From NCBI GenBank assembly GCA_016203225.1, contig JACQNC010000006.1, positions 8,552 to 72,551 on the forward strand: DNA of 64,000 nt, in the 5' to 3' direction. How positions within the stretch are numbered: the stretch's first letter is position 1; every line of letters starts with the position of its first letter. This DNA comes from Candidatus Woesearchaeota archaeon. GTDB lineage: Archaea > Nanobdellota > Nanobdellia > Woesearchaeales > ARS49. Of this stretch, positions 1-64,000 are shown one piece after another. Position numbers and translations under genes: made by a program. Below the pieces are notes generated by a model. The model saw nothing but the letters and a program-made list of their open reading frames with translations, did no database searches and was not told the origin of the DNA.

Positions 1-108
1 CCGGCGGAATCCCGCAAGCTCTCCCACGCGGACGCCCACAACGCGTTCGTGCGCTGGATACTCCTCCTCATCGCCATCGCGTTCCTGCTGAACATCTTTG
101 TCAGATAG
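1..108 (+). CDS. 3' end of an upstream gene (partial), hydrophobic C-terminal tail
   Basis: Frame 1 is open from the window edge to TAG at 106-108. The tail FVRWILLLIAIAFLLNIFVR looks like a TM helix. No family recognised. Confidence 0.3.
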   Translation, partial: PAESRKLSHADAHNAFVRWILLLIAIAFLLNIFVR

Positions 109-126
109 TTGTTTCCGCGTGTCGAA

Positions 127-594
127 ATGCTTATGAAGCGGCAGGATCCCTCGCAGACCATGCCTACAGCGACACAGGATCCGGACCTTAAATTCTTGAA
201 GGCGCTTGACAAGAAAGTGCGACATTACGAGAAATGCACGTCCACCAGGCGAGGCTATCCTGAAGTGGTCGATGTCGAGGAATTCGACGACACAAAGCTC
301 ACCAAAAGCGAGCTGGAACGGCTGCTCAAGATAGTGCGGGAGCGCAAGCTCATCCTGACACCGATGAACTGCAACATGGGCTTCTCTGTCGGATTCGAGG
401 TGTTCCAGGGGATCGAAAACGCGCCAGGACTGCGAGATACTGAGAGCGTCTTGCGCTTCCGCGAAAAACAGCTGCCCGCCGGCTACACCTTCGCAACGCT
501 CGCCCGCACGTTCATGGCAGATGACAACCGCCAACGCGCGGACTACTTCGGATTGGAGACCATCCTGAACGACCGCGATCGCTACGACTACTAG
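127..594 (+). CDS. hypothetical protein
   Basis: ORF 109..594 begins with TTG; the first ATG is at 127. Non-repetitive protein-like sequence, no family recognised. Confidence 0.4.
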   Translation: MLMKRQDPSQTMPTATQDPDLKFLKALDKKVRHYEKCTSTRRGYPEVVDVEEFDDTKLTKSELERLLKIVRERKLILTPMNCNMGFSVGFEVFQGIENAPGLRDTESVLRFREKQLPAGYTFATLARTFMADDNRQRADYFGLETILNDRDRYDY

Positions 595-599
595 CAACG

Positions 600-607
600 T
601 TTAAATA
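600..607 (+). promoter_or_regulatory. TATA box (TTTAAATA) upstream of ppsA
   Basis: TTTAAATA lies about 34 nt upstream of the ATG at 638. It matches the TTTAWA pattern seen upstream of most genes in this window. Confidence 0.45.
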
Positions 608-637
608 TCCCCGGACGTCTTTCTCTACCTGAAAAAG

Positions 638-3043
638 ATGGTGTCCCGCGACAAACAGCTAGTTCTCTGGTTCGACGAACTCGGCATCGAGGACATACCG
701 TTGGTAGGAGGCAAGAACGCGTCCTTGGGCGAGATGTACCGCACCCTCACGAGCAAAGGCGTCCGCGTGCCGAACGGGTTCGCCATCACGGCGCACGCAT
801 ACCGGACGTTCCTCGCAGAAGCGGGCATCGAGGACGAGATGCGCGACGCGTTACGCGGACTGAACACGAGCAACATGCGCCAGCTCGCGGAAGCCGGCAG
901 AAAGGTGCGCGAGCTCCTCATCCACTCGGAATTCCCATCGGACCTACGGGACGCGATAATCGAGGCATACCACAAGTTGTGCAAAGAATACGGACCGAAC
1001 ACCGACGTCGCGGTACGCTCGTCAGCGACGGCCGAGGACCTGCCGGACGCGAGCTTCGCGGGCCAGCAGGAGACGTTCCTCAACATCAAAGGCCCGGACG
1101 ACCTCATGGAGGCATGCAGGAAGTGCTTCGCGTCGTTGTTCACTAACCGCGCGATATCTTACCGCGCAGAGAAGGGCTTCGATCACTTCAAGGTCTATCT
1201 CAGCATCGGCGTGCAGAAGATGGTCCGCTCTGACCTCGCGTGCTCTGGAGTCATGTTCACGCTCGACACCGAGACAGGGTTCCCTGACGCGTGCTTCATC
1301 ACGGGCTCATGGGGCTTGGGCGAGAACATCGTGCAAGGCGCGGTGAACCCGGACGAGTTCTTCGTGCACAAACCTACGCTCAAGCAAGGATTCCGGCCGA
1401 TAATCAACAAAGTGCTGGGCGAGAAGACGATCAAGATGGTCTACACCCAGGAAGGGACGCGCACGACCAAGAACGTAGACGTGGACGTCAAGGATAGGAG
1501 ACGATTCTGCCTCACAGACGACGAAGTCTTAGAGCTCGCGCGATGGGGGACGATAATCGAGGACCACTACACCGCGAAGAAGAAGCGATGGAGCCCGATG
1601 GACATCGAGTGGGCAAAGGACGGCAGGATGGACCAGCTATTCATCGTGCAGGCCCGCCCCGAGACGATACACAGCCAGAAGAACCGCAACATAATCGAGG
1701 ACTACATACTCCAACAGAAAGGGAAGGTCCTCGCGCAAGGCAAGAGCGTCGGCAACAAGATAGGCGCAGGCACCGCGCAGGTCATCCGCGACGTGAAAGA
1801 GATCGACCGCTTCAGGCCCGGTGACGTGCTCGTCACCGAGATGACCGACCCGGACTGGGTCCCGATAATGCGCGTCGCGAAAGCTATCGTCACGAACAAA
1901 GGGGGCAGGACTTGTCATGCTGCGATTATCTCGCGCGAGCTCGGCATCCCGTGCGTCGTGGGCACGAACGACGCGACAGAGCATATCCGTTCAGGAAAGA
2001 AAGTCACGGTCTCGTGCGCCGAAGGCGAGGAAGGGCGCGTGTACGAAGGCATCCTGAAGTTCGAGAAGCGCGTAATCAACGCGGCCAACCTGCCCCGACC
2101 GAAGACGAAGATAATGATGAACGTCGGCAACCCGGACGAGGCGTTCGACCTCTCGTTCATCCCGAACGACGGCGTCGGCCTCGCAAGAATGGAGTTCATC
2201 ATCACCAACAGCATCAAGGTCCACCCGATGGCGCTAATCCATTTCGACACCATCACCGAGCCGCGCCTGCGAGCCCAGATAGAGGAACTCACGCACGGCT
2301 ACAAGGAGAAGACCGACTTCTTCGTGGACAAGCTCAGCCAGGGCGTCGCCACGATCGCGGCGGCGTTCTATCCGAAGGACGTCATCGTTCGCATGAGCGA
2401 CTTCAAGAGCAACGAGTACGCCGGACTGGTGGGCGGCATGATGTTCGAGCCCAAAGAGGAGAACCCGATGATAGGCTGGCGCGGCGCCTCCCGATACTAC
2501 AAGAAAGGCTACCAGGAAGGGTTCGCGCTCGAATGCAAAGCCATGAAGAATGTCCGTGACGTCATGGGGCTCACGAACCTGAAACTCATGATCCCGTTCT
2601 GCCGCACCGTGACCGAAGGAAAGAAAGTTCTCGCAGAGATGGCCAAGCACGGATTGGTAAGGCACAAGAACGGATTGCAGGTCTATGTGATGTGCGAGAT
2701 CCCCGCGAACGTCGTGCTCGCGGAGCAGTTCGGCGAGATATTCGACGGGTTCAGCATCGGCTCGAACGACCTCACACAATTGACGCTCGGCGTCGACAGA
2801 GACAGCGCGCTCGTGGCCGACGTGTACGACGAGCGCAACGACGCCGTGAAATCGTTGATAGCGCACGTCATCACGGTGTGCAAGAAAATCAAGCGCAAGA
2901 TAGGCATCTGCGGACAAGCTCCGAGCGACTATCCGGATTTCGCGCAATTCCTTGTCAAGCACCACATAGACAGCATCTCTCTCAACCCGGACAGCGTCGT
3001 CAGGACGATACCGAAGATCCTCGCGATCGAACGAAGGCGATAA
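638..3043 (+). CDS. ppsA: phosphoenolpyruvate synthase (pyruvate, water dikinase)
   Basis: 801 aa. N-terminal ATP-grasp region, phosphohistidine swivel motif GGRTCHAAIISRELGIPCVVG, and a C-terminal PEP-utilising TIM-barrel region (MCEIPANV, GFSIGSNDLTQL). Confidence 0.93.
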   Translation: MVSRDKQLVLWFDELGIEDIPLVGGKNASLGEMYRTLTSKGVRVPNGFAITAHAYRTFLAEAGIEDEMRDALRGLNTSNMRQLAEAGRKVRELLIHSEFPSDLRDAIIEAYHKLCKEYGPNTDVAVRSSATAEDLPDASFAGQQETFLNIKGPDDLMEACRKCFASLFTNRAISYRAEKGFDHFKVYLSIGVQKMVRSDLACSGVMFTLDTETGFPDACFITGSWGLGENIVQGAVNPDEFFVHKPTLKQGFRPIINKVLGEKTIKMVYTQEGTRTTKNVDVDVKDRRRFCLTDDEVLELARWGTIIEDHYTAKKKRWSPMDIEWAKDGRMDQLFIVQARPETIHSQKNRNIIEDYILQQKGKVLAQGKSVGNKIGAGTAQVIRDVKEIDRFRPGDVLVTEMTDPDWVPIMRVAKAIVTNKGGRTCHAAIISRELGIPCVVGTNDATEHIRSGKKVTVSCAEGEEGRVYEGILKFEKRVINAANLPRPKTKIMMNVGNPDEAFDLSFIPNDGVGLARMEFIITNSIKVHPMALIHFDTITEPRLRAQIEELTHGYKEKTDFFVDKLSQGVATIAAAFYPKDVIVRMSDFKSNEYAGLVGGMMFEPKEENPMIGWRGASRYYKKGYQEGFALECKAMKNVRDVMGLTNLKLMIPFCRTVTEGKKVLAEMAKHGLVRHKNGLQVYVMCEIPANVVLAEQFGEIFDGFSIGSNDLTQLTLGVDRDSALVADVYDERNDAVKSLIAHVITVCKKIKRKIGICGQAPSDYPDFAQFLVKHHIDSISLNPDSVVRTIPKILAIERRR

Positions 3044-3044
3044 G

Positions 3045-3476
3045 ATGCCTAAGGAGATCGACAAATTGTTCGAGAAGGAGCAGGACGTCTCCAAGCACCT
3101 GAAGGACGTCGGCGTCATCCTTCTCGACCTCTCGGATTCTGTGCAGGAGAAGCTCACCGACAAGGACACGGGCGACGTGAAAGGCCTGCTCGCGACGTTC
3201 ACGATGAACTGCCAGGCCATGATAGAGGACATCACCGAATCAGAGGCGGTCCTGAAAGGCGTACGCGCCAAACAGGTCACGGTCAAAGACACCACAACGG
3301 ACACCGCCGAACTGAAGCTGCACCTGTCGGAAGTCAAGCAGTCGTTGAACAAGCTGCTCAAGAGCGCCAACGAATTCCTCTCAGCAAAGAACCGCGACCT
3401 CGTGTTCCAAGAGATGAACAAGGATTATTCTGATGTGTTAGGTTCGTTGACAGAATTGATGGCCGAGAGCGTCTGA
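3045..3476 (+). CDS. hypothetical coiled-coil protein, translationally coupled to ppsA
   Basis: The ATG is 1 nt after the ppsA TAA (TAAGATG). 143 aa, rich in K, E and L, helical-looking. No family recognised. Confidence 0.45.
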   Translation: MPKEIDKLFEKEQDVSKHLKDVGVILLDLSDSVQEKLTDKDTGDVKGLLATFTMNCQAMIEDITESEAVLKGVRAKQVTVKDTTTDTAELKLHLSEVKQSLNKLLKSANEFLSAKNRDLVFQEMNKDYSDVLGSLTELMAESV

Positions 3477-3520
3477 TAGCGAATCGCACCACATTCGTCC
3501 GAGAATCAATGCGATTTGCT

Positions 3521-4552
3521 CTAAGTCTTCTTCGTGAGCCTGAAGCTACCAGCGGATATCTGCGACGAACCGCCCTCGAAGGTGCCTATGCCGGAATAGC
3601 TGCCGGTCATCGTGTCGGTGGTGAGCGTAGCCGTGAACGGAAGTTCATAGCTCAAATCCGCATCCGATACCCGCATCGCGCCCGAGAGCGTGTCGCCCTC
3701 GATGGTGCCGGACACGGTCCCGGACAGGTGGTACGAGCCGCCTTCGCAGTACACGTCGCTGCTCGACTGGCTAGTCGCCGAAGAGACCCCTGAATCATCG
3801 ACGGTGCCGCTGAACGCGCCGTCCTTCTCGGTCAGCGCGAGCGTCAATGTCCCCTCATTGCTCGTGATGCAATACTCGGACGTCTCTGTCTCGCCGTACG
3901 CGCCAATCCACGTGCCTTCGAGCTGTATGCCTTCCTCGACGGTCACAACGACGTGACCGCATTGCTGGTAGCGCAACTTGTCAGTCACGCATACGCCCAT
4001 GGTGTATTCTCCTGCCCTGCTCGGCTTGCCCACTATGTGCCCGTTGATGTCGATGATCGTGCCGAACGGCGGAGCGCCTTCCCGGAACGTGTCGGATTGG
4101 AAGCCGTACGGAGGATTCCCGCCTGAAGCTGTCGCGATCTCCTCGTCGCACTGCTGGTCGAGGATGCATGTCGCTGGCACCGTGATGAGCTGCAACGTGT
4201 TCGCCGCGATAAGCCTGATGGTGAGCGATACCTGCGCCTGCGCCCCTGCGCTGTCCGTGACAGTGATCGTGAACGGAGGGGACTCGCTTTTCGACGTTCC
4301 TGGCGACAATCGTGCCATGCCACCGATCGTCCCGTCAGGGCCGAGGTTGAATCCGTCAGGCAGCGTTCCCGAGAAGGTGTAAGGCGGCACGCCGCCAACG
4401 ACGTCCAACTTGTAAGTCGCGGCTCCCGGCGCTTCCCATTGCGGAAGCTCGGTCGTCCGGATCTGCAACGCGCCGCCGGTCGCGCCCTGTCCGCCGCACG
4501 CCGCGATGAACACCAGCGCAGCGACGAGAACCACCAAAAGACCTCCTTTCAT
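3521..4552 (-). CDS. secreted or lipid-anchored protein with two putative Ig-like (He_PIG-type) domains
   Basis: N-terminal signal with a Cys (MKGGLLVVLVAALVFIAACGG). Repeated VVGGVPPYTF...LPDGFNLGPDGTIGG and ASGGNPPYGF...GTIIDINGHIVG motifs are typical of the putative Ig domain family. A TATA (TAATATAAAC on the - strand) lies about 25 nt upstream. Confidence 0.6.
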   Translation of the reverse strand: MKGGLLVVLVAALVFIAACGGQGATGGALQIRTTELPQWEAPGAATYKLDVVGGVPPYTFSGTLPDGFNLGPDGTIGGMARLSPGTSKSESPPFTITVTDSAGAQAQVSLTIRLIAANTLQLITVPATCILDQQCDEEIATASGGNPPYGFQSDTFREGAPPFGTIIDINGHIVGKPSRAGEYTMGVCVTDKLRYQQCGHVVVTVEEGIQLEGTWIGAYGETETSEYCITSNEGTLTLALTEKDGAFSGTVDDSGVSSATSQSSSDVYCEGGSYHLSGTVSGTIEGDTLSGAMRVSDADLSYELPFTATLTTDTMTGSYSGIGTFEGGSSQISAGSFRLTKKT

Positions 4553-4596
4553 GACAGGCTCTTTTGCGCGGACGTTTATATTAGTTGTGCTGAAGC

Positions 4597-5571
4597 TTAT
4601 GCCTCAACAACCGTCATCTTCCTCGTCAGCGTCTTGTGCAAGTAGTTCGTGAACTCGCCGAGCAGCTTAAGCTTCGCCTTCTTCAGCAACGCATGATGGT
4701 CGACGAAGTGCGGGAACACCACGACCGCGCGCGTCTTGAGGTTCCTCTTCAGCCGTTTGAGGAATGCTAGATAGAGTTTCGGCAACTCCTTGCCTTTCGT
4801 GTTCAAACCGTACGGCAGGTCAGTCACGACATAGTCGACTTTTGTTTTGAACTTCGTCGCGTCTGCAACCGAAAGTTTCGCTTTGAGCTTGAACGCTTTG
4901 AGGTTCTTCTTCGCCTTCTCGATCATAGTTGATTCGATGTCCGCACCAACTATCTTGAAACCCAACAGCCCGGCCTCCAGCAGGATCCCGCCTGCGCCGC
5001 AGAACGGGTCCACGATCGTGCCTTTCGTCGCACCGGTGAGGTTCACCAGCGCTCGCGCCAATCGCGGCTGCATGCCCGACGGGTGCAGCGCAGGCCTGAG
5101 ATGCGGCCGTCGCGCGAAGAACGGCGCCGGATCGATGGTGCCCGTGCGCTTGCCGCACACCACCAAATCGTCGAAGAAGAACAGCTCGAACCGCGTCACA
5201 GGATGAGTGAGGTCGACCTTCGGCTTCTTCAGATTCTCCCAGATGTGGCTCGCCAGCGCAGCGGTGTTCTGTTCAACGGCGTGGTGCAGATCGAGCTTGA
5301 AGCTCTTCCTGTAATGCTTCTGCCAGTCGAACGCGTCCATAGTCGGAGCAAGCTCCTCGGCAGGGCACGCGAACAAAAATTCATACGTCGCACGCGTCAG
5401 CGCGAGGCGCTTGTGCAAGTCCTTCGCGTCGGTATCTACTATCAACAAGTCCTTGATGCGCGTCGCCTGTGTCGGTTTCGACAACGCGATGACTTCAGCG
5501 CAGGCCAGAGAGAGGTTGTCCTGCAGCAAACGGAAGAATTGCCTCACGGCGAAAGCCTCGCGCTCCGGCAC
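4597..5571 (-). CDS. THUMP-domain RNA methyltransferase, Trm11/TrmG10-like (tRNA m2G10)
   Basis: 324 aa. SAM-binding motif DPFCGAGGILLEAGLLG and catalytic DLPYG, preceded by a THUMP-like N-terminal half. Confidence 0.7.
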   Translation of the reverse strand: MPEREAFAVRQFFRLLQDNLSLACAEVIALSKPTQATRIKDLLIVDTDAKDLHKRLALTRATYEFLFACPAEELAPTMDAFDWQKHYRKSFKLDLHHAVEQNTAALASHIWENLKKPKVDLTHPVTRFELFFFDDLVVCGKRTGTIDPAPFFARRPHLRPALHPSGMQPRLARALVNLTGATKGTIVDPFCGAGGILLEAGLLGFKIVGADIESTMIEKAKKNLKAFKLKAKLSVADATKFKTKVDYVVTDLPYGLNTKGKELPKLYLAFLKRLKRNLKTRAVVVFPHFVDHHALLKKAKLKLLGEFTNYLHKTLTRKMTVVEA

Positions 5572-5679
5572 GTTGCTCGACTGTCTGCACGCATCATTCT
5601 TTTACCCATCGTCGGTCGCAACGCGGTCCTGCTGGTCAACATCAGCCTCGCCTCCGCGCTCAGAAATTGGCTTTCGCCT

Positions 5680-6204
5680 TCACCGTTTCTTCTTCACGGC
5701 GCGCTTGGCCCATTTGTTGATGAACCACAGCACGACGAAGAACACGATGAGCATAAGCCCGAAGCCGATCTTGGTGCGCGCATATTCCCAGTAGCTCACT
5801 GTCGCTCCGAACGCGGTGACGACAGCGCCGAAGAAGATGCCCATACGAACGGCCTCCATCCACGGCACGAGCGCTGCGATGAGCAGGATGATGAGGTTGA
5901 ATCCAGTTATGGCCGCGTACTTCCAGCCGTTGTACTCGTTGCGCGCCTCATTCCAGACCTTCTCCTCCGCGCGCATGCGGGCGTTGCACTCATTCTCAGT
6001 CTTACGCTGCTCTTCCGAAATCTGTTGCTGCTCAACCGCGGTGAGCTTCTCGCTCGGAGGGTAAGAGCCATAACAGTTCTCGCTAGGTTGGAAGTAGCCT
6101 TCGGAACCCGTGTATTTCGGGAAGAAGACGTTTGCGCCCAGGAAAACCATGGGCACGTAGAGCAGTGCGATGACCAATACGTAGAGGAGTTTTGTCCAGT
6201 CCAT
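5680..6204 (-). CDS. hypothetical membrane protein
   Basis: Several hydrophobic helices around a charged coiled segment. The ATG at 6204 is 26 nt from a TATA-like CATAAATAG (- strand), so I prefer it to the TTG at 6216. Confidence 0.45.
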   Translation of the reverse strand: MDWTKLLYVLVIALLYVPMVFLGANVFFPKYTGSEGYFQPSENCYGSYPPSEKLTAVEQQQISEEQRKTENECNARMRAEEKVWNEARNEYNGWKYAAITGFNLIILLIAALVPWMEAVRMGIFFGAVVTAFGATVSYWEYARTKIGFGLMLIVFFVVLWFINKWAKRAVKKKR

Positions 6205-6306
6205 GCATGTCTTCAACGACGCCTGCTATTTATGCTTTGCTTAGCTCTGTTTTAGTAGTGAAAAAAAGTGGAAATACTTATATATTGAAAGAAATATGTT
6301 TTGCCC

Positions 6307-6621
6307 ATGCCCCGCGGCAGACCAATCAAGTCCCAGATCCGTCAGAACATAATCGAGATCCTCAACGTGATGGGTCGCGGATACGGGTACGAGATCCACA
6401 AGATCTACAAGGAGATCTTCCCCGAATGCACGCGCGAAGTCGTGTACTACCATCTCAAGAAAGGCGTGCAGCTCGGCGAGTTCGCCATCGATGAGGTCAA
6501 GCAGGAGCACGGCAACTACTCCTGGGGCGGGATCGTCGAGAAGACGTACTACAAACTCGGACAGAACGCCAAGCCGGCCGGCGACAGCAGAGTCAAGGAA
6601 TTCTTCGATCGCAGGAAATGA
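6307..6621 (+). CDS. small winged-helix DNA-binding protein (PadR-like fold suspected)
   Basis: 104 aa. RGRPIKSQIRQNIIEILNVMGRGYGYEIHKIY...VYYHLKKGVQLGE resembles a wHTH regulator. TATA CTTATATATTG lies about 25 nt upstream of the ATG at 6307. Confidence 0.5.
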   Translation: MPRGRPIKSQIRQNIIEILNVMGRGYGYEIHKIYKEIFPECTREVVYYHLKKGVQLGEFAIDEVKQEHGNYSWGGIVEKTYYKLGQNAKPAGDSRVKEFFDRRK

Positions 6622-7052
6622 AACTCGACATCATCTGCGTGGGAAAACTCAAGGAGAAGTTCACCCGCGAATGGATCGAAGAATACCTCAAACGCCTTAC
6701 GAAATACTGCCGCATCGACGTCAGCGAGATCAAGGAGAGCACTGAAGCCCGCGAGGGAGAGGAGCTCCTGAAGCGAGTCCGCGATGACGACTTCGTGGTC
6801 GTCCTGGACGCGCACGGCAAACAGTTCACCTCGGAACAATTCGCGAACCTGCTGAAAGAGAAGACGCTCGAAAGGCACGTCGTGTTCATCGTAGGCGGAC
6901 ACACCGGACTCGCGATGCCTGTCATCAAGCGCGCGAACACAATCCTGAGCTTCGGCGAGATGACCTTCACGCACCAGATCGCGCGACTCCTCCTCCTCGA
7001 ACAAGTCTACCGCGCGTTCACCATCATCAAGGGCGAGCCCTACCACAAATAG
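6618..7052 (+). CDS. rlmH: 23S rRNA (pseudouridine-N3)-methyltransferase RlmH (SPOUT)
   Basis: 144 aa. MKLDIICVGKLK...FIVGGHTGL...LSFGEMTFTHQIARLLLLEQVYRAFTIIKGEPYHK is the RlmH signature. ATGA overlap with the upstream gene. Confidence 0.85.
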   Translation: MKLDIICVGKLKEKFTREWIEEYLKRLTKYCRIDVSEIKESTEAREGEELLKRVRDDDFVVVLDAHGKQFTSEQFANLLKEKTLERHVVFIVGGHTGLAMPVIKRANTILSFGEMTFTHQIARLLLLEQVYRAFTIIKGEPYHK

Positions 7053-7619
7053 TCAGACCGCGATGCGCATCCGCGAACGGTATTGCTGCGCGTCCTCTGC
7101 GGTGTACGGAACGAACTTGGCTTGCGCCTGCCAGAAATAGAACGGGTCGATGATGCCCGGCGCGAGCCGCTGCCAGTCAAAGACCATATCTACGAGCGCC
7201 CTATCTCCTGAGATGAACGCCACCGGCTGGAGCCGCCCGAGCGTGAACGCGAGAGACGCGAGCTTCACGTCGGTCCTGCGCCCGCTCAGGTCCTTCGGGA
7301 TGATGCCGCGGCGCGCCGCCTCTTGCTCTAGCAGATTGTACCATTCACGGTACTCGTTCTGCACCGGCGTGATGTCATAACAGCTCGCCTCGACGTTGCG
7401 GATCAACTCGCGTGATTCCCTGTTCCAGAAATGGCGCTGCGCCTCTTCGAGCACAGGACGCACGGTCACGAATTCCTGGCGAGCCAGTTCGCGTCGGACA
7501 GTCCTCCGGTATGCGCGCTGGATATCAGGGGACGCGTGGGTTGCCTCTAGAATAGACGTGTCGAATACTATGCGGTCGTAACCTGCAGTCACGACCTCGC
7601 CAAGGGTGATTGACGGCAC
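7053..7619 (-). CDS. hypothetical protein, possible PIN-like nuclease fold
   Basis: IVFDTSIL near the N-terminus, later acidic positions (LEEA, TDVKLASLA, ISGDRAL) spaced as in PIN domains. Weak, by eye only. Confidence 0.4.
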   Translation of the reverse strand: MPSITLGEVVTAGYDRIVFDTSILEATHASPDIQRAYRRTVRRELARQEFVTVRPVLEEAQRHFWNRESRELIRNVEASCYDITPVQNEYREWYNLLEQEAARRGIIPKDLSGRRTDVKLASLAFTLGRLQPVAFISGDRALVDMVFDWQRLAPGIIDPFYFWQAQAKFVPYTAEDAQQYRSRMRIAV

Positions 7620-7678
7620 CTTGGGATAGACAGAAGGGATGACGCACTCTTAAACTTTCGTAATCACAATTCAGGGAC

Positions 7679-8374
7679 TCATTTCGGACCTTTCAGTACC
7701 TGCCTGAGGAATCCGAGCAACGCGTACGACTCACGCTTGCTCATGAACAGCTTGCCCACGATCCGCCTCCACAAGAGGCGCTGCGTCTCGCGCTTCGTGT
7801 CCGTGCGGAACGCATACCTCTCCAGTATCTCATCGATGTACTTCAGCGCGACGCGCCGCTCGGCAGGAGTGATGGGCTTGATGTCCTCCGCGACCTTGGT
7901 CTCGCCGTACGCGTCGAACAGCTCGTAAAGCACGATGGCGACGGCGTGGCTGATGTTCATCGAGTGGTACTTCTTGTGCGTCGGGATCGTGACGACGAAA
8001 TCGCACTTATCGATCTGCGCGTTCGTCAAACCAGGACCCTCGGGACCGAACACGAGCCCGATCCTCCCGTTCATCTTCCCTTCGAGCAGCGAGACCAACT
8101 CCTTCGGGCTCACGGGGCTGCGAGGGATGTTCGAGTCCGTGCCGAGCGCCGAGGTCGTCGCGATCAGATAATCCAGCTTCGGCAACGCATGCACGACCTT
8201 CGCCGCGCGGAGGATGTTCCGCGCATGCTTGCTCCTGCCCTGCGCCTCCTCGGAAAGATGGTCGCATTTCGGGCTGACGAGCACGAGCTCATCGAACCCG
8301 AAATTCGCCATCACGCGCGCGACGGCGCCGATGTTGCCCGGCACCGAAGGCTCGATGAGGATTACGGATATCAT
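7679..8374 (-). CDS. SpoU/TrmJ-type tRNA/rRNA 2'-O-methyltransferase
   Basis: MISVILIEPSVPGNIGAVARVMANFGFDELVLVSP plus a C-terminal SPOUT knot (VTIPT...SMNISHAVAIVLYEL). Start moved from 8416 to the ATG at 8374, which matches family N-termini and removes the overlap with the upstream gene. Confidence 0.75.
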   Translation of the reverse strand: MISVILIEPSVPGNIGAVARVMANFGFDELVLVSPKCDHLSEEAQGRSKHARNILRAAKVVHALPKLDYLIATTSALGTDSNIPRSPVSPKELVSLLEGKMNGRIGLVFGPEGPGLTNAQIDKCDFVVTIPTHKKYHSMNISHAVAIVLYELFDAYGETKVAEDIKPITPAERRVALKYIDEILERYAFRTDTKRETQRLLWRRIVGKLFMSKRESYALLGFLRQVLKGPK

Positions 8375-8405
8375 GGAAGAAACTGCCAAAAGGCCGCTTA
8401 AAAAC

Positions 8406-9638
8406 TTAGCGGACAAAACCCACGATGAGGTTCACGATGACCATTCCGAGGATGGCCATGCTCACTCCTTTCCAGATGCGCATGCCGCCGCTAGGACTTC
8501 CGGTGAGACGCTCCAACGCGAGCTTCAGCATCCTACCGCCGTCGATCGGGCCGAGCGGGATGAGGTTGAACAGGCCGATGCCGATGCTCAGGATGAACAC
8601 CCAGATGATAAGGCTGATGAAGAACAGGAGCGTCTGCACGCCGAGTTCACCGTACTTCGCGAGCGCGTCCTGCGCGTATTCCGTCGCGGTGCTGAACCCT
8701 ATGCCGAGATAGCCGCGCGTCGCGTCCTCGGGATGCTCTCCGAGCAGGATCTGCACATCGCGGTCGCCGATCGAAAGCGTCACCGCCTCGTTCGGCTTCA
8801 AGGACGTGATGCGCTCCAGGGTCCTGTCGCGCTCACTCACAGGGATGCCGTCCACGGCGGTGATCTTGTCACCGATCGCGAGCCCTGCGCGGAACGCGGG
8901 GCTGTTCGGCTCTATCTTGTTGACCTCGAAATGCGAGAACGTGATGAGCGATGTCCCGACCTCGGTGACGTCGAATATCGCCGTCCTGCTCGTGACGTCG
9001 TAAGGTATCAACGGAGAGGCGTCGATGCCGAACAGGAACACCATCGCGACGGCCATGAAGATGTTCGCGACCGGTCCCGCGGCAAAAACCGAAAGCTGCT
9101 GGCTCGCGGGGCGCTTCACCAATTGCTTCTCGTCAGGCTCCACGAAAGCCGCAGGGATTACCGGCACCAGCGCGGCCAGGAACGCGAAGCCCGAGCTCTT
9201 GACAGTGATGTTGTGCGCTCGCGCCAGCACGCCATGCGCGAACTCGTGGATGACCGCGATGACGAATATGCTGATTATCCAATAAGCGAAAGGCACGAAG
9301 AACACGCCCTTGGCCTCGAACGGCAGCACGGGCTGGATCCCCGGAGCGGCCTCGGGCGTGAGGAACAACATCAACGTGCTCTTGACCAACTGATAAGTGA
9401 TGAGCGCCATCCCGAGGAAGCCGATTACTATCGACGCGTACCCGAACCACTGCATCAGCCTCCGGAACCGCGAACCGAACCAGTCCATCAGCCCGATGCC
9501 CCAGGTCGTCCTGAGCATGACAAAATATAGTAACGGCCCTAGAAGCTTCTGGACGATTATCCTCTTGCGGAACACCCACAAGACGGCAGACATGATGACT
9601 ATGAATACTACCGCGAGCGCAGCGTGGATGCTCACCAT
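8406..9638 (-). CDS. site-2 protease (M50 family) with PDZ domain
   Basis: 410 aa polytopic membrane protein with HEFAHG (HExxH). A PDZ-like segment (NSPAFRAGLAIGDKITAVDGIPV) and a downstream LNLIPLGPIDGG motif. Confidence 0.75.
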   Translation of the reverse strand: MVSIHAALAVVFIVIMSAVLWVFRKRIIVQKLLGPLLYFVMLRTTWGIGLMDWFGSRFRRLMQWFGYASIVIGFLGMALITYQLVKSTLMLFLTPEAAPGIQPVLPFEAKGVFFVPFAYWIISIFVIAVIHEFAHGVLARAHNITVKSSGFAFLAALVPVIPAAFVEPDEKQLVKRPASQQLSVFAAGPVANIFMAVAMVFLFGIDASPLIPYDVTSRTAIFDVTEVGTSLITFSHFEVNKIEPNSPAFRAGLAIGDKITAVDGIPVSERDRTLERITSLKPNEAVTLSIGDRDVQILLGEHPEDATRGYLGIGFSTATEYAQDALAKYGELGVQTLLFFISLIIWVFILSIGIGLFNLIPLGPIDGGRMLKLALERLTGSPSGGMRIWKGVSMAILGMVIVNLIVGFVR

Positions 9639-9668
9639 CTTTTTCAGAAACCGTTACTCGTCCTTGCC

Positions 9669-9676
9669 TATTTAAG
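9669..9676. promoter_or_regulatory. TATA-like element (TATTTAAG / CTTAAATA), possibly bidirectional
   Basis: It lies about 34 nt upstream of the S2P ATG (9638, - strand). It lies about 33-36 nt upstream of the start of repeat copy A on the + strand. Confidence 0.4.
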
Positions 9677-9704
9677 CCTTACTCGCGTCGCCGTCCTTGC
9701 ATTT

Positions 9705-9800
9705 CTGCCCAAGCACGATTGACGTAACATTACGGCTATCGATTCGATTGCGATAAAGCCACTACAAACCTGCTTGGGGAGTTCACGCCTGGGACGAAAG
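9705..9800 (+). repeat. structured intergenic repeat family, copy A (candidate sRNA or PATE/MITE-like element)
   Basis: Contains CACGATTGACGT (9714-9725), ATCGATTCGA (9738-9747), GCCACTACAAACC (9758-9770) and CACGCCTGGGACGA (9784-9797). A perfect 8-bp closing stem CCCAAGCA (9708-9715) / TGCTTGGG (9771-9778). Internal hairpin GGC-TATCG...CGATA-GCC. Confidence 0.7.
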
Positions 9801-9838
9801 CTCACGCAAGATGTGATTGTCATGCTAAAAACGAAGAA

Positions 9839-10000
9839 CTAACGCTTCCGCTTCGGCTTGAAAGCGTGGCTCGCGCAGCTCCTGCACGTCACCTTTCCGG
9901 CCAAGACCTTCATGTTCGAGGTGCGCATCACGGCCTTGCATCTGCGGCAGACGAACCTGTTGCGGAACATCCGCGCCTCTGCTTCTGGGAACCGTGCCAT
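9839..10000 (-). CDS. rpl40e: 50S ribosomal protein L40e
   Basis: 53-aa ORF not in the track: MARFPEAEARMFRNRFVCRRCKAVMRTSNMKVLAGKVTCRSCASHAFKPKRKR. It has the L40e zinc-ribbon pattern. Its ATG overlaps the aIF5A stop (TAATG). Confidence 0.8.
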   Translation of the reverse strand: MARFPEAEARMFRNRFVCRRCKAVMRTSNMKVLAGKVTCRSCASHAFKPKRKR

Positions 10001-10407
10001 TATTCTTCAGCCTTCGATTTCAACTGCTTCATGACCTTCTCGCCGAGGATGTTCCAGTAGATTATCTGGGCACCCTCGACGACGCTCGCCTTGAGCTCTT
10101 CAGGGATCTTGAGGTCGAACGTCTCATAGTTCTCGGCGTCCATCACGTTCGCCGCGTCCCCGGAGACGCTCAGCACCTGGGCGGTCTTCTTGTCTATCAG
10201 CGGGACTTCGACGTTGTCGTGCGCAGGAAGCACGATCTCGCGCTTCTTCTCGTCCATCAATCCGATGGCGGTGATGCGCGCCTTCGCGTGCCCGTGCTTG
10301 CCCGACTTGGAAGTCTCCATCGAGACGACCTTGCACGCCACACCATCGACGATGATGTAGCTGCCTTCCTTCATCGAGCCAGCATTCACAACCTTTGTGG
10401 TCATCAC
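10000..10407 (-). CDS. eif5a: translation initiation factor 5A (aIF5A, hypusine-containing)
   Basis: 135 aa with the hypusination loop SKSGKHGHAKARITAIGL. TATA (ATTTAAAAA on the - strand) is upstream. Confidence 0.92.
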   Translation of the reverse strand: MMTTKVVNAGSMKEGSYIIVDGVACKVVSMETSKSGKHGHAKARITAIGLMDEKKREIVLPAHDNVEVPLIDKKTAQVLSVSGDAANVMDAENYETFDLKIPEELKASVVEGAQIIYWNILGEKVMKQLKSKAEE

Positions 10408-10559
10408 AACACCTGTGCTCGTGGGACAAGGGGGTGGTTTTTAAATGTTATGGTGAAGGCCCTCTCGACGGCAGGAAGGCGCTGAATCGGAAGCTATTTA
10501 AACAACCCGCTTGGCTTGCAAGACCCCGTCAATCGAAAATCATTTTGTGAGTGAAGACC

Positions 10560-10919
10560 ATGGAAACGATAACCTCAGACACCGCTCTCTCGATAGGCAA
10601 CGCACGCGTAACGTACAGGAACCAACCGTTAGTGCTACCTCCGCAACAACTGCAAGTACTGCGCGAAGCATACATGGAAGGCACGAGCCTTGAACGCTAT
10701 ATCCAGTTCACGGAAGGAGAACGGAACTTCTATAGAGCGCGCAACAAAAACACCACCGACGCGGACAACAAACTCCGCCGTATGCAAGCGATAATACGGC
10801 TCGACCAATGCGGCGGCGAAGTCAGGTACAACGCAGCGACCGATCAAGCATATCTCAGAATAGCCATCGTAGAACGCGAGGCAACCGAACCCGGCCCAGT
10901 CGCTGCTCAAGCCGACTAG
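10560..10919 (+). CDS. hypothetical protein
   Basis: Protein-like composition, no family recognised. Its 3' end overlaps the convergent gene by about 65 nt, so one of the two ends may be mis-set. Confidence 0.35.
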   Translation: METITSDTALSIGNARVTYRNQPLVLPPQQLQVLREAYMEGTSLERYIQFTEGERNFYRARNKNTTDADNKLRRMQAIIRLDQCGGEVRYNAATDQAYLRIAIVEREATEPGPVAAQAD

Positions 10920-11508
10920 CATCAGGATACTTCGCCTCGTCCTCGCGGAACGCGCGCGAATGATGGCACTGCCGGCCTGGCTTCGACGCGAACTTGTGCT
11001 TTTTGTGCAGCATCTCGTGGTACATCACGTATGCCAAAAGCTCGGGGTCGCGGGCGAGATGCTTCGAGATCAATATCGTGTCGGTGCCGTATTCGTACAA
11101 CCCAACGGTGCGCGTGCCGTCCATCCAGTCGAAGTTCGGCGTCTCCAACATGTCGTCGAAGAACTCCCTGTTCAAGCGCTCGAACGTCTCCGCCAGGAAC
11201 GGGTCTGTCTTCGTCTTCGGCACGGCGAGATGCACGTTCTTCATGAACGAGAGATACAGCCGGATGTTGGTCGTATCCCTCTTCTCCTTGAACAACCGCA
11301 CCAACAGGTCCTGGACCATGCCGAGCTGGATATCCTTCGAGATCTGACGCCACTGCTTCGCCAACGACACTGTCAACGTCGAACCGCGCATCTTGATGTT
11401 GGCGTTGAACCCCTTGAACTTGCCGGAATACCTCACCACTGGCGTGAAAGAGAACGGTCTATCAGGATACAGTTCGTTGAACGCTTCGACCAGCAAATCA
11501 GGACGCAT
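10855..11508 (-). CDS. SprT/YgjP-like zinc metalloprotease domain protein
   Basis: YVMYHEMLHKKHKF contains HExxH in a context resembling the SprT/DUF45 families. TATA-like CCTTTTATG (- strand) lies about 27 nt upstream. Confidence 0.5.
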   Translation of the reverse strand: MRPDLLVEAFNELYPDRPFSFTPVVRYSGKFKGFNANIKMRGSTLTVSLAKQWRQISKDIQLGMVQDLLVRLFKEKRDTTNIRLYLSFMKNVHLAVPKTKTDPFLAETFERLNREFFDDMLETPNFDWMDGTRTVGLYEYGTDTILISKHLARDPELLAYVMYHEMLHKKHKFASKPGRQCHHSRAFREDEAKYPDASRLEQRLGRVRLPRVLRWLF

Positions 11509-11661
11509 GAGACATGATTGACATCCCAGGCATAAAAGGATTACTGCGGGACTCAGTGGAAAGTCCCGCGCTCACATGCTTGCCCCGAGTCATGACCTAT
11601 CGCAAGCACCAACCGCCGGTTCAAGAACGGCGCCTCGTTCGCGCTGACAAAAGGCGACTTT

Positions 11662-12072
11662 CTACTGAGCCTGCGGTTTGCCGAGATACTTCTCGACAAG
11701 CGCGAGCAGGTTGCTCGGCGTGAACGGCTTCTGGATGATCGCGCAGGCGCCCGCCCTGATGGCGTCTACCCGCGTATAATCCCGGTCCCACGTGCCTGAC
11801 GCCGCGATGCAGGGCAGATCAGGATAATGCTCCTTTGCCTGGACGATCAGCGCGAGACCGTGCATGTGAGGCATGACACAGTCGGTGATCAGCAAGTCAG
11901 GCCTCGCGTCGGCCAACATCTCCAGGGCAGTCTTGCCGTCAGGCGCCGTCTGCACATCATAGTTCGCTTTGAGTATCGCTATGTACAATCCGCGAATGGC
12001 AGATTCATCCTCCGCGATTAGGATGCGCTTCTTGACAACAGGGATCGGTGTGGGATTGATATCGTCAGCCAT
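11662..12072 (-). CDS. stand-alone response regulator receiver domain (CheY-like)
   Basis: KRILIAEDE...DLLITDCVMPHMHGL...KPF pattern (phospho-acceptor Asp, conserved Lys). 136 aa with no output domain. Confidence 0.8.
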   Translation of the reverse strand: MADDINPTPIPVVKKRILIAEDESAIRGLYIAILKANYDVQTAPDGKTALEMLADARPDLLITDCVMPHMHGLALIVQAKEHYPDLPCIAASGTWDRDYTRVDAIRAGACAIIQKPFTPSNLLALVEKYLGKPQAQ

Positions 12073-12136
12073 GTTTTATACTGCTTTCTGAGCGTTTAAA
12101 AAGCTTTCCATTTTAACCATCAACAAGTGATGACAA

Positions 12137-13240
12137 TCACTCGATGTGCGCAGCATACCTGAGCATGCCAGCGAACTTACCGATGTCGCGCAGCTGCACG
12201 CCCTCGCGCGTCTCGGTCGAGATGATCTTGACCGTCGTCGAATAGTTCTTGGCTATCGATTCGAACTCGTCGATCTTCTCGTCAGACAAAGCCTCGGACA
12301 GCATCAACGTGTCGACGGCGCCCATCTCGAGCGCCTTGCGCGTCTGGTTCTCGCCGTAGACGACAAGCTCAGCCTTCGTGGACAACAGCTCGAAGAACCT
12401 GCTCATTACCTTCTTCTCATCGGCTATCTCCTCCTGAGCGAGCACGTCCTGCGAGCGGTCGACGAGCTCGCCGATACCGAACTCATCCGTGTAAGTCAGA
12501 TCCTTGACAGCGATTATCTTCTTCTTGACCTCGTTCGTGATGTAAGGACCATCCACCATCTCGTACTTCGTCGGACCGGGACCGCCGACAAGGATGCCTT
12601 TCAATCCTTCCATCATGAGGAACTGGTCCTTCATGTAGTCAGCCACCTTCTTGTAGTGCTGCTTCGCCGCCAATTCGCGGTTCTGCTGGAAGCGGTGCGC
12701 AGATTGCCCGCCGGCCTTCATCTTGCCTGGCACCTCCGAGTGCGTCTTGACCAGGATCTGGATGGACTTGCCTCGCAAAATCCCGATCGTGGCGTCGCGC
12801 GCGTCCATCACGACCAGCCCGTACGATTCCTTGGACTCGAGCATGTCGCGCAGGAGGTCGAGCTTGAAGTCCTTGTCGCAACGATAGAGCCGTTGGTTGA
12901 TCGGCACTGGCGGCTCGATGCTCCACACGCGCACATCGATACCGCCTTCCCGTTCGGAGACGTTGCCCGAGAACGCGAGCAACCCGTTCGGCGGCGTGCG
13001 GTTGACGACCTTCAAGTGCTGCACCATGCGCTCGAGCGCGTCCTGGACGTTGCGACGGGTCGTCGCAGACTTGATGTTCGACGCCGTGCCCTGCTCGTCC
13101 TGCAGTTGCTGGATGACCTTGACCAAGTCATAGCCTGCAGGGACCCAGACCGAGACGAGTTCCGTATGCCGGCCACGCTTGCCTTCGAGCTCCTTCAGGA
13201 ACTTCTTGATCTCGAAACGCTGGTGCGCGGAAAGAGACAT
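12137..13240 (-). CDS. prf1: peptide chain release factor aRF1
   Basis: NIKS motif (TASNIKSATTRRN) and GGQ motif (KAGGQSAHRF). The TATA centre at 13267 is 27 nt from the ATG. Confidence 0.92.
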   Translation of the reverse strand: MSLSAHQRFEIKKFLKELEGKRGRHTELVSVWVPAGYDLVKVIQQLQDEQGTASNIKSATTRRNVQDALERMVQHLKVVNRTPPNGLLAFSGNVSEREGGIDVRVWSIEPPVPINQRLYRCDKDFKLDLLRDMLESKESYGLVVMDARDATIGILRGKSIQILVKTHSEVPGKMKAGGQSAHRFQQNRELAAKQHYKKVADYMKDQFLMMEGLKGILVGGPGPTKYEMVDGPYITNEVKKKIIAVKDLTYTDEFGIGELVDRSQDVLAQEEIADEKKVMSRFFELLSTKAELVVYGENQTRKALEMGAVDTLMLSEALSDEKIDEFESIAKNYSTTVKIISTETREGVQLRDIGKFAGMLRYAAHIE

Positions 13241-13262
13241 GACACATTTTCCTCGGAAATGC

Positions 13263-13271
13263 TATTTAAAT
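13263..13271. promoter_or_regulatory. TATA box (TATTTAAAT) for aRF1, possibly shared with the divergent cupin gene
   Basis: Centre is 27 nt from the aRF1 ATG (13240). Confidence 0.5.
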
Positions 13272-13341
13272 GTTTGTCCGGACGTCTCGTACCTATCCCA
13301 CATTCACAATCCATAACTTACCGATAGCGCGCGACGACTGC

Positions 13342-13695
13342 ATGCAGCCAGCCATGATCCGTGTGCAGAAAGGATGGGGGCACGAGCTCTGGATCGTCAA
13401 CAAACCAGAATACTGCGGAAAACTCCTGTTCTTCGAGAAAGGCAAGCAGTTGAGCTGGCACTACCACCGCATCAAGGACGAGACTTTCTACGTACAGTCC
13501 GGAAAGGTCCTGCTGAAATATGCAGACCACGACGATATCTACAAGGCAGCTGAGCTTGTTTTGTCGCCCGGTCAACAGTTCCACGTCCGTCCAGGCCTAC
13601 GGCACCGCCTGATTGGGCTCGAGGAAAGCGAGGTGTTCGAGTTCTCGACCCAGCATTTTGACGAGGACTCAATCAGGATCCAGAAAGGCGATTGA
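13342..13695 (+). CDS. cupin-domain protein (sugar isomerase-like small cupin)
   Basis: KGWGHELWIVN...YCGKLL...SWHYH...ETFYVQSG...FEFSTQHF is a single cupin barrel. Start moved to the ATG at 13342 because the track start at 13270 lies inside the TATA box. Confidence 0.6.
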   Translation: MQPAMIRVQKGWGHELWIVNKPEYCGKLLFFEKGKQLSWHYHRIKDETFYVQSGKVLLKYADHDDIYKAAELVLSPGQQFHVRPGLRHRLIGLEESEVFEFSTQHFDEDSIRIQKGD

Positions 13696-13731
13696 GAAAC
13701 GTTTATATTGTTCTCCGCACCAGCCACACCT

Positions 13732-14592
13732 ATGAAAGCGGTGATGCCAACCCTCGTCGCGCTGCTGCTCGTGGCTTCTGTCGGCGCGGTCAGCATCAAG
13801 GAATCGGTCGAGTCGTTCTTCATCGACGAAACCCCTGATGTCGTCATCGGCGACCAGAAACACCTGGACGACCAGTACGCAGCGAACGGTTTCATGAACG
13901 AGTTCGGCCAGAAGGACTACGTCCTGGCGTCGAAAGCCGCGGTGAAAGCGCTCGTCGTCATCGGCGGCCCGTGCGCGAACCCTGTCTGGGCGGACTATTC
14001 CTCCGAGACGTGCGGCACCTGGGACCAGCCAGAAGGCAAGGCCGTGATCGTCTCTGCGCAGAAGGACGGCAAGAACGTGCTACTGATCGGCGGCACGTCG
14101 GGCAAGGACACGCGCGCGGCAGCGAAACACGCGCTCACCAAGTTCAGCGAGGCGATATTCAACAACGCCCGAGTCGTCCTCGACACGGAAGGCCTGCCAT
14201 TGGCGAGCGACCAACTAATAGTGTACACCACGACCAGCACGCTCGAGCCCGGCCAAAGCTCAGCAAAGGGCGCGGCGGTCATCCACATCCCAAAGGATCC
14301 CAGCGGAGGCACACAGGACCTCGCGGACGGGCTGCGCAAGTACCTCCTCGCATCGTATCCTTACGCGACAGTCGTCATCGAGGAATCAAACCAGCTCACG
14401 CTCACGGACATCGACGGCAAGGTCTACATCAAGATGAACGAGGCTCCCTTGATCTCGGTCGACGAGGACGCGCCTGCGGACCACGTCGTCATCGCATCGG
14501 CGGCAGCGTTCTGGCTCGCCGGCCAAGGCCTCGACATCCAAGCAGACACCACGCACAACCAGCTCATTCTCGATGACATGAAGTTCGGATAA
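13732..14592 (+). CDS. secreted or extracellular hypothetical protein
   Basis: N-terminal signal/anchor MKAVMPTLVALLLVASVGAVS. TATA GTTTATATT lies 27 nt upstream of the ATG at 13732. No family recognised. Confidence 0.5.
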   Translation: MKAVMPTLVALLLVASVGAVSIKESVESFFIDETPDVVIGDQKHLDDQYAANGFMNEFGQKDYVLASKAAVKALVVIGGPCANPVWADYSSETCGTWDQPEGKAVIVSAQKDGKNVLLIGGTSGKDTRAAAKHALTKFSEAIFNNARVVLDTEGLPLASDQLIVYTTTSTLEPGQSSAKGAAVIHIPKDPSGGTQDLADGLRKYLLASYPYATVVIEESNQLTLTDIDGKVYIKMNEAPLISVDEDAPADHVVIASAAAFWLAGQGLDIQADTTHNQLILDDMKFG

Positions 14593-14690
14593 ACCCCGGC
14601 GTGATGAATTTTGCCACGATTGTAGTGGTTCTATCGATTCTGGGAACGCAAGAACGTCAAACCTGCTTGGACAGAAAAGCAGGGGAAGAG
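14593..14690 (+). repeat. structured intergenic repeat family, copy B (divergent)
   Basis: CCACGATTGTAGTGG hairpin (14614-14628), ATCGATTC (14633-14640), CAAACCTGCTTGG (14658-14670). The 3' arm is instead locked in a local 7-bp hairpin CCTGCTT/AAGCAGG. The copy begins right after the stop codon at 14592. Confidence 0.5.
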
Positions 14691-14715
14691 CTGCGTAGGT
14701 GTCCATACCATAACC

Positions 14716-14723
14716 TTTTTAAA
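14716..14723 (+). promoter_or_regulatory. TATA box (TTTTTAAA) for tRNA-Pro(TGG)
   Basis: Centre is about 31 nt upstream of the tRNA 5' end. Confidence 0.5.
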
Positions 14724-14750
14724 CCCCCTTCTGGTTCTTCGACGTCACAA

Positions 14751-14824
14751 GGGGCTGTCTGCTAACTTGGTTAGGCTTCCTGGCTTGGGACCAGGTGATC
14801 CCGGTTCGAATCCGGGCAGCCCCA
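14751..14824 (+). tRNA. tRNA-Pro (anticodon TGG)
   Basis: Acceptor GGGGCTG/CAGCCCC plus discriminator A. Anticodon arm CCTGG-CTTGGGA-CCAGG. T arm CCCGG-TTCGAAT-CCGGG. No encoded CCA. Confidence 0.9.
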
Positions 14825-14865
14825 CATGCTGAAGGATACAAACAACAAGCTCATCGGTGATTCTA

Positions 14866-15195
14866 ATGCCAGAACAGAAAATCGGACTCAAAAGCGCCAA
14901 ACGCTTCGGACCGCGCTACGGAGCAACAAACAAGCTCAAGCTCGCCCTGATCGAGGAACAGCAACGCAAGCTCCAACCATGCCCGACGTGCGGCAAGACC
15001 AAAGCCAAGTGGCAGAGCGTCGGCGTGTTCGAATGCAGGAAGTGCGGCGCTAAGTTCACCGGCAAGGCCTACGCGGTCAAGCAGGCGATCATGTTCACCA
15101 AGGAGAAAACCAAGGAATTGACGCCGTCAGAGATCGCGGCGTTACGCAAGTCCGAGGACGACGCGCGCAAGGCAGAATCCGAGGAGGCTATCTGA
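14866..15195 (+). CDS. rpl37ae: 50S ribosomal protein L37Ae (eL43) with a C-terminal extension
   Basis: KSAKRFGPRYGA...CPTCGK...WECRKCGAKFTGKAY zinc ribbon. GGTGAT Shine-Dalgarno lies 4 nt upstream of the ATG at 14866. About 40 extra charged residues follow the conserved core. Confidence 0.88.
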   Translation: MPEQKIGLKSAKRFGPRYGATNKLKLALIEEQQRKLQPCPTCGKTKAKWQSVGVFECRKCGAKFTGKAYAVKQAIMFTKEKTKELTPSEIAALRKSEDDARKAESEEAI

Positions 15196-15332
15196 TGGTC
15201 AAATACGCATGCTTCATCTGCGGACGCAAGATATCCGAGGACCTCCTGGGCAAGCGCATCCGGTGCCCCTACTGCAGCAGCAAGATGCTGTACAAGCCGC
15301 GCACGACCACGACGAAAGTCAAGGCGGTCTGA
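15195..15332 (+). CDS. rpoP: DNA-directed RNA polymerase subunit P (Rpo12)
   Basis: 45-aa ORF not in the track: MVKYACFICGRKISEDLLGKRIRCPYCSSKMLYKPRTTTTKVKAV. It has the RpoP zinc-ribbon pattern. The ATG overlaps the L37Ae TGA. Confidence 0.8.
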   Translation: MVKYACFICGRKISEDLLGKRIRCPYCSSKMLYKPRTTTTKVKAV

Positions 15333-15338
15333 TTCTTC

Positions 15339-15671
15339 ATGACGGAGATGAGCACGGAAGCGAAGGAGCAGCTCCAACGCCTCCAGATGCTCGACCAGAA
15401 CGTCCAGCAATTGGCGATGCAGAAGCAGCAGTTCCAGACACAGCTCTTCGAGCTCGAGAACGCGCTGAAGGAAATCGAATCATCGCCGCAGGCGTACAGG
15501 ATCATCGGCAACATCATGGTCGCGACCGACAAGGCCACGCTCAAGAATGACCTCGAGGGCAAGAGAGAGCTCGTCGACCTCCGCGTCAAGGCGTTCGAGA
15601 AACAGGAGAAGCAGCTGCGCGACAAGGTCAAGCAACTGCAGGAAGACGTCCTGAAGAACATGAAGAAGTGA
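15339..15671 (+). CDS. pfdB: prefoldin beta subunit
   Basis: 110 aa with two coiled coils flanking a beta hairpin (AYRIIGNIMV). Sits in the L37Ae-RpoP-prefoldin context that I recall as a common archaeal arrangement. Confidence 0.85.
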   Translation: MTEMSTEAKEQLQRLQMLDQNVQQLAMQKQQFQTQLFELENALKEIESSPQAYRIIGNIMVATDKATLKNDLEGKRELVDLRVKAFEKQEKQLRDKVKQLQEDVLKNMKK

Positions 15672-15913
15672 TGACTATGGACTCATTGACTCAGGCACTG
15701 GCGTTGCTCAAGAACCTCGAGCAGGACAACTCGATCCCTAAGAACGCACGCATGAAACTCGCGAACACGCTCAGACTCCTCGAAGCCAACAACGGCAAGG
15801 TCGAAATCTCGAAGGCGCTCGGCGACCTCGAGAACCTCTCAGACGACGTCAACATGCCCGCGCATCTCAGGACGCAGTTGTTCTCGGTCGTGAGTCTGTT
15901 GGAGATAGTATAA
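15671..15913 (+). CDS. UPF0147-family small protein
   Basis: IPKNARMKLANTLRLL...LSDDVNMPAHLRTQLFSVVSLLE matches the UPF0147 pattern. I recall this family commonly lying next to prefoldin beta. Confidence 0.6.
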   Translation: MTMDSLTQALALLKNLEQDNSIPKNARMKLANTLRLLEANNGKVEISKALGDLENLSDDVNMPAHLRTQLFSVVSLLEIV

Positions 15914-15971
15914 TCAAAAATCAATTCTGTGCCCTCGAAATCTTCATAAATCACTGTACGAGTGTCAGGTT

Positions 15972-16445
15972 ATGCTCGAACAGATCTGCATCGCCAGACA
16001 CGGCAACTATGGCTCTGATGACCGCATCAGTGATGAAGGAAAGAACCAGATGCGCACACTTGCAAGTGCCCTCAAAGAATGTTGGGCCGGTCTAGCGCCA
16101 ATCACCCTCCTGACATCAACAGCGCCTCGCGCACAGGACAGCGCAGAGGTTCTCGGAAGCATTCTAGCTCCTGCAACCATTGCCTCATACGACTGCCTTT
16201 GGTCTGGCAACGATTCAAAGCACACGCCAAAATACGGAGACCTGCCTGCAGTGCATGCGCTCGTGGCCGAACATCGGACAAGCGCGAAAGGCATCATTCT
16301 CGTCACGCATCTGGAAGTGAGCGAGGACTATCCGAGCCACTTCTTCCAGACAGAACTCAAACGGGAACAACATTTCAAAGAAATCCGAAAAGGCTCAGCG
16401 TATCTCATAGATACCAAGACCGGTCAGACTAGACTCTTGCCGTAA
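15972..16445 (+). CDS. histidine phosphatase superfamily protein
   Basis: N-terminal IARHGNYG (RHG motif) and a later His (LVTHLEV). 157 aa. Confidence 0.55.
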   Translation: MLEQICIARHGNYGSDDRISDEGKNQMRTLASALKECWAGLAPITLLTSTAPRAQDSAEVLGSILAPATIASYDCLWSGNDSKHTPKYGDLPAVHALVAEHRTSAKGIILVTHLEVSEDYPSHFFQTELKREQHFKEIRKGSAYLIDTKTGQTRLLP

Positions 16446-17015
16446 TCACTTCAGCATCGTCTTCTTCCTACCGAACCTTAGCACTTCGTTCCTGACGAAC
16501 ATCGTGTTCGGGACGAACAGCAGGTCGCCTGACGACGTCTTGATGCGCGTCTCGAGGAGCTTGATATCGCGCACCTCGCCCTCGATGTCCCTGACGCGGA
16601 TGCGGTCGCCTTCCTTGACGAAGCCGCGGCGGTGGATACGGATCCCCGCGATGAAGTTCGGGATGAAGTCGCGCAACCCGAACACCATGCCCGTGATTAT
16701 TATCAGGATGACTACGATAGCGATCAACCCGACAAGGGCGCCCATCAGGTTGAGCTGGTTGAGGCTCACTATCACCGTGCTGACATAGATGAAGTACTTG
16801 ATCAATTGCGGGATGCTCTCCTCGAGCGGGAACCGGAACCCCGCCTTCTTCAGGATGCGGTTGAGCTCGAGTCCGTGGAGGATCCTGTGCAGCAAACGTT
16901 CGAGGACCTTCGCGACCAAGAAACCTATCACGAGGATGATCGCCGCGATGACGAGGTTCGACGCGAACAGGCTGAGAAGATCGATCAGCCATCCCCACGC
17001 GTTCGCGAGCGCCAT
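16446..17015 (-). CDS. small-conductance mechanosensitive channel (MscS-like)
   Basis: TM helices followed by GDRIRVRDIEGEVRDIKLLETRIKTSSGDLLFVPN. Start moved to the ATG at 17015 (MALANAWG), 27 nt from the TATA. The track start at 17171 would overlap the divergent gene. Confidence 0.75.
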   Translation of the reverse strand: MALANAWGWLIDLLSLFASNLVIAAIILVIGFLVAKVLERLLHRILHGLELNRILKKAGFRFPLEESIPQLIKYFIYVSTVIVSLNQLNLMGALVGLIAIVVILIIITGMVFGLRDFIPNFIAGIRIHRRGFVKEGDRIRVRDIEGEVRDIKLLETRIKTSSGDLLFVPNTMFVRNEVLRFGRKKTMLK

Positions 17016-17037
17016 GCCCAGATATTCCAACGCAGGG

Positions 17038-17046
17038 TTTAAAAAG
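17038..17046. promoter_or_regulatory. single shared TATA box (TTTAAAAAG) for divergent MscS and DRG genes
   Basis: Centre 17042 is 27 nt from the ATG at 17015 (-) and 27 nt from the ATG at 17069 (+). Confidence 0.55.
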
Positions 17047-17068
17047 CTATCCGGGCAGGACCGAGAGC

Positions 17069-18169
17069 ATGGCCGGAAAGATCCAGGACCGCATAAATGA
17101 GATCGAGACCGAACTGAGCACGGCCAAGTACAACAAGGCAACGCAGCACGCGTTCGGCGTGCTGAAGGCACAGCTTGCGCGCCTGAAGGACACTGTCGAG
17201 AAGCGCGCAGGCATCGGCAAGGGCGACTCGGGTTGGTTCGTCAAGAAATCCGGTGATGGGACCGTTGTGCTTTTGGGCTTCCCTTCGACAGGAAAATCCA
17301 CTCTCCTGAACAAGCTCACCGGAGCGAAATCCAAGGTCGCGGCATACGAGTTCACCACACTCACGGTCATCCCCGGCATCCTTGAGTACAACCGCGCCAA
17401 GATCCAGGTGCTCGACGTGCCCGGCATCGTGCAAGGCGCGGCAGCAGGTACCGGTCGTGGAAGGGAAGTCCTTGCCATGGTACGGAACTGCGACCTGATC
17501 CTCATCCTGATAGACGCGCTACACCCTGAGCACTACGAGGCCATCCTGTCGGAAGTCTACGACACCGGCGTGCGCATCAACCAACGCGCGCCAGACGTCA
17601 AGATCACGAAACGCTCGCGCGGCGGTTTGGACATCGGCGCAACTGTGAAGCTCACCAAGATCACGAAAGAGACCATCGCGGCAGTGTGCAAGGAGTTCCG
17701 GATAAACAACGCGGACGTCCTCATAAGGACGGACATCACTGTCGACCAACTCATCGACGTCATCGAGGGCAACCGAAAATACATCCCGAGCATCACCGTC
17801 GTGAACAAGATGGACCTAGCCACACCCGAACAGCTCCAGCACATGAAGGACACAATCAAGCCCGACGTGTTCGTCTCAGCCGAGCAGGGCAAGAACATGG
17901 AGAAGCTCAAGGAAGCCATATTCTCGGGGCTCAACTTCATCCGGCTCTATCTCAAGGAAGTGAACAAGAAACCCGACCTCGACGTGCCTCTCGTCCTCAC
18001 GAAGGGCGCGACTTTGCGCACCGTGTGCGACAAGCTCCACCGCGACTTCGTCACGAAGTTCAGGTTCGCGAAGATCTGGGGCAAGAGCGCGAAATTCCCA
18101 GGACAACAGTTCAGGAATTTGGACAAGCCGCTGGAAGACGGCGACATCGTAGAGATACACCTGCGCTAG
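17069..18169 (+). CDS. DRG-family (Obg-like) GTPase with TGS domain
   Basis: G1 GFPSTGKSTLLNKLT, G3 DVPGIV, NKMD, and a C-terminal TGS-like end (DGDIVEIHL). Confidence 0.88.
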   Translation: MAGKIQDRINEIETELSTAKYNKATQHAFGVLKAQLARLKDTVEKRAGIGKGDSGWFVKKSGDGTVVLLGFPSTGKSTLLNKLTGAKSKVAAYEFTTLTVIPGILEYNRAKIQVLDVPGIVQGAAAGTGRGREVLAMVRNCDLILILIDALHPEHYEAILSEVYDTGVRINQRAPDVKITKRSRGGLDIGATVKLTKITKETIAAVCKEFRINNADVLIRTDITVDQLIDVIEGNRKYIPSITVVNKMDLATPEQLQHMKDTIKPDVFVSAEQGKNMEKLKEAIFSGLNFIRLYLKEVNKKPDLDVPLVLTKGATLRTVCDKLHRDFVTKFRFAKIWGKSAKFPGQQFRNLDKPLEDGDIVEIHLR

Positions 18170-18897
18170 AATTCTGTCTTGCTCACCAGCTTCCCACTGA
18201 TGACCTTGCCGTTGTCCAACGTGCGTTCGCCCTCGACGATCTGGAACTTCTTGTTGTAGAACAGGTCGTCGAGCGGCCAAGTCTCCGGGAACTTCGGCTT
18301 GGCCTTGTACTCCCCGGGCGTCAGCCAGACGTGCTCAGCCTTATGCGTCTTCGCCTTCAATGTACCTTTGGGATCGTGCGTCTCGACCGCGATAAGGAAA
18401 TGGTGGAACAACAGCTTGCCGTTGTCGAAAGTCTTCACCTGCTCGATGCCTTTGATCGTATAAACATCCGCTTCCAGGTCGGTCTCCTCTTTGAGATCGC
18501 GCTTGGCGCACTCTATGATGTTCCAGCCGAAGTTCTGCTTGCCCGACACGAAACCCCACGTGCCGTAGAACGGCTCCTTCAAACGCTTCTGGCACAGCAG
18601 TTTGCCGTCGTGCCACACGAGTTGGAAGATCGTGAGCGTCGGGAAAGCGGCCTGGCCGCCGGTGTCGCCTTCGATGAACGCCGAGAGCTTACGCCCTTCG
18701 TCCGTGAGCCTATATTTACCGTCATCGATCTTCACGATCAATCCGACGGCCTCGAGCTTGTTGACGTGGTAGGCGAACTTGTTGCTCTCGCCCTGCTTGT
18801 CCCACAACTCGTTGAAGGACAGCGATGGATTATGGATGAGCTTCAGAATGATGCTTCGCTGGATATCGTGTTCCATATGCCCCGAGTGAGCGCACAC
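18166..18897 (-). CDS. wHTH - Nudix hydrolase fusion protein
   Basis: N-terminal winged-helix-like segment (SFNELWDK...FAYHVNKLEAVGLI) followed by a Nudix box GKQNFGWNIIECAKRDLKEETDL. Confidence 0.6.
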   Translation of the reverse strand: MCAHSGHMEHDIQRSIILKLIHNPSLSFNELWDKQGESNKFAYHVNKLEAVGLIVKIDDGKYRLTDEGRKLSAFIEGDTGGQAAFPTLTIFQLVWHDGKLLCQKRLKEPFYGTWGFVSGKQNFGWNIIECAKRDLKEETDLEADVYTIKGIEQVKTFDNGKLLFHHFLIAVETHDPKGTLKAKTHKAEHVWLTPGEYKAKPKFPETWPLDDLFYNKKFQIVEGERTLDNGKVISGKLVSKTEF

Positions 18898-18935
18898 AGA
18901 ACTGGTATTTATAGACGTATCTCAAATTGATTTGA

Positions 18936-19226
18936 CTATGCAGGCATCCAGCGCTCCTTCAACTCGCGATAGTTCTGCATGATCCGTTTCCAGAGATCCC
19001 AGCACGACGTTTCCTCGTGCAGATACTGCGCAAGCTCACGACACCTGAGATATATCCCGGAAAGAACGAACATCGCGCTCAAGGCATGACCATCTTGATT
19101 GTCGTTCGGGCCATACCCGATTTGGCTCTGGACGAATTCGTCGCCGAACTCCAATTCCTTCGCGTGCCTGGACAACTCACGCGATGCCTTCCGCACGGTC
19201 AACGCGCACACGTCATCAACAGTCAT
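18936..19226 (-). CDS. hypothetical protein
   Basis: Only the C-terminal 96 aa of track ORF 18936..19508 avoid the better-supported + strand DUF371 gene. No family recognised. Confidence 0.3.
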   Translation of the reverse strand: MTVDDVCALTVRKASRELSRHAKELEFGDEFVQSQIGYGPNDNQDGHALSAMFVLSGIYLRCRELAQYLHEETSCWDLWKRIMQNYRELKERWMPA

Positions 19227-19290
19227 CTTCCACCCACCGGCCGTCGGGAAGAGCGCAACCATTAAAAAAGCATCGGAAAAGGAATCAATC

Positions 19291-19677
19291 ATGTACACAT
19301 TCACCTGCCGCGGCCACGACCGAATAACTGCGCTGCACGTCAACCAGCTCTCGTTCATGAAAGGACCCATCCCTGCGCCGGACCACACGCTCGGCGTCAA
19401 GGCCACGTTCGAGCCGGACAAGATCCAGCTGTTGATGAAAGGCAAAACGACCGTGACCGTCACGGTGACCGTGAACGACATCACGGACAGCTTCTCCGCG
19501 ACCATCAATCACTCCTATCGCAACAGGGACGAGATGCACTTCCGCACCGGCGAGTTCACCTCGGACCGCGTGCTCGGCACCAAGGCGACGAAAGGCGCCA
19601 AGCAGTTGCAGCGAGAGCTCATCACGGCGCTCGCGGATTCCGAAACGGTCGTCACCGTCGGCCTGGACTTCTCATGA
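19291..19677 (+). CDS. DUF371-family protein
   Basis: MYTFTCRGHDRITALHVNQLSF... resembles the DUF371 N-terminus (GHpNIrAtH). ATGA overlap with ksgA. Confidence 0.55.
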   Translation: MYTFTCRGHDRITALHVNQLSFMKGPIPAPDHTLGVKATFEPDKIQLLMKGKTTVTVTVTVNDITDSFSATINHSYRNRDEMHFRTGEFTSDRVLGTKATKGAKQLQRELITALADSETVVTVGLDFS

Positions 19678-20405
19678 CCGACATCAAGGACCAACACTTC
19701 TTGGTCGACGAAAAGGTCATCCGCCGAATGATCCAGGAAGCGCACGTCAAGCCGACAGACATCGTGATGGACATCGGCGCAGGCACGGGAAACATCACGC
19801 GGCGTATCCCTCTTTGCCGGGGCATCATCGCGGTCGAGAGCGACTCGACGCTTGCGGACCAGCTCCGCGCAATCCCTACCGTAACCGTCCTCGAAGCCGA
19901 CGCGTTGCGGATCCCGCTGAACGCTGACAAGCTCATCAGCAACATCCCGTTCAGCATCGCGGAATCCATCATGTACCACCTGTTCCGCTCAAACTTCGAG
20001 ATCGCCGTGCTGCTCGTGCCGACGTCGTTCGCGGACAAGCTGCTCGCCGGCGACAGCATCCTCTCCTTGCTCGCCCAATCATTCTTCGTCATCGAGAAGA
20101 AGGACGACGTGGATCCCGCGGCGCTCAAGCCCGTGCCCGACACGACCCTCTGCATCCTTGTCCTCCGCAAGAAGCTGCCGGAATCCACCAAGGACTTCTT
20201 CGTTCGCGAGCTGTTCCTGCAACGCGACAAGAAGGTGAAGAACGCGCTGCGCGAGGCGTACGTGCGGTGGAAGAAGTCCACGAAGCGCGAAGGCGAGGCG
20301 TTCGCGGACAGCCTCGGGCTCTCGGACGCGTTGCTCGCGACAGAAGTCCCGCACTTGACGAAAGAGGATTACGAAGTCATCATCGCTGCGGTGGAGAAGG
20401 CATGA
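19674..20405 (+). CDS. ksgA: 16S rRNA dimethyladenosine transferase KsgA/Dim1
   Basis: DQHFLVD..., SAM motif DIGAGTGNITRRI, catalytic ISNIPFSI. Confidence 0.88.
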   Translation: MTDIKDQHFLVDEKVIRRMIQEAHVKPTDIVMDIGAGTGNITRRIPLCRGIIAVESDSTLADQLRAIPTVTVLEADALRIPLNADKLISNIPFSIAESIMYHLFRSNFEIAVLLVPTSFADKLLAGDSILSLLAQSFFVIEKKDDVDPAALKPVPDTTLCILVLRKKLPESTKDFFVRELFLQRDKKVKNALREAYVRWKKSTKREGEAFADSLGLSDALLATEVPHLTKEDYEVIIAAVEKA

Positions 20406-20842
20406 AGAAGCAGTTGAGCAAGCACGAGCGCGAGGAATTCCAGGAGCGCATCGCGCCGTTCCTCACGCTGGACAAGAAAGACAGCGTCGAGGACGCGGGC
20501 AAACGCTGGCTCGTCAACAACCAGTCTGCCTTCATCGAGATAGACGGGACACTGATCCCGCACCTGCGATTCCTCCTCACCAAGCCACTCCTCAAGCAGG
20601 TCGTCGTCGACATGGGCGCGGTCAAGTTCGTCACGTCAGGCGCGGACATCATGCGACCCGGCATCAAGGAATTCGCTGCAGGGATCATGAAAGATGAACT
20701 CGTCGTTGTCGTCGATCTGAACAACAAAAAGCCGCTCGCTGTTGGACGCATGCTCTTCTCCGGCGAAGAAGCGCAGGCGATGGACAAAGGAAAAGTCATC
20801 AAGAACCTGCACTGGGTCGGGGATGAGTTCTGGAACGCGTAA
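20402..20842 (+). CDS. PUA-domain RNA-binding protein (MCT-1/Tma20-like)
   Basis: C-terminal PUA pattern VVVDMGAVKFVTSGADIMRPGI...PLAVGRMLFSGEE...GKVIKNLHWVGDEFW. ATGA overlap with the ksgA stop. Confidence 0.75.
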   Translation: MKKQLSKHEREEFQERIAPFLTLDKKDSVEDAGKRWLVNNQSAFIEIDGTLIPHLRFLLTKPLLKQVVVDMGAVKFVTSGADIMRPGIKEFAAGIMKDELVVVVDLNNKKPLAVGRMLFSGEEAQAMDKGKVIKNLHWVGDEFWNA

Positions 20843-20974
20843 TCAAGGGAGCGAAAGGCGGAAATGCCGAAGAAAGAGAAGAGGTGAAACTTTGATAACG
20901 CACCGTGGCAATGGAACATCTAAATATTTAAGTATGAATTGACGCCACCCTGATAAGCAGCGGGGTGCATTCAT

Positions 20975-21778
20975 ATGCGTGAATATTATCGTGCGGTTCG
21001 TAATCAAAAAGAGTTTCACCATCATCATATGCAGAAACTTGGTGGGCGCGTCTACGCGCATGTCGGTCCTTTTGACAGAGGCATTACTGCATTACGCAAT
21101 GACGGGTTTGCTTTGAGTTCTGCCCGCGATATCGCCGAAGAGAAACTACTTGATCACCATCACCACCCTCTTATCACAGATTTCCAGATATTGGTGGCTG
21201 AAAACTTCAACTATTTCCCGAACGGCGATATCTTGATCGCTTCTCGTGCATACAACCCTTTGTTGAAGACGGGCGCTGCTGAAAAAGCGACAGACTGCCA
21301 TCGCAACGGCAATGAATTTTATCTTGATGAACAAGTTGCGAGAGATTTGTTCGAACGTGCGGAGTTAGACCCAGAAAAAGCATTGAGGAGCGGCGTCTTG
21401 GCCTTGCCAAGAACCGCGATCAAAGGAGACCTTCTGGAAATTCCGACCACAGCATTCAAAGAGGAACCAGTGACTTACTTCCTATTCCGCGATGTTGCTA
21501 AACCCTATGGCCGCTTCCTGAAAGATGCGGACGTCGACAAAATTCCCGTATTTGTTGTCGATGAGAATTACGCCAAAAAACAGGAGCGACCATTTAGTCG
21601 GGCATTTTTTCTCGACCCTCTGTGGCTCAAAGATGAAAGGAACGATCTTTACGAAGCAGCAGGTCTCACTGGCGACGACGATACACTTCACGAAGCATTA
21701 GCTGTGATTGGGATGCGCCCTGTGTCCACGGAGCGAACCAATCTTAGAACAATGCTCAATTCACCAACTTCCCCGTAA
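20975..21778 (+). CDS. hypothetical protein in an AT-richer island
   Basis: 267 aa with two His runs (HHHH). No family recognised. Codon choice is visibly AT-richer than neighbouring genes. Confidence 0.45.
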   Translation: MREYYRAVRNQKEFHHHHMQKLGGRVYAHVGPFDRGITALRNDGFALSSARDIAEEKLLDHHHHPLITDFQILVAENFNYFPNGDILIASRAYNPLLKTGAAEKATDCHRNGNEFYLDEQVARDLFERAELDPEKALRSGVLALPRTAIKGDLLEIPTTAFKEEPVTYFLFRDVAKPYGRFLKDADVDKIPVFVVDENYAKKQERPFSRAFFLDPLWLKDERNDLYEAAGLTGDDDTLHEALAVIGMRPVSTERTNLRTMLNSPTSP

Positions 21779-21889
21779 TCTCATCTATCCTTCGTGCGGC
21801 CCGTGGCCGTGCGCAATATCGTTCCGGGGTAGACGTGCGCGTGGCCTGCACCTGTGACAACCGCAACCGTCCTACCTTCTCTCCGGGCT

Positions 21890-22342
21890 TCACGCGTTCG
21901 CCGGCAACCGCCGTATCTTCGGCACGAAGTTCAACAACGCTCCATTCTTTATCGCTCCGCACCCGAGAAAATCATTTCCGTGCTTGATGATCAGGTACCC
22001 TTTCGTCGTCGCTTTCGTGGACAGCTCCTCGCCCTTGAGCCACCGCATCGCTTCATCAGCGCCCACGTCAAGCACGTTCTTCGTCGAGTGAGGTCCGACG
22101 AGCTGCGAGCCTTCGATGCTCAATCTCAACCCGTTCTTCAGCTCGCCGAAGTACAATCCTGCGGAGCTGATCCGTAGTTTCGTCCAGTCGATCTTCGCGA
22201 CGTCCCGAGAAATGATGTAGATATTGTCCTTCGCGCTCTGCAGGAACGCATACTCAAGCGAGCCAGAAAACCCCCACTGCTCTTGCAGCAAACGATGAAT
22301 CTGCTTGATCTCCTTCGAAGCAAGGATCTTCCAGGATTCCAT
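21890..22342 (-). CDS. PUA-like / Nip7-like RNA-binding protein (tentative)
   Basis: 150 aa. The C-terminal GYLIIKHGNDFLGCGAIKNGALLNFVPK resembles PUA-type ends in Nip7/NOL1-associated domains. Its ATG overlaps the aIF5B stop (TGATG). Confidence 0.4.
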   Translation of the reverse strand: MESWKILASKEIKQIHRLLQEQWGFSGSLEYAFLQSAKDNIYIISRDVAKIDWTKLRISSAGLYFGELKNGLRLSIEGSQLVGPHSTKNVLDVGADEAMRWLKGEELSTKATTKGYLIIKHGNDFLGCGAIKNGALLNFVPKIRRLPANA

Positions 22343-24084
22343 CAGACTCCCCAGACCGGGTTCTTCTCGCGCATCAGTGAAGCGATCTCCTTCAACAACT
22401 CCTTCTCTTCGTTCGTCAACAAGTCCTTGAACTCCTTGAACTGGCGGAACTCGTTCTCCGTGATCGAGCTATACAGGATGTCGCCTTCCTTCAATTGCCG
22501 ACCTATGACTACGTCAGGATACGAGACAGCGATGCGACGACCTTTCTTCGCCTCGGTGATGCTCTCCTGCTCGTCCTGCAAAGTCCGAGCCTCGGTCACC
22601 GGTTCGCCAGTAAGCCGCATCAACCGCGTGCCAGGACGCAACGTCCCAGCAAGCACCTCGGTGCCGACCACAGCAGGATTGCTCTGACGGAACACGTAAC
22701 CAGCAAGCAATTGTATCTTCGCCGGCTTCGTCAACTTATCCAGCTCGCCTTGCGCCTGGTTACGCGCCATTCCCGCCTTCCAGGCCTCGTAGTCCTCGAT
22801 CAGGCGGTAGATGATGGGGTTCGTGAACACCTTGATATTAGTCGATACATCCGGAGCAGGGATGTTGAATCCCAGAATCACCGCGAACAGCGGATCCTTC
22901 ACGATAAGCGCTTGCGCGTCGGAAAGGTCCTTCTTCGTGATGGGCCCGACGCTCGCTCGCGTGACAGGGATGTTCTTCTCCTGCAAGAGGAAGCTCAACG
23001 CTTCAAGCGAGCCCAACGTATCAGCCTTGATGATCACGCCTGTCTCGGCGGTCTGCAACGTCACGGCTTCGACGTCGCCCTGGATCTCCAATTTGGCCTT
23101 CTCTACATCATGGGCGACGATGAACGGCATGCCCGCCTGCACGTTATCGATATCCGGCGCGGACAGCTTCACGCCCATCGCGGCAGAAACCGTTTTGACG
23201 GTCTGGAATTTGGTCTTCTTCTCGCGCATCTCCGCCAAAGCAGCCGGAACAAGGATGGCCTTGACCTTGGTGACGAGAGGCTCCTCGGATGAACCGATCA
23301 CGATCGTGTCTCCTGCCTTCAGCACGCCCTCGTAGACGATGGCGTCCATCGTGACACCCAAGCCGGCGGTCTCCTTGACCTCCAAAACAGTCCCTTTCGC
23401 AGGGCCGTCGACGGCCTTCAACGAGCTCTCGAGGAACTTCTGCGCAAGCCCGGTCAACACCATCAATAACTCGGGAACGCCGTCGCCTGTCTTAGCTGAT
23501 GTGGGGACGAGCGCGATGGTTTTCGTGTAATCAGGGACGCGGTCGAACCGTTCGGCATTGATCCCGAGCTCGAACAATTTACCAACGATCTCGTACAGTT
23601 TCGTCTCGAAGAGCCTTTGCACCTGCTCCTGCTGTTCGGAAGCCTGCTTCAACAGCAAGCCCTTGCCGCGCTTCCAGCCATCGAGCGTGTCGATCTTGTT
23701 CAGCGCGACCACGAACGGAGTCTTATACTGCTTCAGGATCTGGATGCATTCAACTGTCTGCGGCTCAAGCCCTTTCGTGATGTCGATAACGAGAATGGCG
23801 ATGTCAGCCAGGTTTCCACCCCTCTTACGCAGATTGATGAATGCCGCGTGGCCAGGCGTGTCGATGAAGAGCAATCCGGGGATGGTGAGCTTCAGTTTCA
23901 AGGCGTCCAAAAGCGAACCGCAGGTCTTCCGGATGACCTCCAAAGGCACTATGCTCGCGCCGATGGCTTGCGTGATGCCTCCTGCTTCCTTCGCCGCGAC
24001 AGCGGAGCCCCGTATGTAGTCCAGAAGCGAGGTTTTGCCATGGTCCACGTGGCCCAGGATGGTGACTATCGGCTGTCGGAGCAT
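22342..24084 (-). CDS. infB: translation initiation factor aIF5B (IF-2)
   Basis: MLRQPIVTILGHVDHGKTSLLD, DTPGH, NKID. Start trimmed to the ATG at 24084, which lies 27 nt from a strong TATA. Confidence 0.92.
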   Translation of the reverse strand: MLRQPIVTILGHVDHGKTSLLDYIRGSAVAAKEAGGITQAIGASIVPLEVIRKTCGSLLDALKLKLTIPGLLFIDTPGHAAFINLRKRGGNLADIAILVIDITKGLEPQTVECIQILKQYKTPFVVALNKIDTLDGWKRGKGLLLKQASEQQEQVQRLFETKLYEIVGKLFELGINAERFDRVPDYTKTIALVPTSAKTGDGVPELLMVLTGLAQKFLESSLKAVDGPAKGTVLEVKETAGLGVTMDAIVYEGVLKAGDTIVIGSSEEPLVTKVKAILVPAALAEMREKKTKFQTVKTVSAAMGVKLSAPDIDNVQAGMPFIVAHDVEKAKLEIQGDVEAVTLQTAETGVIIKADTLGSLEALSFLLQEKNIPVTRASVGPITKKDLSDAQALIVKDPLFAVILGFNIPAPDVSTNIKVFTNPIIYRLIEDYEAWKAGMARNQAQGELDKLTKPAKIQLLAGYVFRQSNPAVVGTEVLAGTLRPGTRLMRLTGEPVTEARTLQDEQESITEAKKGRRIAVSYPDVVIGRQLKEGDILYSSITENEFRQFKEFKDLLTNEEKELLKEIASLMREKNPVWGV

Positions 24085-24106
24085 GGTTTGAACCCTTCCC
24101 GGCGCG

Positions 24107-24119
24107 TTTATATATATTT
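24107..24119 (-). promoter_or_regulatory. TATA box (AAATATATATAAA on the - strand) for aIF5B
   Basis: A/T-only 13-mer centred about 27 nt upstream of the ATG at 24084. Confidence 0.55.
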
Positions 24120-24275
24120 GCCTGGACTCCATCGTTGCCGTGAAGCGACCAAAAAAGATTGTCTTGTTGCTACTAGGTAGTGCTAATAAAAGCGAAAGGT
24201 TTAAATATGGGGTACTTCTTCCAGAGGAGTAACACCACATGTTGCTCCTAGAGCAAATGTGAGGGGGAATTTGCA

Positions 24276-25217
24276 ATGAAAGCGAACAAACTGTTTGGAA
24301 TCGTGTCCCTCATGCTTTTGGCAGTGTTGGCCGTCGCAGGCGCCGCAAGCGCTTTGCCGACGATCGACAAGGTCGAAGTTGACGGCACAACCGTGTTCGA
24401 GGACCAGGTCAACCGCCTGGACGTCGAAGCCGGAAATCAGATCGAAGTCGAGGTTTGGCTGACAAGCGCCGAATCCAACGACAACGTCCGTGTCACCGCG
24501 GAGATCGCGGGCTATGAGCACTCGGACGACAACGACATCTCGGACAAGACCGACAGCTTCAAGGTCGAATCCAACGCGACGTACAAGAAGACGTTGATGT
24601 TGAGCCTGCCCGAAGACGCCGATGACGACAGCTACAAGCTGCGCATCATCGTGGAAGACCGCAACAGCGACGAACTCGTCCAGAACTACAACCTGGTCCT
24701 GAACGTCCCTCGACACAAGCTCGCGATCGACGACGTCATCCTCTACCCTGAGGGAACAGTCACCGCGGGTCAAGCATTGCTCGTCACGGTCAACCTGGAG
24801 AACTACGGCCAGAAGGACCAGGACGACGTGCGCGTCCACGCGACCGTCCCGATGCTGGGCATCGGAGCCACGGACATAATCGACGAGATCGAGTCTGGCG
24901 ACAGCGAGACAAGCGAAGAGCTGTTCATGCGCATCCCCGCGGATGCCAAGGCCGGCGACTACACGCTGAAGATCGACGTCGACTACAACGACGGCCATGA
25001 TTCGGTCAGCAAGACCGTGACGTTCAACGTCGCGGCCGCACCTGCGCCGAAGACGGACGTCGTCGTCCAGCAAGCGCCTGTGACACCTGTCCAGGTGCAG
25101 CCTGAGAAGAGCATGTTGCGAAGCGTCCTCGAGGGAGTCCTCCTCGTCCTCGTGGGCCTCCTGGTGATCGTCGCGATCATCCTGGGCGTCAGCAAGCTCT
25201 CCAGCAAAGACGAATAA
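24276..25217 (+). CDS. cell-surface (S-layer-like) protein with CARDB-like repeats and a C-terminal TM anchor
   Basis: Signal MKANKLFGIVSLMLLAVLAVAGAASA. Two similar beta-rich modules (...VEVWLTSAE..., ...VTVNLENYGQKDQDDVRV...). C-terminal helix LLVLVGLLVIVAIILGV. GAGGGGG lies upstream of the ATG. Confidence 0.6.
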   Translation: MKANKLFGIVSLMLLAVLAVAGAASALPTIDKVEVDGTTVFEDQVNRLDVEAGNQIEVEVWLTSAESNDNVRVTAEIAGYEHSDDNDISDKTDSFKVESNATYKKTLMLSLPEDADDDSYKLRIIVEDRNSDELVQNYNLVLNVPRHKLAIDDVILYPEGTVTAGQALLVTVNLENYGQKDQDDVRVHATVPMLGIGATDIIDEIESGDSETSEELFMRIPADAKAGDYTLKIDVDYNDGHDSVSKTVTFNVAAAPAPKTDVVVQQAPVTPVQVQPEKSMLRSVLEGVLLVLVGLLVIVAIILGVSKLSSKDE

Positions 25218-25218
25218 A

Positions 25219-25260
25219 TCTCTTCTTTTTTCTTTTTCTTTTTTTTCTTTCCTTTTACCC
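25219..25260 (+). terminator. long pyrimidine/oligo-T tract terminator
   Basis: TCTCTTCTTTTTTCTTTTTCTTTTTTTTCTTTCCTTTTACCC immediately follows the stop codon of the surface-protein gene. Confidence 0.6.
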
Positions 25261-25343
25261 ACAACGATGACATCCTGATGCACGACTCATCTAGGTCATC
25301 CGCTTTATAAAGGCCTGAATTGTCCCATGGGTAGTGAGTGAAG

Positions 25344-25625
25344 ATGAAAAATAACCCGCATTACCCTCCTTTCGAAACCGTCGAGTTCCATGTACTGCGT
25401 CCGTACACTACGCAGAAAGACCTGACGCTGGCGAAGGATGGTCTCGACCTCGCATATGGCTTCCTAGAATTCTATGAAGCAGGAGGAAGCCTGCGGAAGG
25501 AATTCGATATGCTCATGCAAGAGAACCCGATCTGCATCGCTGCCACGCTGGCGACCCTAAAATTCCTCGGCCTAGAACAGGTCATAGACTCATTCAAGAA
25601 ACGCACACGCAGGGTGAAGCGGTGA
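25344..25625 (+). CDS. hypothetical small protein
   Basis: 93 aa. TATA CTTTATAAAGG lies 35-40 nt upstream. No family recognised. Confidence 0.35.
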   Translation: MKNNPHYPPFETVEFHVLRPYTTQKDLTLAKDGLDLAYGFLEFYEAGGSLRKEFDMLMQENPICIAATLATLKFLGLEQVIDSFKKRTRRVKR

Positions 25626-25891
25626 AGCCCTACCAAACGCTCGTGAATGAATCTGAAGAGTACTGGCCCTCCCTGGCCAGTCAAGTGCAGGCAAAGATGG
25701 GCATCGACATCGTGTACACAATCATCCTGCCTATGATGAAGAAGGCCGATGAGGATCGCGCTCGTGAATTCGTGGCGAAAAGCCTGAACAGCGCCCCTGG
25801 GCCGCGCAGGAAAGGTCTGCGCGACGCGCTCGAGAACCTCGGCTTCCGCGAACTTTATGATGACTGCATCGCATCCCGCATCTCTGCATAA
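25622..25891 (+). CDS. hypothetical small protein (GTG start, GTGA overlap)
   Basis: 89 aa, overlaps the previous ORF by 4 nt. No family recognised. Confidence 0.35.
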   Translation: MKPYQTLVNESEEYWPSLASQVQAKMGIDIVYTIILPMMKKADEDRAREFVAKSLNSAPGPRRKGLRDALENLGFRELYDDCIASRISA

Positions 25892-25927
25892 GATTTAAAA
25901 GCCCGCTTGTGACCTTCTTCAGTCGAG

Positions 25928-28453
25928 ATGTTGAGCGACAAAGAGGCAAAAACCCAGCTGAAAGCCCTGGCGTCCAAGAACCCTGACAAGCACTACGCCA
26001 CGGGCGTGCTGAAGGAAGAGGGCTTCAAGCGCCAGCAGTGCACCAAATGCCAGCGCTGGTTCTGGAGCGTCACGGCCTCGAAGGTCTGCGGCGACCCTTC
26101 ATGCTCAGGCGGGTTCAGGTTCATCGGCAACAGCCCCGCGAAATTCAAGCTCGACTACATCGAGACCTGGAAGAAGTTCTCGCAACTGTTCCAGAAGTGG
26201 GGATACACGCCGATCAAGCGATATCCTGTCGTGGCGCGTTGGAGACAAGACACGGACTTCGTGCAAGCGAGCATCTACGACTTCCAACCTTACGTTGTCA
26301 CAGGAGAAGTCGAGCCGCCCGCCAATCCGCTCGTCGTCCCGCAGTTCTGCCTCCGATTCAACGACATCGACAATGTCGGCATCACGGGCGCGCACTACAC
26401 CGGCTTCGTCATGATAGGCCAACACGCATTCCAGCCGCCGGACAAGTACGACCAGCCGAAATACTTCAAAGACATCCACAACTGGCTCAAGCTCGGCTTG
26501 GGGTTGAAGAACGAAGATCTCACGTTCCACGAGGACGCATGGGCAGGCGGAGGAAACTCAGGACCGAGCATGGAGTTCTTCTCAGGCGGACTAGAACTCG
26601 GCAACCAGGTCTACATGAGCTACCAGAACACGGACTCGGGCTTCAAGCCCTTGCCGTTGAAGGTGCTCGACATGGGAATGGGCCACGAGCGCAACGCATG
26701 GTTCTCGCAAGGACGCAGCACAAGTTACGAAACCACATTCCCTGAAGTGATGAAGCACCTGCGCAACGCCACCGGAGTCCAGATAGACGAGGACCTGATG
26801 GCGCGCTTCCTTCCCTTTGCGTCTTACCTGAATGTCGATGAGGTCGAGGACCTCGACAAGGCATGGCAGAGCGTGGCCGACGGGATCGGCGAAGACAAAG
26901 AAGAGCTCAAGAAGCGCGTGAACGAGCAGGCAGCGCTTTATTCTGTCGCAGAACACACTCGCTCACTCCTGTTCGCGCTCGCAGACGGAGCGCTGCCGTC
27001 GAACGTCGGCGGAATGTACAATCTCAGAGTCATCCTCAGACGCGCGTTGCAGTTCATCGACAAACACCAGTGGAATGTGCATCTCGCGAACGTGGCGGAA
27101 TGGCACGCGGACTACCTGAAACCGCTGTTCCCTGAATTGAAAGAGCATCTCGCAGAGGTCCACCAGATACTCGACGTGGAGAAGGCGAAATATGACAGCA
27201 CGAAACAGAAGATGTCCCAATTACTCTCTCGCGCGCTCGACAAAGAGTTGACGACGAACGATCTCGTCGACCTGTACGACAACCAAGGCATCAACCCCGA
27301 CCTCGTCAAGGACGAGGCGGCCAAGAAAGGCAAGAAGATCCACGTGCCCGACAACTTCTACGCCATCGTCGCAGAAAGACACGAGAAGAAAGAGCAGGAA
27401 CACGCGACCGTCCGCGAAGAGAAGCTCGATCTCGCGAACGTCCCCGAGACCAAAGCGCGGTACTACGAAGACTGGGCAAAGGTCGAGTTCAAAGCGAGGG
27501 TGGCCAAAGTCATCGAGAACAACATGCTGCTCGACGAGACGTTCTTCTACCCCACGTCAGGCGGCCAGTTGCACGACACAGGCGCCATCAATCAGTTCAA
27601 GGTAATCGACGTGTTCAAGCAAGGCCACCACATCGTGCACGTGCTCGCCGAGAAGCCGGACCTGAAACCCGGCGACAGCGTCATAGGCAAGATAGATTTC
27701 GAGCGCCGAAAGCAACTGGCGCAACACCACACGGCCACGCACATCATCAACGCCGCGGCCCGTCGCGTGCTCGGGAACCACATCAACCAGGCATCAGCCA
27801 AGAAGGACGTAGACAAGGCGCACATCGACATCACGCACTTCGAGCTATTGTCACAAGAACAGCTGGACAAGATCGAGAAGGAAGCTAACCGCATAGTGAA
27901 CGAAGAAATCCCGTCACGATTGAAGTTCATCCCCCGCACAGAAGCCGAACAGACGTACGGCATGGGCATCTACCAAGGAGGCGCAGTGCCGGGAAAGATG
28001 CTGCGCATAGTAGAGATCCCGGAGATCGATGTCGAAGCGTGCGGCGGCACGCACCTGCACAACACGAAGGAAGCGGGCAGGATCAGGCTATTGAAAGCTT
28101 CGAAGGTCAAGGATGGAGTAGTGCGCATCACGTTCGTGGCAGGAAACGCTGCCGACAGCCTCGAATCCGAGACGCAGAAGAAAATCGACGAGCTCGCGCA
28201 GTTCCTCGGCTGCCTCAAGGCAGGAATCGTGCCGCGCGTGCAGGAGATATTCGACAAGTGGAAGAAAGCCCGCAAGGCGGCCCAAGCAGGCAAACCGTTG
28301 GAACCTGACTGGTTCAGGTTCGTCTCCTCAGAGACATGGCAAGGCGACAGCTTGGCCAAATCAGCCGAGATCCTCCAGACCCAGCCCGAGAACATCATCA
28401 AGACATTGCAGCGCTTCATCAAGGAGTTGATGGAGTGGAAAGCACGGAAATAA
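25928..28453 (+). CDS. alaS: alanyl-tRNA synthetase (archaeal type)
   Basis: 841 aa. Class II core, editing domain HHTATHIINAAARRVLG...CGGTHL. TATA ATTTAAAAG lies about 30 nt upstream. Confidence 0.93.
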   Translation: MLSDKEAKTQLKALASKNPDKHYATGVLKEEGFKRQQCTKCQRWFWSVTASKVCGDPSCSGGFRFIGNSPAKFKLDYIETWKKFSQLFQKWGYTPIKRYPVVARWRQDTDFVQASIYDFQPYVVTGEVEPPANPLVVPQFCLRFNDIDNVGITGAHYTGFVMIGQHAFQPPDKYDQPKYFKDIHNWLKLGLGLKNEDLTFHEDAWAGGGNSGPSMEFFSGGLELGNQVYMSYQNTDSGFKPLPLKVLDMGMGHERNAWFSQGRSTSYETTFPEVMKHLRNATGVQIDEDLMARFLPFASYLNVDEVEDLDKAWQSVADGIGEDKEELKKRVNEQAALYSVAEHTRSLLFALADGALPSNVGGMYNLRVILRRALQFIDKHQWNVHLANVAEWHADYLKPLFPELKEHLAEVHQILDVEKAKYDSTKQKMSQLLSRALDKELTTNDLVDLYDNQGINPDLVKDEAAKKGKKIHVPDNFYAIVAERHEKKEQEHATVREEKLDLANVPETKARYYEDWAKVEFKARVAKVIENNMLLDETFFYPTSGGQLHDTGAINQFKVIDVFKQGHHIVHVLAEKPDLKPGDSVIGKIDFERRKQLAQHHTATHIINAAARRVLGNHINQASAKKDVDKAHIDITHFELLSQEQLDKIEKEANRIVNEEIPSRLKFIPRTEAEQTYGMGIYQGGAVPGKMLRIVEIPEIDVEACGGTHLHNTKEAGRIRLLKASKVKDGVVRITFVAGNAADSLESETQKKIDELAQFLGCLKAGIVPRVQEIFDKWKKARKAAQAGKPLEPDWFRFVSSETWQGDSLAKSAEILQTQPENIIKTLQRFIKELMEWKARK

Positions 28454-28540
28454 TCTTGTTCTGATACGTGGAAACACTATTGGAACACACCGTTAGGTAA
28501 GGCGAACGAAATAAATATAAACGGATTCAATAAGAGTTGG

Positions 28541-28942
28541 ATGGTTATGGGTAAAATATTGGCAACGGAAGTTAGAACTGACGACCTGAAATTTTTTGGC
28601 CAGGAACTCAAACAAACAGATCTTGTTTTAACAGAAGTTAAGCTGGATACATTTGGAGGAATGATAGCATCACTAATTACTAACTTCCCAAGTAACCTGA
28701 TATCTCTTACCGGTCCAATTGAAGGTTCGGATCTATTTCACATAGAAATTTCTTTTCCCGCGGATCCACGTGTCTTTCCAGAAGCATACTCAGCATTGAA
28801 TGACTTGCTTTCCAAAGAATTTGAACAAGTGTCTTTCTATTCAGATCCTGGTTATTTTCATTACTGTTTGCCAACAACAGATCATTTTGCATTTGCAGAG
28901 CTCTTGCACAGAAAAGCAGCAGCGATCTTATCAAGATTCTGA
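28541..28942 (+). CDS. hypothetical protein in an AT-rich island
   Basis: 133 aa, no family recognised. The surrounding 28455-28985 is visibly AT-richer than its flanks. Confidence 0.35.
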   Translation: MVMGKILATEVRTDDLKFFGQELKQTDLVLTEVKLDTFGGMIASLITNFPSNLISLTGPIEGSDLFHIEISFPADPRVFPEAYSALNDLLSKEFEQVSFYSDPGYFHYCLPTTDHFAFAELLHRKAAAILSRF

Positions 28943-28986
28943 CCATTTGCTGCGGAAACCCCTACCTTTTCGGACGGTCTTTTACC

Positions 28987-29502
28987 TCAAAACAACAGAC
29001 CCGCCATGATGATCGCGAGCATGATCACGGCGAGTTCGAGCTTGACGAAGATGCTCAAGACCTTACCGGCGAACGCGCCGATGCCTGCCTTGAACGCCTT
29101 GCCGAAGCTCCGATAATGGAGCAATTCAACCGCAAAAGCGCCGACGAAAGCACCGAGGAACATGCCGAGCAGCGAGCCGACGACGAACACCGGCACGCCC
29201 ACGATGCCGCCGATGATCGCCCCGACGATGGCGCCGACCGTGCCTATATTCGAACTCCCGAACCTGCGCGCGGCGATGCCACCGACGACGACATCGAACA
29301 GCTCTCCGAGCCCAGCAAGCACGAGCAGGATGAGCAGTGTCTGCCACGAGATCGCCATCGACCAGGAGATGAGATCGTACAGCGCGGCGCCGAACAATAT
29401 CACGAACGTTCCCGGCAGCCCGAAGAGCACGATCACGATGCCCGCGAGGGCGAACAGCACCAAGAACACCGCGGCGATGATCCCGTGGAACACTATGACC
29501 AC
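28987..29502 (-). CDS. DUF456-family membrane protein
   Basis: Gly-rich TM helices with GLPGTFVILFGAALYD near the N-terminus. Confidence 0.55.
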   Translation of the reverse strand: MVIVFHGIIAAVFLVLFALAGIVIVLFGLPGTFVILFGAALYDLISWSMAISWQTLLILLVLAGLGELFDVVVGGIAARRFGSSNIGTVGAIVGAIIGGIVGVPVFVVGSLLGMFLGAFVGAFAVELLHYRSFGKAFKAGIGAFAGKVLSIFVKLELAVIMLAIIMAGLLF

Positions 29503-30236
29503 AGCTTCCCAAGCACGTCCAGAGTGTACAACTGTATCGCCTGCGCCTGCTGTTTTGAAGGGTTGAACGGCTGCGCCTTCTTGTGCACGGAATGCACGCG
29601 CACCTGGTTTATCAAATGGATCTGGTTACCCAATGCAGGATCGATCGTTGCGCCGTGCTCCGCGATTTTCGCCACAAGATTTCCCAAGCCGGTTCCGGGA
29701 GCCTTCTCGAGCAGGTCGTTCCCGGTAATCTCGAAATACTTCCTGAACAAGGCGGTCTCGAGCATCCGCCCACAGAGAACGACCGCGGACCGGTACGCAC
29801 CGACCTTCATGCACTTCTGCAATTCCGCGTGATCCGCGACGATCTCACCCCGGATATCCGCAGGCAGCTTCGGCAGATCAGAAGCCGCCGCTTCATCTTT
29901 CGGCAATTCCGCGATGCGCTCGACGAGATCATCGACCAACATCTGCAGTTGCCCGATATCCTTTGTCTGACCCAAGAGCCCGACGATCTTCAGGATGCCC
30001 TCAACCATCCCTTTGTTCGCCTTGTCCGCGTCGATCAACGCGAACAGATGATGGCTCTTTATGTCGACGGTCGCGATGCCGGTCAATACAGCGGTACGCA
30101 TCGCTTCGCGATGCTTCGCCTTGAAATCATGCAGCTGCGCAGCGTCGGTATCAGTGAGAATTATGTCATTCTTCAACGCGTTCGCGACGGCAGAATGCAG
30201 ATCACGGACGCTGCGCACGAACTGCTGGATAGGCAT
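29493..30236 (-). CDS. hypothetical protein with a DUF4145-like C-terminal domain
   Basis: The C-terminal ...YRSAVVLCGRMLETAL...LGNLVAKIAEHG...INQVRVHSVHKK... resembles DUF4145. By eye only. Confidence 0.4.
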   Translation of the reverse strand: MPIQQFVRSVRDLHSAVANALKNDIILTDTDAAQLHDFKAKHREAMRTAVLTGIATVDIKSHHLFALIDADKANKGMVEGILKIVGLLGQTKDIGQLQMLVDDLVERIAELPKDEAAASDLPKLPADIRGEIVADHAELQKCMKVGAYRSAVVLCGRMLETALFRKYFEITGNDLLEKAPGTGLGNLVAKIAEHGATIDPALGNQIHLINQVRVHSVHKKAQPFNPSKQQAQAIQLYTLDVLGKLWS

Positions 30237-30288
30237 ACCGGAACAGGAATTCGCAAACTATTTAAGCCCTTTGCCGGGCCATCGCATC

Positions 30289-31080
30289 ATGCAAGTCAGC
30301 ATCATCGGGTTGGGGCAGGTGGGTGGCGAGACTTTCAAAGCCATCGAACTCGCACGCGTGCCTGGCGTCACGTGCGTAGGTATCGACATCGATGGCTTCA
30401 CCCGCAAAGCTTACCGCGAAGAAGGTTACGCAGTGACCGAGAAGGCTCCCGCGTCCGATGTCTATATCGTCGCTGTCTACACGACGCAACAGGTCTTTGA
30501 CGTCCTTCGGGCGCTGGACTTGGCGCGCAAACCGCTGGTGAGCCTCGAGAGCACGCTCGACCCGCAAGAGTTCCCTGCATTGCGCGCGTGGGCCAAAGAT
30601 ACAAGCACAGACCTTGTCACGTGCCCGCATAGGTTCAACCCGAATGATCCCCCGCACCACGTGTTCAACCTCGACCGAATAATCGGAGGCGTCACAGGGC
30701 AAGCGCTGGAGCGTGGCACGGAATTCTACGCAAAATATATGGCACACAAGAGCCTCCTGCATCCGTACTCATTCGAGGTGGCCGCATTGGCAAAAGTCGC
30801 GGAGAACGCATACAGGTTCATGGAAATCGCGCTCGCGCAGGAACTCAAGAGAATGAGCGACAGCGCAGGCATCGATTTCACAGAGCTCCGCGATGCGATG
30901 AACACCAAGTGGAACGTCAAGGTGCTCGAAGCCAGGAACGGCGTCGGAGGCAAATGCCTTCCGAAGGACATGACGCTACTAGCCGAGTTCGCGAAGAACA
31001 AGTCGCTGTTCGAGCTGTTCCTCTTCCTCAACGAGATGTACACCGCAGAGCAGAAAGAAGCGTCCGTTGCGAAACCTTAA
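30289..31080 (+). CDS. UDP-sugar (UDP-glucose/GDP-mannose family) dehydrogenase-like protein lacking the C-terminal domain
   Basis: Rossmann start MQVSIIGLGQVGG and catalytic-Cys motif GGKCLPKD. Only 263 aa. TATA TATTTAAG lies about 25 nt upstream. Confidence 0.6.
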   Translation: MQVSIIGLGQVGGETFKAIELARVPGVTCVGIDIDGFTRKAYREEGYAVTEKAPASDVYIVAVYTTQQVFDVLRALDLARKPLVSLESTLDPQEFPALRAWAKDTSTDLVTCPHRFNPNDPPHHVFNLDRIIGGVTGQALERGTEFYAKYMAHKSLLHPYSFEVAALAKVAENAYRFMEIALAQELKRMSDSAGIDFTELRDAMNTKWNVKVLEARNGVGGKCLPKDMTLLAEFAKNKSLFELFLFLNEMYTAEQKEASVAKP

Positions 31081-31244
31081 TCTCTCTCACGCAGCAGTCT
31101 CTGCACGTCCTCGACAGAGAAGAATGCCGGTTCGCTGACTTCCGAGGCGCGGTGCTGAGAGCAGGCACGCTTGCCCTCCCAGAAGAACCAGCACTTGTCC
31201 TTGAACACCTGGTACGATTGGCAGTCCTTACAGACGAGACTCAT
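31077..31244 (-). CDS. small Cys-rich protein
   Basis: MSLVCKDCQSYQVFKDKCWFFWEGKRACSQH... (55 aa). The ATG is 27 nt from the shared TATA. Confidence 0.4.
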   Translation of the reverse strand: MSLVCKDCQSYQVFKDKCWFFWEGKRACSQHRASEVSEPAFFSVEDVQRLLRERD

Positions 31245-31266
31245 GACCCGATCGGAGATACGAACA

Positions 31267-31275
31267 TTTAAAAAA
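31267..31275. promoter_or_regulatory. single shared TATA box (TTTAAAAAA) for divergent genes
   Basis: Centre 31271 is 27 nt from the ATG at 31244 (-) and 27 nt from the ATG at 31298 (+). Confidence 0.55.
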
Positions 31276-31297
31276 CTATTGCTGACGTGCAAGAGAT

Positions 31298-32344
31298 ATG
31301 CCTGAGATGCTCACGGACTCGGAAGTCATAAAGGTCAAGGACCACCTCGACAACTGCCAACGGCCGTTCATCTTCTTCCACGACGACCCGGACGGGCTGG
31401 CGAGCTTCCTATTGTTCTACCGATACAAGGGCGAAGGACGCGGCTATCCGCTCAAGGCATTCCCCCGCCTCACGGCGGAACACGCCGCGAAAGTGCACGA
31501 ATACGGAGCCGACAAGGTGTTCGTGCTCGACATCGCGCTGGCAGATCAGGAATTCTTCGACGCGCTCGGCGTCCCATGCATCTGGATCGACCACCACTCG
31601 CCGCAGGAACGCACCAAGGTCGAGTACTACAACCCACGCAAGCGCGACAACCTCAACATCCCGACGCCCAACGGCTGCTACCAGGTAGTGCAGCAGGACC
31701 TCTGGATAGCGACGCTCGGCAGCATCGGCGACTGGTACCTGCCCCCTCTCGCGAAGGAATTCCACGCGCACTACCCCGACCTGCTCGCAGAAGACGTCCC
31801 TAGCGTAGAAGAGGCGCTCTTCAACTCCCCCGTCTCGAAGCTCATCAAGCTCCTCTCGTTCGTGCTCAAAGGCCCCACGAACGAGGTGATGCAGGCGGTC
31901 AAGATCCTCACGCGCATCGAGAGCCCGTACGAGATCCTGCGCGAGGAGACCCCGCGCGCCAAATGGCTGATGAAGAAATACCACACAATCAACCAGATCT
32001 ACGAGAAACTGATGAAGAAGGCCGAGAAGAGCGTCACAAAAGACCCGTTGATCGTTTTCACGTACACCGACGACACGCTCTCATTGACGAAAGACCTCGC
32101 GAACGAACTCCTGTACAAGTACAACGACAAGATAATAGTCCTGGGCAGGGAGAAGTCAGGAGAGGTCCGGTGCAGCCTCAGATCGGGCAAGAACACCATC
32201 CTGTTGCCATTGGTGCAGCGCGCGCTCATCGGCGTGCAGGGCTACGGCGGCGGCCACGAACACGCTGTCGGAGCCGGCATCAAGAAAGAGGACTTCCAAC
32301 TGTTCTTGGACAATCTGCGCAGAGAGTTGCAAGCCCAGCGCTAA
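31298..32344 (+). CDS. DHH/DHHA1-family phosphoesterase (NrnA/RecJ-like)
   Basis: FFHDDPDGLAS (DHH motif region), DHH-type ...WIDHH..., and GGGHEHAVGAG (DHHA1). Confidence 0.7.
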   Translation: MPEMLTDSEVIKVKDHLDNCQRPFIFFHDDPDGLASFLLFYRYKGEGRGYPLKAFPRLTAEHAAKVHEYGADKVFVLDIALADQEFFDALGVPCIWIDHHSPQERTKVEYYNPRKRDNLNIPTPNGCYQVVQQDLWIATLGSIGDWYLPPLAKEFHAHYPDLLAEDVPSVEEALFNSPVSKLIKLLSFVLKGPTNEVMQAVKILTRIESPYEILREETPRAKWLMKKYHTINQIYEKLMKKAEKSVTKDPLIVFTYTDDTLSLTKDLANELLYKYNDKIIVLGREKSGEVRCSLRSGKNTILLPLVQRALIGVQGYGGGHEHAVGAGIKKEDFQLFLDNLRRELQAQR

Positions 32345-32345
32345 G

Positions 32346-32353
32346 TTTATAAA
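32346..32353 (+). promoter_or_regulatory. TATA box (palindromic GTTTATAAAC) for tRNA-Gly
   Basis: Centre is about 30 nt upstream of the tRNA 5' end. It starts 2 nt after the upstream gene's stop codon (TAA at 32342-32344). Confidence 0.5.
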
Positions 32354-32378
32354 CGCCTTTCCTGCATTTTCTCATCAA

Positions 32379-32449
32379 GCGCCTGTGGTCTAACGGTATG
32401 ACTCGAGTCTTCCAAACTCGAAGCACGGGTTCGACTCCCGTCGGGCGCA
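32379..32449 (+). tRNA. tRNA-Gly (anticodon TCC)
   Basis: Acceptor GCGCCTG/CGGGCGC (one G-U) plus discriminator A. Anticodon arm CGAGT-CTTCCAA-ACTCG. T arm ACGGG-TTCGACT-CCCGT. Confidence 0.88.
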
Positions 32450-32450
32450 T

Positions 32451-33098
32451 ATGGCAGAGACAATCCTGTTCCTGTGCGCCCACAACGATGACCAGATCAT
32501 CGGCGGCGGAGGCACGTTCGCGAAGTACGCGAATGAGGGCAAGCGCGTAAAGACCGTCGTGTTCTCGTACGGCCAACAGAGCCATCCATACCTGAAACCT
32601 GGCGCGATAGTGAAGACGCGCGTCAAGGAAGCGCTGAAGTCCGACAGGATCCTGGGCGGCAGCGGCATCACGTTCCTAGGGCTCGCGGAAGGCAAGTTCC
32701 TGAAAGGTTTCGCGGAGAAAGGCATCAAGGACAAAGTCACAGATGTAATCGATAAGGAGAAGCCGGACAAGATATTCACGCACAGCATCGACGACCCGCA
32801 CCCCGACCATAAAGCGGTGCACAAGCTCGTCACCGAGATCACGACCGAGAAGAGATTGACTAACATCTACACGTTCGACGTGTGGAACCCGCTGAACATC
32901 CGCAGGCGCGACCAGCCAAGGCTAGTAGTGGACGTCACGAAGACGTTCCAGGCGAAGCTCAAGGCCTACGACGCCCATGAAAGCCAAGTCTACCTGCCGT
33001 TGATGATCCCGATGCGGCTACGCATGATCGTTTACGCGCTGCTCGCCGGCTGGAACAACCAGTGCAGATACGCAGAAGTGTTCCGCAAACTAGCATGA
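32451..33098 (+). CDS. PIG-L/LmbE-family N-acetylglucosaminyl deacetylase
   Basis: ILFLCAHNDDQIIGGGGTFAKY and HPDH motifs. The ATG begins 1 nt after the tRNA-Gly discriminator. Confidence 0.8.
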   Translation: MAETILFLCAHNDDQIIGGGGTFAKYANEGKRVKTVVFSYGQQSHPYLKPGAIVKTRVKEALKSDRILGGSGITFLGLAEGKFLKGFAEKGIKDKVTDVIDKEKPDKIFTHSIDDPHPDHKAVHKLVTEITTEKRLTNIYTFDVWNPLNIRRRDQPRLVVDVTKTFQAKLKAYDAHESQVYLPLMIPMRLRMIVYALLAGWNNQCRYAEVFRKLA

Positions 33099-33763
33099 AA
33101 CAAACGCTAACCAGACTGCACCCCGTGGACATGGCCGTGCTACTGGCGCTCTTCGAGGGCGCGACGCTGTTCGTAATGGCTCTCGCCATGGAATTCCTGC
33201 GACCACGCGGAACTTTCCTGGGAGACGCGCTATTGGGCGCCATCATCGGCCTGCTAGGCACGCCCATCGCGCTCGGCATCTGGCACCTCGGCAGGCTACG
33301 CCTCAGGGGCACGCTGCACAACAAGCCGTTCACGCTCACGCACATAAACGTCATTCCGGCGAGCGCCGCCAATGCCGTCTTCCTGGTGGTGCTCTTCTGG
33401 ATCGAGGACCTCATCAGGGCCATAACCGACGTCCCGTTCGTCGGCATCGCGCTTCTAGGACTGGTCGCTACGACGCTCTCCATCCTGCTCCTGCTCTTCA
33501 TCTACAACCTGCAGCCATTGAAAATATGGGTCACTATCGGATACCCTGAACGGATCGCGCGCGCCGGCCCCCTCGCTGCGGTGTTCGCGGGCATCTTCGA
33601 AGCGGTCATCCTTCCCATCATGTCCTGGCTGATGACCTTGCCATTGCCGACCGTCGCGAGCTTCACGATAGCAGGCATGGTCTCCGGATTCATCGGCGGA
33701 TTAGTGGGCACGTGGATCCTGAACCTGTTCGCGCCGTGGCTGAAACCGTGGCTTGACCTATGA
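33095..33763 (+). CDS. hypothetical polytopic membrane protein
   Basis: ATGA overlap with the PIG-L stop and ATGA-type overlap with the downstream glycosyltransferase. About 6 hydrophobic helices. Confidence 0.5.
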   Translation: MKQTLTRLHPVDMAVLLALFEGATLFVMALAMEFLRPRGTFLGDALLGAIIGLLGTPIALGIWHLGRLRLRGTLHNKPFTLTHINVIPASAANAVFLVVLFWIEDLIRAITDVPFVGIALLGLVATTLSILLLLFIYNLQPLKIWVTIGYPERIARAGPLAAVFAGIFEAVILPIMSWLMTLPLPTVASFTIAGMVSGFIGGLVGTWILNLFAPWLKPWLDL

Positions 33764-34869
33764 AGAAACTCCTGATAACGACTGACACGTTCCTGCCACG
33801 CTGGGACGGGATCGCACGGTTCCTTTCCGAGATGATCCCGGGATTGCGCGATGCGTTCCAGATCACCATCGTCTGTCCTGCGTTCCCAGGCGTCGCGCCG
33901 CAAATCCCGGGAGTTAAGCTCGTGCGTTTCCCGCTCGTGAACATCAGGTTCGGCGACATCTTCTTCAGCAGCTTCAACCGCAAACGCGTCAAGGCACTGG
34001 TGCGTGAACACGATCTCGTCTTCAACAACAGCCTCGGTCCGATAGGCATGAGCGCAATCCTGGCGGCGAAGAAGCTCAAACGCCCGGTCGTCAGCTACGT
34101 GCACAACATCGAATGGGATCTCGTGAGCAAGAGCGTCAAACGCTTCAAAAGGCTGGCGTGGTTCTCGATGAAGCTCGTGGCGCGCTGGTTCTACAATAGA
34201 TGCACCTTGCTATTGGTCCCTTCGAAGGAGCTCGAGGAACTGCTCACCATCGAAGGGGTGCGCACGAAAAAGTTCGTCGTGCAGCTCGGCGTCGACACCG
34301 TGAAGTTCGTGCCGCCCGTGACGCGCACCGATGCCAAGAAGAACGTAGGCATCAACCCCGCATTGACCGTCATCGGCTACGTCGGCAGGCTCGCGCGCGA
34401 GAAGAACCTCGGCACGCTGTACAGCGCGTTCCAGAAGATAAAGAGGGAGTTCAAAGACGCGATCCTCCTGATCGTGGGCGCAGGGATCGACGAGATGACG
34501 AGACCCGATCCCCGAGTCATCTTCGTGGGCAACCAGGATGTCGTGGCGCCGTACTACCAGGCAATGGACGTCTATGTTCTGCCGTCGCTGACCGAGACGA
34601 CCTCGCTTTCGACGCTCGAAGCCATGGCGTCAGGATGCGCAGTGCTATCAACACCCGTAGGTTCTATCCGGGAATACATAGATGACGGCAAGAACGGCCT
34701 GATCTTCCCGCGAAGGGACGTCAACACGCTCGCGGAACTGCTACGATTCATGTTGACGCACGAGAAGACGCGTCAAGCGCTCGGCTCGGCCGCGCGCAAG
34801 ACCGTAGAAGAGACGCGCTCGTCCAAGAACGTCGTGATCCAGATACGGAACGCGTTATTGAGCGTTTGA
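33760..34869 (+). CDS. GT4-family glycosyltransferase (Glycos_transf_1)
   Basis: GRLAREKNLGTL..., LPSLTETTSLSTLEAMASGCAVLSTPVGSIREYIDDGKNGLIF (EX7E region). Confidence 0.85.
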   Translation: MKKLLITTDTFLPRWDGIARFLSEMIPGLRDAFQITIVCPAFPGVAPQIPGVKLVRFPLVNIRFGDIFFSSFNRKRVKALVREHDLVFNNSLGPIGMSAILAAKKLKRPVVSYVHNIEWDLVSKSVKRFKRLAWFSMKLVARWFYNRCTLLLVPSKELEELLTIEGVRTKKFVVQLGVDTVKFVPPVTRTDAKKNVGINPALTVIGYVGRLAREKNLGTLYSAFQKIKREFKDAILLIVGAGIDEMTRPDPRVIFVGNQDVVAPYYQAMDVYVLPSLTETTSLSTLEAMASGCAVLSTPVGSIREYIDDGKNGLIFPRRDVNTLAELLRFMLTHEKTRQALGSAARKTVEETRSSKNVVIQIRNALLSV

Positions 34870-34912
34870 AAAGAAAAAAAATGCCCGGGAAAGAGGGAAA
34901 CCCGGGGAGAAG

Positions 34913-35059
34913 TCAATAAGCGGAAAGATAACCTTGCATGAATCCTTCTTCTGCGCCCGAGAGTTCGTCGTCCTCGGAAAGATCAGCCAAACGATCCTCG
35001 AAGTATACGTCGGCGGTCTCGAGCTCGTCCTCGGTGATGAAGTCCTTCTTCGGCCTCAT
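34913..35059 (-). CDS. small acidic ORF (tentative)
   Basis: 48 aa MRPKKDFITEDELETADVYFEDRLADLSEDDELSGAEEGFMQGYLSAY. ATGA overlap with a 34-aa upstream ORF (35056-35160). Not in the track. Confidence 0.25.
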   Translation of the reverse strand: MRPKKDFITEDELETADVYFEDRLADLSEDDELSGAEEGFMQGYLSAY

Positions 35060-35306
35060 GCCGACCACCGCAGCCCGAGCTTCGGGGGCGTACTTTTCGT
35101 GAGCCTCATTACCTGTTCATTGAACAGGTGGCGAATGGTGTTTGTCTCCAAATCAACCATGGATATCACCTCTTTGTTTGAATGGGAAGGCAGCGCCTTG
35201 CGGCGGGCCCGTCCGTCGTGAAAGAACCTCAGATTCCAGTTCTTAAATCGGCTACGCTGATAGATGTCCAGTGCCTAGTGGGGCATGAAGAAAGTCAGGG
35301 ATGATG

Positions 35307-36386
35307 TCAGAACCTATCCAGCGTAGTCGGCTTCTCCTTCGTAGCGATGTCCACTATGGTGGTCGTGCCTTCTGCGCCGCCGATTATCTTATTGGCGGTC
35401 ACGAACCCCCCTCTTTCCAGCCTATCGATCTTGCGCTGGAAAGTCTTGTACGTGCCGAAACCGCCCACTTCCTTGTACAGCCGGAACAGGTCCCCTATCT
35501 TGGAGCCAGAATTCTTCTTGACCACATCGAGGATCTGCTTCGTGTCATCTCCGAGATCGTCCGGCTTGCGGATCACGAACTCCTTCGCCTTCGTGATGGC
35601 GACGTTCGCGTGCTCGAACAGGATGCGCTTGCTGTTCGCGTACTCGGACGCCAAGGCAGCCTCACGGAACAGGAACATTCCGACCCGTATGTCCTTGGCC
35701 TCGAACGCGTAGGATGTCATGGCGTTTAGCGCGTCATCGGTGAGCGCGCCCGGGATCAAAGCCAACTCGGCACGGTGCTTCAGGATGCCGCTCACTTCCT
35801 CTTTCGAATAACTCCTGAACTCGATGATCTCCGGAGTCATACGGGAACGGATACGCTCATCGATGTCCTCGAGCCATTCCTTGTAGTTCGTGACCAAAAA
35901 CACGGCTTTCTTGTACAACTCCTCCAGGATGGAGTACAGGAAGTCATGGTCCTCGACCTTGTCGACCTCATCGAAGACGAAAACGCCCGCCTTCTTGTTC
36001 ACTATGTTCTTGATGACCTCGAACAATTCCTCGGTGCGCTTGTTCTGCGTGAACTTGTAGCCCAGCTGCTGGCAGATCTCCTCGAAGATCTTGAACGTGG
36101 TGTTCTTCTGCCAGCAATTGATGTATACCATCTCGACGTCGTCCGTCGTGTCCTCGAGCTCGCGCAACACCCACTTGATGGCTGCGGTCTTGCCGACGCC
36201 CGGCGGCCCGTGAACGAGCGCGTTCCTACCAGGCCGGCCCTCGAGCAAAGGCCGGATGCACGCGGCGGCGCGCTTCTGCTGCAACTCTCTATAAGGAAGA
36301 AGCTTAGGGACGAACTCGAGGTCGAGCGCGTCCTCGTTCCTGAAGAGCGTCTCACCACCCTTTTGCGAAAACAACCCCATCACCAA
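35307..36386 (-). CDS. cdc6: Orc1/Cdc6 replication initiator
   Basis: Walker A LVHGPPGVGKTAAIKWV, Walker B VFVFDEVD, and a C-terminal winged helix. Confidence 0.9.
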   Translation of the reverse strand: MVMGLFSQKGGETLFRNEDALDLEFVPKLLPYRELQQKRAAACIRPLLEGRPGRNALVHGPPGVGKTAAIKWVLRELEDTTDDVEMVYINCWQKNTTFKIFEEICQQLGYKFTQNKRTEELFEVIKNIVNKKAGVFVFDEVDKVEDHDFLYSILEELYKKAVFLVTNYKEWLEDIDERIRSRMTPEIIEFRSYSKEEVSGILKHRAELALIPGALTDDALNAMTSYAFEAKDIRVGMFLFREAALASEYANSKRILFEHANVAITKAKEFVIRKPDDLGDDTKQILDVVKKNSGSKIGDLFRLYKEVGGFGTYKTFQRKIDRLERGGFVTANKIIGGAEGTTTIVDIATKEKPTTLDRF

Positions 36387-36428
36387 GAATAGCGACGGTG
36401 ATGTTATATAAAGTTTTGTGGGGTGCAG

Positions 36429-36716
36429 TCAACGCAACCGGCGCCCGCACTTCCAGCAGAAATTCGTGCCCGCGTGCACCTGCGCACGGCACTTGGGGCA
36501 CAGGAAGTACTTCGGCAGCTCGCGCGGGATGACCCTCTTCTCGAGCCTCGATTCCTTCTTGCGGAAGACGAACGACAGCAGGATCCTCGCGACGCCGATG
36601 CCGATGAAAACCAAGCCGAAGTAGAAGAAGAAGGTGAAGTTTCCACCGACGCGCAGCGAGAGATAGCTAACGCCCGCTCCGATGCCCAACCAAACGATAG
36701 CGGGGATTTTTGCCAT
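36429..36716 (-). CDS. membrane protein with a C-terminal zinc ribbon
   Basis: Two TM helices then CPKC...CWKCG. Its start directly abuts the serS stop. Confidence 0.55.
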   Translation of the reverse strand: MAKIPAIVWLGIGAGVSYLSLRVGGNFTFFFYFGLVFIGIGVARILLSFVFRKKESRLEKRVIPRELPKYFLCPKCRAQVHAGTNFCWKCGRRLR

Positions 36717-37994
36717 TCACTTCTTGATCTCGATGGTCTTGAACCCGCAATACTTCTGCAAGGGCTCTGGGATGTGGATCGTGCCGTCCTTGTCCTGGTT
36801 GTTCTCAAGTATCGCCACGATAGGACGCGTGTCCGTGATGAGCGTGGCGTTCAGCGTGTGCACGAACCCCCTCTCTCCTTTGTCCTGATACCTGATGTTC
36901 AAGCGGCGCGATTGGTAATCCGCCGCGTTCGATGACGAGCCCATCTCGCGCCAAGCGTTCTGGACAGGCATCCAGGCCTCGTAGTCATAGGTCTTCGACA
37001 TCGCGACGCCCGTGTCACCTGAACACAGCGTGACCTGCCTGAACGGGATGCCGAGAGTCTTCCAGAACTCGATTGCGTTGGCCGTGAGCTCCTCGTGCAG
37101 TTTCCACGAGTCCTCTGGCTTGCACACGATGATCTGCTCTATCTTGTTGAACTGGTGCACGCGGAAGATGCCCTTCTGGTCGCGGCCGTGCGCGCCTGCC
37201 TCCTTACGGTAACAGGGCGAGATGCCGAACAGCTTGATAGGAAAATCCTTCGCCTCCAAAGTCTCATCCATGAACTCGGAAACAAGCGGATGCTCTGACG
37301 TCGCGATGGCGTACAAGTCCTCCCCCTCCACCTTGTACAAAGCTTCCTCGAACGCGCCCATGTCTGTGACACCCTCGTAAGCCTTGCGATTGATGAAGTG
37401 CGGCGGCACGATCATGGTATGGCCCTTCTTGGTCATGAAGTCAACGCCGTACTCCATGATCGCGAGCTGCAGCCGCGCGAGCTTGCCCTTCAGGAAATAC
37501 CATCGCGCGCCGGATATCTTCGCCGCGCGGTCCAAGTCAGCCAGACCACCGAGCGTGACGAGATCTATGTGGCTCAACGGCTCGAAATCGTGCTTCGTCT
37601 GTTTGCCGAACACTTTGACGACCTTGCTCTCGGTCTCGTCCTTGCCGATAGGGACCGATTCGTGCAGAAGGTTCGGGATGCGCAGCATTATGTCGCGGAA
37701 CGATTGTTCAAGCTCGGCAAGTTTCGTCTCATTGTTCGCGATATGCGCGGGAATCTGTTTAGCTTCCTCTAGGAGCGTTTTTACGTCTTTCCCCGCCTTG
37801 CGCGCGACATTGATCTCCTCAGAAACCTTGTTGCGCCTCGCACGGAGCTCGTCAGTCTCGCCCTTCAGTTTCCGGACCTGCTCGTCCAGCTTAAGGACGT
37901 CGTCGACCATCTTGATGTATTCGGGCTTGTTCCTCTTCTTGAGGTTCGCCTTCACTTCGTCCGGCTTCTCACGGATGAGTTTGATGTCGAGCAT
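36717..37994 (-). CDS. serS: seryl-tRNA synthetase
   Basis: 425 aa. N-terminal coiled-coil arm and class II motifs (FRVHQFNKIE, GDTGVAMSKTYDYEAWMP, TLNATLI). Confidence 0.93.
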   Translation of the reverse strand: MLDIKLIREKPDEVKANLKKRNKPEYIKMVDDVLKLDEQVRKLKGETDELRARRNKVSEEINVARKAGKDVKTLLEEAKQIPAHIANNETKLAELEQSFRDIMLRIPNLLHESVPIGKDETESKVVKVFGKQTKHDFEPLSHIDLVTLGGLADLDRAAKISGARWYFLKGKLARLQLAIMEYGVDFMTKKGHTMIVPPHFINRKAYEGVTDMGAFEEALYKVEGEDLYAIATSEHPLVSEFMDETLEAKDFPIKLFGISPCYRKEAGAHGRDQKGIFRVHQFNKIEQIIVCKPEDSWKLHEELTANAIEFWKTLGIPFRQVTLCSGDTGVAMSKTYDYEAWMPVQNAWREMGSSSNAADYQSRRLNIRYQDKGERGFVHTLNATLITDTRPIVAILENNQDKDGTIHIPEPLQKYCGFKTIEIKK

Positions 37995-38051
37995 AGACTT
38001 GGTTCCCTCAACAGCCGATATAAATGTTTCTCAAAAAAAGAAAGAACAAAA

Positions 38052-38321
38052 TCAGATTCTCTTGCCGACCCAGTTCCAGATGCCTGCGAAGACTCCGCCC
38101 ACAATCGCGCCGCAGACGAACGCCAGGACGACGCCTACTACGGCGGTCCCGAGACTGAACTGAGCGATGCCCGCCGACATGATGACGAAATGGTACGCCA
38201 TCTTCCAATTCAACCACTGCTGCGCGAAGCCGACGGCGACCGCGACGCTCCACAACGCGTGGAACAACGCGAACGTCAGACCAAGCGATAACGCGGTCTG
38301 TTTTGCATTCAATGCTGCCAT
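38052..38321 (-). CDS. small hydrophobic membrane protein
   Basis: 89 aa, three predicted helices, no family recognised. Confidence 0.4.
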   Translation of the reverse strand: MAALNAKQTALSLGLTFALFHALWSVAVAVGFAQQWLNWKMAYHFVIMSAGIAQFSLGTAVVGVVLAFVCGAIVGGVFAGIWNWVGKRI

Positions 38322-38324
38322 AGT

Positions 38325-38693
38325 TCACCTCTTTCTTATATCAACGATCGCCTTGAACCCACCATAGGCCATGCGCTTCATATCGAACGGCATCTCCTTC
38401 TCCTTATGGGTGTCTGCGCTGAACTCCTTCATCACCTTCGCGGTCACCTTGTTGCGATGCGCCTTCGACTTGTACACGATGAACGAGAACACGACCGTCT
38501 CGCCCTTCTTGGCGCGGGCCATCTTGGCGAACTTCAGGGTGGACCACTTGGACTTCAGATCATCACCTGCGCACTCGAAGTACTCCAGCGCGCCGTGCCT
38601 TCGCCACGCCTTCCCCGCTGCTTGCGCCAGCTTGCGGTAGGCGTTCAGCTTCCTCTTCGGCACCGGCAGAACGAATCCGTCTACGTAGGTCAT
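38325..38693 (-). CDS. DUF1428-family protein
   Basis: MTYVDGFVLPVPKRKLNAYRK...GALEYFECAGDD...VVFSFIVYKSKAHRNKV...MPFDMKRMAYGGF. Start trimmed to the ATG at 38693. Confidence 0.65.
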   Translation of the reverse strand: MTYVDGFVLPVPKRKLNAYRKLAQAAGKAWRRHGALEYFECAGDDLKSKWSTLKFAKMARAKKGETVVFSFIVYKSKAHRNKVTAKVMKEFSADTHKEKEMPFDMKRMAYGGFKAIVDIRKR

Positions 38694-38730
38694 TGTCTCA
38701 TCCTCCTTCGTGCATGAAATCCATACTCCA

Positions 38731-38870
38731 CCGCCCGGACACAATCAGAACGGAACGTTCTGATGTGCACGAGAACGCTTGCGTTCTCGTAGCAACCTCG
38801 CACCCTTGGTGCTCGGAGCCCGGACGTTGCATCGACTACAAACCCGAGTTCTCACCCGGATTAACGAATC
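38731..38870 (+). repeat. structured intergenic repeat family, copy E (divergent, hairpin-rich)
   Basis: CCCGGACACAATCAG (38734-38748) parallels CCCGGCACGATTGACG. ACTACAAACC (38835-38844) and GAGTTCTCACCCGG (38846-38859) parallel copy A. Hairpins CAGAACG-gaa-CGTTCTG (38746-38762) and ACGAGAACG-cttg-CGTTCTCGT (38769-38790) resemble the insertion in copy D. Confidence 0.5.
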
Positions 38871-38872
38871 AA

Positions 38873-38956
38873 CGCCACCGCCCGGATTTGAACCGGGAAA
38901 TCCGTGAGGAAAGTGGATTAGCAATCCACCGCAATACCAGGTTATGCGACGGTGGC
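38873..38956 (-). tRNA. tRNA-Ser (anticodon GCT)
   Basis: Acceptor GCCACCG/CGGTGGC plus discriminator G. Anticodon arm GTGGA-TTGCTAA-TCCAC. Long variable arm. T arm CCCGG-TTCAAAT-CCGGG. Confidence 0.88.
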
Positions 38957-39023
38957 ATGAATGATGCCATACCTTCCTTTCTGAGGCTCTCTTTTAAAGG
39001 TTTCTTCGTGACACGCACAAACA

Positions 39024-39032
39024 TTTATAAAA
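39024..39032 (+). promoter_or_regulatory. TATA box (TTTATAAAA) for initiator tRNA
   Basis: Centre is about 32 nt upstream of the tRNA 5' end. Confidence 0.5.
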
Positions 39033-39059
39033 GCCCCAGAACCGCTTCAACACATCCTC

Positions 39060-39134
39060 AGCGGGGTGGGGAAGCTTGGAGTTCCCGGCGGGCTCATAAC
39101 CCGCAGCTCGCACGTTCAAATCGTGCCCCCGCTA
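39060..39134 (+). tRNA. initiator tRNA-Met (anticodon CAT)
   Basis: A1:U72 acceptor end (AGCGGGG/CCCCGCT). Three consecutive G-C pairs closing the anticodon loop (GCGGG-CTCATAA-CCCGC). T arm GCACG-TTCAAAT-CGTGC. Followed by TTTTTT. Confidence 0.88.
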
Positions 39135-39140
39135 TTTTTT
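39135..39140 (+). terminator. oligo-T terminator after tRNA-iMet
   Basis: TTTTTT immediately follows the discriminator base. Confidence 0.5.
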
Positions 39141-39143
39141 CGC

Positions 39144-39524
39144 CTACTGATACGGCTTCGGTCGCGTCACGTCGGTCCGCAACCGGTGCTGTATCTGAGA
39201 AAGGATCTCCTCAAAGCTTTTGTGCACGGCGCGCGGCAATTCGTAATCGTCGTTCTTGGAGCTCTCGAAAACGAATCCCGGAGAGACGGCCCGCACGTGC
39301 AGCGTGTAGCGTCGGCGTTTCTCCTTCCCTTCAAGCTTTCCGCCGGTCGTGACATGCACGACTACGTTGGTGACGTTGTGCATCTCGCGCTTGATCTTCT
39401 CGAAGTATTCCGTCGAAAGGGACTGAACCGTGTCCTGCTCGCCGGGCTCGAGCTCGCGCACGCCCGCGAACTGGATGACTTCTGTCGCGCCGTACTTTGG
39501 GACTTCTTTTTTCATCAACACCAC
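39144..39524 (-). CDS. hypothetical protein (possible RaiA/HPF-like fold)
   Basis: 126 aa. ...YTLHVRAVSPGFVFESSKNDDYELPRAVHKSFEEILSQIQHRL loosely resembles ribosome hibernation factors. Weak. Confidence 0.35.
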   Translation of the reverse strand: MVLMKKEVPKYGATEVIQFAGVRELEPGEQDTVQSLSTEYFEKIKREMHNVTNVVVHVTTGGKLEGKEKRRRYTLHVRAVSPGFVFESSKNDDYELPRAVHKSFEEILSQIQHRLRTDVTRPKPYQ

Positions 39525-39527
39525 CCT

Positions 39528-40175
39528 TTAGTCATACTTCCCTAACGATTGTTGCGAGGCGTTCTTAAATGTTTTCCAACTGTGACGGAAAATCTCGGGA
39601 AACTTGTCCCAGTAGCTCTCGACAAACGCTTTTGTCTTCGGGTCCGAGATGTAGCCTGACCCGAAATCGACACCGAGTTTCTTGCGCAGTTCCGCGATCT
39701 CGCGGTCGCGCTCGACCTTCGCCAGGATGCTCGCCGCTCCGACTACGACGTAATCCGTGTCTGCGTGGTGCGCGCACGTGAGCGCGGTCTTGTGCACCAG
39801 TTTTTTCTCTATGAATTGCGAGTAGGCCTTGAGGTTTGGGCTGGGACAGTCGAGGATCGTAGAATCAGGCTTCAGCGCATCGATGAGCTCGACCGCCTTG
39901 TTCGCCTCCAGCCAGTTAAGGTTGAGGCCGTCCTTGGACTGCACGGCATCATCAATCTCGTCCGGAGGGATGCGGATGACCTTGTGCGCCTTGACCAGCT
40001 TCTTGACCTGGTCGTACAATTGCTCGCGCTTCTTGGGAGTCAAAAGCTTCGAGTCCTTGACGCCGAGCGCCTTGAGCGCGCCCTCCTGGCCTGCCTCGAT
40101 GACGACGCCGCAGATGTGCAAGGAACCGATTATGGGACCTCTACCGGCCTCGTCGATGCCGCAAACAGTAGGCAT
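39528..40175 (-). CDS. rnhB: ribonuclease HII
   Basis: MPTVCGIDEAGRGPIIGSL... and later DSKLL, HHADTDYVVVGAASILAK. Start trimmed to the ATG at 40175. Confidence 0.88.
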   Translation of the reverse strand: MPTVCGIDEAGRGPIIGSLHICGVVIEAGQEGALKALGVKDSKLLTPKKREQLYDQVKKLVKAHKVIRIPPDEIDDAVQSKDGLNLNWLEANKAVELIDALKPDSTILDCPSPNLKAYSQFIEKKLVHKTALTCAHHADTDYVVVGAASILAKVERDREIAELRKKLGVDFGSGYISDPKTKAFVESYWDKFPEIFRHSWKTFKNASQQSLGKYD

Positions 40176-40256
40176 ACGTCCTTCGGGAGAGGATTGGCTT
40201 TTATACCTTTGCCTATTATATTTCAATATAGAAATCAATAAATTGATAAGCAAAGA

Positions 40257-40265
40257 TTTTATATA
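40257..40265 (+). promoter_or_regulatory. TATA box (TTTTATATA) for smc
   Basis: It sits in the AT-rich divergent spacer between rnhB and smc, about 33 nt upstream of the ATG at 40294. A GGAGG lies between them. Confidence 0.45.
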
Positions 40266-40293
40266 GCAACAAAGGAGGTTTTCGTAGTGCGTC

Positions 40294-43200
40294 ATGTCTG
40301 AAGAGCAGCTTCCAAAAGGAGGGGATGGAACACCAGCCGTCCCAGAACCGGTTTCTCAAGTACTTGAAACACCGAAAGACACGCTCCCTGGCGCGAGCTC
40401 CCCCGGCACTGTTGAGGCACAACCAACGCCGAGCCAGTCAACCACTGGTCTCACGAAGATCAACAAGCTCATCATGGAGGGCTTCAAGAGTTTCGGCAAA
40501 CGCACCGAACTCCTGTTCGACAAGGACTTCAACGTCATCATCGGACCCAACGGCTCGGGAAAATCCAACGTGCTCGACGCTTTATGCTTCGTACTCGGAA
40601 AGACGAGCGCGAAATCGATGCGCGCAGAGAAGACCAGCAACCTGATCTACAACGGCGGCAAGACAAAGAACCCCGCCAAGCAGGCCGAAGTCAGCATCGT
40701 GTTCGACAACAGCAAGAGCATCTTCCCCACGCCGGAAGCGGAGGTCAAGGTCACGCGTCTTGTCCGCGCGGACGGCCAGAGCAAGTACAAGATCAACGGC
40801 AAGACAAGGACGCGACAGGAGATCCTAGACCTGATGAGCTTCGCCAAGATCGAGCCGAACGGATACAACATCATCCTGCAAGGCGACATCGTACACTTCT
40901 GCGAGATGCCCTCCGTCGAACGCAGGCAGACTGTCGAGGAGATCGCGGGCATCGGCGTGTACGAAGAGAAGAAACAGCACGCGCTCAACGACCTCCAGAA
41001 AGTCGAGGCAAACCTCGGCCAGGTCGGCATCATCCTCAAGGAACGCGAAAGCTACCTCAAGGACCTGAAGAAGGACCGCGACCAGGCAGTGAAGTTCAAG
41101 GAGCTCAACGACAGGCTCAGACAGAACAAGGCCACGATCGTCAAGCGCCAACTCGACGGCAAAGACGCAGACACCAAAAAGGTCGAGGACAAGGTAGGCA
41201 GCTACCGCGAGAAGTTCGACAAACTCCAGGGCCAGGTCAAGGCCGTGCGAGAGAATATCCAGTCCAAACGCGCAGAGATCTCGCGGATCGACCAGGAAGT
41301 CCAGCAGAAAGGCGAACAGGAACAGGTCGCGATGCAGAAAGACGTCGAGACATTGCGCGTCGACATCGCCACGCAAAGGACGCGTTTGAGTTCCGTCCAC
41401 ACCGAGCTCGGCAGGATAGCGCAGCGCAAAGACCAACTCTCAAAGTCGCTCGAAGAGCTCGGCCAGAAGCTCACCGACACGAAGCAACAGAAGCAGGACC
41501 TCGAATCGCGCAAAACTAACCTCCAGCGAGAGCTCACGGCGCACGAGAAGAAGCTCGCAGACTTCAAGAAGAAGCACCAGCTCGGCGAAGACAACGACTT
41601 CGACAAGCAGATAATGGACTCCGACAAGGACGCCGAGGAGAAGCAGAAAGCGCTCTCGCAACTGCGAGAAGAACAACAGAATCTCCTGCGCGAGAAGGAC
41701 AAGATCGAGTTCCAGCTGCAGACCATCGACCAACAGATCGAGAAGATGCACGACCTCGAGAAGGAGCACACGACCGAGATCAAGGCTTTGAAACAGCGCA
41801 AGGACGAGTTCAAGAAAGCCGTGCTCGAGCTCAACCAATACCTCAACAAGGACTCCGAGATGGCCGCGCAACTCGCACAGTCCAAGCAGAAGCTCCTCAA
41901 GCATTCCGAAGAACTGGCCCGCCTGGAAGTCCGAAACGCGAGCGCACAGGAAGCGATCGCAGGCAACCTCGCGGTCAAGAAAGTCATCGAGAACCGACAG
42001 CAACTCGGCGACATCTTCGGCACCGTGGCCGAGCTCGGTAACACGGACAAGAAGCACAGCTTCGCGCTCGAGGTCGCGGCCGCGAACAGGATCCACAGCG
42101 TCGTCGTCGAGGACGACAAGGTCGCCGCCAAATGCATCAAGTTCCTCAAGGAGAACAAGTTCGGTACGGCGACCTTCCTGCCGCTGAACAAGATCAAAGG
42201 GAACGCAGTCAAGTCCGAGCACAAGGATTTTCTCAAGCAGAAGGGCGTGATCGGTTTCGCGATAGACCTCATAAAGTTCGAGCCGCGATTCAAGGACGTG
42301 TTCTCGTACGTGTTCGGCAACACGCTCGTCGTCGACAGCATCGATACGGCGCGCAGGATCGGCGTGGGTACGATCAAGATGGTCACGCTAGACGGCGACC
42401 TATGCGAGGTCTCCGGCGCCATGGTCGGCGGCTACCACGCGAAGAAACAAGGAGCGTTCAAGGAACAGGAATTGTCGGGAAGCATCGACACTATCCGAGA
42501 AGACATCAACAGCCTCCAAGCGTTCGTCTCGAAACTCCAGACAGACAAGACAGCGAACGAGGATGCCATCCAACGATTGCGCGAATTCAAGGCAAACCTG
42601 GAAGGCGAGATCATCAAGACAGAGAAGTCCCTGCATCTCGACACGTCCGACCTCGACGCGAGCAAGGGCTACAAGGACGAACTCAAGAAATCCCTCGCAG
42701 AAGTGAGCAAGAAGCTCGACAGCATCACTGACACGATCACGGACGCGACGCAGGCATTGGCGCAGATCAAGACGAAGAAGCAGCAGTTGCATGACAAGAT
42801 CGCCGAATTGAGGCGCCCGACGGTCATCGCCGAACTCAACGCGTACGAGGAGCACCGCAAGAAGCTCTCGGACGAGAGCATCCTAATCACGGCAGACCTG
42901 AAGAACGTCGAAGCGCAACTGACAGACGTGCTCGGACGCGACCACGAGAACACGCTCAAGATCCTCAAGGACCTCGAAAAGGAAGCCGAGACGTTCAAGG
43001 CCGAGAGCAAGGAGCTCGACGCCAGGACGAAGGAACAGGAGAGGTCCCTGAAGCAGAAGGAGAAAGCGCAAGCGGAGTTCCAGAGCAAGTTCAAGGACCT
43101 CTTCACCAAGCGCAACAAGTTGTCTGACGAGATAACCGTGCTCGAGAACAAGGCGTTCACGGTCGAAGAGAACTCGCGCAAGGAAGAGCTCCAGATGAAC

Positions 43201-43938
43201 ACGCTCAGCATCGAGGAAGCGCGCCTGAAGGCCGAGCGCTCGGCGCTCACGGCCGAGTTCGAGCAGTACGCGGGCGTCGAGCTGTCCGAGAAGCCCGACG
43301 ACGTGCTCAAGAAGGAGATCGGCGAGTGCGAGAAGATGCGCGAGAACATCGGTTCGGTGAACCTGCGCGCGCTAGAGATCTACGACACGGTCGAGAACGA
43401 GTACAATGGTTTGCTGCAGAAGAAGGAGACGCTCGCCAAGGAGAAAGAGGATGTCGTCGGGCTCATGAACGAGATCGAGGGCAAGAAGCGTGAACTATTC
43501 CTCCAAACGCTCGCGGTCGTCAAGCAGAACTTCCAGACCATCTTCTCGGCGTTGTCGACGAAAGGCGAAGCCGACCTGGAACTCGAGACGCCGGAGAACC
43601 CATTCGAAGGCGGCCTCAACGTCAAGGTGCGCCTGGTGGGCAACAAGTTCCTCGACATCAGGTCATTATCAGGCGGCGAGAAGACCATGACAGCGCTCGC
43701 GTTCATCTTCGCCATCCAGGAACACGCTCCGGCGAGCTTCTACGTCCTCGATGAGGTCGACGCCGCGCTCGACAAGCACAACTCGGACAAACTAGCGAAG
43801 CTCATCAAGAAGTACTGCGACCGGGCGCAATACATCGTCATCTCGCACAACGACAACGTCATCGGCGAAGCCTCCACGTTGTACGGTGTCAGCCTCGCCG
43901 ACCACGGCGTCAGCAACGTCGTCGGCATCAAGGTATGA
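40294..43938 (+). CDS. smc: SMC chromosome segregation ATPase
   Basis: 1214 aa. Walker A GPNGSGKSNVLDAL, long coiled coils, hinge, signature LSGGEKTMTALAFIFAIQ, Walker B FYVLDEVDAALD. Confidence 0.93.
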   Translation: MSEEQLPKGGDGTPAVPEPVSQVLETPKDTLPGASSPGTVEAQPTPSQSTTGLTKINKLIMEGFKSFGKRTELLFDKDFNVIIGPNGSGKSNVLDALCFVLGKTSAKSMRAEKTSNLIYNGGKTKNPAKQAEVSIVFDNSKSIFPTPEAEVKVTRLVRADGQSKYKINGKTRTRQEILDLMSFAKIEPNGYNIILQGDIVHFCEMPSVERRQTVEEIAGIGVYEEKKQHALNDLQKVEANLGQVGIILKERESYLKDLKKDRDQAVKFKELNDRLRQNKATIVKRQLDGKDADTKKVEDKVGSYREKFDKLQGQVKAVRENIQSKRAEISRIDQEVQQKGEQEQVAMQKDVETLRVDIATQRTRLSSVHTELGRIAQRKDQLSKSLEELGQKLTDTKQQKQDLESRKTNLQRELTAHEKKLADFKKKHQLGEDNDFDKQIMDSDKDAEEKQKALSQLREEQQNLLREKDKIEFQLQTIDQQIEKMHDLEKEHTTEIKALKQRKDEFKKAVLELNQYLNKDSEMAAQLAQSKQKLLKHSEELARLEVRNASAQEAIAGNLAVKKVIENRQQLGDIFGTVAELGNTDKKHSFALEVAAANRIHSVVVEDDKVAAKCIKFLKENKFGTATFLPLNKIKGNAVKSEHKDFLKQKGVIGFAIDLIKFEPRFKDVFSYVFGNTLVVDSIDTARRIGVGTIKMVTLDGDLCEVSGAMVGGYHAKKQGAFKEQELSGSIDTIREDINSLQAFVSKLQTDKTANEDAIQRLREFKANLEGEIIKTEKSLHLDTSDLDASKGYKDELKKSLAEVSKKLDSITDTITDATQALAQIKTKKQQLHDKIAELRRPTVIAELNAYEEHRKKLSDESILITADLKNVEAQLTDVLGRDHENTLKILKDLEKEAETFKAESKELDARTKEQERSLKQKEKAQAEFQSKFKDLFTKRNKLSDEITVLENKAFTVEENSRKEELQMNTLSIEEARLKAERSALTAEFEQYAGVELSEKPDDVLKKEIGECEKMRENIGSVNLRALEIYDTVENEYNGLLQKKETLAKEKEDVVGLMNEIEGKKRELFLQTLAVVKQNFQTIFSALSTKGEADLELETPENPFEGGLNVKVRLVGNKFLDIRSLSGGEKTMTALAFIFAIQEHAPASFYVLDEVDAALDKHNSDKLAKLIKKYCDRAQYIVISHNDNVIGEASTLYGVSLADHGVSNVVGIKV

Positions 43939-44552
43939 AACGCGTCATTCTCATCGGGGGCTCGCCCACCGCCGGCAAAAGCCACACGGCGAGAAAACTC
44001 GCAGAAGCGCTCAAGTTGCCTTGGATCTCCACCGACACCATTCGAGAACAAATGAGAAATATCGTGAGTAAAAAGGACTTTCCTCAACTGTTTCATCATG
44101 CCAAAGCCACACCAAATAGGGCAGTCGAGTTCTTAACACACAATACTGCTGAAGAGATTGTAAGACACCAGAACGAAGAAAGTGTCGATGTCTGGAAAGG
44201 AGTCATAGCGCTTGTCGAGACCGATTATGTCTGGGAATCGTTCGTTGTTGAGGGTGTGGCTGTTTTGCCACGCTTGGTTGCTAAATTGCGTAAGAACCGC
44301 AAGGACATCAAAGCGGTTTTCCTCATTGATGAGAACAAGGCGCGCGTGAGAAAGACCATCTTCACGCGCGGATTATGGGACGACGCATGGAAATACCCCG
44401 ATAGCATCAAAGAAAAGGAAGTCGAGTGGGTCCTTGCGTTCAACAAGTACATCAAAAAGGAAGCGAAGAAATATCGCTTGCCTGTCGTCAGCATCGACAC
44501 CCGCAAGAACAATCTTAAGCGAATGAAGAAACTCCTCAGAGTGAATGCATGA
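43935..44552 (+). CDS. P-loop kinase-like protein (2-phosphoglycerate kinase-like N-terminus)
   Basis: ILIGGSPTAGKSHTARKLAEALKLPWISTDTIREQMR. ATGA overlap with the smc stop. Confidence 0.5.
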   Translation: MKRVILIGGSPTAGKSHTARKLAEALKLPWISTDTIREQMRNIVSKKDFPQLFHHAKATPNRAVEFLTHNTAEEIVRHQNEESVDVWKGVIALVETDYVWESFVVEGVAVLPRLVAKLRKNRKDIKAVFLIDENKARVRKTIFTRGLWDDAWKYPDSIKEKEVEWVLAFNKYIKKEAKKYRLPVVSIDTRKNNLKRMKKLLRVNA

Positions 44553-45103
44553 AACGCGTCTTCATCGTGCACGGCTGGGAATTCTCGCCAGAACAGCACT
44601 GGTATCAGTGGCTCAAGAAAGAGCTGGAGAAGAAGGGATTCAAAGTCATCGTACCTTCGATGCCTAACACCGCTGCACCGAAAATAGAATCATGGGTGAA
44701 GACCCTCTCCAACACCGTCGGGACGCCTGACAAAGACACAGTGTTGGTCGGTCACAGCATCGGCTGCCAAGCCATCCTCCGTTACCTGCAGAAAAACGGT
44801 CCTGTCTGCGGCTGCGTTCTCGTCGCGCCATGGTTCACCTTGACCCCTGCAGCGCTTCCCGACGACGACTACCAAGCAATCGCAAAACCCTGGCTCGAGA
44901 CCCCAATCACGTTCACCAAAGTCAAGACGATCGCAATCTTCTCTGACGACGACCCATACGTTCCCCAGGAGAATATCACTCTGATGGAACAACGTGCCGG
45001 GGCGAAGATCGTGCTGGACAAAGAGAAAGGGCATTTCACTAGCGACGAGGGCGCAACGACGCTCCCAAGCGCGTTGAAAGCCGTCCTCGAGCTCGCGAAA
45101 TGA
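44549..45103 (+). CDS. alpha/beta serine hydrolase (YdeN/RBBP9-like)
   Basis: VFIVHGWEFSPEQHWYQWL..., nucleophile elbow GHSIGC. ATGA overlap with the upstream gene. Confidence 0.6.
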   Translation: MKRVFIVHGWEFSPEQHWYQWLKKELEKKGFKVIVPSMPNTAAPKIESWVKTLSNTVGTPDKDTVLVGHSIGCQAILRYLQKNGPVCGCVLVAPWFTLTPAALPDDDYQAIAKPWLETPITFTKVKTIAIFSDDDPYVPQENITLMEQRAGAKIVLDKEKGHFTSDEGATTLPSALKAVLELAK

Positions 45104-45159
45104 TTTTCTATATTTTATAATCACAAACATTATAAGTCCAGAAAACACCATTTTCCCGC

Positions 45160-45726
45160 ATGGACGTCATCACGAAAGACGACTTCGTGCAGAACCTGAG
45201 CAGATACTACAAGCAAATAAAGGAAGGCAAACTCTTCATACACCCCACTGACACGATCTACGGAATCGGGTGCGACGCGACGAACTCCAAGGCCGTGCTG
45301 CACGCCCGCGACGCAAAGAACCGCCACACGAAGGCGTTCAGCGTCATCGCGCCCGGCAAGGATTGGATCCGCGAAAACTGCACGGTCACGAAAGAAGGCG
45401 AGAAGTGGCTCGAGAAGCTCCCGGGACCGTACACGCTCATCTTCCACCTCAAGAAGAAATACGCCATCGCGCCGGAAGTGAACCCTGCACAGGACACGCT
45501 CGCGGTGAGGATCCCGTCGCACTGGTTCAGCAAAGCCGCGCAGGAGCTCAACATCCCGATCATCACGACGGCAGCCAACAAGGTCGGACAGCTCTTCATG
45601 ACGACGCTCGACGACCTCGACCCCGACATCGCCAAACACGTCGATTTCACGATCTACGAAGGCGAGAAGAAGGCTAAGCACAGCACCGTGATCGACGTCA
45701 CGCAAGGCGGGAAGATAGTTTACTGA
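45160..45726 (+). CDS. L-threonylcarbamoyladenylate synthase (YrdC/Sua5 family, short form)
   Basis: LFIHPTDTIYGIGCDATNSKAV...KNRHTKAFSVI..., 188 aa. Confidence 0.8.
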   Translation: MDVITKDDFVQNLSRYYKQIKEGKLFIHPTDTIYGIGCDATNSKAVLHARDAKNRHTKAFSVIAPGKDWIRENCTVTKEGEKWLEKLPGPYTLIFHLKKKYAIAPEVNPAQDTLAVRIPSHWFSKAAQELNIPIITTAANKVGQLFMTTLDDLDPDIAKHVDFTIYEGEKKAKHSTVIDVTQGGKIVY

Positions 45727-45838
45727 CGCTCCCCGCTCGTTCTCCCCCGGCACGATTGACGTAGCTTTATCGGTATTTATCAGATAGCCAAACACCACCA
45801 CCAACCTGCTTGGGGCAGCAATGCCTGGGACGGGGGCG
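45727..45838 (+). repeat. structured intergenic repeat family, copy C
   Basis: CACGATTGACGT (45751-45762), CACCACCACCAACC then TGCTTGGGG (45807-45815), GCCTGGGACG (45823-45832). The inner stem CCCCGGCA/TGCTTGGGG is pairable with one G-U and one bulge. Outer pairing CGCTCCCCG (45727-45735) / CGGGGGCG (45831-45838). The copy starts right after the stop codon at 45726. Confidence 0.6.
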
Positions 45839-45907
45839 ACACCGACGTTTTGCCAAACATTTATAAAGCTCCCGTCGGTAAACGGGTTAGGGTGTTCTGA
45901 GAATAAT

Positions 45908-46522
45908 ATGACCGCAGACAAGCTAAAGATACTCGCCGTAGGAGACGTGCATGGCGACAAGGCCTTCATCAAGAGCCTTGCCGACACCGCAGCGAAGGAG
46001 AACGTCGATTTGGTGGTCCTCGCGGGCGACCTCACGTACGCGGACCAGAGCACGGACGGCATCATCGGACCGTTCCTCGCGAAAGGAAAGAAAGTCCTGT
46101 TGGTGCACGGCAACCACGAGACACCCGCGACAGCCGACTTTCTGGCGCAACTCTACAACGCGACGAACCTCCACGGATACGGAATCGAATTGAAAGGCAT
46201 CGGAATCTTCGGCGCAGGCGGCGCCGCCATAGGACCCAACCCGACGAGCGCAACAGACATCTACGAAAACCTGAAGCACGCGCACGACAAGGTCAAGCAC
46301 CTTGCGCGCAAACTAATGGTCGTCCACGAGCACCCGAGCGATTCCAAGATGGAGATCGGCGGCATGTTCCCGGGCAGCTGGGCCGTGCGAAAGGCCGCGG
46401 AGACGTTCAAACCCGACATCGTCGTCTGCGGTCACATCCACGAGGCAGGCGGCATCGAAGAGAAGATCGGCAAGACACGCGTAATCAACGTGGCACGCAC
46501 GCCGAAAATCATCGAACTCTAG
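45908..46522 (+). CDS. calcineurin-like metallophosphoesterase
   Basis: KILAVGDVHGD, LAGDLT, HGNHE, GHIHEAGG. Start trimmed to the ATG at 45908. Confidence 0.75.
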   Translation: MTADKLKILAVGDVHGDKAFIKSLADTAAKENVDLVVLAGDLTYADQSTDGIIGPFLAKGKKVLLVHGNHETPATADFLAQLYNATNLHGYGIELKGIGIFGAGGAAIGPNPTSATDIYENLKHAHDKVKHLARKLMVVHEHPSDSKMEIGGMFPGSWAVRKAAETFKPDIVVCGHIHEAGGIEEKIGKTRVINVARTPKIIEL

Positions 46523-47465
46523 TTCTGGCGAATTTCAATGCGCCGAGCAAACCCAATTCATCATTCAGCACGAGATGCACGGGAATGAGCTCCAACAGGC
46601 GCCGCATGCGGCGATTGTCATGATAGTGCTTGGCGAACGCAGACGTGCGGATGAACGGCACGAGGTGACGCACGACGCCACCAGCGAGATACACACCGCC
46701 GAGCGCCTTGCCGGTCAGCGCGACGCGCTGCGTCTCGTGCATCAACGCATGCGTGAACAACTCGATTGCGCCCTTGCACAACGGATCGTTCCTGTATGCG
46801 CCTTCCGTGATCGCCCGCGCGCCTTGAGTCCTGAGCGCCTCCCGCATCTGAGGATCCTGTCGGGCGAACTGGCGATGCTTGAGAAAGTCATAGATGTTCC
46901 GCAAGCCAGGACCTGACAAGACCGCTTCCGTGCCCGCGTACCCTAGAGTCTTCCGCAGATGCGTCTTCAACTCCCACTCGAGCGCAGTCCTCGGCGCGAA
47001 GTCGGCGTGGCCGCCCTCGCTCGCGATGACATCGTGATGCGTGCCGGTCCAATGCAAAAACGCCATTCCGAGGCCTGTGCCTGGCGCGAGCAACGCCTTC
47101 GTCGCGTTACCGGTGTGACGCTTGCCGACGGCCAATGCGGCGTCATGAGGGAGCAGCTGCGGCAACCCGAACGCCATCGCTTCCACATCGTTGATCAATC
47201 CCACCGGGCAGCCGAGAGTCCTGGCAAGCTTGCGAGCGTCAAGCGTCCAGCGCAGGTTCGTCGTTTTTACCACGCCGTTGATGACCGGGCCTGGCGCGCC
47301 GAAGCACGCACTCGTGACATCATGCTTGCCGATGAATTCTTTCAGCAACTCATCGAACGAAGGATAATCCTTGCTCGCGAAGCGCCTCTTGGCCTGCAAT
47401 CCGTGCTCGTCATGGATGGCGAGGATGGTCTTGGTCGCGCCGATGTCACCAGCAAGGATCGACAT
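46509..47465 (-). CDS. glk: glucokinase (Glk family)
   Basis: MSILAGDIGATKTILAI... and GGVYLAGGV. Start trimmed to the ATG at 47465. Confidence 0.75.
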   Translation of the reverse strand: MSILAGDIGATKTILAIHDEHGLQAKRRFASKDYPSFDELLKEFIGKHDVTSACFGAPGPVINGVVKTTNLRWTLDARKLARTLGCPVGLINDVEAMAFGLPQLLPHDAALAVGKRHTGNATKALLAPGTGLGMAFLHWTGTHHDVIASEGGHADFAPRTALEWELKTHLRKTLGYAGTEAVLSGPGLRNIYDFLKHRQFARQDPQMREALRTQGARAITEGAYRNDPLCKGAIELFTHALMHETQRVALTGKALGGVYLAGGVVRHLVPFIRTSAFAKHYHDNRRMRRLLELIPVHLVLNDELGLLGALKFARTRVR

Positions 47466-47467
47466 AT

Positions 47468-47944
47468 TCAGTACTGCTGCAGCAGATCCTCGATGCTCGC
47501 GCCTATACAGCACGGCAATCCCAACGCGACAACCATATTGCGCAGATGCTCAGGACCCACAAGAAGGAAATTTATCCCGTAGAGATAGATGAGGAACCAA
47601 GACACCACGAAACCGATCACCAAATAGGAAGCGAGGCGTTTCACCCAGAACTGGCCGAACCTGCGTTGCGACTTGTTGCGCACACGCGCATAGCCTATGT
47701 AATAGATCTCACTCGACAGTATGACTATTGTGGTGGCGATGATGAACCAGATGTGCGTGTCCGTGAGCTTCTGGGTCACATCGATGAACAGCCCTTTAGG
47801 GACGAAAGTGAGACCGAAGATGAGCGCCCCGAACGCGGCGCCCACCACGCGCTTCATGTTGAAATGGTGCGGTACGCGCTCCACCATCTCCTCACGGATG
47901 AATCTCACGTCTTCTGCGACCTGTTTCAACGCGGGTTTGGCCAT
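47468..47944 (-). CDS. integral membrane protein (DUF2391-like, tentative)
   Basis: 158 aa, four hydrophobic helices. Its stop is 3 nt from the glk start. Confidence 0.45.
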   Translation of the reverse strand: MAKPALKQVAEDVRFIREEMVERVPHHFNMKRVVGAAFGALIFGLTFVPKGLFIDVTQKLTDTHIWFIIATTIVILSSEIYYIGYARVRNKSQRRFGQFWVKRLASYLVIGFVVSWFLIYLYGINFLLVGPEHLRNMVVALGLPCCIGASIEDLLQQY

Positions 47945-47945
47945 G

Positions 47946-48272
47946 CTAGTAGACTTCTACCGGGAATTCTTTATCGTCTTCTTTCTTCGGATTGCCCCAC
48001 AGGTCCACCTTCTGCGGTTCTTGGGGCGCATTGAGTTCCTTTAGGACTTCGACAGATGGAGCGGGCGCGGGAGATTCAGGCGGGCTTGTCGGAGCCGGCG
48101 ACGAGTCGAAGAAGTTCGACAAGGCACTGCCGCCTGATGGAGCAGGACTGTCGAAGATGTTGGATGGTTGCGCGACCTCCTGGACGGACTCGCCGACTAT
48201 GCCCTTGAGCAATGCGATTATCCTGCGGATGTGGTCGTGAGAATCCGACGCCGTGTCTATCGTGATCTTCAT
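47946..48272 (-). CDS. hypothetical protein with a Pro/Ser-rich low-complexity middle
   Basis: MKITIDTASDSHDHIRRIIALLKGIV... then SPAPSGG...SPAPTSPPESPAPAPS. No family recognised. Confidence 0.35.
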   Translation of the reverse strand: MKITIDTASDSHDHIRRIIALLKGIVGESVQEVAQPSNIFDSPAPSGGSALSNFFDSSPAPTSPPESPAPAPSVEVLKELNAPQEPQKVDLWGNPKKEDDKEFPVEVY

Positions 48273-48376
48273 GTCGCCTCTTTCGTGGAAAACACATATG
48301 TCCTGGTTTAAAAATGTTTGCCGCACTGGACATCCGTGCGTGAAATATAAAAACAGATCAATCCGTTTCCATCATC

Positions 48377-49061
48377 GTGATTTCTTCCACACCCGCATTT
48401 GCTGAATTGTGTGGCATCCATGCAGGTGACGGTTGGATATCTTCGTACAATTATGAGATTGGTTACGGAACGGCAACGTACGAAGCTCCGTATTTCCTGT
48501 ATGTCATGAATCTGTATCAAGAATGCTTACCATTGAAAGAAAATATCAGGATCTTATGGCGAAGAGCGATTGAATTGAGAATACAATCCAAGGAATGCCA
48601 GCAGATTCTTCAGGAAGCGGGGTTTCCGCGGGGCAGCAAGCTCGACCATCTACGGATTCCTGCATTTGTTTGGTCGAAACCTGAATATTTACGCAGATTT
48701 CTGCGAGGCGTGATGGATACTGATGGCCACGTGCATTGGAGGAAAAGTGTCAACCGCAAGTACTTGGTTCTGACTTGGACGACTGCATCAGACGCATTTG
48801 CTAGCGACATCGTTCGTGCGCTGCACGTGCTGGATCTGTGCGCCCATGAGCAAACGTTCATTCCGCGATACAAAGACCGCATAAGAAGGCGTCGGGTACA
48901 CTGCATCTCCATCAGTAGAAAGAGCGATGTCGTATTCTACTTGAGACATATAGGATTCAAAAATCCGCGAAGATGGGAACAAGTTTTACGAAACAAAGAG
49001 GAATTGCTCAGATACAACACCGCAAACCTTTTTAAGCAAACCCCGGAATTCTCGACGTTAC

Positions 49062-49084
<23 letters not shown>
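48377..49084 (+). CDS. free-standing double-motif LAGLIDADG homing-endonuclease-like protein
   Basis: Two LAGLIDADG-type motifs, LCGIHAGDGW and FLRGVMDTDGHV. GTG start with TATA AAATATAAAAAC about 29 nt upstream. AT-richer than the flanks. The last 23 nt run into tRNA-Val. Confidence 0.65.
49029..49036 (+). promoter_or_regulatory. TATA box (TTTTTAAG) for tRNA-Val, inside the LAGLIDADG ORF
   Basis: Centre is about 30 nt upstream of the tRNA 5' end. Confidence 0.5.
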
Positions 49085-49133
<49 letters not shown>

Positions 49134-49136
49134 TCG

Positions 49137-49739
49137 ATGTTCAAGAACCGCGCCGATGCAGGCAGGAAACTCGCGAAACAGCTGAAGGCTGGAAAGAGGA
49201 CCGTCGTTCTTGGCCTGCCTCGCGGCGGCGTCGTAACCGCAGCAGAGGTCGCGAAGGCGCTAAAGGTGCCGCTTGACATCATCGTGACCAAGAAACTCGG
49301 CTACCCGCGCGATCCCGAATATGGCATCGGCGCAGTAGGGCTGAAAACCGACGTCATCGACCGTGCGGGCGTCGATCCTGCGTACATCAAAAGAGAAATC
49401 GCACAACTCCGCAAGCAGGTAAAGGAACGTTACCAGAACCTGCGCGGCAAAAGGAAGATGCCTGCGCTAGCCGGAAAGATGGTCATCATAGTCGATGACG
49501 GCATGGCGACCGGCGCGAGCATGGAAGCCGCGGTCAAGGAAGTAGCGACACAAAAACCTGCAAAGGTGATCGTGGCGGTGCCTGTAGCGCATCCCGACGC
49601 GGTACGCCGCATCGAACGCATCGCGGAAGTCATCTGCCTCGAACAGCCATGGAGATTCCTCGCGGTCGGCGAGTTCTACGAGGACTTCCGTGAAGTCACT
49701 GAAGAGGATGTGAAGAAGTTCTTGAAGAAACCTTTATAA
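49137..49739 (+). CDS. phosphoribosyltransferase-domain protein
   Basis: PRPP-binding loop MVIIVDDGMATGASM. The ATG starts 3 nt after the tRNA-Val discriminator. Confidence 0.75.
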   Translation: MFKNRADAGRKLAKQLKAGKRTVVLGLPRGGVVTAAEVAKALKVPLDIIVTKKLGYPRDPEYGIGAVGLKTDVIDRAGVDPAYIKREIAQLRKQVKERYQNLRGKRKMPALAGKMVIIVDDGMATGASMEAAVKEVATQKPAKVIVAVPVAHPDAVRRIERIAEVICLEQPWRFLAVGEFYEDFREVTEEDVKKFLKKPL

Positions 49740-49740
49740 G
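49733..49740 (+). promoter_or_regulatory. TATA box (TTTATAAG) upstream of the tRNA-like minihelix and tRNA-Pro(CGG)
   Basis: It overlaps the PRTase stop codon. Its centre is about 35 nt upstream of 49772. No other TATA-like element lies before tRNA-Pro(CGG). Confidence 0.45.
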
Positions 49741-49771
49741 CAGCCAAACGACCATTTCGATCGCCATATTC

Positions 49772-49820
49772 GGGGCTGTGGTCCACGGCAGAGATGCGCT
49801 CTGCCTAGACCAGCAACCCC
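49772..49820 (+). ncRNA. tRNA-like minihelix / structured leader preceding tRNA-Pro(CGG)
   Basis: GGGGCTGTGGTC (49772-49783) is identical to nt 1-12 of the downstream tRNA. It can pair with GACCAGCAACCCC (49808-49820) around a perfect hairpin GGCAGAG-atgcg-CTCTGCC (49787-49805). Confidence 0.4.
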
Positions 49821-49845
49821 TCGTATCGACTGAAAACCAAAACTC

Positions 49846-49919
49846 GGGGCTGTGGTCTAACTTGGTTATGACTGAAGGTTCGGGACCTTCAAATCCCGGT
49901 TCAAATCCGGGCAGCCTCA
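49846..49919 (+). tRNA. tRNA-Pro (anticodon CGG)
   Basis: Acceptor GGGGCTG/CAGCCTC (one G-U) plus discriminator A. Anticodon arm GAAGG-TTCGGGA-CCTTC. T arm CCCGG-TTCAAAT-CCGGG. Confidence 0.88.
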
Positions 49920-49934
49920 TGCACCGCCGGGGTT

Positions 49935-49963
49935 TCAGGGGCGCGGCGCTAGAGCGCCCCTGA
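49935..49963 (+). other. GC-rich 10-bp hairpin between tRNA-Pro(CGG) and the hydroxylase gene
   Basis: TCAGGGGCGC-ggcgctaga-GCGCCCCTGA. Confidence 0.5.
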
Positions 49964-49981
49964 GCACCTGCGTTTCCGAAC

Positions 49982-50611
49982 ATGATCAATCCGCGCTATC
50001 TCCAAACGACAGTCCTCGCACGCCTGCGGAAACGGTACGCTGCGAACAAACCCTTTCCCCATGCGCAGCTCAAGGACTTCTTCGATGTGAAACAACTCCG
50101 CAAAGTCAAACACGCTCTGCTGAACGAGCGATTCGTCGAAGCGGAAGCGGACCTTTTCTCATTCCAGCAGTGCGATGATCTGAAGCACAGCAAGAACCGG
50201 ACACTGCGAGAATTCCGTTCATTCCTGCGTTCGCCGCGATTCCTATCATTGCTCTCCTACATCACCGGCGAGAACCTCTCGGCCACGATCGACATCTCAG
50301 GCTTCATCTACGACGACACCGACCACCTGCTTCCGCATGACGACAAGCTCGAAGGCAGGAAGCTCGCATTCGTGCTCAATCTTTCAACCATGACCGCAAA
50401 AGATGGCGGGCAACTTGACTTGTTCAAAGGAAACAATGTCGCGAAATCCTATCTGCCCGCGTTCAACTCTCTCGTCGTCTTCACGGTCAAGCCCGGAACG
50501 ACGATGCACCAGGTGCGCGAGGTGCTGACAGACGAGAAACGCATCACGCTTGCGGGGTGGATACACGGGAACGAACGTTCCCGGGTGCATGAGAACCGGA
50601 GGTCTGAGTAG
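49982..50611 (+). CDS. 2OG-Fe(II) oxygenase, OGFOD1/Tpa1/Ofd1-type prolyl hydroxylase catalytic domain
   Basis: DHLLPHDDKLEGRKLAFVLNL (HxD), GGQLDLF, NSLVVFTVKPGTTMHQVREVLTDEKRITLAGWIHG. As I recall the family signature, this closely parallels the OGFOD1 N-terminal domain. Confidence 0.7.
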   Translation: MINPRYLQTTVLARLRKRYAANKPFPHAQLKDFFDVKQLRKVKHALLNERFVEAEADLFSFQQCDDLKHSKNRTLREFRSFLRSPRFLSLLSYITGENLSATIDISGFIYDDTDHLLPHDDKLEGRKLAFVLNLSTMTAKDGGQLDLFKGNNVAKSYLPAFNSLVVFTVKPGTTMHQVREVLTDEKRITLAGWIHGNERSRVHENRRSE

Positions 50612-50614
50612 CAC

Positions 50615-51178
50615 ATGGTTAATCTCTCGGACTGGATAAACCAGACATACCTCGACAAAGGCGTCGTCGAGGAGATGCGCGCGGTCTTCGCGAAGAACAG
50701 GCAATTATTGCTTCCCGACTTCCTGTGCAAGGACTCCTACAAGCATGCGATGCGACTCGCCCGATCCGCGGCGTTCAAACGCGCGTATGTCCCTGACCAG
50801 ATGTCGTGCGCGTTCGCGATGCGGCAAGACGCGTTCCTGCGCTTCCTCGCTTCAGAGCGATTCGCGTCATATGTTCAACTAATCACAGGCACGAAATCTG
50901 GAAAACGAGCGTTCTACACCGAATTGCGCGCAAGGGACTACACAGTCATCAAGGACCTCCCCCAGACATGGAAACTCCTCACGCACCTCTTCCTGTCCCC
51001 CTGGAACGCCCACTGGGGCGGACGCATGATCTTCCGCGACGCCGAAGGCAACCACACGCACAGTCCGCCGGCGCAAAACACGTTGCTGTTGACCGGGAAC
51101 AGAAAGGGGTTGCACGGATACGTCGAATACGTCAACCATCACGCTGGAAAGAGAACGACCATCACCGCGAACGTTTAG
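50615..51178 (+). CDS. OGFOD1/Tpa1 C-terminal (non-catalytic DSBH) domain-like protein
   Basis: Begins LSDWINQTYLDKGVVEEMRAVF...LLLPDFL, resembling the WINPxYL start of the Ofd1 C-terminal domain. No HxD triad is seen. It starts 3 nt after the upstream stop. Confidence 0.55.
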   Translation: MVNLSDWINQTYLDKGVVEEMRAVFAKNRQLLLPDFLCKDSYKHAMRLARSAAFKRAYVPDQMSCAFAMRQDAFLRFLASERFASYVQLITGTKSGKRAFYTELRARDYTVIKDLPQTWKLLTHLFLSPWNAHWGGRMIFRDAEGNHTHSPPAQNTLLLTGNRKGLHGYVEYVNHHAGKRTTITANV

Positions 51179-51969
51179 CCGAACAGGCGCTGATAGTTCA
51201 GCCAGACATTGTTCGCGACTTCCTCGACCGCGAATTTCTTGACGCCTGCGATGAACTTGACGCTCTCGAGCACGTTCTTGGGCTCGTTGCGCTCGCCAGC
51301 GACCGGCCCGAGCCACGGCGAATCCGTCTCGGTGAGCAGTTGATTGATGTTGAAGACATCGCAGATCATCCTATAATGCTCCAGACGCACGCACACCGGA
51401 GGTACGCTCGCGTAAAACCCGAGATCCGCTGCTTTGCGAGCGACGCTTTTCCTGGCGCCGAAGCTGTGCAAGTCCACTTTTTTCACATTGCTGGACTCCA
51501 GCATCTCGACAGTCTCCTTCTCCGCGTTGCGGGTGTGCACGATCAAAGGCTTCTTTATCTTCTCCGCGAGATCGATGACTTTCTGGAAGTTCTGCCGCAT
51601 CACGAGTTGCAGATGCGGCTCCTTGACGAACTTGAAGTCCAGACCCACTTCACCTATGCCTATTATCCTGTCCCTCTGCGACTTGATGAATTCGAGCTCC
51701 TTGTCGAGATCGATCTTGTGCACCGGACGCGTCAATCCCGAATCGCCTTCGAGATCGAGCCCTAGCGCGTCGATCGGGTACGCTCCGAGCGCGGGTTTGA
51801 GGATTGGATCCATCTCGCAGAGCTTCAGCACCTCGCGGTTGGTCGGCTCGTTCACGCCGTTCACGATGATGGATCTCACGCCCGCGGCTTTCGCCCTCTC
51901 GACCACCTCTTTCAAGTCAGTCTTGAACAGCTCGTGCTGCAGGTGCGCGTGGACATCGACGAGGAACAT
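51175..51969 (-). CDS. tatD: TatD-family metal-dependent hydrolase
   Basis: MFLVDVHAHL..., GEVGLDF, VHTRNA, typical C-terminal TDSPWL. Confidence 0.85.
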   Translation of the reverse strand: MFLVDVHAHLQHELFKTDLKEVVERAKAAGVRSIIVNGVNEPTNREVLKLCEMDPILKPALGAYPIDALGLDLEGDSGLTRPVHKIDLDKELEFIKSQRDRIIGIGEVGLDFKFVKEPHLQLVMRQNFQKVIDLAEKIKKPLIVHTRNAEKETVEMLESSNVKKVDLHSFGARKSVARKAADLGFYASVPPVCVRLEHYRMICDVFNINQLLTETDSPWLGPVAGERNEPKNVLESVKFIAGVKKFAVEEVANNVWLNYQRLFG

Positions 51970-51992
51970 GCCTTGCAGGTGACCTCAATAGC

Positions 51993-52000
51993 TTTAAAAG
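51993..52000. promoter_or_regulatory. shared near-palindromic TATA (GCTTTAAAAGC) for tatD and tRNA-Arg
   Basis: Centre is about 27 nt from the tatD ATG (51969, -) and about 31 nt from the tRNA-Arg 5' end (52027, +). Confidence 0.5.
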
Positions 52001-52026
52001 CGTATGCCCGTTCCCCCGACGATAGT

Positions 52027-52100
52027 GCCCTCGTAGTATAACTTGGATAGTACGCGGCCCTCCGAAGGCTGCAGTCGGGGTTCAAATCCCCGCGGGGGCG
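52027..52100 (+). tRNA. tRNA-Arg (anticodon CCG)
   Basis: Acceptor GCCCTCG/CGGGGGC (one G-U) plus discriminator G. Anticodon arm CGGCC-CTCCGAA-GGCTG. T arm CGGGG-TTCAAAT-CCCCG. Confidence 0.85.
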
Positions 52101-52101
52101 T

Positions 52102-53343
52102 TCAATGCACTTCTTCCGTGCGTTCCTCTTTCACGAACAGGAACACGATGAAGGACAGCACGAAGAACACTAGCAAGGACAGCACCGCGAGGCGCTGGTT
52201 GCCGGTCGCGGCGGATACGCCGCCGAACACCAGCGGACCGAGCGTCGCGGACAGCTTCGACGCGAGCGCATTGAAACCGAACAGTTCGGTCGATTTCCCC
52301 AAGGGCACGATCAGGCTCAGCAACGAGCGTCCGACGGCTTGGCTGGACCCGACGACGGCGCCGGTGAGCACGGCAAGCGCGTAGAACATCGCGGGCGTCT
52401 CTACGACAGACATCCACACGGTCACCACTACCCATCCCGCGACCGCACAGAGCAGGACACGCTTGCTCCCGAAACGGTCCGCCACCTTTCCCGCGAGCGG
52501 CGTCACGATGAACCCGACCGCTTGGACGATCAGGAACAGCACGAACACCGCAGACAGCGGCAGACCGAGCGTCGTCGTCGCGAAGATTCCGGTGAAGCTG
52601 AAGATCGTCACGAGACCGTCGTTCAACAGATAGAACGCCAAGAAAAAGAGGAACACGTTCTTGTATTCATGGACATGGGAAAGCGTGTGCATAACCCGCC
52701 GAAATCCGTGCCGAACGAACGCGCCGGCCTGCGCGACGCCTCGATCGCGGACCCAGAGAAACGCGGGCAGCGCGAACACGAGGAAGAACAGCGCGATCAG
52801 TGGAAACGCGAACCTGACTGTAGGCGCATCGATTCCCGCTCTGTACAACGGCAGGAGGAGTATCGCAGCGAGCGCGCCGCCGAGATAACCGAGCCCCCAC
52901 GCGAACCCTGACACGGTGCCAGCGTGCTGCGGTTTCGCGATCACGGTGAGGAAACTGTCGTACAGCACGATGGCGTTCTCGAACGCGTAATTCGTGATGA
53001 TGAACAGGATGCTCGCGAGCACAACGGTCCCGGGGCCGGTGAAGTACAGCGACGCTGTCCCGAAAACGGCGACAAGCACGAAGAAGACGAACACCGGCTT
53101 GCGTCGCGCGGCAGCATCCGCGCTCGCACCGATGAACGGCGCGCTCAACCCACCCAACAGGATACTCACCGACACGATGATGCCCCACCACAGGTCCGCG
53201 TTCGGTCCGCCGCCCACGATGACGTCGCGGAAATAGACCGAGAACAGAAGCGAGATGATGAGCAAAGAATATGACGAGTTCGCGAAGTCGAAGAACGCCC
53301 AACTCACGACCTCTTTCTTGTTCGGGATGCCCTTTAGGAACAC
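52102..53343 (-). CDS. MFS transporter (UMF1/Atg22-like family)
   Basis: SWAFFDFANSSY near the N-terminus and about 12 TM helices. GTG start 26 nt from the TATA centre. Confidence 0.75.
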   Translation of the reverse strand: MFLKGIPNKKEVVSWAFFDFANSSYSLLIISLLFSVYFRDVIVGGGPNADLWWGIIVSVSILLGGLSAPFIGASADAAARRKPVFVFFVLVAVFGTASLYFTGPGTVVLASILFIITNYAFENAIVLYDSFLTVIAKPQHAGTVSGFAWGLGYLGGALAAILLLPLYRAGIDAPTVRFAFPLIALFFLVFALPAFLWVRDRGVAQAGAFVRHGFRRVMHTLSHVHEYKNVFLFFLAFYLLNDGLVTIFSFTGIFATTTLGLPLSAVFVLFLIVQAVGFIVTPLAGKVADRFGSKRVLLCAVAGWVVVTVWMSVVETPAMFYALAVLTGAVVGSSQAVGRSLLSLIVPLGKSTELFGFNALASKLSATLGPLVFGGVSAATGNQRLAVLSLLVFFVLSFIVFLFVKEERTEEVH

Positions 53344-53365
53344 AGCTTATGGGAAGACGTGCGCG

Positions 53366-53372
53366 TTATAAA
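53366..53372. promoter_or_regulatory. TATA (TTATAAA) for the MFS gene, also correctly placed for + strand transcription of repeat copy D
   Basis: Centre 53369 is 26 nt from the GTG at 53343 (-) and about 33 nt from CCACGATTG at 53402 (+). Confidence 0.45.
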
Positions 53373-53383
53373 CCTTGCTTTGC

Positions 53384-53540
53384 GCCCCGGCTCTGCTGTT
53401 GCCACGATTGACGTGGTTTTACGGGCAGAACGTAGCGTTCTGCTGTACAGCCGAGACCTTCGGGCTCGGCATGTATCGCAATCGATTCGAAAGCAGAAAT
53501 GCCACCACAAACTTGCTGGGAAACTCACGCCTGAGACGAC
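53384..53540 (+). repeat. structured intergenic repeat family, copy D (expanded by about 60 nt)
   Basis: CCACG-attga-CGTGG hairpin (53402-53416), TTACGG, ATCGATTCGA (53481-53490), GCCACCACAAAC (53501-53512), CACGCCTGAGACGA (53526-53539). Stem CCCGGC (53386-53391) / GCTGGG (53515-53520). Two extra hairpins relative to copy A: GCAGAAC-gtagc-GTTCTGC and GCCGAG...ttcg...CTCGGC. Confidence 0.7.
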
Positions 53541-54548
53541 TCACTGACCCTGGAACGCCGCCGCGACGATCAGCGGGAACAGTATGGTGGCATCGCCGAA
53601 CACCTTCACGTGATCGGCGTCGGCCGCGATCTTGCCCCAAGAGACGGCCTCTTCTGGCTCTGCGCCCGAGTCAGAACCGTCGTATTCGACCGCGGTGTTG
53701 ACGTACACCGCGTATTTCGCGCCCTCGCGGAACATGTTGGCGTTGCAGATCATGTGCTTCACGAGCCCTGCGCCGAGCACGATGATTCCGGTCGAAGGCG
53801 CGTTGATCGCGAGGTCGTTGAGCTTCGACGCGTCCTGCGCGATCTCGAGCCTAAGCTCCGGATGGTTGACGCGGAAGAAGTACATTATGTCGCCGATGCT
53901 GCCGTCAGTGATGGCGTGGCAGAACACGGGGATCTTGTGCTTGGCAGCCCAGTAATAGATGCTCTCGGGATTATCGATGCGCTCGCCCATAAGCCAGATG
54001 AGCTCGCTCGGCGTGATGAGATGCCCTGTCTTCTTCTGTTCCGCGAGAACGTCGTTCAGGATCGGGGTCAGGAAGTCCTCGAATGCGCAGTACCTGTCAT
54101 TCGGCACGAAGATGTTGCCCGTGCGGTTGATGCCTTGCTCGCGCAACGCTGCGCCCTTAGCGCGGAAGTCGCCCAGCACGAAAGGCTTCATGCACTTGAT
54201 GAAGTCCTCCTCGATGCCGCCCGCGGTCGTCACGAGCACGTCCACCATGTTGTGCTTGACCAAGTGCAGGATGGCCTCGCGCACGCCTGACGAGACCATG
54301 TTGCTCGTGTAGCCGAGGAATAGCCGCAGCCCGTCCTTGCGGTCAGCACGCATGTGCTTGATGATGGCGACAGATTTCGCGAGATGCGTCGCCTGGAATC
54401 CTGTGGATCCTGAGGCCTTGATGAAAGAATCTATATCGAACGGCTTGGAGAAATCCATGCCTTTGATGAAGGTTTCAGCCTGCGGCTCTGTCGACCGCTT
54501 CCATATCGCTTGCTTCGCCTTCTCGAGCTTGTCTTTAGGGACCCCCAT
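53541..54548 (-). CDS. dys: deoxyhypusine synthase
   Basis: 335 aa with ...VLVTTAGGIEEDFIK..., ...NTAVEYDGSDSGAEPEEAVSWGKI.... Start set to the ATG at 54548, 27 nt from the palindromic TATA GTTTATAAAC. Confidence 0.9.
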   Translation of the reverse strand: MGVPKDKLEKAKQAIWKRSTEPQAETFIKGMDFSKPFDIDSFIKASGSTGFQATHLAKSVAIIKHMRADRKDGLRLFLGYTSNMVSSGVREAILHLVKHNMVDVLVTTAGGIEEDFIKCMKPFVLGDFRAKGAALREQGINRTGNIFVPNDRYCAFEDFLTPILNDVLAEQKKTGHLITPSELIWLMGERIDNPESIYYWAAKHKIPVFCHAITDGSIGDIMYFFRVNHPELRLEIAQDASKLNDLAINAPSTGIIVLGAGLVKHMICNANMFREGAKYAVYVNTAVEYDGSDSGAEPEEAVSWGKIAADADHVKVFGDATILFPLIVAAAFQGQ

Positions 54549-54571
54549 ACAATCGGCAGGCACGAAGGCCG

Positions 54572-54579
54572 TTTATAAA
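54572..54579 (-). promoter_or_regulatory. TATA box (palindromic GTTTATAAAC) for dys
   Basis: Centre is 27 nt upstream of the ATG at 54548. Confidence 0.5.
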
Positions 54580-54605
54580 CATTATGTTCTGGAGAATATA
54601 TGTCG

Positions 54606-55559
54606 TCAGGACACGAGTTTAGCTATCTCGATAGCCAAGAAAACAGCGTACAACCCTATCAAGAGAGCACCATGCTTCCAGGTCATAGTCCTGCGCTGCA
54701 CAAAGAAGATCACCAAGGTCAACGCGACCGCGAGGAACACGACCGCGTTGATGATCTGGCCCGCATCGATCGCGAGCGGATTCAACAGCCCGATGAGACC
54801 GAAGAAAAACAAGAACTCGAGCGCGACACTACCGAGCACGTCACCGACGCCCACGTCCTGGTGGCCACGCATGATGCTCCTGAGCCCAACCGCGAAGTCA
54901 GGCAGGGCGCCTCCGAGCGCGAGCACCGTCAGCGCGATGAAGTACGCAGGTATGCCCGCGAGCGCCGCGAGATTGATCGAGCCGAACACAAGCCATCTGC
55001 CCGCGAGAAGGATCGCGACGAGACTGAGCACGAAGATGAGCGCATCACGCCAGATAGTCCTAAGCAAGACCCGCTTCTTGAGATGACCTGAGGATTCCTC
55101 GCGGTGCCAGAGCCAGCCGAGATACATCACATAGAGCGCGATAAGTATGACACCATCGACACGGCCTAGCTCGTTGTCCCATAGCATCAATGCGAACGGC
55201 GCCAGCAACGCGAGCCACAACACCCATATCGACGGACCGAGGAACTCGGATTCAAGCCTGATCCTCTTGCCCACGAGCGCGAGGACCCCCAACACCAACG
55301 CGAGATGCACCAGATTCGTGCCAAGTATCGTGCCGAACAGCACCTCCTCGCGCCCGATCATCAGGCCGGTAAGGGAACTGATGATCTCAGGCATGCTCGC
55401 CGCCAACGCCACCACCACAAGCCCGATCAGGATGTCGGAAAGCCCGAGTTTGCGCGCGTATCGCGAGATACCGTAAACGACAAGATCGGCCGCCTTGAAG
55501 ATGATGAGCAGACTCGCCAAGACGACGAAGACGTTGAAGAGCACCGGGTCGAGCGCCAC
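54606..55559 (-). CDS. Ca2+/cation antiporter (CaCA/YrbG family)
   Basis: Two internally repeated membrane halves with alpha-repeat-like motifs (GTILGTNLVHLALVLG, GDVLGSVALEFLFFFG). Confidence 0.7.
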   Translation of the reverse strand: MALDPVLFNVFVVLASLLIIFKAADLVVYGISRYARKLGLSDILIGLVVVALAASMPEIISSLTGLMIGREEVLFGTILGTNLVHLALVLGVLALVGKRIRLESEFLGPSIWVLWLALLAPFALMLWDNELGRVDGVILIALYVMYLGWLWHREESSGHLKKRVLLRTIWRDALIFVLSLVAILLAGRWLVFGSINLAALAGIPAYFIALTVLALGGALPDFAVGLRSIMRGHQDVGVGDVLGSVALEFLFFFGLIGLLNPLAIDAGQIINAVVFLAVALTLVIFFVQRRTMTWKHGALLIGLYAVFLAIEIAKLVS

Positions 55560-55674
55560 GCAGTGACGCTCGACGGGAGACTTTTAAGCCTTGATGACTA
55601 CCCGCGAGTGATGGAAAGATTTAAATATGGTTTCGAACCCGAACGAAGCAGAAACCAAGGGGTAGGTGAACGAC

Positions 55675-56079
55675 ATGCCAGTCATTTCATTCAACTTCAC
55701 GAAGATCAGCGCCGAACGTTCAGAAGCGCGTCCGGGCAGCACCAACATCAAGAACTCGGTCGTGATGAACGACGTCGTGAAGACATCCCTCAAGTTGGGA
55801 CCCCAGAACCAGGACGTGCTCCGCGTGCTATTCGAGTTCACCAGCACTTACGAACCAGACCGCGGCAAGATAAAGCTGTTCGGGGAAGTCCTCTACCTTG
55901 AAAAGCCCGAGAAGCTCGACACGCTCGTCAAGGCCTGGCAGAAGGACAAGAAGCTGCCCAAGGACGAGGCGCGTAGCATCGTCAACCACTTGCTAAGTAA
56001 GTGCAACGTGGAAGCGATCCTGCTCAGCAGGGAACTCAACCTGCCAAGCCCGATCGAGCTCCCCCGGCTCACCAAGTGA
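55675..56079 (+). CDS. hypothetical protein, possible SecB-like chaperone fold
   Basis: ISFNFTKISAERSE...DVLRVLFEFTSTYE...GKIKLFGEVLYL...ILLSRELNLPSPIELP loosely follows the SecB pattern. GGTGA Shine-Dalgarno lies 5 nt upstream of the ATG. Confidence 0.35.
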   Translation: MPVISFNFTKISAERSEARPGSTNIKNSVVMNDVVKTSLKLGPQNQDVLRVLFEFTSTYEPDRGKIKLFGEVLYLEKPEKLDTLVKAWQKDKKLPKDEARSIVNHLLSKCNVEAILLSRELNLPSPIELPRLTK

Positions 56080-58401
<2,322 letters not shown>

Positions 58402-58405
58402 ACCT

Positions 58406-59941
58406 TTGCAACGACAACAGATACTTGACGAGATAAAGAGATTCGAGGTCGAGATGGGGCGCGAAGGCCTCGCGCACTCGGTCGGCCTGAAGGACACCAT
58501 CAACACCAGCGCCATATTCTCGAAATACGAGCACGTGTTCACGCCAATGAACGTCAAGCTCCTGAAAGCGTTGCTCAACGCGAGCACGCTCGAGAGCACG
58601 CGCAGGAAGAACCTCCTGCTCTACGACTACCTGGTCTCGTGCCACATCGGAAACCAGTTGAAGGAATTGAGCGATAAGGCCAACAATTACGAGACATCAG
58701 CGACGATCAAGGTCGGCGGCAAGAGCGTCCCGTACCGACAGGCGGCCGTGCTCGTCATGAACCAGCCTGACCGGAAGAAACGCCAGCAGATCACCGAACT
58801 CGTCAAGAAACCCAAAGCTACGCTGACCAAGCTCAACGAAGAAGCTTTGGAACAGGAATACGCTCTGCTCAAGCAGCTAACGGGAAAGGACTACGTCGGC
58901 TATTACGAGTTCGTCAAGGGCATGAAGTACGACAGGTTCGCCGACGACCTCAGAAAATTCCTAATCGACACGCAAGGCATCTACACCGGACGCCTGAACG
59001 AGATCCTCGCCGAGATGAAGATACCTATCGACGACGCGCGCAAGCATGACCTAGGCTACTACAACCGCGCGCACAAGTTCGACAGGTACTTCCCTAAGAA
59101 CAAGCTGCTGCTCACGCTCAAGAAGACGCTCGCAGGCATGGGATTCAACCTCGACCGGCAGAAGAACATCCATGTCGACGCCTCCGAACGCCCGAACAAG
59201 GTGCCCCGCGCGTTCTGCTCCACACTCATAGTGCCGCAGGAGATCCACCTCGTGCTCAAGCCTCACGGGGGCCAGGAGGACTACCAGACAATCCTACACG
59301 AAGCCGGACACAGCGAGCACTTCGCCAACACCCGGGATGATATGGATTACGAGTTCAAGCACATGGGCGCGCACAGCGTGAGCGAAAGCTACGCATTCCT
59401 TTTCGAGTACCTCCTGTTGGACCCGAACTGGCTGCAAACGTACATCAATATGCCTGCCAAGGCCGAACGTGAATTCCTGCAATTCCTGTGGACAAACAAG
59501 CTCTTCTTCCTGCGAAGGTACGCGGGCAAGATAGTCTACGAGGTCAAGCTGCACCGGAACGACCTCCGCAAGCTCGACGAGGACTGGAAACCGATGCGCG
59601 AGAAGTACGCGAGCGCGGCAGACATGTACGCGGACATCTTCTCCCGCGCCATCTGCGTGAAATGCGAAGGCGTAGATTACCTGATCGATGTCGACTCCGG
59701 GTTCTACAGCGCGGACTATCTCAAGGCGTGGATGTTCGAGGTCCAGATCCGCAAGGTCCTGAAGGAACGCTTCGGACCGACGTGGTTCACGAACAAGAAG
59801 GCGGGCGCGTTCCTCAAGGACCTCTGGCAGTTCGGCAGCTCAGGCATGACGCAGGACGAACTGGCACAGCGCATCGGCTACGACAAGGTCGACAAACGCT
59901 ACCTGATAGAGGAACTGCTCGAGGCATTCGAGGCGCATTAA
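58406..59941 (+). CDS. M3-family (PepF-like) oligoendopeptidase
   Basis: TILHEAGHSEH (HExxH) followed by SESYAFLFE. About 510 aa. The start is uncertain (TTG at 58406, first ATG at 58454). Confidence 0.55.
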   Translation: MQRQQILDEIKRFEVEMGREGLAHSVGLKDTINTSAIFSKYEHVFTPMNVKLLKALLNASTLESTRRKNLLLYDYLVSCHIGNQLKELSDKANNYETSATIKVGGKSVPYRQAAVLVMNQPDRKKRQQITELVKKPKATLTKLNEEALEQEYALLKQLTGKDYVGYYEFVKGMKYDRFADDLRKFLIDTQGIYTGRLNEILAEMKIPIDDARKHDLGYYNRAHKFDRYFPKNKLLLTLKKTLAGMGFNLDRQKNIHVDASERPNKVPRAFCSTLIVPQEIHLVLKPHGGQEDYQTILHEAGHSEHFANTRDDMDYEFKHMGAHSVSESYAFLFEYLLLDPNWLQTYINMPAKAEREFLQFLWTNKLFFLRRYAGKIVYEVKLHRNDLRKLDEDWKPMREKYASAADMYADIFSRAICVKCEGVDYLIDVDSGFYSADYLKAWMFEVQIRKVLKERFGPTWFTNKKAGAFLKDLWQFGSSGMTQDELAQRIGYDKVDKRYLIEELLEAFEAH

Positions 59942-59945
59942 TGTG

Positions 59946-60038
59946 TCAGAGACTTCGCAGGAATAGCAAAGTTGGCAAAGTCTCTGAGCACACTCAGAGA
60001 CCGCCGCGTCATAAACGTGCGACAAGAGGCGGTCTCTG
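59946..60038 (+). promoter_or_regulatory. two tandem inverted repeats sharing CAGAGAC/GTCTCTG half-sites around the parvulin promoter
   Basis: IR1 is TCAGAGACTT (59946-59955) / AAGTCTCTGA (59978-59987). IR2 is CAGAGACCGCC (59995-60005) / GGCGGTCTCTG (60028-60038). A TATA-like CATAAAC (60010-60016) lies in the IR2 loop. The ATG follows at 60039. Confidence 0.5.
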
Positions 60039-60320
60039 ATGGCCAAGAAGATCCGCGCCTCGCACATCCTAGTCAAGACAGAACAGGAAGCGAACAGCAT
60101 CCTCTTCGACCTCAAGCGCGGCGCGTCGTTCGAGGACGCAGCAAAGAAATTCTCGCTCTGCCCCTCGAAGAGCAAAGGCGGCGACCTTGGCTGGTTCGGC
60201 CGCAACATGATGGTAAAGGAATTCGAGGACACAGCCTTCTCGCTGCCGGTCGGCGAACTCTCCAAACCGGTCAAGACGCGGTTCGGGTATCACATAATCA
60301 AGGTCACCGAGACACAGTAG
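60039..60320 (+). CDS. parvulin-type peptidyl-prolyl cis-trans isomerase
   Basis: 93 aa. ASHILVK...GGDLGWF...MVKEFEDTAF...GYHIIKV. Confidence 0.88.
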   Translation: MAKKIRASHILVKTEQEANSILFDLKRGASFEDAAKKFSLCPSKSKGGDLGWFGRNMMVKEFEDTAFSLPVGELSKPVKTRFGYHIIKVTETQ

Positions 60321-60369
60321 ACGCGTTCCGGCACAACCTTAATAAACTCCTTGACCGACGATTTCTCAC

Positions 60370-61656
60370 ATGCACAAGGCAGGTGACCGGGTCAGGATCG
60401 TCACGAACGATGAGAGCATCGAAGGCATCCTGCTGCCGGACGAATCGCACTACCACGTCGTCAAGCTCGATTCCGGCTACAACATCGGCGTGGACAAGAA
60501 GCGCGTGAAGGACGTGAAGGTCCTCGAAGCGCACAAGGAGAAGAGGGAGAAGGAACACGTTGTCGCGGCCAAGAAAGGGCTTCCCAGCATAACCATCCTG
60601 CACACCGGCGGCACCATCGCGAGCAAGGTCGACTACGAGACCGGTGCGGTCACTTCCCGGTTCACGCCGGACGAGATCCTCGCGCTCTTCCCCGAACTCA
60701 GGGACATCGCCAACATCGATTCGCGGCTGGTGCGCAACATGGCCTCGGACGACATGCGGTTCGCCCACTACAACATCCTCGCGAAAGAGGTTGAAAAGGA
60801 AGTCGCGAAAGGCGTCAAAGGCGTCATCATCACGCACGGCACAGACACGCTGCACTACACGGGCGCGGCACTCTCGTTCGCGCTGAGAAACCTCCCCATC
60901 CCCGTCATCCTTGTCGGTTCGCAACGCTCCTCTGACCGAGGCAGCTCCGACGCTGGCGTCAACCTCATCTCGGCAGCGACGTTCATCGCGGCCACGGACT
61001 TCGCGGGCGTAGGAGTGTGCATGCACGAGACAACGAACGACACGACATGCGTCATCCTGCCAGGCGTGAAGTGCAGGAAGATGCACTCGTCACGGCGCGA
61101 CGCGTTCAGGGCAATCAACACGACGCCATGGGCGCGCGTCGACCACAAGACGAAGAACATCACCTTCCTGCGCACGGACTATCCGCGACCGAACGGCACG
61201 TTCAACGTAAAACCGTTCAAGGAAACGCTCAAGGTCGGACTCGCGTTCGTCCACACCAACATGTACGCAGAGGAATTCGCGTGCTTCAAAGGTTGGGACG
61301 GCCTCGTCATCGCGGGCACAGGACTAGGGCACGCGCCCATAAGCGAGATCGATGCAGAGACGAAGGAGCACCCGAAGATATTCAACGCGATCAAGCAATT
61401 GATCACAGCAGGCACAATCGTGGCGATGACCACCCAAACCATCTACGGCCAGGTCGACATGAACGTGTACGCGCCCGGCAGGAAGCTCCTTGACCTCGGC
61501 GTGCTCGGGAACCTCGCGGATATGCACCCCGAGACAGCGTTCATCAAGCTAGCCTGGCTGCTCAGCAACTATCCTGCAGCCGAAGCGACACGATTGTACG
61601 GTGTGAACATCGCAGGCGAGCTTTCAGAACGCCTCGAGCCCGGCACATTCCCGTGA
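60370..61656 (+). CDS. gatD: Glu-tRNA(Gln) amidotransferase subunit D
   Basis: N-terminal AD1 domain plus an asparaginase-like domain (ILHTGGTIAS, ITHGTDT). Confidence 0.92.
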   Translation: MHKAGDRVRIVTNDESIEGILLPDESHYHVVKLDSGYNIGVDKKRVKDVKVLEAHKEKREKEHVVAAKKGLPSITILHTGGTIASKVDYETGAVTSRFTPDEILALFPELRDIANIDSRLVRNMASDDMRFAHYNILAKEVEKEVAKGVKGVIITHGTDTLHYTGAALSFALRNLPIPVILVGSQRSSDRGSSDAGVNLISAATFIAATDFAGVGVCMHETTNDTTCVILPGVKCRKMHSSRRDAFRAINTTPWARVDHKTKNITFLRTDYPRPNGTFNVKPFKETLKVGLAFVHTNMYAEEFACFKGWDGLVIAGTGLGHAPISEIDAETKEHPKIFNAIKQLITAGTIVAMTTQTIYGQVDMNVYAPGRKLLDLGVLGNLADMHPETAFIKLAWLLSNYPAAEATRLYGVNIAGELSERLEPGTFP

Positions 61657-61913
61657 CCTACATCAAGGACCTCCTCAACAAGATCAAGTGGGACAAACAA
61701 GAGGATCCCGCAGATTACACGTTCGGTTATGAGGACCGCGTCCTGCGGCAGGTCATCGAGAGGAAGTACACCGACATAAAACGGATCGAGACCGGCTTCG
61801 TCGTGCTCGACATGGCCGGTGAAGAGGTCGCGATCCCGCTCACGCGCATCAAGGTCGTCAAGAACAAAGGAACAATCATATGGCAGCGCTCGACTGGAAA
61901 GCCCTCGGACTGA
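61653..61913 (+). CDS. DUF504 (UPF0248) family small protein
   Basis: IKDLLNKIKWD...YTFGYEDR...IPLTRIKVVKNKGTIIWQR. GTG start overlaps the gatD stop. The 3' end overlaps gatE by 34 nt. Confidence 0.6.
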   Translation: MTYIKDLLNKIKWDKQEDPADYTFGYEDRVLRQVIERKYTDIKRIETGFVVLDMAGEEVAIPLTRIKVVKNKGTIIWQRSTGKPSD

Positions 61914-63715
61914 AGTGCGGACTCGAGATCCACCAGCAACTCGAAGGCGGCAAGCTCTTCTGCGACTGCCCGACCGCGATCCGCGATGACCCTCCGCACT
62001 TCACGATCCAGCGAAGGCTCCGTGCTGTCGCGGGAGAGGCAGGCGACGTCGACGTGGCCGCGCTGCACGAGGTCCAGAAAGGCAAGACATTCGTGTATGA
62101 AGGCTACGAGGACACAACCTGCCACGTCGAACTCGATGAGACGCCGCCGAACGACCTCAACCACGAAGCGTTCACCGTCGGATTGCAGGCCGCGCTCCTG
62201 CTGAAGGCCAAACCTGTCGACCAGGTCCATGTAATGCGCAAGACAGTCGTGGACGGCAGCAACACGTCAGGATTCCAGCGCACGGCCCTGATCGCGCGCG
62301 ACGGAACGCTCACTACGCCGCACGGCACGGTCACTATCCCCACGATCTCGCTTGAAGAGGACGCGTGCAGGATCATCAAGCACACCAACGACGAGACCGT
62401 GTACCGCCTGGACAGGCTCGGCATACCCCTCATCGAGATCGCGACAGGTCCCGAGATCAAGGATCCCGACCATTGCAAGGAGGCCGCGGAAGCGCTCGGA
62501 TTACTGCTGCGGAGCACGGGCAAGGCCAAGCGCGGACTCGGCACCATCAGACAGGACGTCAACGTCAGCATCGTCGGCGGAACGCGCATCGAGATAAAGG
62601 GCGCGCAGGACCTGAAACTCCTCCCGACGCTGGTCGCGTACGAGGCGTTGCGGCAGAAGACCCTGCTCGAGATCAAAGATGAGCTCATCAAACGCGGTGT
62701 CAAGGACATCACGACAACATCGCAGGACGTCACGAAGCACTTCGCGAAAAGCGAGAGCGCAGTCATCAAGGGCGCGCTGGCGAAACAAGGCGTCGTGCTC
62801 GGCATCAAACTTGCAGGATTCGCGGGCCTAATCGGAAAAGAGGTCCAGCCCGGCAGACGGCTCGGCACCGAGCTATCTGACCGCGCGAAAGCGAGCGCGG
62901 GCGTCGGCGGTTTGTTCCACTCGGACGAGTTGCCGAAGTATGGGATGACGCAAGCGGACGTCGATGCGATGAAGAGGACTCTGGACTGCAAAGCGCATGA
63001 CGCTTTCGTGCTCGTCGCCGACACGAACGACAAGGCGACAAACGCGATTCACGCCATCATCGAGCGCGCCCGCGAAACCCTCAAAGGCGTGCCGAAAGAA
63101 GTCCGCAAAGCCAACGAAGACGGAACCACGACGTTCTTGCGCCCCATGCCCGGCGCTGCGCGGCTGTACCCCGAGACCGACGCGCGCCCCATCACGATCA
63201 CGAAGGCGTTGCTGGACAGCATCCCGATCCCCGAGCTCATCGAAGCGAAGATCCAAAGATACGAGACATGGGGGATCGGCCACGACCTGGCAGAACTCGC
63301 AGCGCGTTCAGAGAAAGCGGCGACATTCGAAGGGTTCGTGAAGCGCCATCCAGGACTGAAGCCAGCCTACATCGCAGAGACATTCCTCACGTCGGCACGC
63401 ACGATCCAACGCCAGTTCAAGATAGACATCAATCCATCTGATCACGATTTCGAGGAGCTATTCAAGGCGCTCAACGACGGACTCATCTCGAAAGAGAGCG
63501 TGCTCGATATCCTAAAGCACAACAAGCCGGTCAAGCACGTCCTTTCAGAGTACGCTTTGCTCTCGGACAAAGAGCTCGAGCAAGCCTTGAAGAGGATCAT
63601 AGAGGAGAACAAAGGACTACCGTTCAATGCTTTAATTGGAAAGGCCATGGCGTCCCTGCGCGGAAAGGCGCCGGGACAGAGGATCGCCGAACTCCTGAAG
63701 AGATCCGTTGGATGA
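61880..63715 (+). CDS. gatE: Glu-tRNA(Gln) amidotransferase subunit E
   Basis: LGLKCGLEIHQQL..., 611 aa, GatB/E core plus an insertion and a C-terminal YqeY-like tail. Confidence 0.92.
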   Translation: MAALDWKALGLKCGLEIHQQLEGGKLFCDCPTAIRDDPPHFTIQRRLRAVAGEAGDVDVAALHEVQKGKTFVYEGYEDTTCHVELDETPPNDLNHEAFTVGLQAALLLKAKPVDQVHVMRKTVVDGSNTSGFQRTALIARDGTLTTPHGTVTIPTISLEEDACRIIKHTNDETVYRLDRLGIPLIEIATGPEIKDPDHCKEAAEALGLLLRSTGKAKRGLGTIRQDVNVSIVGGTRIEIKGAQDLKLLPTLVAYEALRQKTLLEIKDELIKRGVKDITTTSQDVTKHFAKSESAVIKGALAKQGVVLGIKLAGFAGLIGKEVQPGRRLGTELSDRAKASAGVGGLFHSDELPKYGMTQADVDAMKRTLDCKAHDAFVLVADTNDKATNAIHAIIERARETLKGVPKEVRKANEDGTTTFLRPMPGAARLYPETDARPITITKALLDSIPIPELIEAKIQRYETWGIGHDLAELAARSEKAATFEGFVKRHPGLKPAYIAETFLTSARTIQRQFKIDINPSDHDFEELFKALNDGLISKESVLDILKHNKPVKHVLSEYALLSDKELEQALKRIIEENKGLPFNALIGKAMASLRGKAPGQRIAELLKRSVG

Positions 63716-64000
63716 ACCGCTCTATTATCCCTGCCGCCACTTCAGCGCCGGCCAGCTCTGTCGACTCCTCGCTAAAACGCCTCTTGAGACCGTCCAGATG
63801 CGCGAGGAACGATGCGACCGTCGCCACGTCGATCTTCGCAGCCATCCGGCCATAGCCCTCCTTCTCGAGCAGCAACGCGTTCAAGGTCTGCTCGAACTGC
63901 TTTGCCACCGGCTCCGCAAGAACGGGCTTGCCGAGCGTGACCGCCTCGCTGATGAGCGAATAGCCGCCGTTAGTGATGACCGCCTTGCAGGAGGCGATGT
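63624..64000 (-). CDS. glycosyltransferase, GT-B C-terminal domain (MurG/MGT-like), 5'-truncated by the window edge
   Basis: The reverse frame reads ...CKAVITNGGYSLISEAVTLGKPVLAEPVAKQFEQTLNALLLEKEGYG..., typical of GT28/GT1 donor-binding ends. The 3' tail overlaps gatE by about 90 nt. Confidence 0.55.
   Translation of the reverse strand, partial: IASCKAVITNGGYSLISEAVTLGKPVLAEPVAKQFEQTLNALLLEKEGYGRMAAKIDVATVASFLAHLDGLKRRFSEESTELAGAEVAAGIIERFIQRISSGVRRSSVPAPFRAGTPWPFQLKH

Follow-up and report, generated by a model that had tools for sequence, protein, structure and literature searches.

The element that separates the deoxyhypusine synthase gene (dys) from an MFS-type transporter gene in a high-GC (~57%) Candidatus Woesearchaeota contig, here called copy D, is probably (we put the probability at roughly 0.68) an internally expanded member of a lineage-restricted, non-coding family of palindromic intergenic repeats with MITE-, REPIN- or ERIC-like mobile behaviour. 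The copies of this family are homologous and have a common architecture, they are present or absent at at least five loci in four genomes, they have diverged to the level of neutral sites, and they share no RNA fold. Since copies are gained and lost between close relatives, the element behaves like a miniature mobile element and not like a conserved structured RNA gene. The analysis started from a 64-kb stretch of this contig (the window, to which coordinates refer unless another contig is named), the dys protein of which has 100% identity to a Woesearchaeota protein at NCBI.

A repeat family with four copies in the window

A profile HMM built from the copies matched the 64-kb window exactly four times, always on the + strand, with nhmmer E-values from 2.8e-30 to 5.8e-05 (2.2e-29 to 5e-20 with an HMM of six copies):

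9692-9796, +: copy A, 105 nt, between the end of the 53-aa/aIF5A operon and the TATA box of the M50 peptidase gene
14594-14690, +: copy C, divergent and D-like (six-copy HMM, E = 5e-20)
45728-45836, +: copy B, between the Sua5/YrdC gene and a metallophosphoesterase gene
53373-53540, +: copy D, full element of 168 nt (six-copy HMM, nhmmer E = 3.6e-23)

HMM searches revealed no further degenerate copies or solo ends beyond the known ones, and eight copies from four genomes were available for study, including A' and C' of the closest relative and E1 and E2 of a more distant one. As the original prediction had it, D and A are one element with an unchanged order of shared blocks; nhmmer (E = 1e-23) and the alignments bear this out. 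The copies range from 97 to 168 nt around a basic unit of ~105 nt, and the indels between them have lengths that are multiples of 3. Block CACGATTGACGT is present in three exact copies in the window, and block CCACCACAAACYTGCTKGGG occurs three times against 0.01 expected by chance. The paralogues are 47-69% identical (69% for the pair A/D), with C and D forming a subfamily with a common left-arm insertion that ends in TTGCC in the alignments. None of the copies compared were near-identical to one another, and thus there is no sign of recent activity. A small protein gene, to which the indel lengths had seemed to point, was rejected: in six-frame translation none of the reading frames stays open throughout the family, and B has two stops in the frame kept open by A, C and D.

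All copies are found in spacers that lead from a gene's 3' end to the TATA box of its co-directional neighbour; copy C, for example, begins directly after the stop codon of an S-layer-like gene and lies upstream of a tRNA promoter. A and D are antisense to both of their neighbouring genes (all on the - strand), B and C are sense to theirs, and the common orientation of the four copies in the window is not significant (p = 0.125).

Palindromic architecture

The element is an imperfect palindrome of ~105 nt with terminal inverted repeats of ~20-30 nt, and the family HMM also recognises the reverse strand of each copy (E = 3e-12 for A). In copy A, two arms of 38 nt that are 71% complementary surround a 1-nt centre, and the z-score of its DNA fold is -2.6 for the + strand and -2.2 for the - strand; A, C', E1 and E2 each fold into a single end-to-end hairpin. 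Once the right ends are reverse-complemented, they can be aligned with the left ends to a single consensus (~30 nt), CCC.G...TT..TGCCCA.GCA.G.TTG. On the + strand, the left-end pattern CCTTGCWTTKCKSCCC occurs in D and A; on the - strand, it falls within the 3' ends of B and C (5 matches versus 0.47 expected). The terminal repeats are imperfect and, in B and D, weak. Repeated GCYTGGG motifs and a palindromic centre recur across the family, and the variants of the central palindrome stay self-complementary (ATCGA-T-TCGAT, ATCAA-T-TTGAT and TATC-A-GATA). Together with a mirrored TCTGCT/AGCAGA insertion in D, these central variants hint at a pressure, or a copying mechanism, that maintains the hairpin.

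Copy D and its insertions

Copy D lies in a 197-nt spacer that separates an ATG22/MFS-type transporter gene (start codon GTG 53343, -) from the stop codon of dys (53541-53543, -), and it makes up the whole gap from the dys stop codon to the TATA box of the MFS gene. Its parts are as follows:

53366-53372, -: TTATAAA, TATA box abutting the element, 23-29 nt upstream of the MFS start (GTG 53343)
53373-53391, +: left terminal repeat of D (CCTTGCTTTGCGCCCCGGC), from the left-end pattern and the alignment of element ends
53391-53402, +: left-arm insertion of 12 nt with TCTGCT, from copy alignments and an inverted repeat
53402-53416, +: small hairpin CCACG-ATTGA-CGTGG, holding the conserved block with three exact copies (53403-53414)
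53425-53473, +: D-specific insertion of 49 nt with two hairpins, from inverted repeats; unique in the window
53425-53443, +: hairpin 1, GCAGAACG-TAG-CGTTCTGC, 8 bp, fully complementary (100%), loop of 3 nt
53450-53470, +: hairpin 2, GCCGAGACC-TTC-GGGCTCGGC, 8/9 pairs, with a cUUCGg loop on the + strand
53474-53499, +: central palindrome AATCGATTCGAA (53480-53491) and right-arm AGCAGA (53492-53497), from inverted repeats
53502-53538, +: right arm of D with its terminal repeat (CCACCACAAACTTGCTGGGAAACTCACGCCTGAGACG), from block matches and the end alignment

As had been proposed, D is expanded by self-contained hairpin modules, both of its insertion hairpins being present in the sequence. The extra sequence had been placed at a single site (~60 nt), whereas it amounts to ~64 nt in total and is distributed over three sites, with 12 nt at 53391-53402, 49 nt at 53425-53473 (between TTTTACGG and TATCG) and 6 nt at ~53492-53497. 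The two small insertions, in the left and the right arm, are mirror images across the arms of the palindrome. TCTGCT (53392-53397) and AGCAGA (53492-53497), which had been recognised as an extra helix, are indeed there and lie within a 19-nt inverted repeat that is 74% complementary; copy C has an insertion at the same left-arm site, and in the alignments this insertion likewise ends in TTGCC. The proposed outer stem CCCGGC/GCTGGG was found as well (CCCCGGC 53385-53391 pairs with GCTGGG 53515-53520); because the element is palindromic with terminal repeats, this stem corresponds to just the inner part of the terminal inverted repeat. The central-palindrome region of D is 77% complementary to the left half of copy A, and the cUUCGg loop is confined to the + strand. 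Neither of the two insertion hairpins occurs a second time within the 64-kb window, and a nested insertion of another repeat in D was rejected on this ground.

The TTATAAA at 53366-53372 is present as predicted and probably serves the MFS gene; the closest relative has a TATA-like TTAATA at the matching distance from the MFS start. It had also been considered as a promoter for the element on the + strand, a role that it is unable to play for the whole element, which begins at 53373, directly after the TATA box.

Occupancy in related genomes

Contigs of relatives were retrieved via the flanking proteins, and the closest relative is represented by Logan sample SRR32573209 (dys 95%, eRF1 97% and Sua5 94% identical). 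In this relative the dys-MFS spacer is 27 nt long and has no copy D. Its Sua5-phosphoesterase spacer is 73 nt long, and positions 45749-45851 of the window (103 nt) are missing from it in a clean alignment, with the left terminal block of B (..CGCTCGTTCTGCCCA) retained as a solo left end (contig L034). It carries elements at the A and C loci (A' and C'); C' is closer to window copy B than to window copy C (47% identity to C) and is preceded by an extra solo left end, so that solo ends stand beside full copies at the C' locus, as they do at the A locus. In an ENA GX_farmland contig (L032; eRF1 89% identical) both A, where the spacer is 52 nt, and C are absent. A further relative (ERZ27256872, L035; eRF1 89% identical) has two related copies at other loci: E1 (4978-5048) between the GTPase and MscS genes, and E2 (9301-9340) upstream of eRF1. 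Where L035 has E1, the window, L031 and L032 have a 53-nt spacer with an end-like motif only, and at the position equivalent to E2 the window has a 30-nt gap upstream of eRF1, as read from the ORF table. Among the four genomes, occupancy thus varies at five loci, A, B, C, D and E1. In a 969-kb contig with a more distant dys (L006, 79% identical) no copy was found in 21 kb. Some of these polymorphisms could be deletions of ancestral copies and not insertions, a reading towards which the solo left end of B in L034 points.

No consistent direct repeat was found at the filled/empty pairs D, A, B and E1, given flanks that have diverged too far or an asymmetric indel; repeats of the C-CAAGC type flank A, A' and E1 yet belong to the terminal repeat. 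A Pfam scan of 40 window ORFs (~64 kb of genome) and the gene tables of the relatives contained no transposase or integrase, and a RAYT/Y1 transposase was found neither in the window nor in the fetched loci of the relatives. A scan of a genome collection with blocks 2 and 3 yielded 3 matches, all bacterial and all due to chance, and the family is therefore not among the GTDB representatives at that stringency. The 19 matches of a metagenome scan with blocks 1 and 2 were likewise all chance matches according to nhmmer, and a viral collection scanned with the conserved blocks gave no matches.

The orthologous copies A and A' are 68% identical, and when the eRF1 genes of the window and the closest relative are compared, their four-fold sites are 67% identical. 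As this is about the identity of four-fold sites, and no better than that of the pair A/D, the element is drifting at about the neutral rate; the A/A' pair shows no conservation beyond neutral expectation, and at other orthologous loci the relatives have no copy.

Copy A lies downstream of aIF5A (10000-10404, -), the hypusine carrier, and copy D downstream of deoxyhypusine synthase (53541-54548, -), which modifies this factor. A functional link of the repeat to the hypusine genes was rejected, L032 having no A and the closest relative (here contig L005) no D, and the adjacency of A to aIF5A and of D to dys is probably coincidental. In L006 (11040-11115) a tRNA gene and TatD follow dys in place of the MFS gene, and gene order around dys therefore differs within the clade.

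A motif resembling the terminal block of the repeat is located directly upstream of the MscS TATA box in all four genomes (GTCCTGCCCGGATAGC at window 17035-17065 and L031 6560-6585, GTCCTTCCTTGCACGAAGC at L032 6672-6695 and CGTCCGTCCCCAAGC at L035 5046-5062), with a full copy alongside in L035 only. This motif might be a solo end of long standing or a site preferred as a target. In L035, a GC-rich hairpin with perfect pairing, CTGCCTCC-GAAG-GAGGCAG, is found in the spacer between the S-layer and tRNA genes (7500-7525, read on the - strand). It recalls the style of the inserted hairpins of D, and there is a faint match to the right end of the repeat as well (nhmmer E = 0.09). Logan contigs of the same population as the window (SRR12113384) end inside D (L001, at window ~53467) and inside C (L027, at ~14639); these ends could be graph breaks induced by the repeat or could reflect heterogeneity within the population.

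Other features of the window

An Orc1/Cdc6-type AAA+ gene (Cdc6_lid, AAA_22) was found at 35307-36386 on the - strand, which suggests that a replication origin may be nearby. The four repeat copies occur on both sides of this gene in the same orientation, and the cumulative GC skew has no turn in the window. The ORF at 48377-49084 (+) contains a LAGLIDADG_3 homing-endonuclease-like domain, and its listed end overlaps the tRNA gene at 49062-49133. Inverted similarity over 51 nt (71%) links positions 593-643 and 9633-9683, i.e., the promoter/leader regions of the PEP synthase (ATG 638, +) and M50 peptidase (ATG 9638, -) genes, both regions containing TTTAAATA followed by ..CTGAAAAAGATGGTG.

Comparison with known repeat systems

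The closest analogies are found among the ERIC, REPIN, MITE and BOX repeats of other prokaryotes. Like ERIC (IRU) sequences, the element is an imperfect palindrome (~100-130 bp) confined to intergenic regions or 3' UTRs and found in both orientations with respect to genes. Hulton in 1991 and Wilson and Sharp in 2006 reportedly described longer ERIC variants that originated via internal insertions at fixed sites, and longer, internally expanded variants, no known cognate transposase and an occupancy that differs between close relatives are common to both families. In ERIC, copy number and occupancy differ between close strains (PMC10969869). The two are, however, unrelated in sequence; the host is a DPANN archaeon here and a gammaproteobacterium for ERIC, and within a genome, the copies of ERIC are better conserved than the Woesearchaeota copies, with their 47-69% identity.

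REPINs resemble the element in having two inverted terminal units within one long hairpin, in being extragenic, and in leaving singlet ends as defunct remnants; here, the long hairpin folds and the solo left ends in L034 and upstream of C' correspond to these traits. Excision footprints of REPINs are asymmetric, the whole element not being removed (PMC3116915), and the 103-nt indel at copy B together with the solo left ends is similar to such footprints. In contrast to REPINs, the Woesearchaeota family is archaeal, has neither a RAYT/Y1 gene among the sequences searched nor a short REP core of the GTAG type, and consists of strongly diverged copies, whereas active REPIN populations are highly similar.

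MITEs are less than ~500 bp in size, and the element resembles them in being small and non-coding, in its terminal inverted repeats, and in its multicopy, intergenic occurrence with insertion polymorphism (97-168 nt; four copies in 64 kb). Prokaryotic MITEs, e.g., SM1-SM4 of Sulfolobus and Correia/NEMIS, can form stable hairpins in transcripts (PMC10969869). Different from MITEs are the lack of a detected target-site duplication and the palindrome that extends over the whole length and not over the ends only; a cognate autonomous insertion sequence with matching ends was found neither among the 40 ORFs scanned in the ~64-kb window nor in the gene tables of the relatives. Finally, the fixed end modules and variable internal hairpin modules of BOX elements recall the added hairpins of D and the tandem of a solo end plus a full copy; in Streptococcus pneumoniae, one BOX element inserts next to or inside another (PMC10969869). 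The modules inserted into D are unique, however, and not repeats of a family module, and again there is no sequence relationship.

Alternative explanations

An unlikely but, in our opinion, viable variant of the mobile-element reading is an undescribed hairpin-dependent mobile element of DPANN archaea, in which the fold-back form, as single-strand DNA or as RNA, would be the functional unit. The mirrored insertion of D, the central variants and the asymmetric excision would then reflect selection, or copying from arm to arm, that preserves the hairpin. These same features, along with the cUUCGg loop on the + strand only and the common orientation of the copies, keep a hairpin-dependent mechanism alive at low probability.

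Distinctly unlikely is the more specific proposal that the repeat is a single-strand DNA element of the REPIN or IS200/IS605-derived type, the folded ends of which would be recognised by a Y1/HUH transposase. Asymmetric excision would explain the solo left ends, which are found beside full copies at the C' and A loci, and the 103-nt indel, which is asymmetric and leaves one arm, parallels the excision footprints of REPINs and the REP singlets (PMC3116915). The long fold-back shape agrees with this type, as does the single orientation of the four window copies whatever the direction of the neighbouring genes, and finding no target-site duplication is what would be expected for the class. However, no Y1 transposase or RAYT was encountered in the sequence examined, and the element has true terminal inverted repeats instead of the non-inverted subterminal hairpins typical of IS200/IS605. 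To our knowledge, RAYTs have been described from bacteria only, which also speaks against their involvement here. Nor does the orientation of the copies flip across the Orc1/Cdc6 gene (35.3-36.4 kb), near which an origin may lie.

The original prediction saw in the element a structured RNA with variable peripheral arms. Under this explanation, which we consider quite improbable, the + strand would encode structured small RNAs or cis-acting 3'-UTR elements, with D having acquired extra peripheral helices. Several observations are in its favour: all four window copies lie on the + strand, the insertions of D are self-contained hairpins with TCTGCT/AGCAGA mirrored on both arms, the cUUCGg tetraloop exists on the + strand only, and the inner stem of A and A' differs by one double change from G-C to U.G (GGCU/AGCC versus UGCU/AGCG). 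Single-sequence folds of D are also better than those of shuffled controls on the + strand (z = -3.23, versus -1.72 on the - strand). In A, however, the preferred strand is reversed (z = -4.04 on the - strand versus -1.39 on the + strand), and B and C are without signal. A common fold could not be recovered on either strand, RNAalifold on six copies giving -2.48 kcal/mol (+) and -1.05 kcal/mol (-) with 0 and 1 compensatory pairs, respectively. The joint fold of A and D, which the original prediction had itself named as a refuting test, reached -8.45 kcal/mol with different, trivial pairs and without the outer stem. A G-U pair in place of an A-U pair in that stem had been noted as leaving pairing possible, but it is not part of a pattern consistent with one strand: A' and C' have A.C mismatches there on the + strand. 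Comparison of the left arm with the reverse-complemented right arm gave 30-37 Watson-Crick positions of ~50 and many transversion mismatches; over all arms, 9 mismatches on the + strand are of the G.U type and 15 of the A.C type, so that neither strand is favoured.

Known RNA families were rejected, since Rfam at the gathering threshold found only tRNAs over the whole window, and Rfam at E <= 10 around D, A and B returned chance hairpin matches and nothing meaningful. On inspection by eye, readings of CGAUUGA/CUGA as C/D-box or H/ACA sRNA or as a K-turn were dismissed too, the boxes not being conserved across copies and having no Rfam support. The copies have no consistently placed promoter (B and C are without an upstream TATA box, and that of D abuts the element), and the sequence after D has no oligo-T terminator. 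Along with the neutral divergence, the antisense placement of A and D as opposed to the sense placement of B and C, and the absence of the element from orthologous loci of close relatives, these results do not support an RNA interpretation.

Very improbable, in our view, is a DNA-level site without mobility, bound by a protein or with an architectural role (a palindromic operator, insulator or terminator module) between co-directional genes. The position of all copies between the 3' end of a gene and the next TATA box, the palindromic centre with its repeated GCYTGGG motifs, and the end-like motifs directly upstream of the MscS TATA box in four genomes are in line with such a site. Against it, the sites are not kept at orthologous promoters of close relatives and drift at the neutral rate, their orientation and distance to the TATA box vary, an oligo-T terminator is missing, and L035 has copies at new loci. 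A replication-origin (ORB) or dif-like site was rejected, since copies are scattered over 45 kb and differ from relative to relative.

Origin and significance of the repeat

We return to the preferred reading, a family of a high-GC lineage of Woesearchaeota (DPANN) that behaves like a miniature non-autonomous mobile element. Its copies occupy short spacers, from the 3' end of a gene to the next TATA box, in either orientation relative to the genes; they come and go between very close relatives, lost copies leave solo-end remnants, and the copies decay at about the neutral rate. Copy D was probably derived from a copy of the C/D type with the mirrored arm insertion, followed by the gain of the 49-nt two-hairpin segment near the apex. 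This gain leaves the fold-back shape intact, as both hairpins are self-contained and close to the apex. As neither a transposase nor a target-site duplication was found, we infer the mechanism of mobilisation, which may proceed in trans through a transposase that recognises the terminal repeats or the hairpins. An effect on neighbouring genes is conceivable, e.g., through the separation of dys from the MFS gene.

A literature search found no description of MITE-like repeats in Woesearchaeota. The family also calls for caution, as tidy hairpins in several copies and "modular" insertions resemble a structured RNA, whereas comparative genomics shows the behaviour of a selfish palindromic repeat. 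Of modest interest is that such repeats are tolerated, and turned over, in the very short spacers of a streamlined DPANN genome (~1 Mb); copy D splits a gene pair, dys and MFS, that is tightly linked in the closest relative. If the fold-back form were the functional unit, this would be an archaeal REPIN-like system, and hairpin-preserving evolution across the copy set of a whole genome, if true, could point to an archaeal counterpart of REPIN/RAYT.
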